Below the pieces are notes generated by a model, which saw only the letters and a program-made list of their open reading frames with translations, ran no database searches and was not told the origin of the DNA. A DNA stretch of 64,000 nucleotides from Curvularia clavata (Eukaryota), in assembly GCA_023920165.1 (NCBI GenBank), contig CP089275.1:62001-126000 (forward strand). Direction: 5' to 3'. How positions within the stretch are numbered: the first letter of the stretch is position 1; the number at the start of each line of letters is the position of its first letter. The position numbers and the translations under genes were made by a program. This document shows, in pieces, positions 1 to 64,000 of the stretch.

Positions 1-76
1 TATTCCTTTGTTTTGCTTCTTTCTTTTCCCTGGTAAGGATCTCGATGGGAAGATTGCTAATATCTCATCTGAACAG

Positions 77-145
77 ATTACTATCTCGGTTGATCCTGCG
101 ACTAATGCGACCGCATATGCGTATGAAATTTCTGGTGCGAAGTAG
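77..145 (+). CDS. Probable last exon of a gene beginning upstream of the window (ITISVDPATNATAYAYEISGAK*)
   Basis: Branch-like GCTAAT and CAG acceptor ending at 76, then an open frame to TAG at 143-145; product not identifiable. Confidence 0.45.
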   Translation: MTISVDPATNATAYAYEISGAK

Positions 146-720
146 TGAACTGTCACCTCTAGCCTTGTTGTTGATCTCCATGCCCAGAGAGTCCTAAAAC
201 AACCGCGTTCTGGGATTTTGTATGCGAACTATATAGAGGGACTCTCCGCAATCAATCTTCATCTTTCTGTTCATGCATGTATCTGTACAGCAGTGGTTTG
301 CTTCCGCCCCACACATCAATTGCACCTGCATGTGATGTGCTTGAGAACTGCATTGATCCTTTTGTATGTAACATGGACATATGGAATATAGAACTCCAGT
401 TTTTTGCAATGGGATTGAGGTATTCAGTCATGATGGAATATATATGTAGCTTATCAGCGAAACGCTCAGATGCAGGTCGAGGGCAAATGGAAGCTAAGTT
501 ATGTGAAGAAGCTCAAGTACCTGAAAGGATTAACTAGCGTTGATGAGCCACGGCAAAAACAAAATTGATGCCATCACCCCCATTGACACACACAATGATA
601 TCCAGATGAAGCTCAACAAGAAAAGAACAGCAAAAAAGAACGGTACGTTGGACAGATGAGGAAGAGGAGATATATGATAATGTGCCGGAACCAAGACCTG
701 TACTTCGCTTGCATTTTTCT

Positions 721-746
721 TCCATCCATCCATCCATCCATCCATC
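721..746. repeat. (TCCA)n microsatellite
   Basis: tccatccatccatccatccatccatc. Confidence 0.9.
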
Positions 747-1127
747 CGTCCGTCGTTTCAACCTCCCGAACACGCTTTTGACACTAGTTCCTGTAGAAGA
801 CGATGCTGCTGCGGATTTTATGACTTTTCTAAATACTCGCCTCAAACTCCAACCTTGTCGTTGGAAGCTAGGCCGACCTCAACAAGGCTGCCTCCTAACA
901 TTCTCGTCAAACACCACGTTACGGTGATAAGAACCATATCCTCACGAAGTCTGACCACAGGCTGGCTTCATCATCAAGTCTGATGGAGGAGGAAACTGAT
1001 TGATGGAGTGATAGATTAGTGCTGTGAGAGGTATGATATACATGCAATGAGCTACGTGATATCCTCACATGGATAGCTACCCACTCGAACACCCAGGCCC
1101 TAGCCTGCTGGTGTTGTAAAAGCAATC

Positions 1128-3710
1128 TCAGCCCGCTTTTACGACTACCTGCCCACCAGTCAGTCCAGCCGCCTTGGCCGTGACGGTAATCTGCCCTGTC
1201 GCCCCCGCATTTGCCCTCACAATGGCCAAGGCGAGCCCAGAGAATGCCCTACGGCTCGCACTTGGGAAAGCCGTCATGTCCGTGGGGTCGCCGTTATCGG
1301 TCGACACGAGAAGCCCTGGACCGCTGACGCCAAAAGTGATGGTGTTGTCTGCGCGGGGCACCACCGTCCCGTTCGAGTCTGTGACGGCCACGCTGACATA
1401 AGCCAAATCCTTTCCATCGGCGGATATGCTTGTGCGGTCTACCGTGACATTCAACGTAGCCGCCGACCCGGCCGTTTTGCGTGTATCCACTGCCCACTGA
1501 TTGCCATTTTTGTAGGCTACGGCGCGCAGGTCGCCGGCGCTATATTTGACTTTGTCCCAGCGGAAACGATAGACGGACTTGCCGGATCGTTCCTGGCGAC
1601 CAGCAGAGACGCCATTGACGAAGAGCTCGACCTCGTCCGCAGAGCTGAAGACATGCACAGGCGTCACTTGGCCAACCCGTTCCGGCCAGGTCCAATGCGG
1701 AAGAATGTGAGCCATGGGCAATTCGGGCCGCCAGCGAGCTTGATAACTATAGAAGCGATCCTTCTTGAAGCCTGCCAGGTCGACGATGCCAAAGTAGGAG
1801 CTGCGCGCACCACCATTGCCTCCGTAGGGGGTTGGCTCGCCAATGTAGTCGAAACCAGTCCACACAAACTCGCCGGCCACGAAAGGAAAGTTGTCCTGCG
1901 ACTGGAATACCGTGTCCGGGCTGCCTCCCCAACCCGGGTTCTGGAGTTCATACGCGCTGACCCACATGTGGCTGCTGTCGGAACCGCCGTTGTTGTTGTA
2001 TCCGGCGTTGTTGCTGCTGGTTACGGGGAAAAGGTATGTGCCACGAGTGCTGATGCACGACGCCGTCTCCGAACCCCAAATCATCTTGTTGGGGAATTTA
2101 CTGTGGAAGCTGCCGTAGGCGCCATACTCACCCTGGTAATTTAACCCCTCAATGTCCACCACGCTCGGCAGTGCCGCAGTTTCTGAAGCCGAGTTCATGG
2201 CTGACGTCGTGTACCGTGTGGTATCCTCCGATTTGACTATGTTTTGCAGACCCTGGCCCTCTGCACCACCCTGGCTACTGCCCTGCTCTGGAATCTCATT
2301 TCCAAGACTCCATGCGATGACAGATGGGTGGTTTCGGTCACGCCTTATGATGGCACGCACATCTGACTCATGCCAGTCAGCGTAGAGGAGGTGGTAATCG
2401 TTGGTCGTTTTGCCCTGTGACCAACAGTCGAAGAACTCATCGAGCACCATGAATCCCATATTGTCAGCAAGGTCGAGGAGCTCTGGTGCAGGCGGGTTGT
2501 GCGACGTCCGCAGAGCGTTTGAGCCCATCTCCTGCAGCGTCTGTAACTGGCGTTGAGTTGCCCGGAAATTGATGGCGGTACCAATGGAGCCCTGGTCATG
2601 ATGATTGCAGGTCCCCTGTACGCGTACATGTTGGCCGTTGACCAAGAGACCTTTGTTCGCGTCGTAAGTGAGAGAACGGATACCGAAGCGGGTCTCGTAG
2701 GTATCTAGAACGGTTCCGTTTGCCCCGCTGGTGGTCAAAGTGGTGACGGCTGCATAAAGGTTAGGTGTTTGGCCCGGTGGAGGACCCCATAGGCGAGGGT
2801 TAGATATTTGGACGGATCTATTCACTGACTCCTTCTTGCCAGCGTCAACTGTTAGGGTAGCCGTATCGAATGAGGCCACCACGGTCAACCCGACTGTACC
2901 ACTCTGATCGATCGCGTACACTTTCGTATTTACGTCCACCTTTCGAGCCGCATTGGCCAAGTTCTCGATCTGCACGGCTAGGTTCACCGTGGCTGAGCTC
3001 GAAGACACTGAAGGAGTCGTGATAGTAGTGCCCCACTGCGCTACGTGCGTCTTATCCACCTTAACAAGCCACACATTCCTGTAGATGCCCGCGCCCGGAT
3101 ACCAGCGCGAATTATCTACTGCGTTATCTAGTCGTACGGCAAGCGTATTATTGTTTCCAACAGTTAGGTACGGCGTAAGATCCACACGCCATGAGGCGTA
3201 TCCGTATGGCCAACCACCCAACAGGTTTCCGTTTAGCCATACCGCCGCATACGACATGGCCCCGTCAAAATCAAGGAAGACAGATTTGCTTCCGCCCACA
3301 TCCTCCAAAGTCGCAGCAAGTTTCCTCCGGTACCAACCCACTCCGTTCGAAGGCAGCCGGCCCATGCCGCCGCTGACACCTGGTGCGTTGAATGGACCCG
3401 TGATAGCCCAGTCATGGGGAAGATCGACACTTTGCCAGCTAGCATCATTAAAGGACGCCTGAACGTACTGAACATTGCTGCCAGGAGGTGATCCTGAAGG
3501 TTTTTGATGCTTGGCACCATTGACAGTAAAGTCATTGGCAAGGGGCAACATCCATGGCTTTAGCGTGTTGTAAGATAGCGAGTCCGGGTTTGATGTAAAG
3601 CGCGAAAACTTCCACGTCGAATTCAGGCTACTGCGCTCACGGCCGGGGCTCGCTGCTGCCTGAACCCATCCGGCCACTGCGAAAAGCAAAATTGATGAAA
3701 GGATGAACAT
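1128..3710 (-). CDS. Secreted glycoside hydrolase family 2 (beta-galactosidase-like), 860 aa, intronless
   Basis: Signal peptide MFILSSILLFAVAGWVQA; GH2 motifs DLPHDW, SRWYPGAGIYRNVWL, RTSHNPP, DRNHPSVIAWSLGNE (acid/base), FVWTGFDYIGEPTP, RSSYFGIVD. Confidence 0.93.
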   Translation of the reverse strand: MFILSSILLFAVAGWVQAAASPGRERSSLNSTWKFSRFTSNPDSLSYNTLKPWMLPLANDFTVNGAKHQKPSGSPPGSNVQYVQASFNDASWQSVDLPHDWAITGPFNAPGVSGGMGRLPSNGVGWYRRKLAATLEDVGGSKSVFLDFDGAMSYAAVWLNGNLLGGWPYGYASWRVDLTPYLTVGNNNTLAVRLDNAVDNSRWYPGAGIYRNVWLVKVDKTHVAQWGTTITTPSVSSSSATVNLAVQIENLANAARKVDVNTKVYAIDQSGTVGLTVVASFDTATLTVDAGKKESVNRSVQISNPRLWGPPPGQTPNLYAAVTTLTTSGANGTVLDTYETRFGIRSLTYDANKGLLVNGQHVRVQGTCNHHDQGSIGTAINFRATQRQLQTLQEMGSNALRTSHNPPAPELLDLADNMGFMVLDEFFDCWSQGKTTNDYHLLYADWHESDVRAIIRRDRNHPSVIAWSLGNEIPEQGSSQGGAEGQGLQNIVKSEDTTRYTTSAMNSASETAALPSVVDIEGLNYQGEYGAYGSFHSKFPNKMIWGSETASCISTRGTYLFPVTSSNNAGYNNNGGSDSSHMWVSAYELQNPGWGGSPDTVFQSQDNFPFVAGEFVWTGFDYIGEPTPYGGNGGARSSYFGIVDLAGFKKDRFYSYQARWRPELPMAHILPHWTWPERVGQVTPVHVFSSADEVELFVNGVSAGRQERSGKSVYRFRWDKVKYSAGDLRAVAYKNGNQWAVDTRKTAGSAATLNVTVDRTSISADGKDLAYVSVAVTDSNGTVVPRADNTITFGVSGPGLLVSTDNGDPTDMTAFPSASRRAFSGLALAIVRANAGATGQITVTAKAAGLTGGQVVVKAG

Positions 3711-4299
3711 AATGCTAACGGCTCCGGGATTACCTAAAGGTACATATGCGAGTGGTCAAAATCCCTTAATGTCCATGATGTATTAGATGATGCTCTACTT
3801 ATACATTTCGCGGCTACTTGCCACGATAACCAGGATGCCCGGCGGGGAGACTAACGCCTACGCCCCCGCCTTTACAGCTCTGCACCATTACTGGGGTTGA
3901 TGATAGAACTACTTTTATGCGATCTGGAGAAGCTGCGTGACTCCAAATTACCCGGTAATTACAGCAAGGAAAATTGAACGGCGCCCTGGGGCATACATAT
4001 TTACCCAGGAAGATCATGGTTGCAGTTGGCGCATGATCTTTTTTTCTTCTTGACGGAGTGATATTCTCCACATCATGCAATAGAATCTAATACATGCAGA
4101 ATATGATCCCTTTGTGGAATGCAAATTATTCCGGCGCTTTGGGTCAAGGTTTTAAAGTTCATAGATGAGGCCGGGCTAGTAATATAGAGGAAACCAATAT
4201 AGAGTTGCAATTCCCCTCATCTGATCTGCATAAGCGGAGGCCAACGAATGATACCGCTTTTACTAGCAAGGAGGAAACAGGTTGAGTACTATAAGATGG

Positions 4300-6550
4300 C
4301 GATTGGCGAGGGAGGTTGCATAGCCAACAACAAACCCCATATCAGAAAAATAGATTGATTGTGCACGAGGCTCTCTAAGTACAGTTCTCCTCAATAACAT
4401 CGTTGTTCGCATACAGATTTAAGATGACAGAACAAATTTACTTGATATATTCTAGCGTCTCAACTAAGGAGCCTACGGCATGCTACAAGCAGTAAGATGA
4501 GTCTCTCCTTGACTAAGGGTCGCATGGTCAGAAACCATTGGGCGTCTACGTCAACAGGTACTGATAACTGTAGGGCGATAATCACGTGACTTTGGCTTCC
4601 AGCTAAGGCGGAGATGCTGGTATATAAAAAGACGCCAGTGGCCTCCTAAGCCTCCTATAGAAGGACAATGTAGTATTCTGGACCTTGATAGGCCTATTGT
4701 GCAACTACAGCACGTCTATAGCGCCAAAAAGGCTGGCACAAGATATTAACTGCTAACATTGTTACGTAGTTGATACTTAATGGCGGCTACTGCCGCCTAA
4801 TGTTGGGAGAGATACGAGAAATCATCGAGTACTCCATACTGTGGGCCCAGCCTATCACAGATATGTTACGAACCTTAGGAGAGGACGACGTAAAGATATG
4901 GAAAGAATGAAGGAAGGAGCCCATGTCAGGGCTTCGTGGAAGAGAATGGCATAAGCGGCTGATAACGACTATGCGCCCCGCATCCTATAGCCTTAGCGGA
5001 AGGCCACTATAACATTGTTGGATAATGGATTCATTGGCTAATCTATGAAGGGATAGGGATAAGAATATATATGTCAAAAGCTGAGTGGCTGGGCTGCCCG
5101 CCACCAGACTTTTCTTCCCTTCATCATTGCAATAAAGATAAGTCACGTGTGTCACATAGAATTCCGAGATGTCCCACGAAGTCCCTGTTAAACTGTTGGT
5201 GGGATGTTGACACAGCACGAGATGGACAAGAGGAAACTATATGTCAACAGTCGTGTTTTCACGAGACGAATCGCTAGAGATCCTCTCTAGCGATGACAGA
5301 ACCTTTATAGTCTAAGCGTAACTCTCGATGACTAGTTCATACAATGAGGATAAGGGCAATTACGGCTGGATTGGTCCAAATTGGACCGGATCCTGACAGT
5401 CCCACGCGTAAGACAACAACGGACGTTTAGAATAGTAAAGAATACAATAAGTACAAATTTAACTATCTAGCTAAAAAGAAACCTAATCTTGGAAATTTAC
5501 TAGTTGTGTAGTATTGTAGTTTCTATTCCATATAGTTTGGGGCTAGTAAGTAGAAAGTAAAGTAGAAAATTAAAGAGAAATAGCTTATCTTAGACTAAGC
5601 TGATGTTAAGAGTAAGGTCCTTGAGTGGCAGTAATATAAGACCTCCGGTGTCAAGACTCTAGAGGTCAATTTTGGCGGATGAAGCAATAGTGTGTTATGA
5701 ACAAGGGTTCTGCAAGTAACTCGTATATTATCCTTGTACTTGTAACTGAAATTGAACATATAAAGCTATAAGTGCTCGATATCTAGTGATATATACTAAG
5801 GAGTGTAGTTACTTAGTACTAAGCGGGAGAGTGCTTAGTGTTAAGCACTTGTTGTGTCACATTCTAATAGGTTGTCACGCTTGCTAGTGAGCGTTGCGGG
5901 TTCTTGCTTATTAGTAAGCGCTGCTCATCAGCGAGCAATCACGTACGGAGTAATAACAGGGGTGATTCCATGTCGCCTTTTTGCCGCGTTGTAGATTATT
6001 CTTTTAATGCTTGTGAAGGCGGGGAGTCCATCCTTTTCTGAGGGCAGGTTGTAACAGCCAGTTTGACAAAGAGTAGATATAGTAACTAGATGATCTTTCA
6101 AAATAGCTTACTCTAGATTAAGCTACTGTCAGGCGCCGCGCTGACTATATATACTATCCTGTGCAGAGCATTAGCAGAACGCTGATTACTCGTACCTTTT
6201 TGGTTGCAGTGGCCCAGTGGCACAGGGCTGAGCTTCTGACAGCTACTATAATAAAGGGTACATATAATAACTAGATTACCCTCTAAAATAGCCTATTAAC
6301 CCTATAATCTAGTAGCAAGAAGTAAAGAGAAAGCAAAGAGCAAAGAGTAAACAGAGAACAAAGAGGTGAGGCAGCAGATTGAAGTGGCGCAGAAGGCAGC
6401 TGAGTCAGCCCATAGGTGGCGTAGGTGGCAGCTGAGTCATGCTTTTGGGCCTGTGACCTTACAGTTATAGACGAGAGCAATGAAGTCAAGACCATCCAGA
6501 CAGGTAGAAGTATATGTGTCATCTGGTGTAGACAATCAGCAGAATGCTCA
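4300..6550. repeat. Gene-free, TpA-rich tract; probable RIP-degraded repeat or transposon relics
   Basis: No credible ORF; AT-rich patches dense in TAG/CTA/TAA (e.g. 5430-5850, 6070-6340); family not recognisable. Confidence 0.4.
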
Positions 6551-6760
6551 TTACTTGAACCTTTTTAGTTGAAGTAGCGGAGTAGCAAAGGGCGACAGCG
6601 ATAGTGTGCATAATGGAGTGGGGCCAGCTTCGGAGTATATCGGCATCCTTAGTAAGTAGCTTTAGAAACGAAAAATATAATTCAAGATAAGTGATCTGCT
6701 CTTCTTTCCTAGATCCTGACGTTCAGATATTTTCTGCGCGAGGATCTGCACACAACTCAG

Positions 6761-8249
6761 ATGACATTGTCATTCTTACAATCCCTCTCTCTGCGTTGTC
6801 GCACTTTTACTATGACGCGAAATCTATGCAAACCCCGCCCAGCAAAGGTACTTATCATCGGCGGAGGCTATGGCGGTCTTTCGACTGCTGTAAATCTTGT
6901 CAATCTAGGCTTGGGCAAGCCTCAATTGTCAGGATCAGTCTCTGTTCCTGAACTGGACCGCAAACCACAAACAACGCCTGAAATTACTCTTATTGATGAG
7001 CGCGACGGCATTTGTAAGTCATGCGATAAGTCATGGACTATCTCAGAAAACACTCTTCCGTATCTAACAGAGATAGTTCATCTGATGGGGTCGCCATTGG
7101 TACAGACAGATTCCGAGTTTGCTCGAGAGTCTTGGTTACGCTTCAAAGACATTGAACTTCTCAATCGAAGCGATGTCCGAATACTACAAGGGAAGGCAAA
7201 TGATCTTGACGTCTGCAACCAGGTATTGGATTACACAGCTATAGATGGTGAAAAACAGCGATTGGAATACGATTATGCAGTACTTGCCAGTGGTATACGA
7301 CGCTCATGGCCCGTGGCGCCTCGTACAATGAGCAAGGACGCCTTCTTAGATGACACTTCATCTCAGATACGTAATCTGTCAGCAGCAGCGACTATTGTAG
7401 TCCTCGGAGGGGGTGCAGTCGGGGTGGAAATGGCTGGTGAGATCAAACGGGCATGGCCCGAGGTTGCTGTCACTTTGATTCATAGGAATCACTCCCTGCT
7501 AAGTTCTGAACCTCTTCCCGAAGACTTTAAAGCCAGAGTTCTTGATACGCTGAGGCAGTCAGGCGTGCAGGTCAGGCTCAACTGTGGAGTTATGCAATCA
7601 CAGCAGATCAAGACCCACAATGGTAGTCTCAAATGGGAGGTCGTCCTCTCAAACGGTGATTCGCTACTATTCGACGAAAGAATAGATACGATATCTCGCG
7701 TGACTTCGGATACCTATGTACCCCAGAGGTTCTTGGCCGACAATGGTGCTCTCAAAGTGTTACCCACGTAAGTCAGATCCAGAACACTCTATCGACCGTT
7801 CCAATGTAGAGACTGACAGCAAGGTAATAGACTGCAACTTAAATCAGCCAAGGAAGCTCAAGAAACACATTTTGCGGTTGGCGACTGTATCTCATGGCCT
7901 GGTATCAATCGGGCTGGAAGTGCCCTCATAATGGGACAGTATGCTGCAACCAATATTATGAAGCTAATCATATCGAAGGAGGATATGTTCATGGGGCAAC
8001 AGTCTGCTGCTTCTGAGTCCCTTCTGGCATGTCCGAATTTCGAGCCCATGATGGCGATCAGTGTCGGCGACGAGGCTGTTGTGTATGCACCCACAACAGG
8101 AATTGCGTCTGGCAAGAAGGCTAAGGACATGTTCATTGGCCGTGGATATGGTATTGACAGTATGTGTTGTTTGAGTCACGTTCCCTGCATCTGAAAAGCC
8201 TGACACAATCATAGGATGCTCCCAATATCTTGGTCTCGGCGTAGATTGA
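6761..8249 (+). CDS. AIF/AMID-like FAD-dependent pyridine nucleotide-disulfide oxidoreductase (spliced)
   Basis: KVLIIGGGYGG FAD motif, YDYAVLASG, IVVLGGGAVGVEMAGE NAD(P)H motif, HFAVGD; introns near 7014-7076, 7768-7831 and 8160-8214; stop TGA 8247-8249; start may instead be ATG ~6812. Confidence 0.85.
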
Positions 8250-9568
8250 ATACCAACACAGCCAGCGTCTAGCACGAAACAATGGGAGCACCACTTCCAA
8301 TGCTTTTACCATGCTTTCTCCTACCAGGGCGTGATAACTCATTGATCATTGAACGTCAACGGCCAGCATGAATCCGCCTGCCAGTATACAACCAGAGCCA
8401 TTTCTCTTCAATGAGGCCATGCAGTTCAGGTAAGTTTCGCTCAACGTTGTGATTCAAACAGTTAGCTACTGGAGATGATTGCTCGACTTATCTGTCATGC
8501 TTATATACCTTCATCCATTTGGCGTAGCCTATGTCTGTTTATTACCATCCTCACGTCGTCACCTTTGCGTTGTATTTAGATATACTTTATGAGCAGTATT
8601 TGTGTTTTCAGCCTGAACCATCAAGCACAAAAGATTGTGGTAGTTGGCTTCCAACTACCTGTCGATAGCTACTAAAACCGTTGACAATCAGACTATTCCC
8701 GCTCAAATTTGCTGAAAACCTTGGTCGGTCAGTTGCCATGAATCGAAATGAAACAAAACACTGTGCGCATCCCGTAATCTGGGGGATTTTTGTAAGCAAC
8801 TACAATTATTGATAGTGTATTGGTAATTTGAATCTGTTTCCTGTGTGGTTTTAGGCTATTCGCGCTTGTTCGAAGGGGCAGGATGTATGATTTAGTTTAT
8901 AAACACTAACAGATCGGATCCCTTAACATTACTGAGCGGTATGTGAGATTTATCGCCCATAGTGCCCATGCAATAGAATAGATTCGTTTCAACGAGAAAC
9001 TTCAGTCTGACCACATAATCCTAAGCATTGCATTCTATGCCAAGGTGCTGCTGGAATGAGAGACATTGGACCGAAAAATTGACCGAGCATGGTTTTCACT
9101 CGGCGGCACTCTGCTCCACTGAAGAGACTCTTTGCACATTTCCAAGTTACCCGAAGTCTTCAAAACTGGAATCGTTTTTCAACGTTTGAGGAAGCCCGTG
9201 TCTGCGTGCCAACTGACCATTCCAGACAGAGCTTTTTCCTGCCAAAGACTTCTCAGAACGTTGCTCTTCTACCAGACTTAGACAGCTGTCCTGCATAGGT
9301 TACAAATGGACATGCGCATGGTTTGGTTTTTCAGATCTAAGGCTTTGTGCCTGAGAGTTGCCAAGATTTCATTGAGGGTTTTTGGAAGGGGAGATTTCCC
9401 ATATCCGCTTTCTCCGTGGGTAGCAATTGCCAAGATATCTAGCAGGTCTAGCAGGCTTCGTGGCGACTTGACGCTAACTAATTCTATCACGGTTAGCGGA
9501 TGTATGAGTACGAATAGCTCGGATCCCCGCGTTCTCCGCATCATGATACATTCTATCGTCTAGGAGAC

Positions 9569-11684
9569 ATGTCCACTCAACACCGCCAAAAGCGTCTGCC
9601 CATCAGTTGCGAGCCTTGTCGCGTTCGGAAGATTCGCTGCAACCAGCCACGGGGCCCCCCACCCTGTGCGGCGTGCGTGCGTAGAGGCCTCGCATCAAGA
9701 TGCCAGTACGCAGATCGCCACCAGACGATGTCGCCTACACCTCAGTACGTGCCACCATCACCAGCATCTGAACGATCAGCCTTGGATACAGCAGCCTCGT
9801 TGTCGAACAGGGATCTAGCTGCGCGAGTAGCAAATTTGGAGGCATTGGTACAAGCGCAAGCTACAGGCGCGCAAACATCTCCTGGGAGGCTGATTCCACC
9901 TTGTGCTAAGGTCAGAGGAGTTCTTTCAACCTCCGACTCGGGCCATGTTCGCTTCATCCCGTCTACGAAGTTCCCAGGCAGCAATGGATCTGTCTCCGAT
10001 CCACAGCAGACTACACGTCGTTCTATAGATCTGAGCGATGGGCCATATCCTCTGGGCAAAAAGCAAACCAACCTAACCCGCCTTTTGATTGACCTTCCTT
10101 CTCGACGTCATTGCAAGCAATTAAAGGATGTTTACTTTGAATGTTTCGCCACTGTAAGTTCAGCCGAATCGAGGTCCGGACTCTTGTGGCTAACTCAACA
10201 CCACAGCTTTTCCACGTACTGCATGATCCAACATTCAACGAGCAATATGCGGAGTTCGAAAAGAACCCTGAGTCTATGCCACTATCATGGTTAGCACTCC
10301 TTTTCGCCATCCTCGGCACATCCGTAGTAGCACTGGGAGCCTCAAACGAGCTACTAAATGATCTTTCGCGGAAGAACACAGTCACTGATCAGGTTGCCGA
10401 GCTTTCTGAACGTTATCGCAAAGCTGCCTTTAAATGCCTGGAAGCGGACAATTATCTATGGCAACAGAATATTACCACCTTGCAGGCCCTTGTTATCCTC
10501 ATTTACAGCATCAACCATAGTCATGGACAAACGTGGACATTGTTGGGCATGACATTCCACATAGCTCTTTCTTTAGGCTGTCACATTGACCCAAGCGAAT
10601 TTGGTCTCGATGTTGTCAGGTCTGAAGAGCGGCGTCGCTGCTGGGCCGGTATCATGATGTTGTATATGATCCAAAACATGTCAATGGGTCACCTGGGGCC
10701 AGATCCTTGGAATGCATCTGAGGGCGTCCGGATGCCATTGGATCTCAATGATTCCGACCTAATACCTGGAGAGTATGAATTACTTGTTGTTCCAAGTCGG
10801 GCGACTCAGATGTCTTACCTTCTATTCAAATTTCGCCTTTATCACATCTCAAACGAAATTTCTTCGGTTGTGCGAAATTCTTCACAACCTCCAGTTACGC
10901 TCATTGAAAGATTAGACGAACGTATTGTCAATGAGCAACGAAGTTGGCATGATAAGTATTCAGCGGACTCGGCAGCGGCTCCATTACCAACATATCACGA
11001 AGTACATCTTTACATCCTGCAGGGATATTCGCACCAGTTGATGCTACTTCTTCACAATCATTCGATAAGGACCTCAATGGCAGGAACCTCACAACGTCGC
11101 CTGTCGGTGGCAAAGGCCCTCAGTAGCGCCAAGGAGATTCTTCGAATACACGCTATCTTCTTCATCCGGTCTGAATTTTCTTCTTTTGGCTGGTATCTTC
11201 GAGGTATATGCAGTTTCCATGCCTACCATGCAGCTGTGTCACTTATTGTTGTCATTGCGGAGCACACCTGGAATGATGCTTTCGAGGACATCATCCCATT
11301 AGTACAGGATTGTGTTGCAAGATTCGAAGCACTCACTGAAGTGAGCATTATCTGCAATAAGGCCGTGCCTGTTCTGCAGAGCATGTTGTGAGTTACTGTC
11401 ACGAGAGGTGATCACCAAAACAAACGTTTCTAATCATCCACAGGCAAACAATTCAAACTTGGACAATAGAAACTGGTAGCCAACGACAGTTTGGCGGTTT
11501 GCAGCCACAAGACCGGCCCCCACATAGTCAACAGCCGACGTCAACCGAGTTAGGCCATGTGTCAGACTGGTCATTGGATGGCCATGAGTTGAGTGAAACC
11601 TGCCAACCCATACACAATATGATGGCTAGCGTAATTGAGGACTTTGACCCAGAAGTTTGGTTAACGCCTTTCGGAAATTGGTAG
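9569..11684 (+). CDS. Zn(II)2Cys6 transcription factor with fungal TF middle homology domain
   Basis: SCEPCRVRKIRCNQPRGPPPCAACVRRGLASRC; LGCHIDP...EERRRCWAG; introns ~10154-10207 and ~11387-11443. Confidence 0.92.
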
Positions 11685-11804
11685 TGAGGAACGACTATTG
11701 TGTGTTGTGTCTAGTAATCTCGAATGCATGGAATACGGAGCACATTACGAAGTACTTAATTTGATAAGATGAAAACACTGTTGGCCCGTCGATCGGTGTG
11801 AGAC

Positions 11805-13421
11805 TTAGTGAAGCTTCGTCTCAATCTGCATTGACTTCTTTACAGTGGGATACCCCTTGTCTGGCACAATGACATGCGAATTTCCGTATTCAGCCGCAAC
11901 GGGTGGCGGCACATACTCCCTTCTACCAGCCTTGTGTACTCTCCCATTGATGCAGATGATGTTCAGCCTATCGTGGTCTTGTAGGACTGCTATGTCTTCT
12001 AGAGGATTCCCATCTACTAAGATGCAATCTGCATAATAGCCAGCTTGGATTTTCCCCAATTCATGAGACCGCATGAATAAAGCCGCCACCCCGGCTGTTG
12101 CCGCGATAATAGCTTCGTGTTCGGTAAAGCCAAGAAGCTTCACGAAATGCTCTAGATCCCGTGCGTAGGTCCCATGCGGAGTCCATGCAAAGCCATAATC
12201 GCCACCAGGCAAGACGACAATACCCCGAAGATGCATTTCACGTAGGCCAGCAATGGCATGATCGAGCTCGCGTTTGTAGCCTGCTTTTTCCGCAGCTGCC
12301 TTCGGATATCCAAATGCCTCAGCATCATTCAATGTGCATATTAGCCAATTGATTGCAGGAACGACAACGTGTTTCTTTTTGGCTTCCTCGAGCATTTGCA
12401 TGCCTTGGTCGTCGATGTAAGATGCGTGATATATTGCCTCGACACCATGTCGAACTGACATGATGACGGAGTCGCGGGCACGAGCGTGTGAGCATAAACG
12501 TTTACCATGCCTGTGGGCCTCGTCTACACACGCTTGAGTCTCTTCATCGGTGAAGTAGCAGTCTTGAGCTGATCGTGTCTCGGTAATCTACACATTCAAA
12601 TCAGGGAAGACTCCAATAAGAGAAACCCACTGCATCCTACCTCCTCACCACTCATGCTGAGTTTGACGTTATCAACACCTATGCCAACATGGTGTCTGAT
12701 GACCTCTCGCATCTCCTCTGGTCCATCAGCAAAAGCTGTGATGCCTCCCACAAGCTCGCCCCCACGTCGGGCCATTTCCTTTCCATTGGCAAGGTATCGA
12801 GGACCGGGGATGTCCCCTGCATTGATCGCATCTCGAATGACGACATCTAGTCTTTCTTTGGCAGACGCTGCACCAAAACACATGGTGTAACCTGAGTCCA
12901 GAAAGCATTGTGCACTGCGCATTGTCAATAGGGTGTGCTCTTCGACACCTAACGTCCCTAACTGATCGAGATCGCCACCATTCCAGCTGAAATGTGTGTG
13001 GCCATCTCCTAGACCCGACATTAGCGTGCGTCCCTTTCCGTGGAAAACTCTGACATCAGGTTGTGTCTTTAGTTGTGCTACACCCGGTACTTCGCCCACT
13101 GCTACGAAGCGCTCTCCTGGAAGGCAAATTTAGCTTTACTGATGTTCGAGTTCATAAATAGTCTACTTGCTACCTACCTTTAATTAGAACGTCTCCGCGA
13201 AAAGGTTCTCTACCAGTAGAATCCAGTATATTCACATCTAAGAACAGGATCTTTGATTCAGGATGTGTACCGAAGATTTCGTAGTTTGGGGGTTGGAGTT
13301 TCTCGTTCCACTTGATGTTATCGATAGACTCGATATTTCGAGGGGGTCCCCGGTACGGCTTTGGTTCCGCATCGACGGTTGGCCATGAGGGTAGTGCAAT
13401 CTCAGTGTGCGCTGACGCCAT
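11805..13421 (-). CDS. Metal-dependent amidohydrolase superfamily protein (~500 aa)
   Basis: Exons 13421-13178, 13116-12641 and 12587-11805 join in frame; GLGDGHTH metal motif, VDNVKLS, CSHAR, IYHAS, PGGDYG, GKIQAGYYADCILVDGNPLED. Confidence 0.9.
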
Positions 13422-13595
13422 TGTAATGAAGTTACAAAAGTCAACGATATACGTACTTGATTCCGAAGAACAGGTTCAAAATTGATAGTCACGCAAGAGG
13501 TAATGTTGGAGGTGCAGGATCTATTAAACGTACTCTAATCGATTACACGGTCCGCAAGCACAACACAAGGGATCATACGTTCGGCAAACGAGCCA

Positions 13596-13621
13596 TGTGT
13601 GTGTGTGTGTGTGTGTGTGTG
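13596..13621. repeat. (TG)n microsatellite in the amidohydrolase / cytochrome b5 divergent promoter
   Basis: About 13 TG units. Confidence 0.9.
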
Positions 13622-13663
13622 ATAATTTGGTTCAGATCGCCACCCGATCGTAATGTCCATCAT

Positions 13664-13686
13664 CCCCGCGCCCCGCATATCCCCGC
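13664..13686. promoter_or_regulatory. Three CreA/Cre1-type SYGGRG sites (CCCCGC)
   Basis: CCCCGC at 13664, 13671 and 13681 (reverse strand GCGGGG) in a divergent promoter. Confidence 0.45.
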
Positions 13687-13847
13687 GTTCCGCAGCCTCC
13701 CCCTCCTCCCGCACTGCCGCCATCTCCGTTCTTGCTGCTGCACAGACCGTAAACCCGCGCCCTTTCCCCCAGTTCCTTCACTTTGCGCATGAACAAGTAC
13801 ATCATCATCCACTGCTCTTTTCTCAAGAACAAGATATTCGATTCAAA

Positions 13848-14366
13848 ATGGGGTGGCTAAAGGCACTGCACAACATTGTCAATGATGCGGCACCCGAGTC
13901 AGTCAAGTCCCGGGATGGAGAGGATGTCAAGCGCAACCTGAACACGACTTGCGCCTCACATATCGAAGAGATTCATGTGCTTGATCAGCCACGATGTCTT
14001 CCCTTCGCCCATCCGGACACGGCCGACTCTCGACTACCCTTCCTCTCCGCGGCGGAGGTTGCTATCATCTCCGAGGGTCACAACAATAATTCGGCAAGTC
14101 GTCTCTACATCGTTGTCGATGAAATAGTATACGACTGTACACAATTCCTTCATGACCACCCTGGTGGTCCGCGAGTCATTGAAAACTTTAGAGGACAGGA
14201 TTGCTCGTGGCAGTTCTGGCGATTCCATTCGAAAGAAAACTTGAGGGTGTGGGGGCGACATTTGAGAGTTGCACGCACAAGCGGTGTGAAGAACAGATGG
14301 AAGGAGCGACCGAGATTTGTCGGTTTGAGAGGTTTGGGTGCTGCTGCTGAAGACTATACTTGGTAG
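13848..14366 (+). CDS. Cytochrome b5-like heme-binding protein (172 aa)
   Basis: LYIVVDEIVYDCTQFLHDHPGG...GQDCSWQFWRFHS b5 fold with HPGG; ATG in good context at 13848. Confidence 0.88.
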   Translation: MGWLKALHNIVNDAAPESVKSRDGEDVKRNLNTTCASHIEEIHVLDQPRCLPFAHPDTADSRLPFLSAAEVAIISEGHNNNSASRLYIVVDEIVYDCTQFLHDHPGGPRVIENFRGQDCSWQFWRFHSKENLRVWGRHLRVARTSGVKNRWKERPRFVGLRGLGAAAEDYTW

Positions 14367-14813
14367 CCAATTTTAAGTCATTCAAAATCAGCATGAAATA
14401 TAGTACCTAGGTATCTATATCCATGTTATGTTTTGATTACAAAGATTCGGTCCAGCCACCAAAGAACAGAGAAGCCGTAAACTTTTGATGCCCTTTCATG
14501 TGAACTGTGTTGTTGGTTGATTTATCTGAACTAACTATACAACCGGTTACTGAGGACCGCGTCTTTTCCATCAAACGATCGATTACTGTATATTCAGAGT
14601 AGAAACTACACGAAATTGGTGAGTGCAACTAGTTCCCAAGATCAAGCATAAATGAACGCGATCGTATCGTCTGTAAGTTCTCCAACCTATCTGCCGCTGT
14701 CATATATGCTACAAGTACAAGAACAAAAATCCACTACTCAAATAACCCGGTATCTTCTGCAATGTTTCGGAATCATATCTGTCGTTGATTTGGAAACACT
14801 CAATCGTTGTTGT

Positions 14814-15650
14814 TTAATAATCTTTCTTTGCCATTGGAAACACCGGAAGATTAATAGGCGTCAGTTCATCCGCCCACAATCCTGCACAACCAGCCCAATC
14901 TGTAAAAGAACGTCAGCGTAGATTTAGTATTGGGTGGGAGATCACTCACAGGCGAAAAATCCAACTACAAATCCCACTGAATTAGCCGTCATTAAGACTG
15001 TGCTACTGTCTGCCATATATCCAACAGCCAGCAGCAGAAGCTCTACATCAAGAAAGAATAGCGTAAGCAAAAGAACCCAGGAGCTCCGTATGGCTGCAAC
15101 AGTGTATATTACAGTTAGAATGAACCATGCCCAGCAGTACATAGCCAATGCTTGATTGAACTCCGGGCGTAGTTGACCTGAAGCAGTGTCTGTATACGCT
15201 GTGACAGGATCAGTATTTGGTAGTTTACAGACAGGGTTTGAACATACATGCGATAATTCCTGTTCCAGGGACAAAAATCATGGCATAAGACAAGTTGAAG
15301 GCGGCGTATGATGGGAAAACCGTTGCGCCAAAGGTGTTTCCAGCCACGAAATCCATGATTCCTGAGATCAACTGGCAAATGCCCCCGAAGGATATCAGCA
15401 CACCCACAAGAATGTTAGGCGTCTGGATGCCACGAGTTTGAACACCCAGTATTGAGATGAGGAAGATGCCTGTAGCGAAAGACAACAAGCCCAGAGGAGC
15501 TGGATTGGCGAGGCGTGTATGAATTACAGGTAGAGAAGGCTGTTCTGTGCTAAGGATATTACCACCTGGTGTTTGAAGTCGCTCAAGACGACAAGGTGAC
15601 ATCTGGCGTTTCTCTGTAGTGACATCTTCGTCTGGGCACCTATGGACCAT
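14814..15650 (-). CDS. GPR1/FUN34/YaaH (AcpA/Ady2-like) acetate/short-carboxylate transporter
   Basis: Signature ANPAPLGLLSFA, GNTFGATVFPSYAAF; hydrophobic helices; two introns; last exon YWAGCAGLWADELTPINLPVFPMAKKDY*. Confidence 0.9.
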
Positions 15651-16263
15651 GATGTATCTAGGCTGCGCGAAAGGCTAGAATTTTGAACACAAAACAACGG
15701 GGAACTGTTGTCAACCCTATTGCAAAGCTTTGGGATGACCAGATCTTATGCTCTGTGGATTATGACAATAGCGCCCGGCAGCATATTGGTACAACCCGGG
15801 CAGACTCCGGCTCTGAACGGATTTGCATCGAATTTCGGAAGTTGTCCCCAATATGCTGTATGGCATAATCCATGTGCGCTCAACAAAAAGTTAGAGCTAT
15901 CGATTGCCTATTTGGTGCCACGCATTTTGCTAGCGTTGTTTGTTTGTAGTCTGGAAGTTTACTCCGCGATCCCCGCTGCAAAAAGCTATAGTTTGCCCCA
16001 CTATATCCGCACCACGATTATCAGGACCCGCTATGTCCGTATCTCCGTCCCAAACTTCCACAAGTTCCCCTCATTGTGTGTATCACCTGCCAACCTGCCA
16101 AAGAAAACGATATCCGATACTCGGCAAAATCGTACGTTTACCCGATAACACTTCTTTCTCACATTATTAAAACCCACTGACTGTTCGTTAGAATCGAAAA
16201 CATGTTCCAATCTTAAGCATCTGCCATTATCAACACGGACCCAATCATACAGAGCTTATTCCA

Positions 16264-18150
16264 ATGGATTCAATCGATTCCGCCAACGGACACATTTCTT
16301 TCACAAACTATGTGTCTTTCCAAGATTTACAGACTGGAATGAGTCGCGTTGGACACTACCATCTTACGAAGAAATCGATTCAGCCATTGGCCTTTTCGTC
16401 TGGGACGCCGTTGGACAATTTGTATCAAGTCATCGAAGTTGGCGAGTCCAACATTATACCTGCAGGCCCAACCTTGCCAATCTCTTCAGTTAAGATACTT
16501 CCACCTTTTACAGGACGGGACATCCTCTGCGTTGGCAAAAACTATGCTGAACATGCTAAAGAGTTCAACAGCTCTGGGTTTGATAGCTCAGATAGGGTTG
16601 ATACGCCATCTCACCCTGTGATCTTTACTAAGCGTTTCACCTCTATCGTTGCGGATGGCGATGATATCTTTCCCCACCCAGACTTTACTTCAACAATTGA
16701 CTATGAAGGCGAGATTGGTGTTGTTATTGGCAAGGCAGGGTTTCGTATTTCTGAAGAAGATGCTATGAGCCATGTGTGGGGTTATACAATTGTGAACGAT
16801 GTGACGGCACGCGAGCGCCAAAGAGATCACAAGCAGTTCTACATCGGCAAGTCGCCTGATACATTCTGCCCAATGGTGCGTAAATATTCAAGCCCCAATG
16901 GATTAGCACTGATGCTAGAGAACAGGGACCAATCGCTGTGCCGGTGTCGAAAATGGACAAGGTTTTGCGGATTCAGACATATGTCAACGGTGAGCTACGA
17001 CAAAATGCAACAACGAACGACCTCATATTTTCAATTCCATTTTTGATCAAAACAATGTCAGAGGGTCAGACATTGATGCCAGGTGATGTCCTTGCTACAG
17101 GAACAGTAAGCTGAATAATCGGCGCGTAAATGATCAAAGAATATTACTAACTTGCAAAAGCCTGCCGGTGTTGGTATCGGGAAGAAGCCCCCTGTCTATC
17201 TCGTACCTGGCGATACTGTGGTTGTCTCGGTGACTGGTTTAGGGTCCCTAATGAATCGCATCGGAAGCTTGAACTCAGACAATCCCGTCGTTGACCAGGT
17301 CAAGAAGACATCCTCCCTTCAGCTGACCAATGCTGCTAAGATAGTCGACTCGTCGTCATTGACGCAGATCAACAACAAGCCCCTCTATTACAAGAGCTTC
17401 GGTCAGACGTCAGGGTCTCCAATAGTGTTTGTACATGGCCTTGGGGGCAGCACAGAGTTTTACGACCCACTCATTCGAGCGCTAAGCCTCGAAAGGTCAC
17501 ATTCATTACATTGTTTCGACTTGGAGGGCCACGGTTCATCGCCAACATCTCCTCTCAGTACGCTTAGTATCAAATCTTTTGCTGAAGATGTAAGAGGAGT
17601 ATTTGAAAAAGCGAATATCACAACTGGTGCTACACTGGTAGCGCATTCCATGGGATGCTTGGTAGCAGCGCAATTTGTGTTGTCGCACCCTGACAAGGTT
17701 ACAAAACTCATCTTGCTCGGTCCGCCACCATCGCCACTCCCTGAAGCTGGAAGAACAGCTACCTACGCTCGTGCTGACACTGTTCGTGCAAAGGGCATGC
17801 AGTCGATCGTTGATGCGGTTGCGATGGCAGGTACATCTGGCAAAACGAAAGCTTCAAATCCTGTAGCAGTAACAGCGGTTCGACTGTCACTCTTGGGTCA
17901 GGACCCAGAAGGATACAGTAAAGCTTGTTCAGCGCTTGCTGGCGCAAAGGCCCTTGATTTCTCTGCGGTACAACCTGAGACCCTCATCATAACAGGTAGT
18001 GAGGACAAAGTCTCCCCACAACAGCTCTGTGAAAACTACGTGAAAGGACGTAACGGAAGGGCAAGTTTGCAGGTTCTGCAAGACACAGGTCACTGGCACG
18101 TATTCGAGGATCTTCAAGGTACTGCAGACGCTATCCAGACATTCTTATAG
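16264..18150 (+). CDS. Fusion of a fumarylacetoacetate-hydrolase-family domain and an alpha/beta hydrolase (~593 aa)
   Basis: FAH motifs ILCVGKNYAEH, DYEGEIGVVIG, NDVTARERQ, GKSPDTFCPMGP, GDVLATGT|PAGVG across introns 16876-16925 and 17106-17160; C-terminal VHGLGG, FDLEGHG, AHSMG nucleophile, GSED, TGHW. Confidence 0.9.
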
Positions 18151-19362
18151 ATTGAAAAGTAAATAGAGTTCGAGGTCTAGGATGATTATAGACTTCTAAA
18201 TCTTATGACATGTGTCTTAGTTAGATCATCGCAGTTTCACGCTATTCCATTCATGATTGTAGTCTACTCTTGAGGTACGTCTAAGCTTCGCAACCTACTC
18301 GATCTGCTCAAACCAGATCGGCTGCTTCAATAAATGCTATTCACGCGGCACTATGCACAAGATAACCGGTACCACTGGCACAGCAAGACCACAACTCATA
18401 ATTGTTGAGTTTTTACATGAGGATGAACAGTAACGTCTATTCCCTCGATATTTGCATACTTAAGCGGAGATTGGCATGTTTTCTGGCGCACATGCGGTTG
18501 GTGTAGAAGCGATATTCTAGGGCTGGCTGGGGCGGCAAGAGCAATGTCAAAGAGCGCGACGCGTCCACGTTACGTAGTCGTGTCTTTCGACGCAGCCTTC
18601 GCGAAAGAGACGCCCGCTCTTGCTGGACACACACGTTGCTATAGAGAGAACGATCTGTACGACCTTGTGGGTAATACAGTTGATTTACTTAAATGTTCTG
18701 TAAAAGATGGGCATGAACACCAACAGATGCTGTCCACGCACAGGCCCCAGCCACCAACGCAGCGTCCGCTCTGTACCCCAACTTCGCAACTCCATAAATC
18801 TATCATAATATGATATTAACTCCATGATGTAGTATATCGGTTGAGAGGTCGCTCTTGTTCACCAGTGGGCAAAGGTCGCCAAATTATGACGGCATACTTT
18901 TGAGCCGAATACCATTACTGTTGCAAAGACGAAGAATTGATGGTCTTTGATGGTTTTCCATTCCCTTCTAGCAGACTCTATGTGCACAAGCTGTGAAAGT
19001 TCACTACTAAGTTTTCTGAGATCAGAGTGTCGGCACTAGGGATTAGGTTAGTTTCCTTCGTAGTGGCAATCGGAGATTGAATTCGGAGCTCTTCGGATAA
19101 CTCCTGTGGAGCTTCAAGTATTGCTACGACAAATTGTGGGCCACGAACCCTTGCCTAGGTCCGACCCCAGTGAGCACGGTCACACCGGATTTTTCAGTTG
19201 CCGTTCTGATTAGAATCGAACGACATTTGCGAGGGCGAATTGATCTGATAAAGGACTGTCTAATTACAGTCCTTCCCTGACAAATACTCTTTCCACTATC
19301 GCTGTGCAGTGTGTTCTTATACCCCAACGCTCCTTAATCTACACGAAAGTCTTTTCTGAGCT

Positions 19363-20391
19363 ATGGATGTCGCACTTGAGTTTCTTGATCCCCTTATCTT
19401 CGATCAGGTCTACGCCTGGGCCCTACCATACCTTCGGCCCATCCTTGGCAATTCTTCAGAAACGAACAACATCCTCGGTGCAGAGACATCGCAAATCTCA
19501 CTCTGGGACCGCAACAACATCTACCGCCAATGCATCTCGATTCTGCTTATCACTCAGCTTGGCGCATCTGCCCTCTACCTCCTCTTTAGCGGATTGTCAT
19601 ATCATTGGTTTTTTGATCGACGTTTGGAACTCCATCCAAAGTTTCTGAAGAACCAAGTCCGCCAAGAGATCAGGATGTCTTTAACGGCAATTCCCTTTAT
19701 CAATATCATGACTCTTCCTTGGTTTCTTGCTGAAGTTCGCGGCTACAGCTTACTGTATAGCGATATACAGAGCTATGGCTGGGGTTGGCTTTTGGTCTCA
19801 TCGCTTCTATATATGGTTTTTAATGATGTTGGCATTTACTGGATTCACCGCTTGGAGCACCATCCTAGTATATACAAGTATATACACAAGCCACATCACA
19901 AATGGATTAGTGAGTTTTCAACTATCTTCAGGGCGAAACTATGCTGATAACGCTACAGTTCCTACACCTTGGGCTGCGCTAGCTTTCCACCCAGTTGACG
20001 GATACGTACAATCGCTACCATATCAGTAAGCATTGCTCTAAGCCTTGATGAAGGGTTCTTTTAATAATCTCTGCTTAGTGCTTTTATCTTTCTATGTCCT
20101 ATAAACAGATACCTCTATATATTCCTGTTTGTCGCTGTTCAGATCTGGACTATCTTCATTCATGACGGCGACATGGTCTCTGGTTACTGGATTGAGAAGT
20201 ACATCAACACTCCTGCTCACCACACGCTGCATCATATGTATTTCACTGTTAACTACGGACAATACTTTACTTGGTGCGACAAATACTGCAACTCACATCG
20301 CGCACCTAGCTCCGAGCTGGATCCTATTCATGACGTTGTTAAAACTATTATGGCTAGAGAACTCCTTAATAAGAAAGAGAAGCTCATTTGA
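19363..20391 (+). CDS. ERG3: Sterol C-5 desaturase (fatty acid hydroxylase/sterol desaturase family)
   Basis: HPKFLKNQVRQEI; His boxes HRLEH, HKPHH, HTLHH; PTPWAALAFHPVDG; NYGQYFTWCD; introns ~19910-19958 and ~20026-20078. Confidence 0.9.
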
Positions 20392-20809
20392 AGACTAGGT
20401 TCAGGCAAAGATTAGAGAATAATTAGACGAAATCTTTTTTGTTTTTAACAAGATGGAATTAGAAAAGTAAAGACAGTTCTAATACTATTCCCGTTTTCTC
20501 ATTAGCTAATCTAGTCGTTGTAATATTAGCAAAAGAAAGATATTCAAAATCGAAGAGCTGTTTAATGGTACTAAAAATCGAACTGCTTACGCTCTACTAG
20601 CGCGTCGATGTCAACACTATGTAAAAAGGGATGTTGTAGTGTTGCAAGTAACAGCCAAATAAATCTCTCTCTAGATTCTGACCACGAGTGGTCGAGGACC
20701 TACTCGGGGAGTTAGCAGGTAAAGTACGTCATCAGTTCCAGTACGTTAACATGTCCGTTACAGAAGGATGCACGCTAGGTAAAGATTAGTGTTTAATTCG
20801 TGTTGCATA

Positions 20810-22647
20810 ACGTGTATGGCAAGCGAGCGGCGCAGGCAAGCGAGCGGCGCACCTCACCAAACTTGCGCACCTCCTTGAACTAAACATCTAATTACTCAAC
20901 ACTATTATAATCAAATGGCTTTAAATGAACTAGATATCTAGCTTACTATCTAATCTCTTAAAAATAAATAGATTTAAGAAAATCGCCGCGCTACTGCAGT
21001 CTATAATGTAGCCGAAACGACGCTCCGCCGCCGACGCGCTGGCAAGCTTGCCCGACGCGATTGCCAGCCTAACTCAAAGAAGCTTACCAAGCTAGAAGAG
21101 GAGGTAATAGTTAGTCATATACTTGATCTTGACTCACGTGGATTTGCGCCCACGTACGCCGCTGTACGCGATATAGCTGATAAGCTGCTGACTACGCGCG
21201 GCGCTGGACAGGTTGGGCAAAAGTGGCTAGCCAACTTTATTAAGCGTATAGATAGTCTTACGACGCGTTTTAGTCGGATATACGATAGGCAGAGAGCTTT
21301 ATGTAAAGATTTAGTCTTAATTAAGAGCTAGTTTAAGCTTATAGAGTAGATAAAGGCTAAGTACGGCATCTGTGACGAGGACGTCTATAACTTTAACGAA
21401 GCTGGCTTCTCAATAGGCAAGATCACGACTCAGCTTGTCGTTACAGCGTTAGAGAGAAGAGGCCGGCCAAAAGCTATCCAGCTAGGTGGCCGAGAGTGGG
21501 TGACGTTTATCGCTAGGATTAACGCAGCTAGCTAGTCTATCCCACCGTTTCTAATTTTTACTAGCAAGTATCACCTATCTACCTAGTATAAGGAGGCAGA
21601 GATCCCACGCGACTGGGCGATCGCAGTTAGCGATAACGGCTAGACAACCAACGAGCTAGAAGTTAAGTAGCTGAAGCACTTTGACGCCCATACGAAGACT
21701 CGCGTTATAGGCGCGCGCCGTCTACTTATCCTTAATAGCTATAAGAGTTATAACTCTCTTGCGTTTTAAGAGCTCTATAAGGAGAACAATATCTACACGC
21801 TCTATATGCCACCCCACTCGTCTCACCTACTCCAGTCTCTTGACGTTAGCTGCTTCTCGCCATTAAAGCGCGCGTATAGCTGTGAGGTAGAGAGTCTAAT
21901 ACGCAACCATATCAACTATATCACTAAGCTCGAGTTTCTACTAGCATTTAAGACAGCTTTTAATCAATTATTTACGCCAGCTAATATCTGCTCAGCTTTC
22001 TAAGGCGCAGGCCTTATTCCTCTCTAGCCAGATACTGTTCTATTAAAGCTTAACGTATAGCTACGTACGCCTACTCCTCCAGCTATTCTAGTAGAAGCCC
22101 TCTAGCAGGCTCGTACGCCTAGCAACGCACGCGAGCTTGAAGCTCAATTAACATTAATACGTAATTGCGTTCAGCAGCATTAAGACTCGTCGCCAGCTTC
22201 AATTATTGCGGTAATTAACTAGCTTAAAAAGAGGGTAGAGGTAACAATACTCTTGGCTAAGTTAATGCGCGATCAGATTACTAGTCTTAAAAAAGCTAAT
22301 ACAGCAATATCAGAGCGTAGACAGCGTAAAAAAAAGCAGATATAGAAGCGTAGAGTCCTTACAAAGAGAGCTAGAGAGGATATACTCGCTTAACGTAAGG
22401 CTAATAAGCAGATTGCTTATAAAGAGCGCCAGGGAGAAGAGCGATCAGGTGTCAGCCGCCAGGCTCTAGCGCGCTGTAGTAGGTGTAGAGAGACTGGCCA
22501 TAACTTACGTACGTGCAAGAAAGATACTATAGATAGTAATTAATCTACTACATTCATATCTATTAAAACTAATATTATATAGTGGAGCTACACGCTTATA
22601 AAGGTGCGCGAAGTTGGTGGGGTGCGCCGCTCGCTTGCCATACACGT
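20810..22647 (+). mobile_element. Full-length Fot1/pogo-family (Tc1-mariner superfamily) DNA transposon, RIP-inactivated
   Basis: TIR ACGTGTATGGCAAGCGAGCGGCGCA at 20810 and its reverse complement ending at 22647; TA target-site duplication at 20808-20809 and 22648-22649; 17-bp motif duplicated in tandem in the left end. Confidence 0.95.
20914..22543 (+). pseudogene. Fot-type DDE transposase with numerous premature stops
   Basis: HTH start (YNVAETTLRRRRAG), YNFNEAGF, MPPHSSHLLQSLDVSCFSPLKRAY, C-terminal RCSRCRETGHNLRTC; many TAG/TAA where CAG/CAA/TGG are expected. Confidence 0.92.
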
Positions 22648-22825
22648 TACCCATATTTTCAAGATCAGGGTGCGTGATTCCCTAACTGGGATGTAATGCG
22701 GGTCGACTTCACATAGCATTATATTCTAGAAAGCACACATGACAAACTGCAAAGATCGTAAATTTCATTGGTAAGGCAAATACACTTTTAAGGTGGTTCT
22801 GCAAAGTGTTTTAGCGGTCACTAGA

Positions 22826-24160
22826 TTAAAGAAGAACACCAACAGAGATCCAAGCTCTGCGAACAATCTGGGCTCCCGCAACTCCAAAGAGCCTGGTGGC
22901 GTGATCAACCGTGATATCAGCCCATTGCTCGAAATTGATGTCTTCCCTAGGAACCCTGGCGCGCGGGTCGGTCAGTGTGGCATACCAAATTCTACCAGCT
23001 GTCAACCAAGCCAACCCGCCGAAACCAATGGCAACCAAGTAGAACGCGCGGTTGGGGATACCTGAGGTAATATGAGGACCCTGGGCGTCGTTATACTGGC
23101 TGCTATGAGAGATCTGGGCGTCGCGGCCTAGAACAAGGTCGTCGAATGCAGTTCCTGGGTGGCAATGTTGCGAAGGGCTGAGCCCTTAATAGCAACAGGG
23201 AACAAGTTCTGTCCGGTGAGCCAATCGGCATCAGCTGCAGTCCGATTGAAGTGCCATTGCTAAACCAAGGCAGCAAAAACGTCAGAGATGGACTCATTCA
23301 ATCCTCCAGCTTGCTTTGTGTAAGCAATCCCAGCGGTGTACTGAGTAATGGCGTGAGTCAACTCGTGTGAGACGACATCAAGTGAACTCGTGAAATGATC
23401 GAATATGATACCATCACCATCTCCAAAAGCAAACTGAGAACCGTTCCAAAATGCATTGTTAAATCCAAGAGGATTGCTCGGCTCCGGATCATGATGGACA
23501 GTGACAATAGGATTTGTGCCATTACCATTGACAGCATTACGACCAAACACGGTGTAGTAGAATTGAACAGTGATGCCAACACCGTCGTAAGCGTAGTCTA
23601 CCTGTCTGTCTTTTGTTCGATGAGCCCCTTCCGCGCGAGCGAGGGTGCCTGGAAACGCGCCGCGGCCTTCTCCATCGTATATTGCACGCCTCAGCACGAG
23701 CGCTACAGCTCCAGGATCATGGGGCTCGTCCGTCGCCGCAGGACCAACGAGAGCAGTTCTCTGTTCGCGTATCTTAGCATCTGACCTCAACGTTGCCCTA
23801 GTACTCTCTCAAATCTCTTCATCTGCCAGCTCGCTCTGGGTGATGTTCTCGAGAATTCCAGGTGGGACAAAGCCTGAGCTTACAATTGGTGCTTGGGCGG
23901 CTTAAATATCAGAGCCTTCAAGCGTAGTAGGCGCTTCACTGATGATGAGGGATTGCAAACCCTTCTCGCGAAAGTCCTGGTCGATTGAGAGGGTCTGAAT
24001 AGCAGCTTGACGTGCCTCCTCTGGAGTAGCCTCAGAGTTAGCAATATGCTGGAGGACCTACGCAGGGACGAGGTGACACGTCTATAACCAAGAAGTTAGT
24101 ATGCTTCGAGAACAAGAGTCCTGAGGGTCCTGCAGCCCTAGCCTGGTGTTGATTGCACAT
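22826..24160 (-). pseudogene. Protealysin-like M4 (thermolysin family) metallopeptidase pseudogene
   Basis: NNAFWNGSQFAFGDGDG, HELTH, GGLNESISD, PHITSGIPNRAFYL; in-frame stops at 24058-24060, 23902-23904, 23809-23811 and 23260-23262; 1-bp frameshift near 23158. Confidence 0.88.
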
Positions 24161-25421
24161 GAGGAAGGTTCGTAAATACTTTCCTTAATAAACAGTTCCA
24201 AAGAAGACTTTCAATTCACAATGAACTTGAGATTTGACGATGTTTAAATGATGGTGTGAGGTGTGATCTTCGCCAACCATGCCCTTTATTCATACCTTAA
24301 TCGTTCGGACCCCGTCAGCCATGGCACTGAACTTGGCTGCAACGCCTTTCGCATCTCCAGCACATGATGTCTTGACCCAGACCAAAAGCAGCGCCTCGTT
24401 AGTCACCAAAATAACTCCTGCAGTACGCAATTCTGTTACCATTCCCCCGATCGGTTGTCTCATAGCAAAAACATGTGATAATTTTGCAGGAAATCACTCA
24501 GCAGTACTGCATTTTGCAGTCCAGCCCACTTGGCAGCCGCCGAGCTGAATATGGCCAGCTAATGGCCATGAACGACCAAACAATGAGCCAAATCTTGGCA
24601 ACGATAACCTCCAAAATGATCTGTTTCGCTGATTCAAACCTCTTTATTGTTTGGAAAATTGGCTCTGCTAGCTGAAGTAAACTTGACTACACGCAAATGA
24701 CTTCGATTTTAGGTTTTGAGGTTGCTACAGGTGGCTGTTGTACTTACTGGTCAAATATCGTCTCGTCATCAGCCTATACTTGGGCATGTGGTTATAAATC
24801 GTTATCTGGATAACTAGGTCAGAGGATGCTTGTATACTAAAGCCCTTTCCAGTCATTCTGACAGAGATCATTAGTAGCAACATCCCCTCTGACTAGTCAA
24901 GAAAGCATTCGTTCGGCTGATGACTGCTAAGCCAGTCATCCAAGTAACTATTCATTACCCCAAGACCCAAACAGCCAGATTTCCATAAAGCAGCGGAGCA
25001 AGAGCGCAGTACGCTGACTGTGTAACCAAGATTACGGAGTCCTGCATCATGTTACATAAATTATTCTGCCCTGACCTGTGTTTGGATGCCACCACCTGCT
25101 GCCTAGTAAATCTTGACCGATAACGAGCCTGAATGGAGGACAAAATTCAGCTTGGGCGGGGTTTACCAATCTGATGAATTCCTTCACTCGGTTCTGTCGA
25201 CCGGAATGCGAGTCTTTCAGCCGCAGCTGAACAACAAATGCAGATCACGCAAGCCCACTGGGACAAACCACAAACAACAACCCAAAATCTCTATTGTTAA
25301 AAAATAAAATTTCTTACGCAGCGTTATTCAAACCTGATAATTATTTCATTGCTGCTGTGCAACATTGCTCGGCCACGTCAATTTCCATACAACTAGCAAT
25401 TCTTCTCACGATTTAAATAGT

Positions 25422-26234
25422 ATGGAGTCTTATATGGTCCCCAACTTCGAAGTCAAACTTCTCCTCAACCCCTTAGTGGTTCTAGGATCTGAAGGCAAAC
25501 TCAAGAACGATGTTTTGGCAGCCTTCAATATCTCTCAGAGCACCAAGAAGATGAATGTCCAATTTGTAGACACTGCAAAGAAAGACATCTACAACAGCGG
25601 CTGGAGCCTTCGCATTCGTAAAGAAGAGAATGCCGACAAGTTCGAATTGACGTATAAGAAGCGATACTTGGTCAATCAAGGGTATTCAACCACCACCGAG
25701 GAGAACATCAACGCAGCGCTCAACACGGCCAAGCAGGACGGTTTCGACTCCACTACCTCCTACAATGCCCAAGTGGAGGTGGGATACCAGAAGCAGACCC
25801 TGTCTATCAGCCTCGATAAAAAGAGACTCGACAGTGGTTTCTCAGAATTAGAGATGCCCAAAAAACAAAAGTCGCGCGATTTCCTCATCGAAAAAGCTCC
25901 CGATAAGTTCAAAGACTGGCAAAACAAAAGTTGGGGCACTCAGCATCTCGAGACGTCTATCATCTATGGACCAGTTCTTGCAAAGCGTTCCAAAGGTACT
26001 TTCGATGAGTTCACTCTATCGATTGAAGTGTGGTAGATTCGGAAGAGCAAGGAAGATGAGACTCTGGACCCCATCGTTGAAACTTCGTTCAAGACCCCCG
26101 ATTTGATTAGGGCGTTGGATGGGCGGGCTAAGCTTCAGGATTTCCCGAAGGACAAAGACTGGTTTCTTCCTGAGGATTCTTTGAAGACAAAGCTTGTCAT
26201 GGAACGGTACGGACAAACCACTTCGCGTCTTTGA
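25422..26234 (+). pseudogene. CYTH/triphosphate-tunnel-like hypothetical protein interrupted by one premature TAG
   Basis: PNFEVKLLL, GWSLRIRK, ELTYKKR; after TAG 26034-26036 the frame continues IRKSKEDETLDPIVETSFK...WFLPEDSLKTKLVMERYGQTTSRL* to 26234; intronless. Confidence 0.65.
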
Positions 26235-26902
26235 TGGATGGTCTCATCTATGCGACTCGATGTACATAGTTGGTCATCCCGTCTGGCGTTTTTGAAAAAG
26301 GGAGATTGCCTGTTCAAAGTACAAAGCTTTACCGCGGCGACGATAGCTCAATAGACTAATCCGACCTGCAAGCTGACAAGTGTAGAAACAAAATCGGTTA
26401 AGGGGGCCTTATAAGTCTATTGATTAGTATAGAAATGAATTACCATAACATTGATCATCTGTGAGCTAGTCCACTGTTGTGCTCTAAATTGGTATCAGGT
26501 GCATCCACTGCTCTGGTAACATTGTTAAATGATATTAAACAATGACTTTCTTATGAAACTGCAGACTCGCCTGCATGATCATCTGATAAACCATATTACG
26601 GATGATATTAACCCTAGTAATCAGGACCCTTACCCAAAGTGGATCACCTACAGGCTCCTGATGCGCGGGACACCACCTCTCTCGATACCTATACCCGTGA
26701 CACCGCTGCAGGATCTTGCACGTCACAGTATCGCTTGTGTCGGAAACATTATACTTAATTATACTATATGACTATTGATCACAGCGAAAACAAAGTAGTG
26801 GGGTGGTGCTTACAACTCATTCGCCACGGAGCAGCTTGTTACCTCAATTACACACCAGTCACATGTTAGGAGCCTTCGTATGCTCTTCATAGAACTCGGT
26901 CT

Positions 26903-28633
26903 TCACAAAAAGCATCGTTCCAATGCTCTGACCACCGAAAGGTAGAACGCTTCCTGGACAGTCTCGGGCTGCCCGGTCTCTCCTACACATAAATCACTCT
27001 TCAAGCATAAAGAGGTTGCCTCAGCAAAAGCATCGCCCATTCGGAATTTGATGCGTGGTATCGTATCCAGGAAGACTTCTCTAAAGCCTTCCCCTTCGTG
27101 CGTGTGATCTGCCACAGATCGGTCGAAGATTTGCGATGCAGTCAACCAAAGACCAATTTCCATCATCAATACACCAAAGCTATACAAATCCGCTTCGTAT
27201 GAGAAAGGTTGATGACCCTGAATATTCGTGTCGGTCGAGTCGTTTTTGGTTAAGGGGAGTCCTTGATGATCTGGATGTCGGTATAGATTTTCGAACCTGT
27301 CATCTCCTACGTTCTGCGTCAATCTTTGGACTGCAAACGTTCGACTGTACTCAAAGCCTCCAATGAAGGGCTCACAAAGATCGACATTCGAGATATCATC
27401 TGCCAAGAAAAGAATGTTGTCGCTTCGGATACCCTTGTGAAGCCAACAGCCAAGATGAAGGAATAAGAGTGCCTTTGAGAGCGTTTGGATGAGCTTCAGT
27501 ACATGGCTCAGGGACTTGGCGGCAAATGTTTCATCCATAAGCAGATCGAATAGTGTAAAGACATGTTTCTTTTCGTCCAGCTTGAAGATGAGCCCGTATT
27601 GAGCATCTTCTTGGGGAGGGACGGGCATATCAACTACTGCAATACAGTCAAGGGTGCGAAACTCTTTAGGCTTACTTGCTGAATGCAGCAACAATCCCAG
27701 GTCGTGAATGTGATCGTGCAATCCGTCTTTGACAGCGGGAGACAAAGTGTTTGGAATCATTCTCCACTCGATCAGTACTTGTGTGCTAGGTATGTCATGC
27801 GCCCTAAATGTGGCGAGACTGCGTTTTCCTGTCGATCGTCCTATGGTAACCACGCTCTGCTGATGCGATATGCCTCGATGGCTCCTCATTAATTCGCGAC
27901 CACGGAGAGCCTCTGCACGATTGGCCATTTCTGAAGCCGCAGCTGTGAAGCTAGCAATGCTTCCTACTATCTCCGCTGCTAGATCTCCGGCAAAAGCATC
28001 ATGCACGGCCCTCGATGCCGCCGCATTGGGGGCTGATAACAGTTGTTGGCTGAATACCACGGGTGCAAGGGGGTCGACGGCCGGAGGCACAAAGAAGTCT
28101 TCAAGCTCCCTCACTAGCGTTGCGACTTGGTCGACCATTTGCAACCCTTTACCCCCTCGACGAGCCCATCTCCATCGTTGAATGATGTTAGCGTGGTTGA
28201 TGGAAGTAACTTCCTGTTGAAGCTCCTTCAGTTGCAGAACTCCGGGGGCGTCTGCTTGAGCAATCTCAGCCAGCTGCGCCACGCGTTGAGCCGAGCCTTG
28301 ATCCTGTGGTAGTACCGCGCTCCTGAACAGCGAAGGGAACTTCCTTTCGAAGTTTTCCATTGCAGTCAGGCGGTGTTGAATTATCAGCAAGTATCTGACA
28401 GCAAGGAATCCATACTCTCGAAAACGTCGATTTTCCAGATGTCTGCGTTCCTTGAGCCCCCAATCGAGGGCCCACGATTTGAGACGCGCCCGTGTCATGT
28501 CAAGTCTGGTTTTTATAACAACAACATCCTCACCAACTTCGTTGGCACTCTTCCACAGATCAATCACGGTAATAGTGGTGTCCACGACTTGGAAGACGAA
28601 ACCTATCACTCCAAATGCTTCCAGTCCGGACAT
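26903..28633 (-). CDS. HeLo/HET-S-like N-terminal domain + C-terminal pseudokinase (MLKL-like architecture), 576 aa, intronless
   Basis: N-terminus MSGLEAFGVIGFVFQVVDTTITVIDLW...RLDMTRARLKSWALDWGL resembles HeLo; C-terminus VLIEWR, FRTLDC, WLHKGIRSDNILF, IGGFEYSR, NLYRHPD, ADLYSFGVLMMEIGLW is a kinase fold lacking HRD and DFG. Confidence 0.85.
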   Translation of the reverse strand: MSGLEAFGVIGFVFQVVDTTITVIDLWKSANEVGEDVVVIKTRLDMTRARLKSWALDWGLKERRHLENRRFREYGFLAVRYLLIIQHRLTAMENFERKFPSLFRSAVLPQDQGSAQRVAQLAEIAQADAPGVLQLKELQQEVTSINHANIIQRWRWARRGGKGLQMVDQVATLVRELEDFFVPPAVDPLAPVVFSQQLLSAPNAAASRAVHDAFAGDLAAEIVGSIASFTAAASEMANRAEALRGRELMRSHRGISHQQSVVTIGRSTGKRSLATFRAHDIPSTQVLIEWRMIPNTLSPAVKDGLHDHIHDLGLLLHSASKPKEFRTLDCIAVVDMPVPPQEDAQYGLIFKLDEKKHVFTLFDLLMDETFAAKSLSHVLKLIQTLSKALLFLHLGCWLHKGIRSDNILFLADDISNVDLCEPFIGGFEYSRTFAVQRLTQNVGDDRFENLYRHPDHQGLPLTKNDSTDTNIQGHQPFSYEADLYSFGVLMMEIGLWLTASQIFDRSVADHTHEGEGFREVFLDTIPRIKFRMGDAFAEATSLCLKSDLCVGETGQPETVQEAFYLSVVRALERCFL

Positions 28634-29515
28634 GGTCACTCGTTGAATATGGGCCACTGATATCCTGTTCGGTTCGAGGTTGTAAGAAGCTGAGAACAAC
28701 CGCAGTGTTTGTGAGACTATTCTTCGCGAGTGCGCCGAGCTGCGGGGTTGTTGAGTGCTTTCCACTACCCCGCATCTTCAGCCGCACAAAGGCACCTGAG
28801 AGGCTATCAGAGCTATTATACCTGGGCACATGGTTACAAGATGGTTGTCTGGATAATTGGCTGAGCAGATGTTAGCGTACCGAATCCCTTTTTAGCCAAT
28901 TAGATAGAAATTATTAGTCACAAGATTCTCTCGTATTAGTTAGCAAAGGCTTTGATACCTTAAGGTCTGCTTTACCAGTTACCCAGATAGCCATATTGTA
29001 ACCACGTGCCAGCATGGAGCTATTTATGGAGATGGCGAGGTCGGATACGCTGACAACTCAGCTGAAGAACCCAGATCCAAAAGGTTCTGGGCGTCATTTT
29101 GTGATGGCCATGCCTGGAGACCTGCCAATAGCTGCGATGGGAGCAACGCGGAAGGTTTGGGCATGCAGCTCATGGCGCTGGATACTAACAACAAGCGCAT
29201 GGCCACTTCAGCCTACTTGCAGGGAAGGACTGAATGATGCACTTGGAGCTAACATCATATTTTCTGTCATAAAAGAAGGGATAATCATAAAGAGGTCACC
29301 ATCTGTAATGGTCTAAGCAACATTCACATACTGTTAACGCTATTCCTATAGGGTATAGTGTCGTTTTCACCATATATAGCTCTCTCAGCTCACACAGCTT
29401 ACGACACGCGGCTTTTTTTTCATACTAATCTGACCCTCTGATCTCCACGCTATCCCTAGTGTAAGAGTGAAGCATCCTGTCAATCAGCCTTTTTTTCTGT
29501 AATGTGTCTCAAACC

Positions 29516-32500
29516 ATGGCACAAACATCCAACACATCGCGAGATTTCACTTTCAGTCTGCATTCACTGCTTAAAACAGCCCTTGATGCTATTGGAGATC
29601 GCCCATGGCTCCAGATGGAATTGCTTGCAAATACTTGCATCGAGGAGAAGGTGTTTGAAAAAGAATCACCTCTGGGAGTCGGTGGCTACTTTTACATCCT
29701 ACGGAGCCAGCCCTCTGATCTCCTAAAATATGTCGATTCGAAGCTGAAGCCCAGCATGATCCATCGATTCACGCTTCTGCAATATAATACTGTCATCCTA
29801 CGAACGCCGAAGAGCAACCTCGATCAGCATACCGCCGGTGGTCAACGGATACTGGACTCTCTGGCGACTGAGATCCAAATACTTAAGGACGAGCGGCTCA
29901 ATAGCCACCCAAATATTGTTGGTCTTCTTGGTCTATGCTGGGAGTTTGGTGGTGGCTCGCGCCAACTTGCGATGCCTGTAATGGTCCTTGAAACTGCTGA
30001 AGCTGGCGATTTATCCACGTACACGCAACGGACGTCAAAATTAGGAGCGCGAGACAGGCTGCGTCTAGCAATACACTGCTTTGAAGGGCTTCGTGCAATT
30101 CATAATGTCGGCGTCATTCACGCAGACATCAAACCCGAGAATGTCTTGATCTTCACAGATACCAACGGCAGGCCTCACGCAAAGCTTGCTGACTTCGGAT
30201 GCTCCATCCTCTTAAACGAGGTTGATACTTTGACACGGCTGGAATCAGGAACACCGCTGTGGCAGAGTCCGAGGGTCTCTGATGCACTCAATGCGCAACA
30301 ACTCCGCGCAACTGACACATATTCATTGACGCTGGTAACTTCGCTCTTGTTGATCGGATACCCCATGTATGCTGTACTCGAAAAGGTAGTGAAATCTGGT
30401 GATGATGGAAAGTCTCTGGACGAACTCAAGGCCGAAGAAGGAGCCCTCGCTACCCTCATCTTGAGGATGCAAAGAGAAGCCGACGAATTGCAGGAGAAAT
30501 GCTTCGATAAAGATGTCACTGCACTTGTTGCAATGTTCTTCCGCGTAGGAGTGTCACTTGACGAGGAAGTAGCCATTGGTGGAACCGATCTACCTCTCAG
30601 GCTGTTGAGAGTGATGCTGCATCGTGAGATCGTAATCGCGGTAACAAGAGACGCTCGGATTCATGATACCCTAGATGAGCTTGAGAAAGATGTCTACCTC
30701 TGCCCAGGTGAGGGTCATCGGAGTCAACTAAGAAGTTAACATGTATCCTAACCATCTCAAGATATATTTGGCATAGGGTTGGGCGAAGTGGACGAGATTG
30801 CACGTTGGTACACTGCCGCGACAGACATCAACCAACAAGCAGACCCGGAGTCACCTGTGCCTCTGCTTCATCACCCACATGCAGCCGTGTCAAGAGATCA
30901 TACCAACAGAAGAAAAAATACGAAATTTCAATTTCCAAATGCAATAAACAGTGGTTCACCGTCGACGGCATATCTGAGGCGACCTCCGCTTGCGGAGAGC
31001 ATCATATCGGTGAGGACAAGTAGCTCAATCACAGTATATGCTGACAGATCTAGTTCAACCGCTATTTCAGCAGATTAAGGCGCCTACCAGCACGAGTCTC
31101 TACGGATCTTCTTGTCTCACTCCGCCAAATCGCCAACTCTGATCAGCTTGACAAAACTCTGGGTGGCCTCGCTTCTTACGAAATGGCGGCATTCATCATT
31201 GGAAGCCACAGGATAGCTCCCACTGAAGACCAATCGCTTCAAGACGAATCGCTTCAGGATGCTGGCAAATATATCCTACAGGCTGCGAGGATTGGGCATG
31301 CAGCTGCTCGTATCCATTTTGGGACAATACTGGACTGGATCGGCATTCCAAACCCCATCGACAAGGACGTTGAGGCCAGCTGGTGTTATATGTCTGCTGT
31401 GGCGGATAATCTCTGCGCGTCATCCAGATTGAAGCTTCTAAGCCCAGCGAGACACATCGAAGCGATGCAAGAAAGGGTTGACCTGGTGGCCTCCAGTATC
31501 CTGAGTTCCCTTGTCATTTCGTGCGCATCGTCGGATCAAGAATTCTCTGAAAGTGCCTTTCTTCAGGGGAGTCAAGAGCTAATGTCTTTTATTCCTGATA
31601 TCTGCCTCTATTTGGTTTGCAAAAGCTGGCATCTCAGTTTGAAGGTGGTTCTTCAACTACCTGGTATTGACGTGGATATGGATCTAGGCACGCATTCGTC
31701 GCTTCTCCTTTGTGCTTGCCAGAAGGGCGACTATGTGATTGCAAGGCTTCTCATTGAGCATTTTGCAACTCCTAAAGCAAACTCTGACGGACTCACGCCT
31801 CTACATTACCTTCACCGCTTTCCAGACGATCAAATTCTTCCAATGGCAAAGCTGCTAAAAGACGCGGGCGCGGATCTCGAGGCACGGTGCGAACTGCAGA
31901 CACAGTGTACCATCGGACAAACAGATCTGTCTGACACTCTTCTGAGTGCAACGGCACTTCTGTTTGCAGTTGCAAATCGCAATCTCCTTGCAGTCTCTGC
32001 TCTCATTTCCCTGGGCGCAGATCCATTCAGTGGCGCTAAGCCCTACGAAAAATACGACAGCGATATGTCCGCTAAGCAGAACGGCCGGATATATTCCCCT
32101 GTACATTATGCTGCACGATTGCATCTATCAGACATATTGCAGGCGATGCTGCCAGAGAACAAGAAATGTGAGCAACTCTATGACTGGATGTGCTATGAGA
32201 CAGAAACTTTGAAAGTCACACCTCTGTGGTGCGCAGTAGACTATTGGTATCAAGGTCTGTGGGATCGGGTCCTCCTTCACGGCCAGGATCATATCACGCA
32301 ATGCAAGAAGACCATCGACATTCTCCTAAATCGTGGCGCTCAAGGCCATTTTGTGTGCTGGGACACAACTACGCATGCTCGTCAGTCAGTCTTCACAGCA
32401 GCATGCCTCTTCGGACAACCTTTCGTGTTGAGCTATCTACGCACCCTGGGTATGGAGCCTTCAACCAAGAATTTGGTCATGACTTTGCAAAATGCGCTTG

Positions 32501-33861
32501 AGGCTGAGGACTCCAAAGCGATTGATTATCTACTACCCATCGCTGAAAAAAGAACATCAAGCTCAGAGCAGAAATATGAACTCAAGGCATCTATTCAAGG
32601 CCATAAAACATCGGACTACCTCGAATATCTCTACTGCATCAAAGAAAAGCTCGAAGCAAATTCCGAATCAAATCTTGGACTGAAGCTCGTTCGTGATGAG
32701 AAGCTCGCGGAAGTCATTGGGCCGGATGATGGCCGTAATATCTTTCAGCAGAAAATCTCTGGCGGTGGTTTTAAAATGACGTTCACCTTCAGGCCTGGTC
32801 CAGGAGGCCATACAGTGATGGAACCTGAGGGTGAGCCAAGCACGATGCCACCAAAAGGTACACCTCTATCATCGAACCAAGACGAGAGTCACATGTCTGC
32901 TTTCGAGCTCGCTGTCCTAGGTGGCTATGAAGATCGCGCTCGCGAGCTATTTGAGAAGGAGCAGTGCGACACGCTGTGCCGAAGAACAGATGAAAACGGC
33001 CAGACTACGACGCTCATCGGCCGACTCATTCAAAAAAGCAGGCGTTATTCAGCGGCGGACAATCACGTTTTGTTTGTGTTGAGATTGACGCCACCGAGCC
33101 ATGAAGAATTCTTTGATGCAGTAGCGGAAAGCGATTCCCCCAAAGGCCAACGCCTGACCATCCTTCATCTCGCTTCGGTGCTCCCGGAGTGGGCTCTTAC
33201 CTACACCCCAAGGGCTCCGCGTGCGATCATTTCCGAAATACTAAACAAGTACTCTGGGCCAGATCACCTCAACGCGATCACAGGTCCCGGCTCCGAATCC
33301 GTCGCAGCCCTCCACCTAGCCGTTAATTCGGGAAATCTCGACGCGTTAAAAGAACTCGAGTTTGAAGCCTTGGATTGGAACATTGTCGACGGGTCAGGTT
33401 GCACGCCCATGGATGTGGCGGGTCTGCGCCAACAGAATGTACACAATTTCTTACAGAACACACGCAAACTCTCACGCGATGAAAACCCCGCATCCTACCG
33501 CGACTCTGTCAACGAGTATCGATCCAATGTTGTTCGTATGCAAAAATTGCTAGTCAACAAGGGGGGCAGGCACATCAAGTACGGCGGGTTCATGTACCGC
33601 CGTAGTGAAGACATGTGGGAGCTAACAGATTTCCAGAGTTTTGTCTGTCGGGAGTTGCCGGTGATGGAACATCTGGAATTTATCGAAAAAAATCAGGCAG
33701 ATTGGAAGAGTCCGGCACGGAAAGCACATGTGGAGAAACTGCGTTCATGGAGTAGGCTCGAGGTTGACGAGAGTATGCTTTGTCCGCTTCTGCCACAGCC
33801 TCCAAGTAGTGCAGATGAAACAGAGTCTTCTGCAGACCATCATGAAACACAACCAATATGA
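29516..33861 (+). CDS. Protein kinase + SEL1/TPR-like helices + ankyrin-repeat protein (~1415 aa, 3 exons)
   Basis: Exons 29516-30707, 30762-31009 and 31054-33861 splice in frame (4248 nt); LGVGGY, HPNIVGLLG, HADIKPEN, KLADFG; repeats such as DGLTPLHY, TALLFAVANRN, SPVHYAA, TPLWCAV, AALHLAVNSGN, GCTPMDVA. Confidence 0.85.
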
Positions 33862-34230
33862 GGCGGCGAAAGAGGCCTCAGTAGCGCCAAGATAGGCTTC
33901 GTGCTACAGTTTTGTACCATATTCAGCTATGTTGTACTTTCCAATTCGCAAACTCTAAGGCCTCTAATTCATAATGAAAGAGACTCAGTATTAGTATTGA
34001 CTTGATATTAGAAGTCTTATATTGCTTCTACTCAGGACACTACTCTTAACAAGTACGTCTTGCCCCTTTAAGCCTACACCACGCGGGACGTCACCTAGCT
34101 AGCACGAGTAACTTATATAAAGTAGCAAGGAGAATTTTCTCCTGGACAGCCAATGCGAAGTTGGAAGCCAATCAGCGGCTACATCTAAAGTTACGGATCA
34201 TGGCGAGGTGACGATCACGTGATCTAGACT
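33862..34230. repeat. Degenerate dispersed repeat, copy A
   Basis: Begins GGCGGCGAAA...GCGCCAA; the first ~95 bp align by eye at roughly two-thirds identity with 37877-37970; both copies have a downstream ATCACGT..CTAGACTC. Confidence 0.45.
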
Positions 34231-35040
34231 CCTGCCAAGAGCTAGTCTCCCGCCAAGAGCAGAGGAGTATATCCCAAGCCCTGTGTAAAACATATAGTGA
34301 TACATTTCACAGCATTTTGTTAGTATCTCTAGCCATTATTGGCTGAGACTTTATGCTTAGTCGGGCCGTTACCCAGTCGAAACCATTTGTAACAACAAAT
34401 CGGCCCTACCTATCAATCAAGCTCGAGTCAGCCCAACTTGTCAACCAAATCTAAGAATACTAAGGAATTCGTGCTCGACGAGGCTCCGAACTAGAATCAT
34501 CATATAGCGCATTCAACAAACGGTGCTAAAATTAGAATGGCACCCATAGGTAGTACACCTTGTCATCTTTGTTGCAACAGTTTGATTTAGACTAAGACTA
34601 CAAGCTGCAGTGACCTCAGTAAATGCCCATAGAAGCGGGCGTCAACAGGGCTCATGTTTTTTTCCAGGCGACTCATCCTTTCATCTCAATCCTGCAGTTT
34701 GCATAATCAAAAGTTCAGATATCTGTTCTGCCAAGCGTATATTTCTGGAGGAGGATTTTGGGGTTGTCTCGTGCAGGGTTAACTAGGGGTCGCGTTGTCC
34801 TCGGACCGAATACGATGTGGGCTACATGATATGGAACGAGGCAATAGCGATAGTAGCTATACCAGTATGAAGAGCTAGAAAGGTATAAAAGTTGAAGTTC
34901 AGCCGTCTACATATCTACTATACATTCAGTTCATATCATCTTCGTTTCTTCATCTTCAAAGGTCGCCTCTTCTTCTCTTTAACGCCTTCCATTCTATTAT
35001 CAAGCTCTATTCTTCAACTTCAAGTCTGTGACTTTTCAGC

Positions 35041-35649
35041 ATGCCTTCTTTCACCACCATCATCGTCGCAGTCGCTGGCTGTTCTGCTGTCGTCAATGGT
35101 GCTGCTGTCCCTTCAAAGAGCGGCCTTTCCTCTATCTCTCTCGAGGCGCGCGGCGACAGCCTCAGCAAGCGTGAGCCAGTCACTACTGCTATTCTCCTTG
35201 CGGCTGGTACCGCCGCTGTCAGCGCTGTAGTCACCGAGGCCATCGGCGCCGCTGCTAAGTTCATTGGCGACGTCTCCAATTTCGATTCCGCTCGCGAAGC
35301 CTTCACTCAGCAGACCACCAAAGAGATGATGGCTAGAAACCCCGATCCTGCTCGATTCCAAGCCGCCGCCTGCTACAATCAGGGCTTCTCGGTCGCTGAC
35401 CCCGCCAACATCGATGGACAGAATTCCGTTGAGTTCAAGCTTGGACTTCTCAACACCGACTACGAGTGCATGTATATTGCCGCTCCCAACCAGTTCTTCA
35501 CAGAGGGTGACGGTGGCTTCATCAACGTGAGTCTCAACTGCACCCAGAAACTTATGAGAACCTTAATTAACAACAAAAAACAGCTTTCATTTGAACACAC
35601 TGATCGCTGCACTTTCGATAAGGCTACTGCTGATCTTACTTGCGTCTAG
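35041..35649 (+). CDS. Small secreted cysteine-containing protein with Kex2-type propeptide (~183 aa after splicing); candidate effector or toxin
   Basis: Signal peptide MPSFTTIIVAVAGCSAVVNG, LSKR processing site, TATAAAA near 34885; in-frame 57-nt intron 35527-35583 (GTGAGT...CAG). Confidence 0.85.
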   Translation: MPSFTTIIVAVAGCSAVVNGAAVPSKSGLSSISLEARGDSLSKREPVTTAILLAAGTAAVSAVVTEAIGAAAKFIGDVSNFDSAREAFTQQTTKEMMARNPDPARFQAAACYNQGFSVADPANIDGQNSVEFKLGLLNTDYECMYIAAPNQFFTEGDGGFINVSLNCTQKLMRTLINNKKQLSFEHTDRCTFDKATADLTCV

Positions 35650-36865
35650 ACGACTACACACAAAGATGTCAAATGGGATGTAATATCACACGCTCAATAA
35701 GATTTCTCTAGTGTAACGAAGTTACTGTATAGTAAATTGTACCAAACCCTCCGTAGCTGCCGGGCCTGGATTAGTACCAGCCCAAACCAGATTAGTATAA
35801 AGACTGGGTGCGCTGGTATCTTATTCTGTAGATTTCTGATATTCTTTCGCACAAGACCTATAGATATCTAGTTGAGAATTCAAGCCTATTCCAAGATTCC
35901 ATATATTTCTATACGTCTCTCAGTGATCCTACTACCAGATCGAATCTGATCAGTCTTTCCTTCGCCGTTACTGAACAATCATGTACTAGCATATGCCAAG
36001 GCATCTAGGTGGATTCAAGGAGCGATGCGATACCACCTGCGGTTAGCCTTGAGCTACTAAGTTCTTCCAACCAGTAAAGCTCAAATGGAATGATTGATTG
36101 TGTAAAGCGGAAGCGAGCGGGAGAGGAACTTTTTTTTTTTTGATTGGATAATCATTTGTTAGTGATTTACGGTCGTGATTTAAGCGCCAGCAACGGAGGG
36201 TATATAGAGGTGAAGTCCTCCAGCACAAGCGAGTATTCTCAGCTGCTCCTCTTCCCCTTCTTCATTCGCTTGGCAGTGACTGTGCTACGATAGTGGATGT
36301 AATCTGTGGGATGTGGTGATTTGTAGCGGAGCGTAATAGAGAACCTCCTAACGCACTAGGTATGAATGCAATTATCGAGTGTCGGGTTAGAGCTGTGAAA
36401 CATGGGACAGAAAGTCCACATTGATTAGCCATCCTTACAATAGAGTCGGGCTGTGATATAGTGCAGTAGACAGCAGCCCCATAGAAAGACCGTAATAAAT
36501 TACTATTCAGCAACTTTTCGATTCTTTGCGAAGCTAGCGCTGCCCGACTCCATGAAGATCAGTTTGTGGCTCTTGGAGTTGTTGGCTCGTTAGGATTTTT
36601 ATAAACCATGATAGGCAGAAGTTACTACGGCACAGCGAGTCATTGAAATGCGCCACTCGCTTGCCATGCACTTTACAGGAAAGGCCTGAAAGCATTGCTC
36701 GTTGCCTACACTGGTAGCTGCGTTACCCCGCCTGACCACACTCATCAGACTACAAGATTCACGTCGGTTTGCAGCACCGGTATAGACAATCGCATCACAG
36801 GCATCTCTGTCGCACTACATACATAGAACGAGCCCTGATTCGTCGTCTATTACTATCAGCTTACT

Positions 36866-37654
36866 ATGTACAGTGCTCCGCCTGGGTTCCCACCGCCACC
36901 GCAGCAGCCGGCACCTCCGCCATCAGGTTGGACCGAGCATCTGTTCTACACAAATGGGAAGGGAACGCCGGCCTTTGAAGCGCTGATGAAGGAGTTTTTC
37001 GTCAAGCTTGATCCTAGAGGTACAGGGTACATAACCCCTGAGGCGTTTTCAAGCTTTTTGGAGGCCTCGCTTGTTAAGGATACAGATAATGTTTGTAAGT
37101 CAACCTTCTTTTATACGAAATCATCGGATACCATATAGATCCTAGGAAGACCATGGCTAACGGATGGCACCATGCTTTGACCCGTAGGGAAGAGAAGTCT
37201 CAACGACAGTGGCATGTACTCAAAAGAAGACATGGCAGACTTTGAGCTCAAGGCAGCAATTGAAGGGTTCTTATTCGACCACAAGGTTGTAGTGCGCAAC
37301 CCTTCCGCGAAGCAGCTTTCATATGGAGGCATGCCTCTACTCAGCTTGGCTGGTTTTACAGACTTCATGTCAGTCGAATATGCAGCGGATCCAGACAACG
37401 TTCTACCGGGAATCAACAATGCCTTGCGCGTCTACAACATTTGGCCCGAGCGTGGACCCTTGCCGCGCTATGCATTCCCCGCTAGAACGCCGCTTGAGCT
37501 ACAGCAGCGTCTTGATCAAGCAACGCAACGTTGTGCAGCGAATGCAAAGGAAAAGCTGAGAGCGAACCAGGCAAGGATTGACTTAGAGCTACTAGGCCAA
37601 CAGAATGCAGTGGATTTGATCGACGGAACCCGCAGGTATTATAGGTACTATTGA
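36866..37654 (+). CDS. Hypothetical protein with Pro-rich N-terminus and an EF-hand-like loop
   Basis: FVKLDPRGTGYITPEAF EF-hand-like motif; intron 37095-37187 joins NV|WKRSLNDSGMYSKE. Confidence 0.75.
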
Positions 37655-37876
37655 AGACTGAGTGAACCTGCATAAAAAGTTCTTGATGCTACATGAGACG
37701 CTGTAACAGTGTGTAATCAGTCTGGTACTAGAATGTCTTATAAATTCCTTTCCAGTCACAAATGCTCATCTTCACTTGCAACTAAATGTGCCTAAGATAA
37801 CCTTAGCTAATGCTAAACTTTTTAAGTACATAAAATGATCTCTACCTCTCCTCTACTCTACCTTAACCAACATAAA

Positions 37877-38150
37877 GCGGCGAAAAGGTCATCATCTGCG
37901 CCAAAATACGGTTTGTAGTATAGTTCTTATCATATTTGAGTATCTTATACTCACTAATCTAGAAAATCTACCATAGGTCTAGCACGAAAAAGAATTAAAA
38001 AGTTGATAAATAATAGTGGAAGATATGTAGTAGTTATACTCTCAGGTATAGATCTCCTTCTTGTTTCGCCCGGCTCCAAGTCAAATCTAGGGGTGCGGTC
38101 TATTGGATTCGTCTCAGGCAGTGAATTGTTACAATCACGTAACTAGACTC
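37877..38150. repeat. Degenerate dispersed repeat, copy B
   Basis: GCGGCGAAAAGGTCATCATCTGCGCCAAAATA... similar to 33863 onward, same orientation, more AT-rich. Confidence 0.45.
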
Positions 38151-39080
38151 ATAGTGTATTTAGATTGCTTTTCAGACCAAACAAGTACACACTTCACTCG
38201 AATTTCTACTAGTAGTTGCTATCTGAATATTTGATTATGGGTCGTTTTTTTTGGTTATTTCGAGCTTGATCCTACATCGTGCTACAGTATTTAGCAAGTT
38301 TAAAGAAGCTGGAAAAGGTTAATAGGATACGAATATTAGCTTCAATTTCGGCGAGGGCCGCAAGATGATATTTCTTGTTATTCGAGTGCCTCCTTTGAGC
38401 TCCAATCATTGTGATGTAATACTGGAAACAATTGTTAACATTATACAAGAGCAAACTGGTGGACCCGTTGAGCAAAACAAGACAGTCCTCGGGGAGAATT
38501 GCGTACCACAATTGACACCAGTAGGAGATGACAAACCGTGTTCATGAAATGTATAGAAGTCAACTTATTCACGTGTGGGAGGAGATTACTTGACATTTTC
38601 GTCGCTCAGTAAGCCAACTCACAATGGGTTACGCAGGCTCCTATTAAACTCAGAATAGAATATGCGTTCCAGAGTGATCATCTAAATCTTCTGCCTCATA
38701 TTGGCTAGGAATGCAGGCTAATACTAGTCTTAGTATCCGCTACGAAGACGACCGAAGACGAAGACACTGTCGACTGGACTAGAATCTGGAGGAAACTAGA
38801 ATTTAATTAAGAAGCTAAGCCGTGAAACTTGATCGTTTAACTGCCGATAATGTACGAGGCATTTAGTTGACCTCTATAGTTGTTGGCTAATATAACTTAC
38901 TTCTGCTTAAGTCCGCACGCCCGAGCCCGAGAATTGGCTTCGGCCGATCCATCACTATGTCCTGTGCTTCTATCACATCAGCTGATCCTTTCCCAAATTA
39001 CCTTAACACTCGTGTCTATCGCCGAAAATAAAGTATAACCAGGATTTTTGGCTGTCCTTACTCCACTGTTTTTTGATCCT

Positions 39081-39208
39081 GCATACTGGTAGTGGAGACA
39101 CTTAATCAAAGCTTTCACCGATTCAACAAGTCACGGATCACCATCTGGAGAATTTTTGGAAGCATTCCGCATAATGGCAGTGGAGACACCTAGTCAAAGC
39201 TTTCACCG
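39081..39208. repeat. 40-bp imperfect direct repeat (36/40) upstream of the monooxygenase
   Basis: 39081-39120 gcatactggtagtggagacacttaatcaaagctttcaccg vs 39169-39208 gcataatggcagtggagacacctagtcaaagctttcaccg. Confidence 0.9.
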
Positions 39209-39398
39209 GCTACGCAAGGGATGGGTCTTCGTCTCGGGGATGCTCGAAAAGATTTATTCTAATATGCATTAGACAGGTTACACGCCTATAAAGTTCAAGA
39301 CCTGTCCAGATTTAAGAACCATCCTTTTACACATTACTGCAAACTTGCATCGCAAATACTACTAAAACGTTTCCACATCATCTCCAAAAGCTACAAAG

Positions 39399-40937
39399 AT
39401 GGCAATCACTATGGAGCGCAAACCAACAACTGGAATATCCACTTTGGTAGTGGGCGGTGGAATAGCAGGACTTACATTTGCGATTGAAGCATATCGACAA
39501 GGCCACGATGTTCGAATCATCGAGAAACGCCCCAAACTCGAAAACTTTGGTAATCTCCCAGCAATTGATTGTAAACAAACTAAGCTCACTCTGCACAATA
39601 GCTGAAGTGATAATCCTCCAGACCCCGGTCCTCCATAACCTTAAGAAATGGCCAGGCATGATGGAGCGGCTGAACGAACATGCAATTTTACCCTCTCAAA
39701 TCCATGTGTTCAAATACGACGGAACACCTTTAGGAAACTTCCCACTCGGAACTCCAGAAGTTCCCTCTCTGGCCGTTAATCGACTTCGTTTTCACACCCA
39801 GCTTGAGGAATATGCGACAAGCTTGGGACTCAAGATTGAATATGGAACTAGTGCCATTGAGTACTCTGAGACTCATGATAGCGGTGCTGTGCTACTGTCA
39901 GATGGTCGTAGATTGACGGCAGACGTGGTTGTCGCAGCCGATGGCGTTGGATCGAAGTCATGGAAGCTGGTCCTGGGGAAATACAATGAGCCAGTCAGCT
40001 CAGGATGTGGAATTTACAGAGCAAACTTTCCTAGTGGCCCGGCTTTGGAGAACCTTATCATTTCAAAGCATTTCGAGGGTGCCGGAACAAGGATGGAGCT
40101 GCATTTTGGACCGAATGCCCATGCTGTTGTAGCTAAATGGGAGGATCGTATTTCTTGGGTCCTGACTCACCCGGTACGATTAAGCCTCGAACAAGCCTGT
40201 CTTCCCTTCTCGATGCTAACATTCTAACAGGATGATGGAAATGCGAAAGAGGATTGGAGTTGGGCTGCTTCCACAAACAATGCACTACCATATGTGGACA
40301 GATGGTCGTCGTTCTTGAAAGAAGTCATCAAGGCAACGCCAGGTCATACATGCATTGACTGGAAGTTGTTGTGGCGCGACCCTCAGGCAAAATGGACATC
40401 ACCCGAGGGCCGTGTGATTCAGATTGGTGATTCTGCGCATACCTTCCTGCCCAGCTCTTCAAGTGGTGGCAGTATGGCTATGGAGGATGCCTTCTCCCTC
40501 GCGGCTTGCCTACAGATAGCCGGGAAGCAAGACATCTCTCTCGCTAATCAAGTCCACAATAGATTGAGGTAAGCATCAGAATTGCCTTTCTACTGTGGAG
40601 GTCTAACAAGCTAACTAATACCAAAAGGTTCGAACGTGTTTCATGTGCTCAAAAAATGGGCTTCAAAAATCGCCAAAACTTCCATAACCCAGATTGGGAT
40701 GTTGTGGATCAGAAGCCTGAAACTGTCGGAAAATTCACTGGGCAATGGCTATTGAAACACGATCCAGTGCAGTACGCTTACGACAACTTCCAAGCTTGCG
40801 CAAGCCACGTGCTTAGGGGTACCCCATTCAAGAACTCAAACTTTGTACCAGGACATACATTCAAAGAGTGGACTGTGGCCGGCTTACTAGAGGCTTCAAA
40901 GGAGGGTAAGGTAGTCGACGATGGGGACTGGTCTTGA
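39399..40937 (+). CDS. FAD-dependent monooxygenase (group A flavoprotein, MAK1/OpS4-like)
   Basis: LVVGGGIAGL, ADVVVAADGVGS, WKLLWRDPQ, QIGDSAHTFLPSSSSGGSMAMEDA; introns ~39550-39601, 40174-40230 and 40569-40628. Confidence 0.9.
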
Positions 40938-41710
40938 AAAAGAAGACCTTTGTGCCAGCTAGTACGATAAGAGCTTATCTCAGACACTTCAAGCCAAACA
41001 TGTGATATGTAGAGTAAGACAGATATTTCTCATAATTACTAAGTTATCCACTTGCCTTTTTAGAACTGAAACCAAACTCGATCCCTGGGAGTTTCGAGAG
41101 TCACTCAAAGTCACACCCTTGAGTTCAACTGTGCATTTACTTCACAATTTGATTACGAATATACAATATGAAATAGCAGCTATAGTGTTTCAAATAATCT
41201 AAACCGCTTTTTCGGATTTTAGTATCGTCGATTTTCCAGCTTTCTTTTTTTAGCCTGAGCGATAACAGGTCTAAGTAATGCAAAGTCGTGGGAGCGCTTA
41301 TCAGGACCAATCCTCTTCTGATTTCTTCATGACGCTTGGACGAAGAATTAAAGTCAAGTTTAGCGTTACTATGGTTAACTACTTTATTTTCAAACTATGC
41401 CTCGTAGGCATTCGATATAGAGTTTAACCTTGCTTTCCTGGCAAGCACTTCTTGGTAGCTTCGTAGGGGCCATTTTACGATCTACTAATGCACCAATATG
41501 TCATATGCCAAGTGACTCGGCCCGATGATCGCGGGTGTAGATGTAACACGCACGGACAGTTTATTTATGTCCGACCCGAATTAGTAATCACCGACCACGC
41601 CTCATATATCCCCCTAATTCCGACCGCGATCGGCCGAAACTCGTCTCCTTCGATGCACCCGACGAAAGAGCAACAGCATTCCACAAATCGTTCAACCTGT
41701 CTTCTGTGTC

Positions 41711-44010
41711 ATGCACCCTGGTCAAGCGAAAGATGTCGGCCGAAAAAGACGGCGGCCAGCCCTAGCCTGCGTGCAATGTCGTAAGAGGAAGTTACGCTGC
41801 GACCGCACGACGCCTTGCAGCAACTGTGTCCGATCCAAGGGCGCCGTATGCTCATACAGCCACCCTTTTTCAGAAGCGGATTCGCCAACACATGCAGTTC
41901 AGGTCCGAGAATCACTGTTTGTGCCGTCTTCGTCCGCAATCGAAGCAACCGCATCGCAGCGGCCATCCTCTCCACCAACCACGTCTCAATTAGAAGCACC
42001 TCGGTCAGACAGCACGAAAGTCTTAGGTCCACCGACTTTCAACACTTCGAGGACTGCAGCAACTTCTAAGAACCTCTCTACCTCTTCAAATGCACGTCCA
42101 ATCGTACCTAGACTGGTCGAAGATCAATTGGCTGAAGATCCGTTTCCAATCATTATCACAGGAGATGTTATCAACGACCCTACTAAGGATCCAGTGCTAC
42201 CTACCGTTACATCAGTCCGAAGGGCTGTAGTGGCAAAGACAAGGTACTTTGGACCAAGCCATTGGATGAGTAGTTCTGTGATGGTGAGTAAGTCTCTTTC
42301 TCTGCTAGGGTTAGAGGATAGCCTTAAGTGAGAGAGATCACAAAAGTATCTGATATACTAAACAGTCTTGTTTAGTTTCCTAGACTTTTCCGAATACTAG
42401 AAAAGCATGCCACGCCTGGACACACCGAGATTCACAAATTGCTCGCTAACGGCAAGCTTCTTGCCCGACACATAAAGCGCAGTGGCACGACAACATTTGG
42501 CAGTTCGCTCGGATCGCAATTGCCTTCGAAAGACATCGCAGATAAACTTGTCAATGCATACTTGCGAACATTCGAAAGAGTCTACCGGATCCTCCATGTT
42601 CCTTCCTTTCAGACGGATTACGACCGTTTTTGGGATTTGGGCAAAAAAAGTGACGATGTATTTATCATCAAGCTCCAGCTAACCCTAGCTATTGGGGCTT
42701 GCTTCTATGATGAGACATTCTCGCTACGATCTTTGGCTATGCAATGGATTCAGGAAGCCCAACTCTGGCTTGCCGCTCCTATCTCGGAAAAATCAAATAT
42801 GACCATCTCTGGCCTTCAAATTTTGTGTTTATTACACCTGGCAAGAGAAACAACCAATGTCAACGCAGATACGGTCTGGATCTCCTCTGGTGCTCTCTTA
42901 CGGACCGCCATGAACATGGGCCTTCACCGGGATCCCGTTCACTTGCCACCGATGTCGAACTTGCAAGCCGAGCTACGACGCCGACTTTGGAGTACCATCC
43001 TGGAGCTTACCCTCCAGTCTAGTATCGCATCAGGTGGCCTGCCATTGTTTTCTATGGATGATTTCGATACAGAACCGCCAGCTAACCTTGACGACGAGCA
43101 ACTCATGGAGCTGGAAGACGGTCCTCCTATGCCTAAGCCTTCAGAGATTCTTACCGACACTTCATTCTTAATCATTCTCCGCAACATTCTAGCTGTAAGG
43201 CTGGACATTGCCAACTTTGTTAACAGTTTTCGAAAGCCACCGGTGTACGAAGAGACGTTACGACACAATGCAGAGCTTGTAGCTGCTTGTCGCGACTTGG
43301 CCCGGGCTGTGCACTCTTACCAAAAAACCAATTCATGTCCTTCCGCTTTTCAAGTAAAGCTTCTAGAGCTCCTAACCCGTCCATTGTTTATCGCGCTTCA
43401 CATGCCATTCATGGAAAAGGCGTTGGAAAACCCGGTGTACTATTTCTCGAGAAAAACAGTTGTCGAGACGTCGCTAAAGCTCTATCGCTCATGCTGTCCA
43501 GCAGCTGTGCCCCCTGTAGGTCAATTGTCCAACTACCCTGATCAACGGGACCAAGACGACTATGTCCGGCTTTGTATATGCGGCTCTGGGCCTTTCAGGA
43601 ACATCATGATACAGGCACAGATGATGATTGCGATTGAGACTATCAGCCAGCTCGAAGAGGACACAGGTATGGGCGATTCTAGCCCGAGCATGGACCTTCT
43701 TCATGCTCTTCGCCAAATGAGAAGTTGGACCAAACAGCGTCTGTATTCGGGTGAGACAAATATCAAAAGCCACATGTGTGTTGCTGCACTTGAATCAAAC
43801 GTCAACGCCTTGCTCCAAGGTCTAGGTGACGAACAAATGGAGCAGTTGATGGCTGAAGGCATCTTGGAATCTCTACGTGAAGGTACTGACATCTTAGAAA
43901 GTTTTGTGGGATGGAGATTGTCCGACATGAATTTCGACCAACCTGGCGAAATGGACGTGGAAGAGATGTATGATGGGTCCTGGGCGTGGGACAATCTTAT
44001 TAATGGGTAG
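41711..44010 (+). CDS. Zn(II)2Cys6 transcription factor
   Basis: ACVQCRKRKLRCDRTTPCSNCVRSKGAVC; intron 42284-42375; MGLHRDP...AELRRRLWSTILEL. Confidence 0.92.
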
Positions 44011-44475
44011 CGGAGTCGATTATAAAAGTTCAATGAGTAGTTACATAAAATATGATAAAATCATTGTAATTTAGATAATTGTCATTTGCCATTCTACCAT
44101 ACAAGCTACTAAATTCCAGATATCTTTTATTCATACAAATGCAGCTCTCATATGCGATTTCTATAAAATTCCATTCAGTATGTCTCTAGACATAGACCAC
44201 TATAGCTTGCCGATTTTAGTAACGCTTCGGCTGCTTCACTTGCCCGTGTGGCCCGATCGCTCGTGGGGTACGTTATACGATGTTAAATAAAGATGATACA
44301 TCTCAAAAGGACTTAGCAGTGATTCAAACTATTATCAAGTCTTACAGCTCCTATATATTTAGGTAAAGAAGTGCCTTAAATATTTCAAGTATAATAACTA
44401 ATGTGCAGATGGTCAAGCTTCCCTACGCAATGCCTTGCTCGTGCAGCGATTGACTTCAGCCACCATTCGTTATTA

Positions 44476-47316
44476 TTATCTTCCAGTGAGGCTTTGGCGG
44501 TGAAAACAAGCAAGTTTCTCGGCCCTGATCTTATCTGTGGTTTTGTCCTTTCCAGAGCCCTTTATGCTCTTATAGATTCCTTGAGCAGGGTATGCCAGCA
44601 ATCCAAACATTGCTACGTCTTCATTCAGCTTCATGTCCAATGGAATAGATCGTAACCTCACTCACCACTTCCAGGCTTCGTTACTAGATTCAACGAACCT
44701 TTGCCTACACCTTTCACAAAACCAAGGGCACCCTCTTTCTTTGCACCATCCCTTGGCTTTGTCACGATATCCGTAATTCCCTCGTAGAAACCTGTTCCGA
44801 AATTCTGTGAATGTGTTAGTAAAAGCATAGTGCTGATCCCGATTTATGCAAACCTTTGCGGCAACAACCCCTCCACTCTTCCAATCCTTTACTTTGCCGT
44901 GGTCTCTCACATCATCACCATATAGCCTTGGAGCGTTCCTGAGCCCCTCTGCAAGTGCCAAAGGCATGCCGACGAGCGCGCCTTTGCCTAGGCTAGACGT
45001 CATCGATGCGAACCCTTGGCCTACAGCATTCACTGCTGCTAAGCTAGCTGATTTGCCATCACCCCCTGCAAGTCGAGATTCTCTAACTTTCTTGAAAGGA
45101 TTGACAAAGGTGCCGCCGAGTGCAGACGTGAAGTCTGTCAAGATACCAAGGGTAGCTGATGCACCCGCGGTCAATGGGTCCCATCGCTCAACGTCGATAT
45201 TGTATTCCTTTGGCCGATACCTCGCTAAAGTAAGCATGGTGGATTTCTTTGAGGGGGCCGAGGGTGCTTACGGGACTGCGTGTTCGAGCTTCAGCTGTCC
45301 ACTGGATGTCAGCTTCTTCAATGCAGCGTGCGATAATTTCATATCTGATCCTGATTCTGGTGAACGACAAACCCAATCTGCGGCATATTGAGGTGATACA
45401 TCACATGACATGTTAGAAGTACCAACATGGCGATGGAATGACTGAACAGCCATATCAACCCCATGCTCGCGACCCATCTGATCCGCAACTGTTCGAGCAG
45501 CCTGTTGAGCATCGGATGATAAGCAAAACCTGATTGCCTCTGCCAAGTTTTCGCTGTTCAAAGACTTGTGTGGTATTGGGAGTGGTCCAGCGCCATTGCT
45601 GGCAACCACATTGCCCCAAAAGGGTTGACTATTACTCGAATTAGCCACTGTAAATATCGGACCTGCATAGAATGGAGTGCTTACTCTCCAAAAAAAGGCA
45701 CCACGACGGTTGGTCGCGCATTATATAGGCCGCAAGCTGTCGTACCCGCCCCACCATGATGTACGACAGCAGAGACTTGCTTAAAAAGCCATTCTTAGGG
45801 AATTTAGCGATGTTTACGTTCAGATGATCCATAGGCGCTTACCATGAGGGCAGTCTCCTAAGTAGAAGACATCTTCTGTACTGGGATCGTTTCCTCCTAG
45901 CCTGCTCCATCCTCTCGAGATGATGACTCGTACATTGGCTTTTGTACAAGCTTCAAGGATGATTTCGGTTATTCTCTTCGCGTTCTCCAAAACTATGCTA
46001 CCGAATCCAATATATATAGGGACGGGGCCCGCGTGCAAAAACTTTGCAAGGTCTTCTGGCGGTGTGTATGTAGGTTCGTCTCGCATGAAAAACCCACAGA
46101 CATCTCATGTATATTAGAGCAGTGAATACTTGTACAGAAGATCGCCTCCTTACCAATGTTGGAACCCCAGTCCTGAGGTTTTGGAACCAGTGCTGGCGAC
46201 CAGCAGTAGGTGACAGGTAATCTCAACCAGTCAACGAGGTCTGGACCCATGCTCGGGTGAACAGGTTCCAAACCTAGGTCTTCGACTCGCCACAGATTGA
46301 TAACATCGCCTAACCTAAATAATATGGTTAATTTTCCATACTTCGTCCGTGTACTTCTACGGAAATGTGGTATCAATAAAGCACGAAACCAAAAGCACAG
46401 CGCTCACCCTTGCCAAGTCATCATGTTAACCATGCCGTAGCTAAGATAATTCGCCTGCGACTCCTTTATATCCCTAGCTTTCACGTTTGTGAGAGGATGC
46501 GGGAATGCACGCGTCGCGGTCCACGGCATTGTGAACATCATATGGACAGGAATCCCTAAAGCCTGCCCACAGTGCACATGGGCAAAAGATGGCGGATTCG
46601 CGATGATAGCGTTCGCAACGAAAGCTTCATGTGAGACCGGGTCTGGGAGAAAGCAGGAGTTCCAACAGCCTTGCAACATCTCGTGAATCATACGGCGCTT
46701 CCGCGGAATGTCCCCACCTTTCAAAGAATCAAGAGATGGAAGTAGACCAGGATTGCGCACCATATACTACTCGCGATGGTCAAGAACCAGGTCTGCACAC
46801 GACAACGACGTAAGCACTTACAGACATCAAGTCCTCTGGGTCGCCGCCAATGGGATAGAACTCCAAACCCGACTTTCGCACGAAATCCGCGAAGACGTTG
46901 TGGGTTGCTAGCCGTACACGATGACCGCGTTGTTGAAGAGCGGTTCCTAAGGCGATAAACGGTTGCACATCTCCTCTGCTGCCCACTACTTGCACAACAA
47001 CGTTCAATGGTGGGCATCTTCTAGAAATTTTCAAGTCTGATTCGACCACTGGTGGTGGGTGTATAGGAAGCGACTGTTCAAGTTCATACGGGGCTGAGGA
47101 TGCAAGGTCAATATTCAGTGTCCCATCAGCTGTGGCGCAGAGTCAGTATAACGCACGAAGCAGAAGATAGAATCTGGTACCTTGCACTGTACAAGAGCTA
47201 GCGAGGAGAGACCCCGAGGAGTGTAACTCATAGGGGGGAGGCTCGTCCCAAGCAAAGCCCACCCCATCTGATGGAGGTTCGGGATGTTTGGAGTTCGCAG
47301 CATCATTTGCCATCAT
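44476..47316 (-). CDS. Sterol 3-beta-glucosyltransferase-like UDP-glycosyltransferase (multi-exon)
   Basis: [62 protein letters not shown]; many GT-AG introns; 3' end approximate. Confidence 0.88.
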
Positions 47317-48265
47317 TCATACGTTGGTTCCTTGGCCTGATAGTATTGGCAGTCGTTTCTGCTACCTATGGCGGCGTCTTTGCGGGACTCGGATGAATAA
47401 AAGCTCAGGGCTACAGCGGATTTTCAGCAAAGCTGGGCATATGCGACTACTTTGGTTGGCTTAGCTCATTTTCTGAAACGTCTCACGTGGCAAATTGCGT
47501 ATGCGTATTGGTGCGTATTGGTGCGTATTACACGTGCAGAGTGGTTTCCCCACCTCTTTGATCAGCACCGCTAGGAGATCTTAGCGTGCGCGCGCTAGGT
47601 TACCCTCGGAGGTATTGCATCATCTCACCGCTACCAATACCAAGGTGGTTCATAGCGCAGTACGCAGGAGGATCGCTAGGCTTGTCGCTCTCTTGTTGCT
47701 ATAGAACCTCTCTTGAAGTATATTATGGATGCCAGCTGCGATCTCACAAGCAGCTTCTCGGTAGGCCAGACCTGCGTGCATGGGGAAAGTTCACTAGCAG
47801 ACATGCAGTCACTCTGCGGATAATGGCAGAGGTTTGTGTTATTACGAAAATATACCTGAAGTGTTAGCAATGGGGTAATTGGGTGATTTCAGCTAAATTA
47901 AATATATATGCCATGTAGAGTTCATTCTGGTAGTCCAAAGTCCGAACGAGCAAATCCGTTTAATCGCCCCTGTGCGAATACTCCTTTAGTGTTAACGGCC
48001 GATGACGCTAGGTCTACCAATAGCAGTGCAGGGGCAGGATATCAAAACCCACTAACCCAACTCGCAGGATCGACCTCGGAGATTACCACACCGCTGGGTG
48101 ACATGATGCTCATGAAGAACTTGATTAGTCTGCGCTTGAGGTAGCGCGGCGTATGCGTATCCTTTCAACTGCCACACTTGCGCTACTTAAGTTCCTTCTA
48201 CTATCTCTTTATTTTATATCCTTCATGCTATCCTATCAGTTCTTTCCAACCTATTGAACAATACT

Positions 48266-50778
48266 ATGAGACTCTCTCAGCCGGTTCTACTGGCTAGCCT
48301 GGCAGGGGCGGAGACCGCATTAGAACCAACCCTTCAATCACGACAGCTTGTCCGACAGTCTACCCTACCATATCCAGCAAACGTTAGCGCTGTGCCGATA
48401 TATGCAACCAATGAAACGCTTATCCTCAAAGGGTCAGAGTCGACTCCAAGCGTGATAGTGCTTGATTATGGAGCCAATGTCGAGGGCTTTCCAACTTTCC
48501 AAGTCCTTTCTGCCACTGGGGACACAGCTGGTCTTGAGATCACTTATAGCGAGTCTAGAGACGTGCTGGATAGTTTCTACATGGTAAACACCTCGCTGGA
48601 AGTATCTGGTGCATATGCTGATTCTAGTAACAGAGCGATGGGCCTCTTGGGTTAGCGGCAGCCATGGACACCTACAGAGTTAATCAATATAACATCAGCG
48701 GACCTCTAGTACATACAAACAGACTGGTCCAAGGAGGTTTCAGATACCAAAAGCTCAACCTTTCAACGACCGGAGAACTGATCTTGAAAAATGTCGGAGT
48801 AAAGCCTACAATCCCAACCACGCCACTTGATCGGTTATCAGGGTACTTCGAGTCATCGGATGAGGTTCTAAACAGAATTTGGAGAGTTGGAGCGAGAACT
48901 GTTCAATTGAATGATATTCCTGCGAATTCCATACCGGCATTCTGGCAGGTCTCAGAAGAAGGAGCCTTAGTTGAAAGCCAAGCACCTCAAGTACTTTCGG
49001 CGGGTGGTACGGCTGCTGCATTGATGCAATATCGGCTTGAGTTCGAAGTAAAGCCAATCGCAAAAGGATTTGCATTCTCTGTTCTAGCAGATACGCTCAA
49101 CTCGGGAATTTACATCTTCTGCAACATTAACAACGGGTCGATTTCGGCACACTTCGGATCTACTGAGGATTCACCTCAGATCGCATTTGCAACGCTCCCG
49201 CGGAATATAACCACCGGTGCCTGGTATAAAGTCGAAGCAACTGTCGACATGACTAACATCGCTGTCGCTATTCAACAAGTCCCGGTTTTTCGATTTTCGC
49301 AGACTTCTTCCTTTTTTGGGTCCTTTGGATTAGGTGCGGCGCTCGGCCACTCCGCTGTCTTCCGTAACTTATCTGCTGCAACCTTGTTAGGAGAACTGAT
49401 ATACTCAGCTTCATTGACTAATGATAGTTTCTTTTCTGATTTTATTATTGGTACAAACCCGCGAGATACTACAGTCGACGGCTCTAAACGTGATCGCATC
49501 GCGTATGCAGGCGATCTAGATGTTGCGCTAGTGTCTTCGCTGGCAAGTACAAATGGCGTCAGCTATGTCAAAGGCACGCTCGACCTTATCGGTTCTTATC
49601 AGTTGACTCCAGGATTCTTTGCGCCCACTGCAAAAATTCAACAGGAACCACTTTCCTCACCCATCAACGCCAACCAGACTGGTTTGATTGGCTACTCATT
49701 CAACCTTCTCACGGCTGTCGCAGGCTTTTACAAGCGTACTGGCGACGTTAATTTACCAAAGGAGTGGGCACCAAGAGCGATACGCATGTTGGACTGGGCT
49801 AACTCCCAAGTTCTTCCCGAAAGTGGATTGTTGAACATTAGCAATGCTGCTTTTGGCGGTGACTGGAACTATTACGATGCGCCACAGAGTGGTGTTGTCT
49901 CCAAATTCAACATGGCCTACGCATACGCTCTCCAGGAATGCATCACTCTTCTCGCCGATGGTGGCGTTGACACAGAGCCATACCGCTTGCGACTGGAGAA
50001 TTTGCGGGCAGCCATTGACAGAAGCCTTTGGTCAAATGAACTCAGCGCATATTACGTTTCTGACAACATCAAAGACGGTTTTGGACAAGACTCGAACGCT
50101 TTAGCCATCCTCGCTGGAGTTAACAAAAACAACCATACCTCATCGAGCATTTTGAAGAGCCTCAAACAGCTGTCCACGCCTGTGGGTCCCTTGGCTTTCT
50201 CGCAAGCGGTCACTACATCCGGTTTTGCAAAGTACATTAGCCCTTATGCATCCGCCTATCATTTACGCGCAGCATTCCAAAGCAAGGATAGCAATTCTGT
50301 TCTCGATCTCCTAAAAAGCCTCTGGGCGCCAATGACTGACCCTGAAGGCGCGTATTACACCGGGTGTTTCTGGGAAACGCTTAATGCCATGGGGCAGCCT
50401 GCTCTGGGAAGAACAACCAGTCTGTGCCACGGCTGGGCTTCAGGTCCAACTGGAGAGCTTAGTGAGCACGTGCTAGGAGTGAGTGCCATACAACCTGGAT
50501 ACAAGGAATGGCAGATTGCTCCCATGACACTTGGTATGAACTGGGCAAGGGGTAGGTTGCCTGTACCAGGGGGCGAGATCTCCGTGGCTTGGAATGCTAC
50601 TGGTGACATAATAAAGAGGCTGGAAGTGAAGAGTCCAAGCGGAACTTCGGGCACAGTGGTCGTGCCCTTATCGGGCAGCATAGGGGGAACCTTCTACGTC
50701 AATGACCAGAAAGTAAACGGAAATGGAACATTCCGTGTTGCAGGAGGAGAAATCTTTATTTTAACATATTCTATGTAA
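48266..50778 (+). CDS. Secreted alpha-L-rhamnosidase-like glycoside hydrolase (GH78, six-hairpin), ~820 aa
   Basis: Signal peptide; intron 48584-48633; QGGFRYQKL, LNRIWRVGART, DGSKRDRIAYAGD, FWET, SLCHGWASGPT. Confidence 0.87.
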
Positions 50779-52639
50779 AGTACGGGTATGATTTCCTCTT
50801 GCATGTCGCCAAAATCACTTCATGTATATGTAAGACTCTATATATATGTAGCCAGGACGGTACAGCTCCTGACTGTTTTATCTGAAAATTTAGGATTATC
50901 GACCATGTTTTGAGCTCCTATTACGCACACCATTGCTCGTGAGTATGCTGCTGAAACTCAACATTATCTGGGCCTGTGAGAATCCTGTGAACGATCGGTT
51001 TCATCGCCAAATAGGTGATCCAGAGGATATGATGCTCTTGATGGATAAGCGAACCGACCTTACAGCCAGAAAGTCGTGTCTATTATTTCCAGATATGCCT
51101 GCAGAAATCGAGAGGGCAGTGGTTCGGCACCATTGGAAGATATTGGTAAGTTCAGAATGATTTCATTCTCATCAGACATTTACTGATCAACTCTTTTTTA
51201 GAAGAATGAATCTACTGTCAAAATGTCAGTACATATTGCGAAAGTACTTGTGTAGGCTCCATACAGCAATAGCTTGAAGAGCTCTGTGCTGTTGGTTATC
51301 AAGATATTTCAATCGAGTAACCAAGTGCTATATCTTTTCATACATTCCAAAACTCATATCGACTGAAGAGCCTATGAACCGATACCTTGATTCTACAATC
51401 AGTTGAACAGTATTCTAATTCGCGCGCTCTTTTGCTGCAAAGAGAGAAATATACATTCTTTCCGTTTGGTTTTTCTATCTCTCGCCTAACTCAGGCAAGG
51501 AAGGTAGCATGTTTGGGTAGTAGAGAGAGTGCTGAGAAAGATCTTAGTCAAGTGAACACGAAGACTAAGATTACTTGGGGGCACAGCTAATGTGTACTAG
51601 GATCATATGATACCTTACGTGGCATGGTATAGGAATTACCTCATCAAACGCAGCGAAATTTCTAAAAGCATATTAAATTGCCATCGGATCATCTAGTGAG
51701 CAATATGGATATTGATTCGTCTCAGCCAACTATTTTCCCTCCCTGATCCGAATTCGCCAAGAGAATGGCCTGCACTCAATGCTGTACGTAGAAGCTCAAA
51801 TATGTCTAACCAACACATTCACCGAAATCAGCCAATTGTGATTGGTGCAGAAATGCAGATTTCGCATGTACCTACTTTCCATCTACGCCGATGGGGCGGC
51901 CAAGGTCGTCTAGATCTCGACAAGTCGGACAGTATCATGTACGACATCACAAGCAAATGCGATACTCGACGAAACGATTGACTTGATCATAATGGCAGAG
52001 AACCCATGTAAAGCGCTCAGTTTGCACGGCATAGCTATGTTCTTCGATGACGACATAGCACGATATAACCCGAGCGACGCATCCACGACACAAAACTTCG
52101 CCTTCTCAGCCCCTGAGATGGATTTTCTGACACCGTGCTCGATACAAGGTACGTGCGCTGTATTTAATAGCTCCAAAACCTACTTAGCTAGTGCACCGAT
52201 TGACGAAACGAGTGCAGTAAGCTGTGTAAGATCAGCAGGCAGTGCGCGCAATGGCGGCCAGTCCACAAAGCACTATGCAGTGCGTAGCCCAAACCGGACT
52301 GGATCTTCATGATCAAACAACAATGAACCAAAAACGCAGCGACAATATCGCAATTCGAGACCTGGTCGGCCATGTTTTTCGGCACTCGACCGAATATCTG
52401 GATTGCTTACTTTGATTGGACGATACCTTCGGCTCGAGCCAAGGCGACGAGTGTGAGAACGCCCGGACGGACGGAAAATCTCGCCAAATAACCCAGCAAC
52501 TAGAGATGTAGACCGCAATTCAACTTTTGATTCACAACGTACGGTTAGTGTAGCTGCGCAGTATCGTATACAGGTCAATGCTCCGCTATCTGAGGCTTAG
52601 TGGCAGTGACAGCATTAGCCGCAGCGGCCCATCGGACCT

Positions 52640-52830
52640 ACCATCGCCGCGGTCAAACATCCCTATACGTACGATTGGTGGAGCCTGTGTTGACGCCAGC
52701 GACGCATTCCGGGCACGACTACCACTGCAGATGAATGTCGACCTACTAACAAAGATCGATATCGCACTGCAGCTGCCGCACGAAGCCCGAATATGTTTTT
52801 TACAAGCTGAAAGGGGCATGGGTGCAAACA
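52640..52830 (-). pseudogene. Possible decayed Zn2Cys6 cluster relic
   Basis: RASCGSCS...ICSGS then, after a frameshift, PECVAGVNTGSTNRTY; Cys spacing only partly retained. Confidence 0.25.
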
Positions 52831-53109
52831 GTGACAGGAGTCTCGTGAACACCCAAGGCACATGCGGTGGCCTCTTCGACAAGGCTGTATCGCCGAGGCT
52901 GCTTATGGTGATTCTCGAACGCAACATGGGAATCGATGTCATACAATCCATGCGAAATTGCATTACTCGTATCAAATGCCTCGTCCGTTGAGCTTATCAT
53001 CGGTTATTACAATCACTTCATGCAACGAGTTGCATTACACTAAGGACGTGTTTCTCTTATTCTGTGACTATGCTTTTCCTTTATTTCTATAGACTAGCCA
53101 GCATCCTCA

Positions 53110-53560
53110 ATTGTATACGAGCAGTTACAGACCAACCGTGGTTCTCGAATTCGGCCCTTATGTACGATACTCTGCTATCTCCCTTGCCAGTGCTATGATG
53201 GCGCGATTAGCCCCAGGACAGCACATTCGCTAATACGTTTCATTCGAAAAGAATTTTATAATTCCAGCTGTTGCAGTCAGCCTTGCGGATTGAGCAGGCT
53301 TGCGCGACGCTATCGCTTTACATGTTGATTCAGCTTCAGAGTCATTGACGCACCCTGTAAAGGAGGGTATGGTGGCGAAAGGCAGTGTAGATTTAATGCT
53401 TTTGGACCACTGGAAAGACTTCTACATCTTCGGTTTGCAATTATCCAAAAGATGCTCTCCACACAGACCGGACTTCATCATTTTAGCGGATAGTATCGCT
53501 TTTCCGGGTGCCCCAGAGTATCTGGCGTATGTCCAGGCCGAGAAAGCACAGTCATCACCA
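53110..53560 (+). pseudogene. Catechol O-methyltransferase-like pseudogene
   Basis: RPTVVLEFGPYVRYSAI...*YVSFE...D*AGL...DLMLLDHWKDFY...LADSIAFPGAPEYLAYV with in-frame stops and no intact start. Confidence 0.7.
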
Positions 53561-54048
53561 GCTGGATTTAGCTCTACTTCCAAGACAGCAGACCTCATTG
53601 TCCCTTTCGGTAGCCCTGCTGGTATCACGTGCTTCTCGATGACGAATTTAGTAACTCGATTGGGATCAACTTGTCATCTCCACTGTTTCGCAAGCTTTAG
53701 CAAACAGCGGCGAGAGAGCTTCAAGAGTTGTAAATGGCCCACAGTATAAATGACACTAACGATCATTCAAAGGTCCGTTACGCATCGAATCACAGCATAC
53801 CATTCTTGGGCACAGGTGGCAGACAAGGTTACAGCACAACTACCAATGCTTTGAAACATGGAATCAATATAGACCTTGGGGCTCAAAGTCGTCTCAATTA
53901 ACTCTGTGGAAAGCACAATGAGTAATGGTGGTACGGTCACCTTTGAGGAGATCTCAAACTTGTGATTATCACAGTTCATATAACTAGTGCTTTGGAAGTT
54001 CCGAAGTGATGTCCCACCCAAGGCGACGTATTTCTTATGAATTATTAG

Positions 54049-55985
54049 CTAGTTCGCGAACTGCCCGCTAACTTTCCAATAAACATTGTAGTTGATGTTC
54101 TGCGCGTCATAAAACGGACCGAGATTCACGGCCTTACCATCAGCTGTCGCAGTGAATGCTAAGCTGTTGGTATTTGTGCGGCGAACAGAGTTCAACGCCA
54201 AGGATGGCATGGAACTTAGTGATTGCTGTCCATAGTTGCCGCTTAGAATGGTGGGGCCGTATGCGATAGCTGCAATGTTTGCATTGTCATTAGCGGCTAC
54301 AGTGCGCAACTTCATCGGTAGCTTCACAGTAACTGTATCACCAGAGACCCAGCTTCGTGACAATGTAGCATAGCTCCCTGGACTGGCAGTAACTCCGGAT
54401 GCTTGTCCATTCACACTGATTGTAGCGCCAGATGTCCATGACGGGATGCGAATCTTCATGGCCCAGTTACCTGTGCCAGTGACCGTCAATGTAGTCGTAT
54501 CGCCGATAGGGAATGTGGTAACTTGTGTAACCTTGACGTTACGCTGCTTCCAGTCCAAAGTTGAAGGTGTAAAAAGATTCACATAGAGGGCTGAGTTATC
54601 GTAGAAGTAAATGGAGTCCATGAGCTTGGTGTTGGTCTCCAGGGCCGTACCTTTGATTCACAAGTTGAATTAGTTAACGTTCAATGCAGCCTCCCACGGG
54701 CATGTGGAGAGAGAGAATATTTACCTTGGCAACACCAAAAGGAATTGTAGTCAGTGCTCCATGTGCCTCCACCCCACGCTGGCCCGACTCCACGGCGCCC
54801 ACCACTCCTGAGTGGAGTAAAGTAGGTTATGTGGCCATGGTTGTCTGTTGGGTTCTGAGCGCCAAGAAGATGATTGAGCAGAGCACGCTCGTAGAAATCG
54901 AAGTACTTTGTACTAGTGGGATCTGTCATCCATAGATCGCGAGTAAGCTTGAGCATGTTATAAGTATTGCATTGCTCAGCAGTGTCATTCGTCAAGAAGT
55001 TCGAGATCTGATTTGGCGGCCGAAAATGCTCTGCCTGACTGTTACCACCAATTGCGTATGTGTGGGCATTGACGGTGATATCCCAGGCATTCTTCGCAAT
55101 ATCAAGGTAGCGCTTGGTACCAGTGGATTTGTACTCTCGAGCTGCGCCAATCCACTTCGGGACTTGAGTGTTGGCATGAATACCGTTGAGCTGGTCTTGA
55201 TCATTTGCCAGAGGGTCGAAGACTTTTGCGTGATCGAAACGCTGGGCTACGGTTAACCACTGCTTGTCTCCAGTGAGTTGGTAAATCGCCGCCAAAACAT
55301 CGTTCATGCCGCCAAACTCTGTGCCTAGCATTGATTGCATCTGGGCTGTGCTCAATTTCTTGGTCCGTCCATCTACCCACCCCGCCAGCGCCAACAAGAT
55401 ATCACGGGCTTTTTGATCGCCAATAATGCGCCATGCATCGAGTAGGCCAGCCATCGTCTTGTGTACAGCATAGTACGGGACATTTCCACTCGTCAACTTG
55501 CCAGCCTCGAGCGCAGCAAATTCAGATTCGGGGAAGCCGGACAAATACCCGGTGCTGAATCCAGCGGCGCCGTTGTTGGCCTGGCATTTGGCGAGTTCCT
55601 GGACGAAATATGCAGCGCGGTCTTTACACGTGCTATCACGCAAGGTCGCATAGCAATGAACCCAACCGGTCAGAAAATGCCCTTGGACGTGAGAACGAAA
55701 GGGAAAGTTGGGAGCATCCCATCCTGAATTTGCTTGCGCGCCTTGCGTAGAGAGCTTATGCGTTGCTCGGAAGTTGTAGAGTAGTCGATCGACATTTACT
55801 GCCTTGAGATAGTTGAGGGTCCGATTTTCATTATCCTTCCAGCGGCTATTACTCAACGCGATTTGGCTCAAGTCAAATTCATAGGCGGAGGTTCCTACTT
55901 CAGGTACAACGATAGTGGGAATGGTCTGGGCAAAGATTGGTGCTACTACCAAAAGGTAGCTAGCAATGGTAGCCTTGAAAAGCAT
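54049..55985 (-). CDS. Secreted GH127/GH146-like beta-L-arabinofuranosidase (DUF1680 type), ~620 aa
   Basis: Signal peptide; DRLLYNFR, FRSHVQGHFL, TEFGGMNDVL, HANTQVPK, GGNSQAEHF, AEQCNTYNMLKL, FWCCQ|GTALE across intron 54651-54724. Confidence 0.88.
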
Positions 55986-57479
55986 TTTGCAGTAATCATG
56001 TAAAAGGCGATAACGGAAGTGTGTAGAGGATTGCTTCTTTCACGAGGGCTCGAGTGGCCATTCTTTATACAATCCGCGGTCACTGTTTATAAGTAATTCG
56101 AGTTTCACATATCATCGAAAGCAATGCCACCACTAACGCGAAGTGGAGAAGTCTGCTCACACGAGGATTGAGACTATTGGTAGCAATTTATTCCAGCAGC
56201 GTGTGAATTGCTTCCTTCAAGGTTCCCTTGTCGATAGCTATATTGTGTTTCAGTACGGAGTAAAGACTGCCGGGATAGGAATATTGGCGGATCAGCTAGA
56301 AGATCCGCCAATGGCAGGGACGCAGTAATTAGAAGATGGTCAAGGATGCACGCCAAGTGGCGGGGGAAAGCTTGACAGTTTAGTGATCGGCTGAGCGAGG
56401 TGCTTAATTGTCCATTTTGCACCAATCACAAGCAAGATAAAATCCCTTTTTAGCCGAAGCTGCAGATTGCACGTAGTGATTCACCTTCTACGAAATGGAT
56501 ATTGAAGCTGCCAGGAATCATTTGCGCAGAGAGTGTATCGATTCGAAGCGGAACACGCTAGAAATAAGGAGGGTGAAGATATCATAGCGGAACTAACTGT
56601 GCCAATCAGTACGAGTGGTTACCCGATGTTGCCATGGGAGGAGGGAGATGTTGACAGCAAGAGAAGCAAAGCATGATCGCGCAGAACAGAAGGGTTGGAG
56701 AATGAGATTAAAGCCCAATCGACATGCCTGGACAGTGAGACCATCAGTAATTTGGCGAGACTAGACTAGACGCTGCTATTGCTTTCGTGAAGACTCGAAC
56801 AATGAGTATTCATCCTAAAATTTTTGGATCGTGCTTTATCTGAGTTGTACAAAAGCAGTAAATCAGAAGTATAGAACCATTCTTAGTCCCAGAGCTTGAA
56901 GATGTCCGCATCCCCTCCAGCGTATCAGTTGCTAATTTACTACTTGGTGTATCCTCATGAAACCCATGGAATAGCAACTGCAGTTGATGGATTCACTACT
57001 CCTCTAGCAATGTTGAAAGGCGCGCTCAAGAAGAGAACTTTCCACTTCCCTATTTGTTTACACTTCGCAGCCAACTTCTCCAGATCAAAACTTTGCCTGA
57101 TCAGCACACCCCAAGGCTAAGGGCTTGACCATGCCTCATATGCGACTGTGACGCTGCCATGACAGCAAATGAGTTTTTACAATGCCATCGCGAAGAATCC
57201 TCGTTGGCTTCCACGCCGATGGAGCGAGCTGGACGGCGGAGTAGTTTTGTCTCTTGCTCTTTTGACCGGGCATAGGAAGTAGCCAGCCATACCGTGTGGA
57301 TAAACAAGTGTCGTCCGGCTTGAACGATATACGCTGCGCGGATGCCGTAACCTGAAGCTGGGAAAGCGGGATGACATGAGTGTGGAAGGGCGCTCTTGAA
57401 AACGTGACCATCATTGTGTACATTGTGTACGACAGAAACATGGACAAGGTATTTATCATCAATGTATGATCATGTTATA

Positions 57480-57990
57480 ACTTTGCTAAGATTTTAATAG
57501 GTCCTTGGGCTCAGCAGTGACAGAGAGAAGAATACCGCGGAGAGAATCTTCGATGTCCCGCCATGGCCACCTTCCGCGAGCCGTTCAGTTCCCGATAGTA
57601 CTGTTTAATCTCCAGAACGCAATTGCATATTCTTTGCGGAGATTCACTCATCAAAAAAGGGTTTCTCCACCCAAGCAATGCCTGGGATCTGGCATGTTAA
57701 TCTCCATGGTAGCATTGCGGTCACGTAAAAGGTGTACGCACACCCCAGTTGAGCGTTATCAACGGTATTCATTGCCACAGAGGCTATGTTTATTGGGCTC
57801 AGGATGGCAATCACATATAGTAGGTGGAATTCTATGGATGAACCCATTCATTCTCAAAACCGACGTTGTTCTGAATAATTGGGTCGGCCATCGCTTCAAC
57901 TCACCAAACGCCATCGTCATTACGCGGAACAGTGTCACTCATTTCACGAATGGCCACTACGGCTTCGCAAACTTTGGTGACCTTCTGAAG
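57480..57990 (+). pseudogene. SMP-30/gluconolactonase (lactonohydrolase)-like relic
   Basis: VLNNWVGHRFNSPNAIVITRNSVTHFTNGHYGFANF resembles the NNxxGxxFNSxNDxxxxxxGxxxFTDxxYG motif; upstream part frameshifted or degenerate. Confidence 0.5.
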
Positions 57991-58420
57991 CACTTGGAAC
58001 TAGTGCGTAGCTAGTGCATCCAGTGTTTTAGTAGTTTCCTGGGAGAATTCGTTGTCAGAATCGCGTCTCGAAGCGGACAGCAAGTTCCGGATGAACCCTC
58101 TGGTCGTGGCTCCAGTAGAATAAGACCTGCTAGCACAGGCAGCATCTCATACTAGGAACGGGTCCCAAAGCTATGCGCGTGATAACAAGAAGAACCTGCT
58201 CAGGCGGAGCACAAGCTGTTGGCAATAGATAGCACCAATATCCTTTTATTCATGCCACAGCTATTGATTCCTTGACTTGAGAGATTGTGCAGCGAAGTAA
58301 AGTACTCTTAGGGCTGTTTATCCATTTGTGACGCGTCGCCAATTAGACTGACTTTGATGAATCTCAGGTCTCTTTAGAAATGACGCTGCGAGATGCGTAT
58401 GTACATGTGCGTTCTCATCC

Positions 58421-59034
58421 TTATCTCTTCACCCTCTTTGCGCGATTTGGCTGGTGCCTAGTCTGCTTGCACCCAGGCTCGGTCCCTGGTTTATTACAGC
58501 AAGTCCACACAAAGCCCTCTAGATTTTCCTCGCGCATCTCTGGTGTATCTATTATGCTGTGGCAATTCTCGTTATGGTTAGTCTAGAAGTCCCTCTTGTA
58601 ATCTACTTCTAGTTTGCCTATAGATTACAAGTTAATTGGCGCTTTTGTATATAGTTTCTCTTGTTCAGCATATATCTACCCGTATGCCATTGACAACTCC
58701 TCTTCTCGTTATGCAGGACATCATACTCCTTGTCGCACTGCTCGCATATCTCGAACCGCTGTCTGCGTGCTGGCGCGTCGGTCTCCTCATCAGAGTAGTC
58801 GGACCCAGCGACATCATCTTCCTCATCCTCATCCCCATGCTCCAGCCGAGCCCGCTTCAATGTGCCAGGCTGCAGTATCAATTCGCCTTGAACATAGGCG
58901 AAGTTGGCAGGAGAGGTTGTACTCAAGTGCTTCAGCAACGCACGCACACGTTCCGGCGTGGCGGAGTCGATGGCATTGTGTAAGTTCTGGATTTCTTGGG
59001 GAGAAGGTTGGGAATGCGTGTCGGAGCATGCCAT
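58421..59034 (-). pseudogene. Small Cys/His-rich (putative zinc-binding) fungal hypothetical gene with a premature stop
   Basis: Exon 1 ...RFEICEQCDKEYDVLHNEKRSCQWHT; intron 58618-58679; exon 2 GKLEVDYKRDF*TNHNENCHSIIDTPEMREENLEGFVWTCCNKPGTEPGCKQTRH; TAG at 58583-58585. Confidence 0.7.
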
Positions 59035-59374
59035 CTCGCGACTTGTGGGTTTCGCGACGCGTGTGTAATTATTCACGCGACTGCCGAGGTACGCGATTGT
59101 ACGTAGTTGTGCGGACCGTCAAGCAGCGGCTAGGCAGACATTGGAGCCTCAGCGCCCGAGCCATGTGCCCCACCAAAGCTCCAGGCATCTTTGTCATATG
59201 GAGTCGTTGTTCACACCTGCAATCAACATATTTAGTGTGCTGCGCAGTGCCTTATTGTCATGCGAATCGGATTTTCCCATCACTCCCTGTCTTCTCTACT
59301 ACAAGCTTCTATCATCCTTCTCGTAACGCTCCCAGCACGACTTGCTCGACAGAAACACTGCGCCGACTGTCCAC

Positions 59375-60178
59375 ATGGCCAACCACTCTCGCGTACCCCA
59401 TCGCGGTATCCCTGCTGAAGAATTCATCGTAAAGGATGGGAAAACCTACTATCCCTTCTCGGGTCCACTAAACCATATTGACGAAGATGTCCAATATCAC
59501 AAGCACAAGAAATGGGGTTTCCTAATCTACCGATGTGATTATTCATCTGACGAAGCGTGGGCCAAATTTCTATCCAACCTCAATTGGGAAGTAGAAAACC
59601 AGCTGAAAATATTCAAAGCGGAACATCTGTGGGACACAATGGAGATGACGCCAAAGGAAGACAAGAAGGTACTTGACGGCGCGACGGTTGACCAAGTCCG
59701 CAATATTTTCACAGAGTGGGTGAGAAGCGACGAAGCAAGAGCCGAGATCAACGATGGACCATGCGGTGCATTCACCTATCCTAGACACACATTCTGTGTA
59801 CATGTCGATGCTGATGTACTTGATTCTGTGGTCAACCGTGCTCCTCAGCCACCAACGTGGGATCGACGACACATCGCTTATGCCAACCTGGTACAACTCC
59901 GGCACGAAGACTTTGCTGAGGAGCTTGGCATACCGGTGCAAGATTTCACGAACAACGATGAGGAGGATGAGGAAGAGGATGATGCAAGCGAATATGGAGA
60001 CCTAAATTTCGTCAAGGTACCTTTGAGCTACCTCGGCCCAGAATCTTACAACGAGCTGTATAGCTGGTCCAATTTTGAGCAGTATGTCCGGTTTCAAAGA
60101 AGTGATGGTGTGTCTTTTTGGTGTAGCGGCGGAAACCCTGAGGACATATATGGACCATATGCACCATTAGGCTCGTGA
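59375..60178 (+). CDS. Fungal hypothetical protein (267 aa)
   Basis: Intact ORF with KWGFLIYRCDYSSDEAWAKF and PRHTFCVHVD motifs plus an acidic tract. Confidence 0.75.
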   Translation: MANHSRVPHRGIPAEEFIVKDGKTYYPFSGPLNHIDEDVQYHKHKKWGFLIYRCDYSSDEAWAKFLSNLNWEVENQLKIFKAEHLWDTMEMTPKEDKKVLDGATVDQVRNIFTEWVRSDEARAEINDGPCGAFTYPRHTFCVHVDADVLDSVVNRAPQPPTWDRRHIAYANLVQLRHEDFAEELGIPVQDFTNNDEEDEEEDDASEYGDLNFVKVPLSYLGPESYNELYSWSNFEQYVRFQRSDGVSFWCSGGNPEDIYGPYAPLGS

Positions 60179-60547
60179 CTAGAGCCACGAGATGTTTGTG
60201 CAGGTTAGTACATTCAACACAACCAAATCCGGTATTCTGTGATCGTCTCAGCTAGCCAACGGGATTCTCGCCCCAATCAGACTAGCGACCTCGAGAAATG
60301 AGCCTATTTAAGATAAGGATGGGCGGCAGCTCTACCTCATCATCCTTGTTAAACCTTAGCCAATGATAAGACTCACGCGAATGCCGTTAGAGGCTGTGTC
60401 TCGAGGAATGAGCCTATTGTAGTCTAGTGGGTGCAGATGATGAATTCGTCCAGAGTTCGTCTTTACCACTCTGCACACGACAGAGAATGTATTTAATCGT
60501 ATGGGTCTTCATCATGTCTTATTCCACTGATTACCAACAGCACACCG

Positions 60548-61777
60548 ATGGTGCTCAAAATGTCGGAAACGTATAGCAGCAACCCCCAAACAGTACCACT
60601 TGAGTGCTCTGTTGTAACCACCACAGCGCCTGAGAACAACGCAGATACTATGGGATGTAATACCACATGGATGTCAAGTCCACCAGCCATTGATAACGCG
60701 TGTGCTCCGCGGCTAGAGGTTGGCATCAGCAAAAATATCTATAGTTTGATTATCAGCCTAACGATAACAGAAGCCAGTAGTGATCCCAAGAATGGACATA
60801 AGCGGTCGACTTTCGGCACCGCTTCCTTTCATGCGAGCATATAGCCCTGAGTTGAGACCGCACGGTATCAACGAAGGGGATTTTGTAGGTTTCATCGACA
60901 ACCTTGCGGTAGCGCAAGCTCCTCCTGCACCATTACAGATCCTCAATGTAGCTGGAACTGCTGTTGGCTTTGTGTAAGTGTCTCATCGCCAGCTTTGTCC
61001 CTTTAACTAACGAACAAGTCCACATCATTGGGCAACGTTTGCAGGCGCTGGGATGAATGTGGCTGCAGGAGTAGGGACGGCCGCTGTATCATACGGACGA
61101 ACTCGCTATTTCTTGGAGAAGGCTAATCGCGAATATTTTGCACCTCGAAGACTATACGTTTCCATATGCAAGTATCAAGAGTTGGTTGAGAAACTGCCGA
61201 TCAGCTCTCATGCTGCGGTGCTATGGTTAGTCGTCTTCTCTTTTCCAAAATTAGAAAAGCTAACATTTGCAGTGAAAAAGATCTTGAAGCTGGGATTAAC
61301 AGTATCCGAGAACGCTGCATGTCTGCTTTGCAACCGTATATCGCCAGCCTCTCATTTGATGTTCCTCATCCAAGCGGTGAACACAATATACTCGATAGGA
61401 TTGCTGTAAAAGGAATCGAAAGAAAACGACGAAAGCAGGAGAGAAAGTCTAGGGAGGATGGATACAGTTCAGACTCAAGTAGTAGCTCAAGCTCTGGTTC
61501 AAGCTCGGACGAAACCAAAGCAAAACGGAAGGCGGCACGTCGCGTGCGCAAGATTGAGAGCAAGGCGAAGAAAGATACAAGAAAACACCCCACTAGAGCA
61601 GCGGAAATTGAAGAGGACCGAGCACAGAAGTTGGATAAGGTTAGAGGCGAGCTAGTCCGGAAGGCTGACAAAGGCACCAAAAGGTTGAGTAAGAGGTCGA
61701 AAAAGGATCTTGAAAAAGTGAAGAGGCTGGAGTTCATCGTTGTGGAGGCGCTGGGTGAGCAGCAGGTAACAACTTAG
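60548..61777 (+). CDS. Fungal hypothetical protein, multi-exon, with basic/Ser-rich C-terminus
   Basis: PVVIPRMD...PFMRAYSPEL...FIDNLAVAQAPPAPLQ; three plausible GT-AG introns; start uncertain (60548 or 60560). Confidence 0.7.
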
Positions 61778-61824
61778 ATATAGTCTAGCTGCTTGCTACC
61801 CTGTAAAACGTGGATGCGCAACCT

Positions 61825-63381
61825 TTAATATCGGACGTGTCGCAGCTCGAAACCAGTATTTTGAGTGGAATTGGGTTTTGCGAAGCTTCCTGTAATATCC
61901 ATTATAGCTTTTGCGGATTTCCAGATTCCCCTTTTACCAGTTGATACGTCTTCCAACACTTTTTGAAGCCACAAGCCAATCGCCCCATGTTCTCTACCGA
62001 CAGCTTCGTACGCCATGCGCAGCGGGAACAGCAAGTTGAAAGCACCCAGTTCGGTCCATGTTTGATTGAGGTGATAGTCAACGCTGCGGCAGATGAACAA
62101 GCCAGCGCTGCGAGTTTGTTGCTTTGAAAATTCCTCGTCATCGACTTCGCCCAACGTGCACCTGACACTAGCAACAAATCGCAAGACAAGAATTAGGGTT
62201 GCATGATACAGCGTCAGGGCATTTGCGTGATAAAGCGACTCGAACTGAAAGACACTTGTCCAAGGCAGAGTCTCCTTACCAAAGGGGTTAAGACTGCAAG
62301 GTGTGGTGATCGGTGGCAAGACCTCCGAAAACACTTGTCCATTATCCTTTGCCCACGCCGCGTTCCATTGATGCAGGTTCCCACAGATCTTCTCTGCTTT
62401 TTTTAACAGTAGCCGGAGCTGTATATCGTGGCTATTCTGATTTGTTTGCATTTGCAGGACCTGGTCGTGGAGGGCGAAGAGCTCGGGACAGTCTGCCAGA
62501 ATGTCGGTCAGGAGTTTGATTGAGTTCACTCGGCCCGGGAATTGAGCCCATGGTAAAAACTTCCAGTCGTGTTCCGCCAAGATAGTCGTTTGGCGAAGTA
62601 CGAGAGCGGCAAAAATCATGGACGCGCGACATTTCTCAAAGACCAGCAATGAGGGAAGATATGATATTCGTTCTGGACCCCAACTCTCTAGAAGTCGTTC
62701 GAAACCACGCGCGTGACTTATCCAGCCATGTTCGCGTTCTGAAACCAGGAACTAGTGTTGTCAGCTTAAGCATCCATCATTTGACGAGTGAACAGACTTC
62801 AACAACTGCTATGATCATGACTGCTTCCAGCACGTCGAAGGACCTCGATGCATTCTCATCTGCGAGAGCTTTGTGCACTGTTTGTAACGCAGCACTATAT
62901 CTTGAAAGTCCTTGAGTGATCACTGTCTTTTCATGATGCTTCATGCCAAAGTATGTTGTGGAGAGTGCGAGGAAGCATTCGGCTGTGATCGAACGATCAA
63001 TGCCCGGGTCTATTGTAAAAGTCTCAACACCAGTGATTAGCTGCGAATGTGTAAAGGCTTGGTACAAATCATCATGCGGTACAGTTAAAGGTTTCATAAT
63101 CCGTGGCTGCATAGCTTGAACTTCGGAACTGCGAATACCATTCTCCAGCTGTTTCTTTGAAACCCTGCTAGTTATCTGTGGCCCATTGTAAGGGACAAAG
63201 GCTGTGTCACGTGGTCCACTGCATGGAAGTTGCGCTTTTCGACATCGCAAGCAAATGGGTTTTGTTAAATCTGCATCTTCTTAGTAGCTGCACGACAGTG
63301 TAGGCCAGAGTACATGCCACATTTCACGCGACGCTGTCGACAGCTTTCGCATGCCTTAGATCGGCCACCAACTCCAACCAT
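61825..63381 (-). CDS. Zn(II)2Cys6 transcription factor
   Basis: MVGVGGRSKACESCRQRRVKC|DLTKPICLRCRKAQLPC requires GC-AG intron 63271-63317; second intron 62752-62797; GWISHARG, ICRSVDYHL, LFPLR. Confidence 0.88.
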
Positions 63382-63935
63382 AGCTAGTATTCAAGCATGC
63401 ATGGCAAATGATGTAGTACAAGCGGATGCGCGAGTATCGGTTGGGCGTGATGGAGATGTAACAGGTTACATTCGAGTCACCTAACAGAAAACAACAAGAG
63501 TCTGGTCCGTGCACACCAAGAAATCGCGATACGCCACTTTGCGATACTACATAGTACTTGATAGAGGGGCTGTGCATCGCCGCTTTGGGACGCTATTACC
63601 AATGTTTCTATTTGGGGTCTTGTGGCACAGACAGGAACCGTATTCGGCCTCCAGCCGCTCTTTGTCAATTCGTCGGCCGACGTCATGTGGCAAATCCAAT
63701 ACGGGGCGCTAGCATAGTGTTACAAGCGCTAACCTCACTAGCCTCAATAGCTATCCGTATACCTTAAGTTAAACTTTAGGGTAGTACAATGTCAGAGAGT
63801 ATAAAACAAAGTCGCCTCACCCACTTGACAATTCCCTCTCACATCATCAACATTCCATTGAAATACTTCCTCTCGTTCAATCTTAGCACCTCAGTGTCCT
63901 TCGTTTGCTACATCAACGTTTCCGCATCCCTAGCC

Positions 63936-64000
63936 ATGCAGTACACACTCTTCGCCCTGGCCACCGCCGGATTCTTTACCGCAGCGCAATGCGCTGAAGC
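63936..64000 (+). CDS. 5' end of a probable secreted protein, truncated by the window edge
   Basis: GCCATG context, MQYTLFALATAGFFTAAQCAE signal-peptide-like sequence, TATAAAA near 63799. Confidence 0.6.
   Translation, partial: MQYTLFALATAGFFTAAQCAE

Follow-up and report, generated by a model that had tools for sequence, protein, structure and literature searches.

To our knowledge, the control of regulated cell death in fungi has so far been described as NLR proteins activating HeLo or HELL domains by amyloid templating and as proteases cleaving gasdermins, and the HeLo-pseudokinase proteins that we know of were mentioned for nothing but their architecture, called 'reminiscent of MLKL'. The N-terminal hydrophobic helix is the key to membrane attack by HET-S. 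HET-S is a cell-death effector, a HeLo protein acting in allorecognition (excerpt of PMC10197012). In the same excerpt, NLR/HeLo-HELL amyloid pairs of the NWD2/HET-S type consist of a gene for a sensor with repeats and, next to it, one for a HeLo executioner. Gasdermin/protease pairs of the HET-Q1/HET-Q2 type combine a sensor-enzyme with a pore-former, and many of these enzymes carry fused WD40, TPR, or ANK repeats (excerpt of PMC12881547). In the RIPK3-MLKL system of vertebrate necroptosis, MLKL carries HGK and GFE motifs and the residues targeted by RIPK3 lie just past the GFE (excerpt of PMC6013482).

The gene pair described here was found in a 64,000-nucleotide stretch of Curvularia clavata DNA (the window). 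Gene 1 encodes a HeLo domain, homologous to that of HET-S, and a pseudokinase; gene 2, transcribed divergently from it, encodes a kinase and ankyrin repeats. As in the portion of PMC6013482 that describes MLKL, the putative executioner joins an N-terminal helical bundle of the HeLo/4HB superfamily to a pseudokinase at the C-terminus, in which the Asp of HRD is missing and GFE stands for DFG, and a separate kinase is the presumed controller. Unlike RIPK3 and MLKL, the two fungal genes lie side by side in divergent orientation, gene 1 has HKG rather than HGK (K/G order swapped), and the controller is a non-RD kinase with ankyrin repeats and no reported RHIM family, in whose orthogroup the beta-3 Lys is missing. 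The pair differs from the NLR/amyloid pairs in that NACHT, NB-ARC, and amyloid-motif families were not found in it or in related loci, the executioner bears a pseudokinase as its regulatory appendage instead of a prion-forming domain, and the effector domain of the sensor is a kinase. It differs from the gasdermin/protease pairs in that the enzyme is a kinase and the executioner a HeLo-pseudokinase. The combination of HeLo or HELL with a kinase or pseudokinase has already been noted in fungi, with no partner gene named in the excerpts concerned, and what is added here is the conserved divergent kinase-ankyrin neighbor. No description of this pairing was found in the literature searched.

Gene models and domains of the pair

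An initial reading made from the DNA letters alone (the sequence-only reading) had proposed two intact, divergent genes separated by an 882-bp spacer, and open frames and start codons agreed with this layout. The features are as follows, in window coordinates:

26906..28633, minus strand: gene 1 coding sequence, a single intronless open frame of 576 aa (ATG at 28633, stop at 26903-26905) with HeLo domain and pseudokinase
27989..28633, minus strand: HeLo domain, aa 1-215 (Pfam PF14479, HET-S/HET-s profile match)
28550..28627, minus strand: N-terminal hydrophobic helix, aa 3-28, helical in both models
26906..27841, minus strand: pseudokinase domain, aa 265-576 (DUF7580 in relatives per Pfam)
27431..27439, minus strand: HKG replacing the catalytic HRD, aa 399-401
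27341..27358, minus strand: GFEYSR replacing DFG, aa 426-431, with the invariant T439 behind it
28634..29515, no strand: divergent spacer, 882 bp between both start codons
29516..30707, plus strand: gene 2 exon 1, N-terminal region and kinase domain
29801..29803, plus strand: Arg96 replacing the ATP-binding beta-3 lysine (V-I-L-R in the window)
30119..30127, plus strand: HAD catalytic-loop motif of a non-RD kinase, read from the sequence
30708..30761, plus strand: gene 2 intron 1, 54 nt, GT..AG (joint 30705>30760, cut +2, in contigs of runs X1, X4, and X9)
30762..31009, plus strand: gene 2 exon 2, a linker with frame continuity, covered by spliced contigs
31010..31053, plus strand: gene 2 intron 2, 44 nt, GT..AG (joint 31008>31053, cut +1, in contigs of runs X1 and X4)
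31054..33858, plus strand: gene 2 exon 3, 935 aa (stop at 33859-33861), a helical region followed by degenerate ankyrin repeats
31645..33423, plus strand: ankyrin-repeat region, exon-3 aa 198-790 (Pfam)

Both introns of gene 2 were predicted from sequence before contigs from three studies were compared with the window. Contigs of runs X1 and X4 skipped both introns exactly and those of X9 skipped the first; gene 2 is therefore transcribed. Gene 1 was covered by long contigs in X1 (26814-28923) and X4 (26814-28779) and by short ones in X9. The X1 contigs entered the spacer as far as 28923 and 29298 and left approximately 375 bp uncovered, although contigs cannot establish where transcripts end; the spacer presumably serves as a shared promoter region. 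A protein 100% identical to that of gene 1 is on record and its orthologues share 54-90% identity, while orthologues of gene 2 exon 3 share 52-90% over 93-98% of the exon.

The HeLo domain expected at the N-terminus of gene 1 was recovered with Pfam (PF14479 at aa 6-182, E 8.8e-13; the score of 49 bits exceeds the curated threshold of 23.2). Comparison of profile A1 with the PDB matched its positions 1-215 to the solved N-terminal domains of HET-S/HET-s (2wvo, E 2.2e-13; 2wvn, 6.4e-13; 2wvq, 8.7e-13). The domain was modeled as all-helical (pLDDT 74). HET-S/HET-s occupied the best four Foldseek rows for this model at weak E values (0.07-0.19, TM 0.31-0.42), and VIA-align placed 2wvo at Z 8.2 (119 aligned, rmsd 3.1), a score similar to that reached by unrelated helical bundles; the resemblance of the modeled fold to HET-S and MLKL did not exceed what chance gives for helical bundles. 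The first helix had been described as hydrophobic, and the hydrophobic maximum of gene 1 indeed fell within it (19 residues, aa 6-24, mean Kyte-Doolittle 1.83). From composition and models, this helix is predicted to be capable of membrane entry.

The C-terminal domain gave a Pkinase match below threshold (E 0.007, aa 348-504), and PF24476 (DUF7580) was found in the orthologue P0006. Its model (pLDDT 80-93 over most of the domain, below 50 in loops 430-444 and 458-473) matched kinase folds such as RIPK1, IRAK4, JAK, and B-Raf in Foldseek. Within alignment A1 (31 sequences), H and K of the HKG motif were each found in 31/31 and G in 28/31, and G, F, Y, S, and R of the second motif were found in all 31, with E (24) or D (7) at the third position. 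Fold and motifs together upheld the earlier call of a pseudokinase, which by sequence is a conserved one with motifs like those of MLKL. S430 and T439 were invariant (31/31) and, standing behind the GFE, are candidate phosphorylation sites. In comparisons made with the profile and with the C-lobe alone, the matches were led by B-Raf, KSR1, and IRAK4 and MLKL was absent among the best 60, so that among the matches listed the pseudokinase sequence appears no nearer to MLKL than to other kinases.

Gene 2 had been read as a kinase with a HAD catalytic loop, SEL1-like helices, and ankyrin repeats. The kinase (Pkinase, E 5.5e-25, exon 1 aa 114-334), its HAD motif, and the ankyrin repeats (Ank_2 at E 1e-16 in four stretches, Ank_4, and Ank in exon 3) were recovered; the SEL1-like helices were not, as no Sel1 match was obtained in exon 3 at E<=1. 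The repeats are degenerate and were best preserved at exon-3 aa 198-277 and 748-789, with no tandem repeat at the DNA level in this region. Exon 2 had no Pfam family at E<=1. The proposed lack of NACHT, NB-ARC, and amyloid motifs was consistent with Pfam, which returned no such family in either gene at E<=1; for RHIM and other amyloid-motif families the scan covered the three exon translations of gene 2, and short motifs may escape Pfam.

By sequence, the partner kinase was nearest to JAK, LRRK2, ZAK, IRAK4, and DAPK, not RIPK3. Kinase partners read HGD, HAD, or HCD with an invariant Asp, and D204, K206, N209, D226-F227, and E119 of gene 2 were invariant across partners. The full RIPK3-type set of catalytic residues is broken in gene 2 at the beta-3 Lys, which is replaced by Arg96. 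This site was Lys (VA[VI]K or IA[VI]K) in all six distant partners whose N-lobe lay inside the ORF and Arg in 20/20 Fusarium orthologues covering it, and the glycine loop was degenerate too in some of the Fusarium orthologues. Catalysis is therefore doubtful in the window and the Fusarium orthogroup, although the kinase retains the Asp of HxD, the Asn, DFG, and the Glu of alpha-C. The residue at position 96 argues against simple phosphotransfer from the gene 2 kinase in this orthogroup.

Recurrence of the pair across fungi

The sequence-only reading had named recurrent divergent linkage and agreement of the partner trees as checks, and unlinked homologs as grounds for rejection; linkage and agreement were both observed. 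Orthologues of the two genes were neighbors in six Fusarium species, with adjacent locus tags in F. gaditjirri, F. anthophilum, and F. verticillioides and consecutive accession numbers in F. denticulatum, F. phyllophilum, and F. tjaetaba, and they were near-neighbors in Rhexocercosporidium (accession numbers two apart). Among more distant relatives on metagenome contigs (26-43% protein identity), a divergent kinase lay immediately upstream, within 2.5 kb, in 16 of 19 informative locus clusters, whereas a kinase lay downstream in only 1 of 23. The partner carried both Pkinase and Ank at 10 loci, corresponding to 9 clusters. A Pfam scan of the gene 1 relative in 15 of the 16 paired clusters (all but L038) detected HeLo at E<=2e-4 in 12 and weakly in one (L044, E 0.0096), with none detected in two (L039 and L045). 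Three clusters had no adjacent divergent kinase; no HeLo was found in two of these (L017 and L037), and in the third (L034-L036) HeLo matched only weakly (E 3.7e-4) and the upstream kinase was 5.7 kb away.

Flanking genes varied among 10 loci and no third gene recurred. NACHT and NB-ARC were absent from 46 partner-side ORFs of 19 loci and from 56 flanking ORFs of 10 loci. The family comprised 1794 clusters at 50% identity (E<=1e-30). Trees built from 20 pairs had 11 of 17 splits in common, and their Robinson-Foulds distance (RF 12) was reached by none of 2000 permutations (permuted mean 33.7). The Mantel correlation was 0.91 and dropped to 0.86 when a single Fusarium was retained. Congruence of the two trees is also expected if both genes merely follow the species tree.

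Strain variation and competing explanations

Two close strains, X1 and X4, were compared with the window. X1 contigs differed from the window at 6 of 2110 letters in gene 1 (0.28%) and 17 of 4184 in gene 2 (0.41%), below the values for flanking transcripts (7/1038, 0.67%, and 7/838, 0.84%); X4 was alike. No second, deeply divergent allele was seen in either strain. Behind the kinase exon, gene 2 had 8 non-synonymous and 2 synonymous strain differences, against 1 and 5 in the kinase exon (Fisher p 0.035, with small numbers).

We lean towards reading the pair as a conserved two-gene unit for regulated cell death, in which gene 1 would be a HeLo executioner restrained by its pseudokinase and gene 2 its dedicated controller. 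The controller could instead be a brake, with the kinase-ankyrin protein binding or phosphorylating the HeLo-pseudokinase to silence it and with death following its loss, inhibition, or titration, as in guard or toxin-antidote arrangements. Linkage and co-divergence would also fit a brake, the kinase could still serve as a binding partner even with Arg in place of the beta-3 Lys, and both genes appear to be co-expressed without killing the cell, because contigs of the same runs cover both. We nevertheless consider a brake unlikely, since RIPK3 activates MLKL and fungal pairs of a repeat protein with a HeLo protein or gasdermin are described as activator and executioner (in the excerpt of PMC12881547). 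Signaling without any death function, for instance in membrane or ion signaling, trafficking, or development, with the HeLo-like domain as a membrane anchor or regulated channel, would accord with a pair that is conserved and expressed under ordinary conditions and with the very large size of the family. This is rather improbable, as the solved HeLo protein that was matched, HET-S, is a cell-death effector (in the excerpt of PMC10197012) and gene 1 has kept the hydrophobic helix.

A heterokaryon-incompatibility locus, at which divergent alleles trigger death upon cell fusion, had been part of the sequence-only reading, which named allelic diversity as a check. HeLo proteins such as HET-S do work in allorecognition (in the excerpt of PMC10197012), and the C-terminal part of gene 2 has the non-synonymous excess given above. 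The low strain polymorphism argues against such a locus, however, the pair being less divergent than its flanks in these two close strains, and the ankyrin region lacks a repeat array of the hypervariable type at the DNA level, while het genes are a minority in these families (in the excerpt of PMC12881547); allorecognition found no support here and is judged very improbable. Least credible, and already disfavored, is that the two genes are mere neighbors sharing a promoter and functionally uncoupled. Divergent pairs are common in compact fungal genomes, but the pairing and its orientation recur at low protein identity and on one side of gene 1, flanking genes are not conserved, and the two gene trees are congruent.

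Proposed mechanism and significance

Under the two-gene reading favored here, the HET-S-type HeLo domain of gene 1 would be held in check by the C-terminal pseudokinase, in a layout as in MLKL. The kinase-ankyrin protein probably responds to a signal and governs the executioner, and its ankyrin-repeat C-terminal half would do the sensing or act as a scaffold. Through its kinase domain it would engage the gene 1 pseudokinase and phosphorylate the invariant Ser/Thr behind the GFE; in the present orthogroup it may only bind. This engagement would free the HeLo domain, leading to membrane attack and regulated cell death. More tentatively, the pair may represent a widespread fungal death pathway, independent of NLRs and amyloids, in which a sensor kinase with repeat domains directly licenses the MLKL-like HeLo-pseudokinase encoded next door.

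The co-inherited kinase-ankyrin partner provides a candidate upstream regulator for the HeLo-pseudokinase architecture, and the question of a kinase-controlled, necroptosis-like pathway in fungi becomes a two-gene experiment. In the more tentative view, the GFE-type pseudokinase common to both systems could reflect common ancestry with MLKL rather than convergence. The family is large and the pair is present in plant-pathogenic Fusarium as well as in Penicillium-like molds, so that it could play a wide role in fungal immunity or development. If the proposed pathway is true, the kinase-pseudokinase-helical-bundle logic of necroptosis would not be confined to animals but would also come in the form of a portable two-gene cassette.

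Gene structures and transcription

The two genes are transcribed divergently, and the spacer between their start codons measures 882 bp, as the sequence-only reading had noted.

Structures of the two genes (window coordinates)
26903-28633, minus strand: gene 1 (HeLo domain and pseudokinase), ATG at 28633 and stop codon at 26903-26905; a single open frame of 576 aa without intron
29516-33858, plus strand: gene 2 (kinase and ankyrin repeats), start at 29516 and end at 33858; approximately 1415 aa after removal of two introns
30708-30761 and 31010-31053, plus strand: the two gene 2 introns, predicted from the sequence; GT..AG, both frame-preserving

Contigs from public runs were aligned to the window over positions 24000-37000. 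Both gene 2 introns were skipped exactly in contigs from two studies (runs X1 and X4), the first intron was also skipped in contigs from a third study (run X9), and additional GT..AG joints were present in neighbouring genes. The runs are not recorded as RNA; given these joints in gene 2 and its neighbours, the contigs derive from spliced RNA, and gene 2, being spliced, is therefore transcribed. The runs showing this splicing also have contigs over gene 1, which is spanned by one contig from X1 (26814-28923) and one from X4 (26814-28779). This coverage is compatible with transcription of gene 1, without proof by splicing.

An alternative joint (33578>33637) that would truncate gene 2 was considered minor or spurious; it occurs in one X1 contig with 30 letters on its shorter side. 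Over 33637-34900, past the gene 2 stop, X1 and X4 contigs run on and show two further GT..AG splices (34053-34125 and 34548-34608). No long open frame is present in the joined sequence, which belongs either to gene 2, as a long 3' UTR containing introns, or to a non-coding RNA of its own. Next to the 3' end of gene 1, X1, X4 and X9 contigs cover an ORF that matches the CYTH domain weakly (25341-26036, E 7e-5). A DUF7888 gene (35032-35649, E 9e-53) shows a GT..AG joint (35526>35584) in X9. Carriage by a Starship or transposon was considered and rejected, no transposase or recombinase family being found among the 27 window ORFs of ≥ 150 aa.

Linkage and co-inheritance of the pair

Close homologues of both genes were confined to the same narrow set of organisms. 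Gene 1 is 80% identical to its homologue in Penicillium samsonianum, and close homologues in JGI and Logan records were 70-90% identical. Identities for gene 1 and gene 2 were 63% and 59% in Rhexocercosporidium, and 54-59% and 52-56% across approximately 20 Fusarium species. In one species after another, the contig carrying gene 1 has the same length as that carrying gene 2. The two genes carry adjacent locus tags in F. gaditjirri (10707/10706), F. anthophilum (1597/1596) and two strains of F. verticillioides (13221/13222), and consecutive accession numbers in F. denticulatum, F. phyllophilum and F. tjaetaba. The Rhexocercosporidium accession numbers are two apart, and the ankyrin protein is annotated there without its kinase part. 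A word-index search of named genomes for distant kinase-ankyrin partners yielded, beyond the Fusarium orthologues, only three proteins, one of them a kinase-ankyrin protein of Hypoxylon, so the taxonomic breadth of the pair rests on metagenome loci.

Metagenome contigs were scanned with A1, a profile of 31 gene 1 homologues, yielding 48 loci with gene 1 relatives at 26-43% identity, which formed 36 clusters at 90% nucleotide identity. Clusters were considered informative for the upstream side when at least 1400 nt preceded the estimated start of the gene 1 relative. A kinase lay on the opposite strand within 2.5 kb upstream in 16 of these 19 clusters; on the downstream side, used as a control, one was present in 1 of 23 informative clusters. 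Together with the neighbouring genes in Fusarium, these counts clearly bear out the recurrence of the divergent linkage. Pkinase followed by ankyrin repeats was confirmed with Pfam in ten loci (nine clusters). The contig stops short of the partner's C-terminal half in five further loci, and one locus (L021) has a 960-aa ORF with a kinase and no ankyrin match in Pfam. Among the gene 1 relatives of 15 of the 16 paired clusters (L038 left out), the HeLo domain was clear in 12 and weak in one (L044); it was not detected by Pfam in L039 and L045.

The three clusters without a divergent kinase within 2.5 kb upstream were L034-L036, L017 and L037. In the latter two, Pfam detected a DUF7580 or kinase-like domain and no HeLo domain. 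In L034-L036, the HeLo-pseudokinase relative has a kinase-ankyrin gene 5.7 kb upstream; the intervening stretch contains many short ORFs, none with a Pfam match, and could be an insertion that separated the two genes. Across ten loci, flanking genes vary, no third gene recurs and the NACHT domain is absent from the flanks. ORFs of the fungal-specific kinase family PF17667 occur at a distance of approximately 9-10 kb from the pair at two unrelated loci, L002 and L025, and L025 also has a PD-(D/E)XK nuclease ORF (L002:20560-21477, L025:15423-16226 and L025:11888-13831); these ORFs might point to regions that are mobile or accessory.

Metagenome loci were placed solely by the likeness of their gene 1 relatives to named proteins, two (L001 and L005) being 85-87% identical to Pleosporales proteins and one (L008) 68% identical to a Cordyceps protein. 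With these placements, and with the window taken as Penicillium-like, the range of the pair covers four or more classes of Pezizomycotina (window, Rhexocercosporidium, Fusarium, Pleosporales-like and Cordyceps-like loci). This distribution is uneven. At 54-63% identity, Rhexocercosporidium and Fusarium group with the Penicillium-like window, and the Cordyceps-like locus (L008), which belongs to the order of Fusarium, is far more distant. This implies that the pair has several old paralogous lineages, that it was transferred horizontally, or both.

Paired trees were built from 20 pairs (the window, eight Fusarium species and 11 loci), leaving out Rhexocercosporidium, for which the kinase part is missing, the remaining Fusarium species and those loci whose ORFs are short. 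The congruence of the two partners was upheld: 11 of 17 splits were common to both gene trees, and the Robinson-Foulds distance was 12, compared with 2000 label permutations that averaged 33.7 and never fell below 30. Patristic distances were correlated at r = 0.91 (0.86 with one Fusarium kept), a value reached by none of 5000 permutations. The trees thus indicate that partners have not been swapped between lineages. Because shared species history gives an identical result, this congruence is evidence of co-inheritance and not of co-adaptation.

Domain composition of the two proteins

The HeLo domain proposed at the N-terminus of gene 1 was recovered above threshold by Pfam (PF14479, E 8.8e-13), and positions 1-215 of the A1 profile matched structures of the HET-S/HET-s N-terminal domain (2wvo, 2wvn and 2wvq) at E 2e-13 to 9e-13. 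On these matches, the domain is judged homologous to a known membrane-attacking domain. The hydrophobic maximum of the protein (aa 6-24) falls within the first helix. When the whole protein was modelled with AlphaFold, the C-terminal domain was confident (pLDDT 80-93) and the N-terminal domain weak, and Foldseek returned kinases only (e.g., RIPK1, IRAK4, JAK and B-Raf). A separate model of aa 1-250 (82 sequences) was all-helical with a pLDDT of 74; its best four Foldseek rows were HET-S/HET-s, at E 0.07-0.19. A wide structural search with this model gave Z-scores of 9.0 for potato Rx CC, 8.2 for HET-S, 7.9 for barley MLA13, and 7.6 and 7.3 for MLKL, the HET-S, MLKL and plant CC values being no better than those of unrelated helical bundles. 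The fold evidence is only consistent with a HeLo domain, and membership rests on the sequence matches.

Downstream of position 215, the A1 profile matched the kinase domains of B-Raf, KSR1 and IRAK4; Pfam gave only sub-threshold kinase matches for gene 1 and names this domain DUF7580 in its relatives. Across A1, the HRD position reads HKG (H 31/31, K 31/31, G 28/31) and the DFG position reads GF[E/D], with Y-S-R invariant behind it. Conservation is also complete or almost complete for T439 and for the block N-L-Y-R-H-P-D-x-Q-G-x-P, and the beta-3 lysine position holds K in 19, I in 7, R in 4 and M in 1. This kinase-fold domain lacks both catalytic aspartates and is conserved over 26-90% identity; it is the pseudokinase proposed from the sequence, and it is under selection. 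The fungal HKG and GF[E/D] motifs strikingly resemble those of human MLKL, for which the available text of PMC6013482 gives HGK for HRD and GFE for DFG, with the RIPK3 substrate residues T357 and S358 directly behind GFE. However, MLKL was absent among the best 60 solved matches of the pseudokinase by sequence. Gene 1 is filed as MLKL-like in architecture and is not classed as an MLKL orthologue.

For gene 2, the proposed kinase and ankyrin-type repeats were both recovered with Pfam, as Pkinase in exon 1 (E 5.5e-25) and ankyrin families in exon 3 (Ank_2, E 1e-16, in four stretches). Exon 2 matched no family, and the proposed SEL1-like helices were unconfirmed, with no Sel1 family among the Pfam matches. 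At the DNA level the ankyrin region has no tandem-repeat array. Across partner kinases the catalytic-loop Asp, Lys and Asn, the DFG motif and the alpha-C Glu are invariant; the partners are non-RD kinases because G, A or C precedes the catalytic Asp. Among solved kinases, their profile was nearest to JAK, LRRK2, ZAK/MLT, IRAK4 and DAPK. Arg96 replaces the ATP-binding beta-3 Lys in the window and in all 20 Fusarium orthologues covering the site, and Lys occupies this position in 6/6 distant partners with the N-lobe inside the ORF. Arg96 goes against a simple kinase reading of gene 2.

Two other proteins were met in searches for relatives of the pair. P0159 is one chain of 1027 aa in which a strong Pkinase domain (aa 95-368) is followed by HeLo (458-606) and DUF7580 (823-1022). 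On the gene model as recorded, it may represent a fusion of the two partners, and its kinase has only generic likeness to partner kinases. P0248 (Fusarium floridanum, 1582 aa) combines a long array of TPRs with two domains of kinase type, one of which overlaps a DUF7580 match, an architecture indicating that DUF7580-like domains are also fused to repeat sensors without HeLo.

Strain variation and proposed function

Letters differing between X1 contigs and the window
Gene 1: 6 of 2110
Gene 2: 17 of 4184
Flanking transcript 1: 7 of 1038
Flanking transcript 2: 7 of 838

Differences in X4 resemble those in X1, and neither run gave any sign of deeply divergent alleles. With so few differences in either gene, the allorecognition role originally proposed is unsupported. 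Substitutions in X1 and X4 were counted among the 40 listed of 113 differences (all four runs): two non-synonymous and four synonymous in gene 1, one and five in the kinase exon of gene 2, and eight and two in the remainder of gene 2. The non-kinase part differs from the kinase exon at Fisher p = 0.035, on small numbers from the same 40 differences, and a fast-evolving recognition surface would give such a pattern.

The gene pair is real: a dedicated, co-inherited, divergently transcribed kinase-ankyrin gene accompanies the HeLo-pseudokinase gene. A candidate death module is the best available reading of it. The ankyrin half of gene 2 would sense or scaffold, and its kinase domain would engage the gene 1 pseudokinase and so free the HeLo domain. 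In pairs keeping the beta-3 Lys, the obvious route would be phosphorylation of the invariant Ser/Thr behind the GFE motif. Because of Arg96, less weight is placed on phosphotransfer in the window's orthogroup and more on regulated binding of two kinase-fold domains. Control by gene 2 could act as a trigger or as a brake.

Searching of the main text of openly available papers found no description of the pairing, nor the term "DUF7580". The available portions of PMC12881547 call for broader exploration of HeLo/4HB proteins and name no partner kinase for HeLo-pseudokinase proteins, and those of PMC10197012 and PMC9815663 describe NLR-linked HeLo domains, not this pair. The pair is judged a variant of known sensor/executioner gene pairs and is of high interest for fungal and comparative cell-death research.

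Follow-up and report, generated by a model that had tools for sequence, protein, structure and literature searches.

Head-to-head HeLo–pseudokinase and kinase–ankyrin-repeat genes in Curvularia clavata: a candidate kinase-controlled cell-death module in fungi

Introduction

The hallmark of animal necroptosis is a switch in which a kinase acts on a pseudokinase. The executioner, MLKL, consists of a helical membrane-targeting domain of the four-helix-bundle (4HB)/HeLo superfamily, a helical linker and a C-terminal pseudokinase, and has a dedicated upstream kinase, RIPK3. According to the available text of PMC6013482, MLKL carries a VAIK motif (K230), an HGK motif (G330, K331), a GFE motif (E351) and two sites for RIPK3, T357/S358. 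The known fungal HeLo executioners, HET-S, HELLP and HELLF among them, respond to amyloid templating by NLRs, which acts through a C-terminal prion-forming motif, and their genes are clustered with those of the presumed activators. In the accessible parts of PMC12881547, the HeLo domain is accepted as a relative of the MLKL four-helix bundle, and the hydrophobic N-terminal helix is described as key to HET-S membrane targeting. HeLo-type domains joined to pseudokinases also occur outside animals in the plant MLKLs, which are linked to immunity (Mahdi et al.; 10.1101/681015); the available text of the preprint describes immunity without host cell death. The question at stake is whether fungi, too, possess a kinase-to-pseudokinase switch. 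A 2025 review, in the portion available, urges a wider survey of HeLo/4HB proteins, while the HELL–kinase architecture is covered there in a single sentence.

Here, we describe a locus within a 64,000-nucleotide stretch of Curvularia clavata DNA (hereafter, the window) in which a HeLo–pseudokinase gene and a kinase–ankyrin-repeat gene lie head-to-head and are divergently transcribed. With animal MLKL, the HeLo–pseudokinase protein shares the order of helical membrane-targeting domain, helical linker and C-terminal pseudokinase, and the kinase-bearing neighbour may take the part of the dedicated upstream kinase. With HET-S, HELLP and HELLF, it shares a homologous N-terminal HeLo domain and a gene clustered with that of a presumed activator; however, its C-terminus is a 330-residue pseudokinase rather than a prion-forming motif, and the product of the neighbouring gene is a kinase–ankyrin protein lacking a NOD domain rather than an NLR. 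The plant MLKLs resemble it in combining a HeLo-type domain with a pseudokinase, a likeness of architecture. For the plant MLKLs, no neighbouring gene for a partner kinase is known to us.

Results

The HeLo–pseudokinase gene

The HeLo–pseudokinase gene (26903..28633, minus strand) is a single, intron-less open reading frame of 576 codons plus a stop. Contigs of two transcript-like runs, X1 and X4, span 26814-28923 with zero joints, showing that it is unspliced. The HeLo domain, residues 6-182 (28088..28618, minus strand), matches Pfam PF14479 with an E-value of 8.8e-13 (49 bits against a gathering cut-off of 23.2), and a search of the PDB with the family profile recovered the HET-s/HET-S HeLo structures (2wvo, E 2.5e-20; 2wvn, E 8.5e-20) over positions 2-212. 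In the structure model, the N-terminal helix of this domain comprises residues 3-28, and the N-terminal stretch of 25 residues is hydrophobic, its mean Kyte-Doolittle value of 1.36 ranking second among the 551 stretches of that length. Between the HeLo domain and the pseudokinase, residues 183-245 (27899..28087, minus strand) form a linker with predicted helices at 190-193, 196-200, 204-213, 218-238 and 242-245; it takes the place of the MLKL brace, a likeness that is positional only.

The remainder of the protein, residues 246-576 (26906..27898, minus strand), is assigned to a kinase fold of the DUF7580 type on the basis of structure alignment, the PF24476 matches of orthologs and its neighbours in the ESM Atlas. 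Its beta3 strand reads VLIEWR (residues 286-291; 27761..27778, minus strand), with R291 at the position where the family has lysine. The catalytic-loop remnant HKGIRSDN (27416..27439, minus strand), in which HKG replaces HRD, was located by reading the minus strand and by family alignment; it is part of the sequence WLHKGIRSDNILF, which is present in the minus-strand translation. The preliminary description of this DNA, made without database searches, had reported a catalytic loop without the HRD aspartate and GFE in place of DFG, and both were found as described, at 27439..27416 and 27358..27350. The GFE triplet opens the segment GFEYSR (27341..27358, minus strand), which begins the activation segment and includes S430, a candidate phospho-acceptor. 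Downstream of GFE, the protein continues with YSRTFAVQRLTQN. A second candidate acceptor, T439 (27317..27319, minus strand), is followed in the family by an acidic residue and lies in an activation-segment loop modelled with low confidence (pLDDT below 50 for residues 439-441). The activation segment ends with YRHPD (27269..27283, minus strand), a family-conserved sequence that we read as occupying the position of the APE motif.

Family-wide loss of the catalytic residues

A protein search with an E-value limit of 1e-3 returned 2,808 representative relatives (1,046 at E<=1e-10), and all relatives with a named source are fungal. Of 75 sampled relatives, 56 match DUF7580 (PF24476), a domain annotated as being of unknown function and not named in the literature searched, and 48 match HeLo; the ESM Atlas neighbours of the window protein are likewise clusters of DUF7580/HeLo proteins. 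The window protein itself has no PF24476 match at E<=0.1, and two orthologs with 58-63% identity score 27.8 (P0006) and 27.1 bits (P0005) against a gathering score of 27. Our literature searches brought up no experimental study of a protein from this HeLo–DUF7580 family.

Conservation was assessed in two alignments: one of 36 homologs hand-picked among 66 search matches, and one of 151 sequences, comprising the window protein (P0001) and 150 listed representatives of the 2,808 relatives. W397, H399, K400, S404, N406, G426, F427, S430 and R431 are invariant in all 36 picked homologs. In the larger set, most of these residues are retained by the great majority of sequences (H399 in 146, K400 in 120, S404 in 137, N406 in 136, G426 in 146, F427 in 143 and R431 in 147), and position 428, the last of the GFE triplet, is glutamate in 90 and aspartate in 46. 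The residues of YRHPD are similarly maintained (Y451 in 142, R452 in 126, H453 in 146, P454 in 146). The HKG and GFE motifs are thus conserved and did not arise by chance.

Position 401, corresponding to the HRD aspartate, is glycine in 96 of the 151 sequences, serine in 21, alanine in 15 and asparagine in eight; aspartate is found in only five. Aspartate at the DFG position, 426, is found in just one. Since both catalytic aspartates are so rare, we consider the family to be an old pseudokinase lineage. The beta3 strand gives a different picture: the family consensus is V-x-V-E-W-K, position 291 is lysine in 117 sequences and arginine in 13, E289 is found in 131, and R, M or I at the lysine site is confined to the clade of the window protein. 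The absence of the beta3 lysine, which had also been pointed out in the preliminary description, thus holds for the window protein and does not extend to the family. As the window protein lacks all three catalytic residues, with R291 for the beta3 lysine, G401 for the HRD aspartate and G426 for the DFG aspartate, its sequence supports the earlier assignment of the C-terminal domain as a catalytically dead kinase fold.

Serine and threonine residues in the activation loop had likewise been pointed out, and those after GFE are conserved. Position 430 is Ser/Thr in 114 of the 151 sequences (S in 106, T in 8) and alanine in 32; position 439 is Ser/Thr in 121 (T in 103, S in 18) and neither in 30, and the residue that follows it is glutamate in 100 and aspartate in 16.

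Nearest solved kinases and the relation to MLKL

The kinase fold of the C-terminal domain was recovered by structure-based comparison. Foldseek returned at least 500 matches at E<=0.001, every listed row being a kinase, with IRAK4, CDK9/12 and JAK2 in the top rows (E of about 1e-7 to IRAK4 and CDK9). VIA-align with residues 247-576 gave Z-scores of 17-20.3 for the 50 listed kinases and at least 8 for 266 chains; the best among those listed were BRAF (4mnf; Z 20.3, rmsd 3.5, 245 residues aligned), IRAK1 (Z 19.5) and RIPK3 (Z 18.7). When the family profile was compared with the PDB, the best of the matches listed were BRAF (3e-9), IRAK4 (1e-8) and KSR1 (9e-8). The ESM Atlas listing contains the family's own fungal clusters, followed by generic kinases. 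Pfam kinase models score the domain below their gathering scores (Pkinase, 16.2 against 31.7 bits; PK_Tyr_Ser-Thr, 18.2 against 23.1), the whole protein used as a single-sequence query of the PDB gave marginal matches only, and the motif region alone (residues 385-460) had a sole PDB match at E<=10, the MAP kinase 3oz6 (E 0.66).

MLKL was not among the 60 PDB sequences listed for the family profile (of 1,163 matched at E<=1), nor among the 48 listed Foldseek rows or the 50 listed VIA-align entries, of which the lowest Z-score was 17.0. BRAF, IRAK1/4, KSR1 and RIPK3, the best of the matches listed, are kinases of the TKL group, which also includes MLKL.

Animal MLKL and the window protein share the loss of the HRD aspartate, GFE in place of DFG and Ser/Thr residues in the activation segment. 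They differ in that MLKL has HGK where the window protein has HKG, keeps the beta3 lysine (K230) where the window protein has R291, and has its phosphosites at +6/+7 from the glutamate of GFE, whereas the conserved Ser/Thr residues of the fungal family lie at +2 and +11. The MLKL features cited in the preliminary description (HGK, GFE and RIPK3 Thr/Ser sites after GFE) agree with the available text of PMC6013482; the close echo of MLKL that it had perceived is not supported as a specific resemblance by the matches listed, and the likeness is limited to a few residues. The simplest explanation is that a TKL-like catalytic core decayed in parallel; the likeness is not evidence of direct descent.

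The kinase–ankyrin-repeat partner

The divergent neighbour is a gene of 1,415 codons (29516..33861, plus strand) with exons at 29516-30707, 30762-31009 and 31054-33861, separated by introns at 30708-30761 and 31010-31053; a third intron, 33579-33636, is optional. GT..AG joints (about 30705>30760 and 31008>31053) are found in X1 and X4 contigs, which come from two studies, and the first joint also in the run X9. The spliced frame is open across its 1,415 codons, with one terminal stop. Kinase and ankyrin repeats are thus joined in one spliced transcript; the Fusarium protein P0138 aligns over both parts, and a kinase–ankyrin fusion is annotated for 21 of 25 homologs of the ankyrin part. A neighbouring kinase had been postulated previously, and a kinase gene is indeed the conserved neighbour, although what it encodes, over 1,415 codons, is a kinase fused to ankyrin repeats and not a lone kinase.

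The two genes share a divergent intergenic region (28634..29515), within which transcript-like contigs end at 28923 and restart at 29298; over 28933-29169, the depth of contigs is 1.88 in X1 and 1.85 in X4. We take X1, X4 and X9 to be transcript-derived because they contain GT..AG-bounded skips and nearly disappear in the intergenic region. Both X1 and X4 hold contigs of both genes.

The part of the partner matched by Pkinase (29855..30517, plus strand; PF00069, E 6e-25) includes HADIKPEN at 30119-30142 and DFG at 30191-30199. E119 (the alphaC glutamate), H202, D204, K206, N209, D226, F227 and G228 are invariant in seven of seven sequences. At the beta3 lysine position, however, the partner has R96 (VILR; 29801..29803, plus strand), and arginine occupies this position in all seven sequences and in all 27 homologs that bear the segment. 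Replacement of the beta3 lysine by arginine is a classic kinase-dead substitution, and mammalian KSR has arginine at the same position. Robust phosphotransfer by the partner is therefore doubtful in the clade of the window protein. More distant partner kinases retain the lysine, as VAIK, VAVK, VVVK or IALK.

The ankyrin-repeat region (31645..33420, plus strand) is matched by Pfam at 31645-31884 and 33295-33420 (Ank_2, E 1e-16; Ank_4, E 7e-10), with nothing beyond Ank families below E 0.07. Over the whole partner, Pfam finds Pkinase and Ank only; NACHT/NB-ARC was not found and a Walker A motif is absent. The partner further differs from RIPK3 in its fusion to ankyrin repeats, in being encoded by the adjacent gene and in lacking a RHIM-like I/VQxG tetrad; in a regular-expression test, the RHIM-like core [IV]Q[IVLC]G was absent from both proteins of the pair.

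Conservation of the divergent pair

The pairing was found in Rhexocercosporidium and in many Fusarium species. Paired genes have consecutive accessions in Rhexocercosporidium (KAH7303884/KAH7303883) and F. oxysporum cubense (ENH71270/ENH71271), and consecutive locus tags in three further cases (FGADI_10707/10706, FANTH_1597/1596 and NOF04DRAFT_11237/11236). For P. samsonianum, which has an 80% ortholog of the HeLo–pseudokinase, a separate kinase protein was not found in the protein search. A homolog of the ankyrin part, at 78%, is nevertheless borne by a Logan contig of length 40,724, equal in length to a contig with a member of that ortholog's cluster.

More distant members were sampled from metagenome loci with no more than 35% identity, of which 31 were usable, that is, non-redundant and preceded by 3 kb or more of sequence. 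A divergent kinase homolog lies 58-1,634 nt upstream in 14 of these loci and elsewhere in the flank in four more. The kinases at distant loci score 85-130 bits against the window kinase; a search of 5.8 billion proteins with the window kinase gave a best score of 55 bits beyond six close homologs. A homolog of the ankyrin part is present in 18 of 80 loci, located beyond the kinase match wherever coordinates were compared. The pair is co-inherited across distant ascomycetes. No kinase is present within the flanks of the other 13 usable loci, which suggests that many family members function without a kinase–ankyrin partner.

Discussion

A possible kinase-controlled switch and its alternatives

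The MLKL-like build of the protein and the head-to-head pairing in many fungi together suggest a testable kinase-controlled death switch, and we think it fairly probable that the two genes form a regulated-cell-death module with a logic like that of MLKL and RIPK3. In such a module, the ankyrin repeats would be the sensing or regulatory part and the attached kinase domain the transducer. The pseudokinase would serve as the switch, holding HeLo inactive until the partner acts on the activation segment (GFEYSR...T439-E/Q...YRHPD), and the HeLo N-terminal helix, once freed, would damage the membrane. In this scheme we infer that HeLo is toxic, that the pseudokinase keeps it autoinhibited, that the partner acts on the pseudokinase, that the signal is phosphorylation, and which residue accepts it. 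A more specific proposal, that fungi carry a widespread, compact counterpart of RIPK3 and MLKL in which an ankyrin-repeat sensor kinase activates the HeLo–pseudokinase encoded head-to-head with it via the activation segment, is put forward only tentatively. Neither S430 nor T439 is universal (alanine in 32 and non-Ser/Thr in 30 of the 151 sequences, respectively), which argues against a phospho-site model. The simple version, in which the Ser/Thr residues of the activation loop are targets of the neighbouring kinase, as had been envisaged in the preliminary description, is also weakened by the arginine at the partner's own beta3 lysine position in the window clade.

That same arginine would fit control of the module by allostery, with kinase and pseudokinase forming a heterodimer as RAF and KSR do and ankyrin sensing shifting the complex so that HeLo is released. 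The pseudokinases of the same clade have also lost their beta3 lysine (R, M or I), the solved structures listed as best matches to the pseudokinase include BRAF, CRAF and KSR1, and the KSR–RAF/IRAK kinases offer a precedent for kinase–pseudokinase partnership. These kinases have no HeLo fusion, and the window family is confined to fungi and has no RAS/MAPK or death-domain setting. Against allosteric control, the partner shows no variation at its other catalytic residues and distant partners keep a VAIK-type lysine, both of which argue for a role of catalysis in the family, and the conserved Ser/Thr residues in a flexible activation segment are also suited to be phospho-acceptors; we therefore regard purely allosteric control as rather unlikely. 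Retained activity of the C-terminal domain itself, as an atypical kinase, would be in keeping with N406 in 136, the beta3 lysine in 117 and the HRD aspartate in five of the 151 sequences, but is most improbable given that the window protein lacks the beta3 lysine and both aspartates together and that the DFG aspartate is absent from 150 sequences.

Descent of the HeLo–pseudokinase from a fused HeLo/4HB–pseudokinase ancestor common to animal and plant MLKL, with HKG and GFE inherited, would explain the identical domain order, the relation of HeLo to 4HB (available text of PMC12881547), and the identical GFE and shared loss of the HRD aspartate (available text of PMC6013482). The family profile, Foldseek, VIA-align and ESM Atlas comparisons, however, list as best matches either RAF, IRAK, KSR, RIPK3 and JAK or fungal clusters of the family itself. 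These include kinases of MLKL's own group, TKL, which would suit such descent; but the differences in HKG, the VAIK lysine and the spacing of the Ser/Thr residues, and the exclusively fungal origin of all source-named relatives, make it improbable. The pair might instead have no role in death, the HeLo–pseudokinase being a non-lytic, membrane-associated scaffold or adaptor for an ankyrin-repeat kinase pathway (e.g., in stress or development). The literature searched yielded no functional data on the family, both genes are present in the same two transcript-like runs, where a constitutively lethal protein would be tolerable only if tightly inhibited, and plant MLKL immunity without host cell death (available text of 10.1101/681015) offers a parallel. 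Yet the protein has a well-conserved HeLo domain whose hydrophobic N-terminal helix is of the kind key to membrane targeting in HET-S, and the gene-cluster layout is that of known fungal death modules (both in the available text of PMC12881547), so that we find a non-death role quite improbable.

Should the proposed module be real, kinase-gated HeLo/4HB executioners would exist in fungi, animals and plants, a pattern that would reflect either ancient invention in eukaryotes or threefold convergence. Because the locus is a concrete, conserved two-gene system with transcript-like contigs and named candidate residues (S430 and T439 in the pseudokinase; D204, D226 and R96 in the partner), and belongs to a large family, the question of a kinase switch can be tested directly in tractable fungi. 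The module also offers a likely function for Pfam DUF7580 and for Fusarium proteins annotated as 'CAMK DCAMKL kinase'.

Sequence variation

Contigs from strains of this organism depart from the window at only 6 of 2,110 and 17 of 4,184 positions. Variation at this level gives no hint of the pronounced allelic diversity that is usual for allorecognition genes, which counts against the proposed module.

The HeLo domain and its fungal relatives

Reading and translating the minus strand placed all of the motifs singled out in the preliminary description in a single uninterrupted frame (26903..28633 (-), 576 aa), and the positions and residues it gave for them proved exact: WLHKGIRSDNILF is present, with HKGIRSDN at 27439..27416 (-); GFE lies at 27358..27350 (-) and is followed in translation by YSRTFAVQRLTQN; and VLIEWR constitutes residues 286–291. 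Pfam assigns residues 6–182 to the HeLo domain (E 8.8e-13, 49 bits versus a cut-off of 23.2) and reports nothing but sub-threshold kinase matches in the C-terminal half; the family's C-terminal domain is known to Pfam as DUF7580. A1, our alignment of 36 of the relatives described below, yields a profile that hits the solved HeLo domain of HET-s/HET-S at E 2.5e-20.

Searching 5.8 billion proteins gave 66 relatives, and all those with a named source are fungal: Penicillium samsonianum (80% identity), Rhexocercosporidium (63%) and many Fusarium species (about 56%), followed by Dothideomycetes, Sordariomycetes and a few Basidiomycota. Precomputed PF14479 and PF24476 (DUF7580) assignments are found on many of them, with orthologs just attaining the DUF7580 gathering score. 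Among 75 evenly sampled representatives of the relatives of the pseudokinase domain, DUF7580 was detected in 56, HeLo in 48 and Pkinase in 30.

A dead kinase fold with a conserved activation segment

The C-terminal part of the A1 profile matched BRAF (3e-9), IRAK4 (1e-8, positions 346–542) and KSR1 (9e-8), as well as RAF1. The AlphaFold2 model computed from A1 (pTM 0.82, mean pLDDT 76.5) consists of an N-terminal helical domain, helices at 190–245 and, from residue 249, a beta-rich N-lobe and a helical C-lobe. Foldseek matches, among those listed, were kinases only (CDK12, IRAK4, CDK9, TYK2 and JAK2 first, E ~1e-7). Of 48,161 representative chains compared by VIA-align, the best among the matches listed was BRAF (Z 20.3, rmsd 3.5, 245 aligned), with IRAK1 (19.5), Csk (19.3), the TYK2 pseudokinase and CRAF (both 19.2), Roco4 (19.1), RIPK3 (18.7), IRAK4 (17.8), RIPK2 (17.6) and IRAK3 (17.4) also listed. 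By these structural results the C-terminal domain is a protein-kinase fold, and we place its nearest solved relatives, among the matches listed, in the TKL/TK section of the kinome.

Residues 268–576, used as the query of an exhaustive HMMER search, retrieved representatives of 2,808 clusters at E<=1e-3 (1,046 at E<=1e-10); most of the matches listed are 550–630 aa long and carry the domain C-terminally. We aligned the window's protein with all of the 150 representatives listed and counted residues in these 151 sequences. At beta3 position 291, Lys is present in 117 and Arg in 13. In the catalytic loop, H399 (146), K400 (120), S404 (137) and N406 (136) are conserved, while position 401 is G in 96, S in 21, A in 15, N in 8 and D in only 5. 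G426 occupies the DFG position in 146 sequences (D in 1), followed by F427 (143) and by E (90) or D (46) at 428; Y451 (142), H453 (146) and P454 (146) mark the APE position. Both catalytic aspartates were lost early in the family, with the beta3 Lys mostly retained; its loss in the window's clade came later.

The preliminary description had proposed Ser/Thr residues after GFE as targets of the neighboring kinase, and two such candidate phospho-acceptors, S430 and T439, are indeed conserved in the activation segment. Position 429 is Y in 106 and F in 29 sequences, position 430 is S in 106, T in 8 and A in 32, and R431 follows in 147; position 439 is T in 103 and S in 18, the next residue being E in 100 and D in 16. 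T439 sits in a loop that is modeled with low confidence. T432 is not conserved in this alignment (Pro in 73).

A divergent kinase–ankyrin partner

On the plus strand, a Pkinase-domain ORF (29504–30739, E 6e-25) containing HADIKPEN and DFG is followed downstream by an 892-aa ankyrin-repeat ORF. Fusarium oxysporum ENH71271.1 (1,220 aa) spans both, its residues 1–359 aligning to 29774–30916 at 48% identity and 378–1218 to 31048–33753 at 50%. GTGAGG donors are present at 30708 and 31010, and contigs from X1 and X4, sequencing runs from two studies treated as transcript-derived, join 29298–30705, 30760–31008 and 31053–33578, skipping 54 and 44 nt with GT..AG borders; the first skip recurs in X9, from a third study. 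With both introns removed, the frame of the gene (29516..33861 (+)) is open over 1,415 codons. In X1 only, and there alongside the unspliced form, 33579–33636 is skipped as an optional third GT..AG intron close to the gene's 3' end. Its splicing would shorten the protein to 1,330 codons; it is through the unspliced frame that the Fusarium homolog aligns.

The HeLo–pseudokinase contig spans 26814–28923 without a joint, and contigs of both genes occur in the same runs. Contig depth is near zero between the genes (28933–29169), and they are therefore two divergent transcripts. Beyond 26814, the minus-strand 3' end, X1 and X4 contigs continue with sequence foreign to the window (397 and 259 letters, with an identical loose end), for which a 3'-UTR intron, a difference between strains or an insertion might account.

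Only six close homologs of the partner kinase were found in the protein search, and their identities parallel the values for orthologs of the HeLo–pseudokinase (91/90, 67/70, 58/63 and 54/58%). Among the 25 homologs identified for the ankyrin part, 21 carry a kinase-plus-Ank annotation (966–1,458 aa, most being 'CAMK DCAMKL kinase' proteins of Fusarium). Neither a NOD domain nor a Walker A motif is present in the partner. The nearest solved kinases by profile, among the matches listed, are ULK1/2, DCLK1, CaMK1, AMPK, RIPK1 and LRRK2, all at E 1e-13 to 1e-11, with no specific affinity to RIPK3 among them.

Conservation of the gene pair

The two genes have consecutive accessions or locus tags in Rhexocercosporidium (KAH7303884/KAH7303883), F. 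oxysporum cubense race 1 (ENH71270/ENH71271), F. gaditjirri (FGADI_10707/10706), F. anthophilum (FANTH_1597/1596) and F. oxysporum II5 (NOF04DRAFT_11237/11236). Their accession numbers differ by five in F. oxysporum conglutinans, and in nine further Fusarium species the same longest-contig size is reported for both proteins, a weaker proxy of linkage.

For distant relatives, metagenome contigs were scanned with a catalytic-loop pattern, yielding 204 matches, 163 of which encode a relative; we retained 80 loci, all at <=35% identity, forming 61 clusters at >=95% nucleotide identity, and considered usable the 31 clusters with 3 kb or more of upstream sequence before the estimated start. An opposite-strand kinase homolog lies 58–1,634 nt upstream in 14 of these 31, a kinase homolog occurs elsewhere in the flanks in 4, and none was found in the flanks of 13. 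An ankyrin-part homolog is present in 18 of the 80 loci, beyond the kinase match where coordinates were compared. Against the window's kinase, the distant partners reach scores of up to 130 bits and the best database match outside the close homologs 55 bits, a comparison that is indicative only because the database search was word-limited. In the metagenome loci L013/L014, L030 and L070, the kinase homolog is downstream of the HeLo–pseudokinase gene rather than divergent upstream, and L013/L014 also contain the ankyrin part; the pairing seems to survive rearrangement.

Relation to MLKL and proposed function

The catalytic-loop tail [IL]-[KR]-S-x-N is a general TKL signature. By every method, the best matches listed were either kinases other than MLKL or fungal clusters of the family itself. 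Human MLKL has VAIK (K230), HGK (G330/K331), GFE (E351) and RIPK3 sites at T357/S358, according to PMC6013482, which bears out the MLKL motifs given in the preliminary description. The MLKL echo covers the shared HxG and GFE but is not specific: the loop of our protein reads HKG rather than HGK, the beta3 Lys that MLKL has is missing, and the conserved Ser/Thr lie +2 and +11 from the Glu, unlike T357/S358 relative to E351. Because of these differences, the best listed matches and the generality of the loop tail, we regard the common motifs as probable parallel decay on a TKL-like scaffold, and direct descent from an MLKL-like fusion as improbable.

The best-supported reading, which we favor with some reserve, is a two-gene module with RIPK3→MLKL logic and an independent or very distant origin, in which the kinase–ankyrin protein would control the HeLo executioner via the latter's pseudokinase domain; death activity, autoinhibition, interaction and phosphorylation we infer. 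An allosteric kinase–pseudokinase mechanism, although unlikely, is a serious rival at this particular locus because the partner kinase of this clade has Arg at the beta3 Lys position. VILR stands there where distant partners have VAIK, VAVK, VVVK or IALK (in six of the seven alignments covering the site; the seventh is gapped at that point). This Arg is invariant in all seven close homologs and in all 27 homologs holding the segment, and Fusarium does not conserve the Lys found three positions further on; the remaining catalytic residues are all invariant in the seven close homologs. In the Penicillium, Rhexocercosporidium and Fusarium clade, both proteins have lost the beta3 Lys (27761–27778; 29801–29803), the pseudokinase having R, M or I and the kinase R, while both retain it in more distant pairs, a joint loss that may reflect co-evolution of two nucleotide pockets.

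The HeLo/HELL-plus-kinase architecture already receives one sentence in a 2025 review (PMC12881547). In the openly accessible literature searched, we found no paper naming 'DUF7580' and neither a description of the kinase–ankyrin partner nor an experiment on the HeLo–pseudokinase family.

Other genes in the window

A 223-aa ORF (25365–26036 (+)) lying immediately past the 3' end of the HeLo gene matches the CYTH domain marginally (E 6.5e-5, 23.3 bits versus a cut-off of 23.2). An ORF fragment at 23263–23790 (-) encodes a thermolysin-type M4 metallopeptidase catalytic domain (E 1.6e-22) and probably represents a single exon of a larger gene. The kinase–ankyrin gene is followed downstream by a DUF7888 protein (35041–35649 (+), E 8.7e-53) and by the N-terminus of a Zn2Cys6 transcription factor (41711–42331 (+), E 4.4e-10). 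At 16264–18150 (+), a fumarylacetoacetate-hydrolase-domain ORF adjoins an alpha/beta-hydrolase ORF; since the second opens with the final part of the FAA_hydrolase profile, the two may be one spliced gene.
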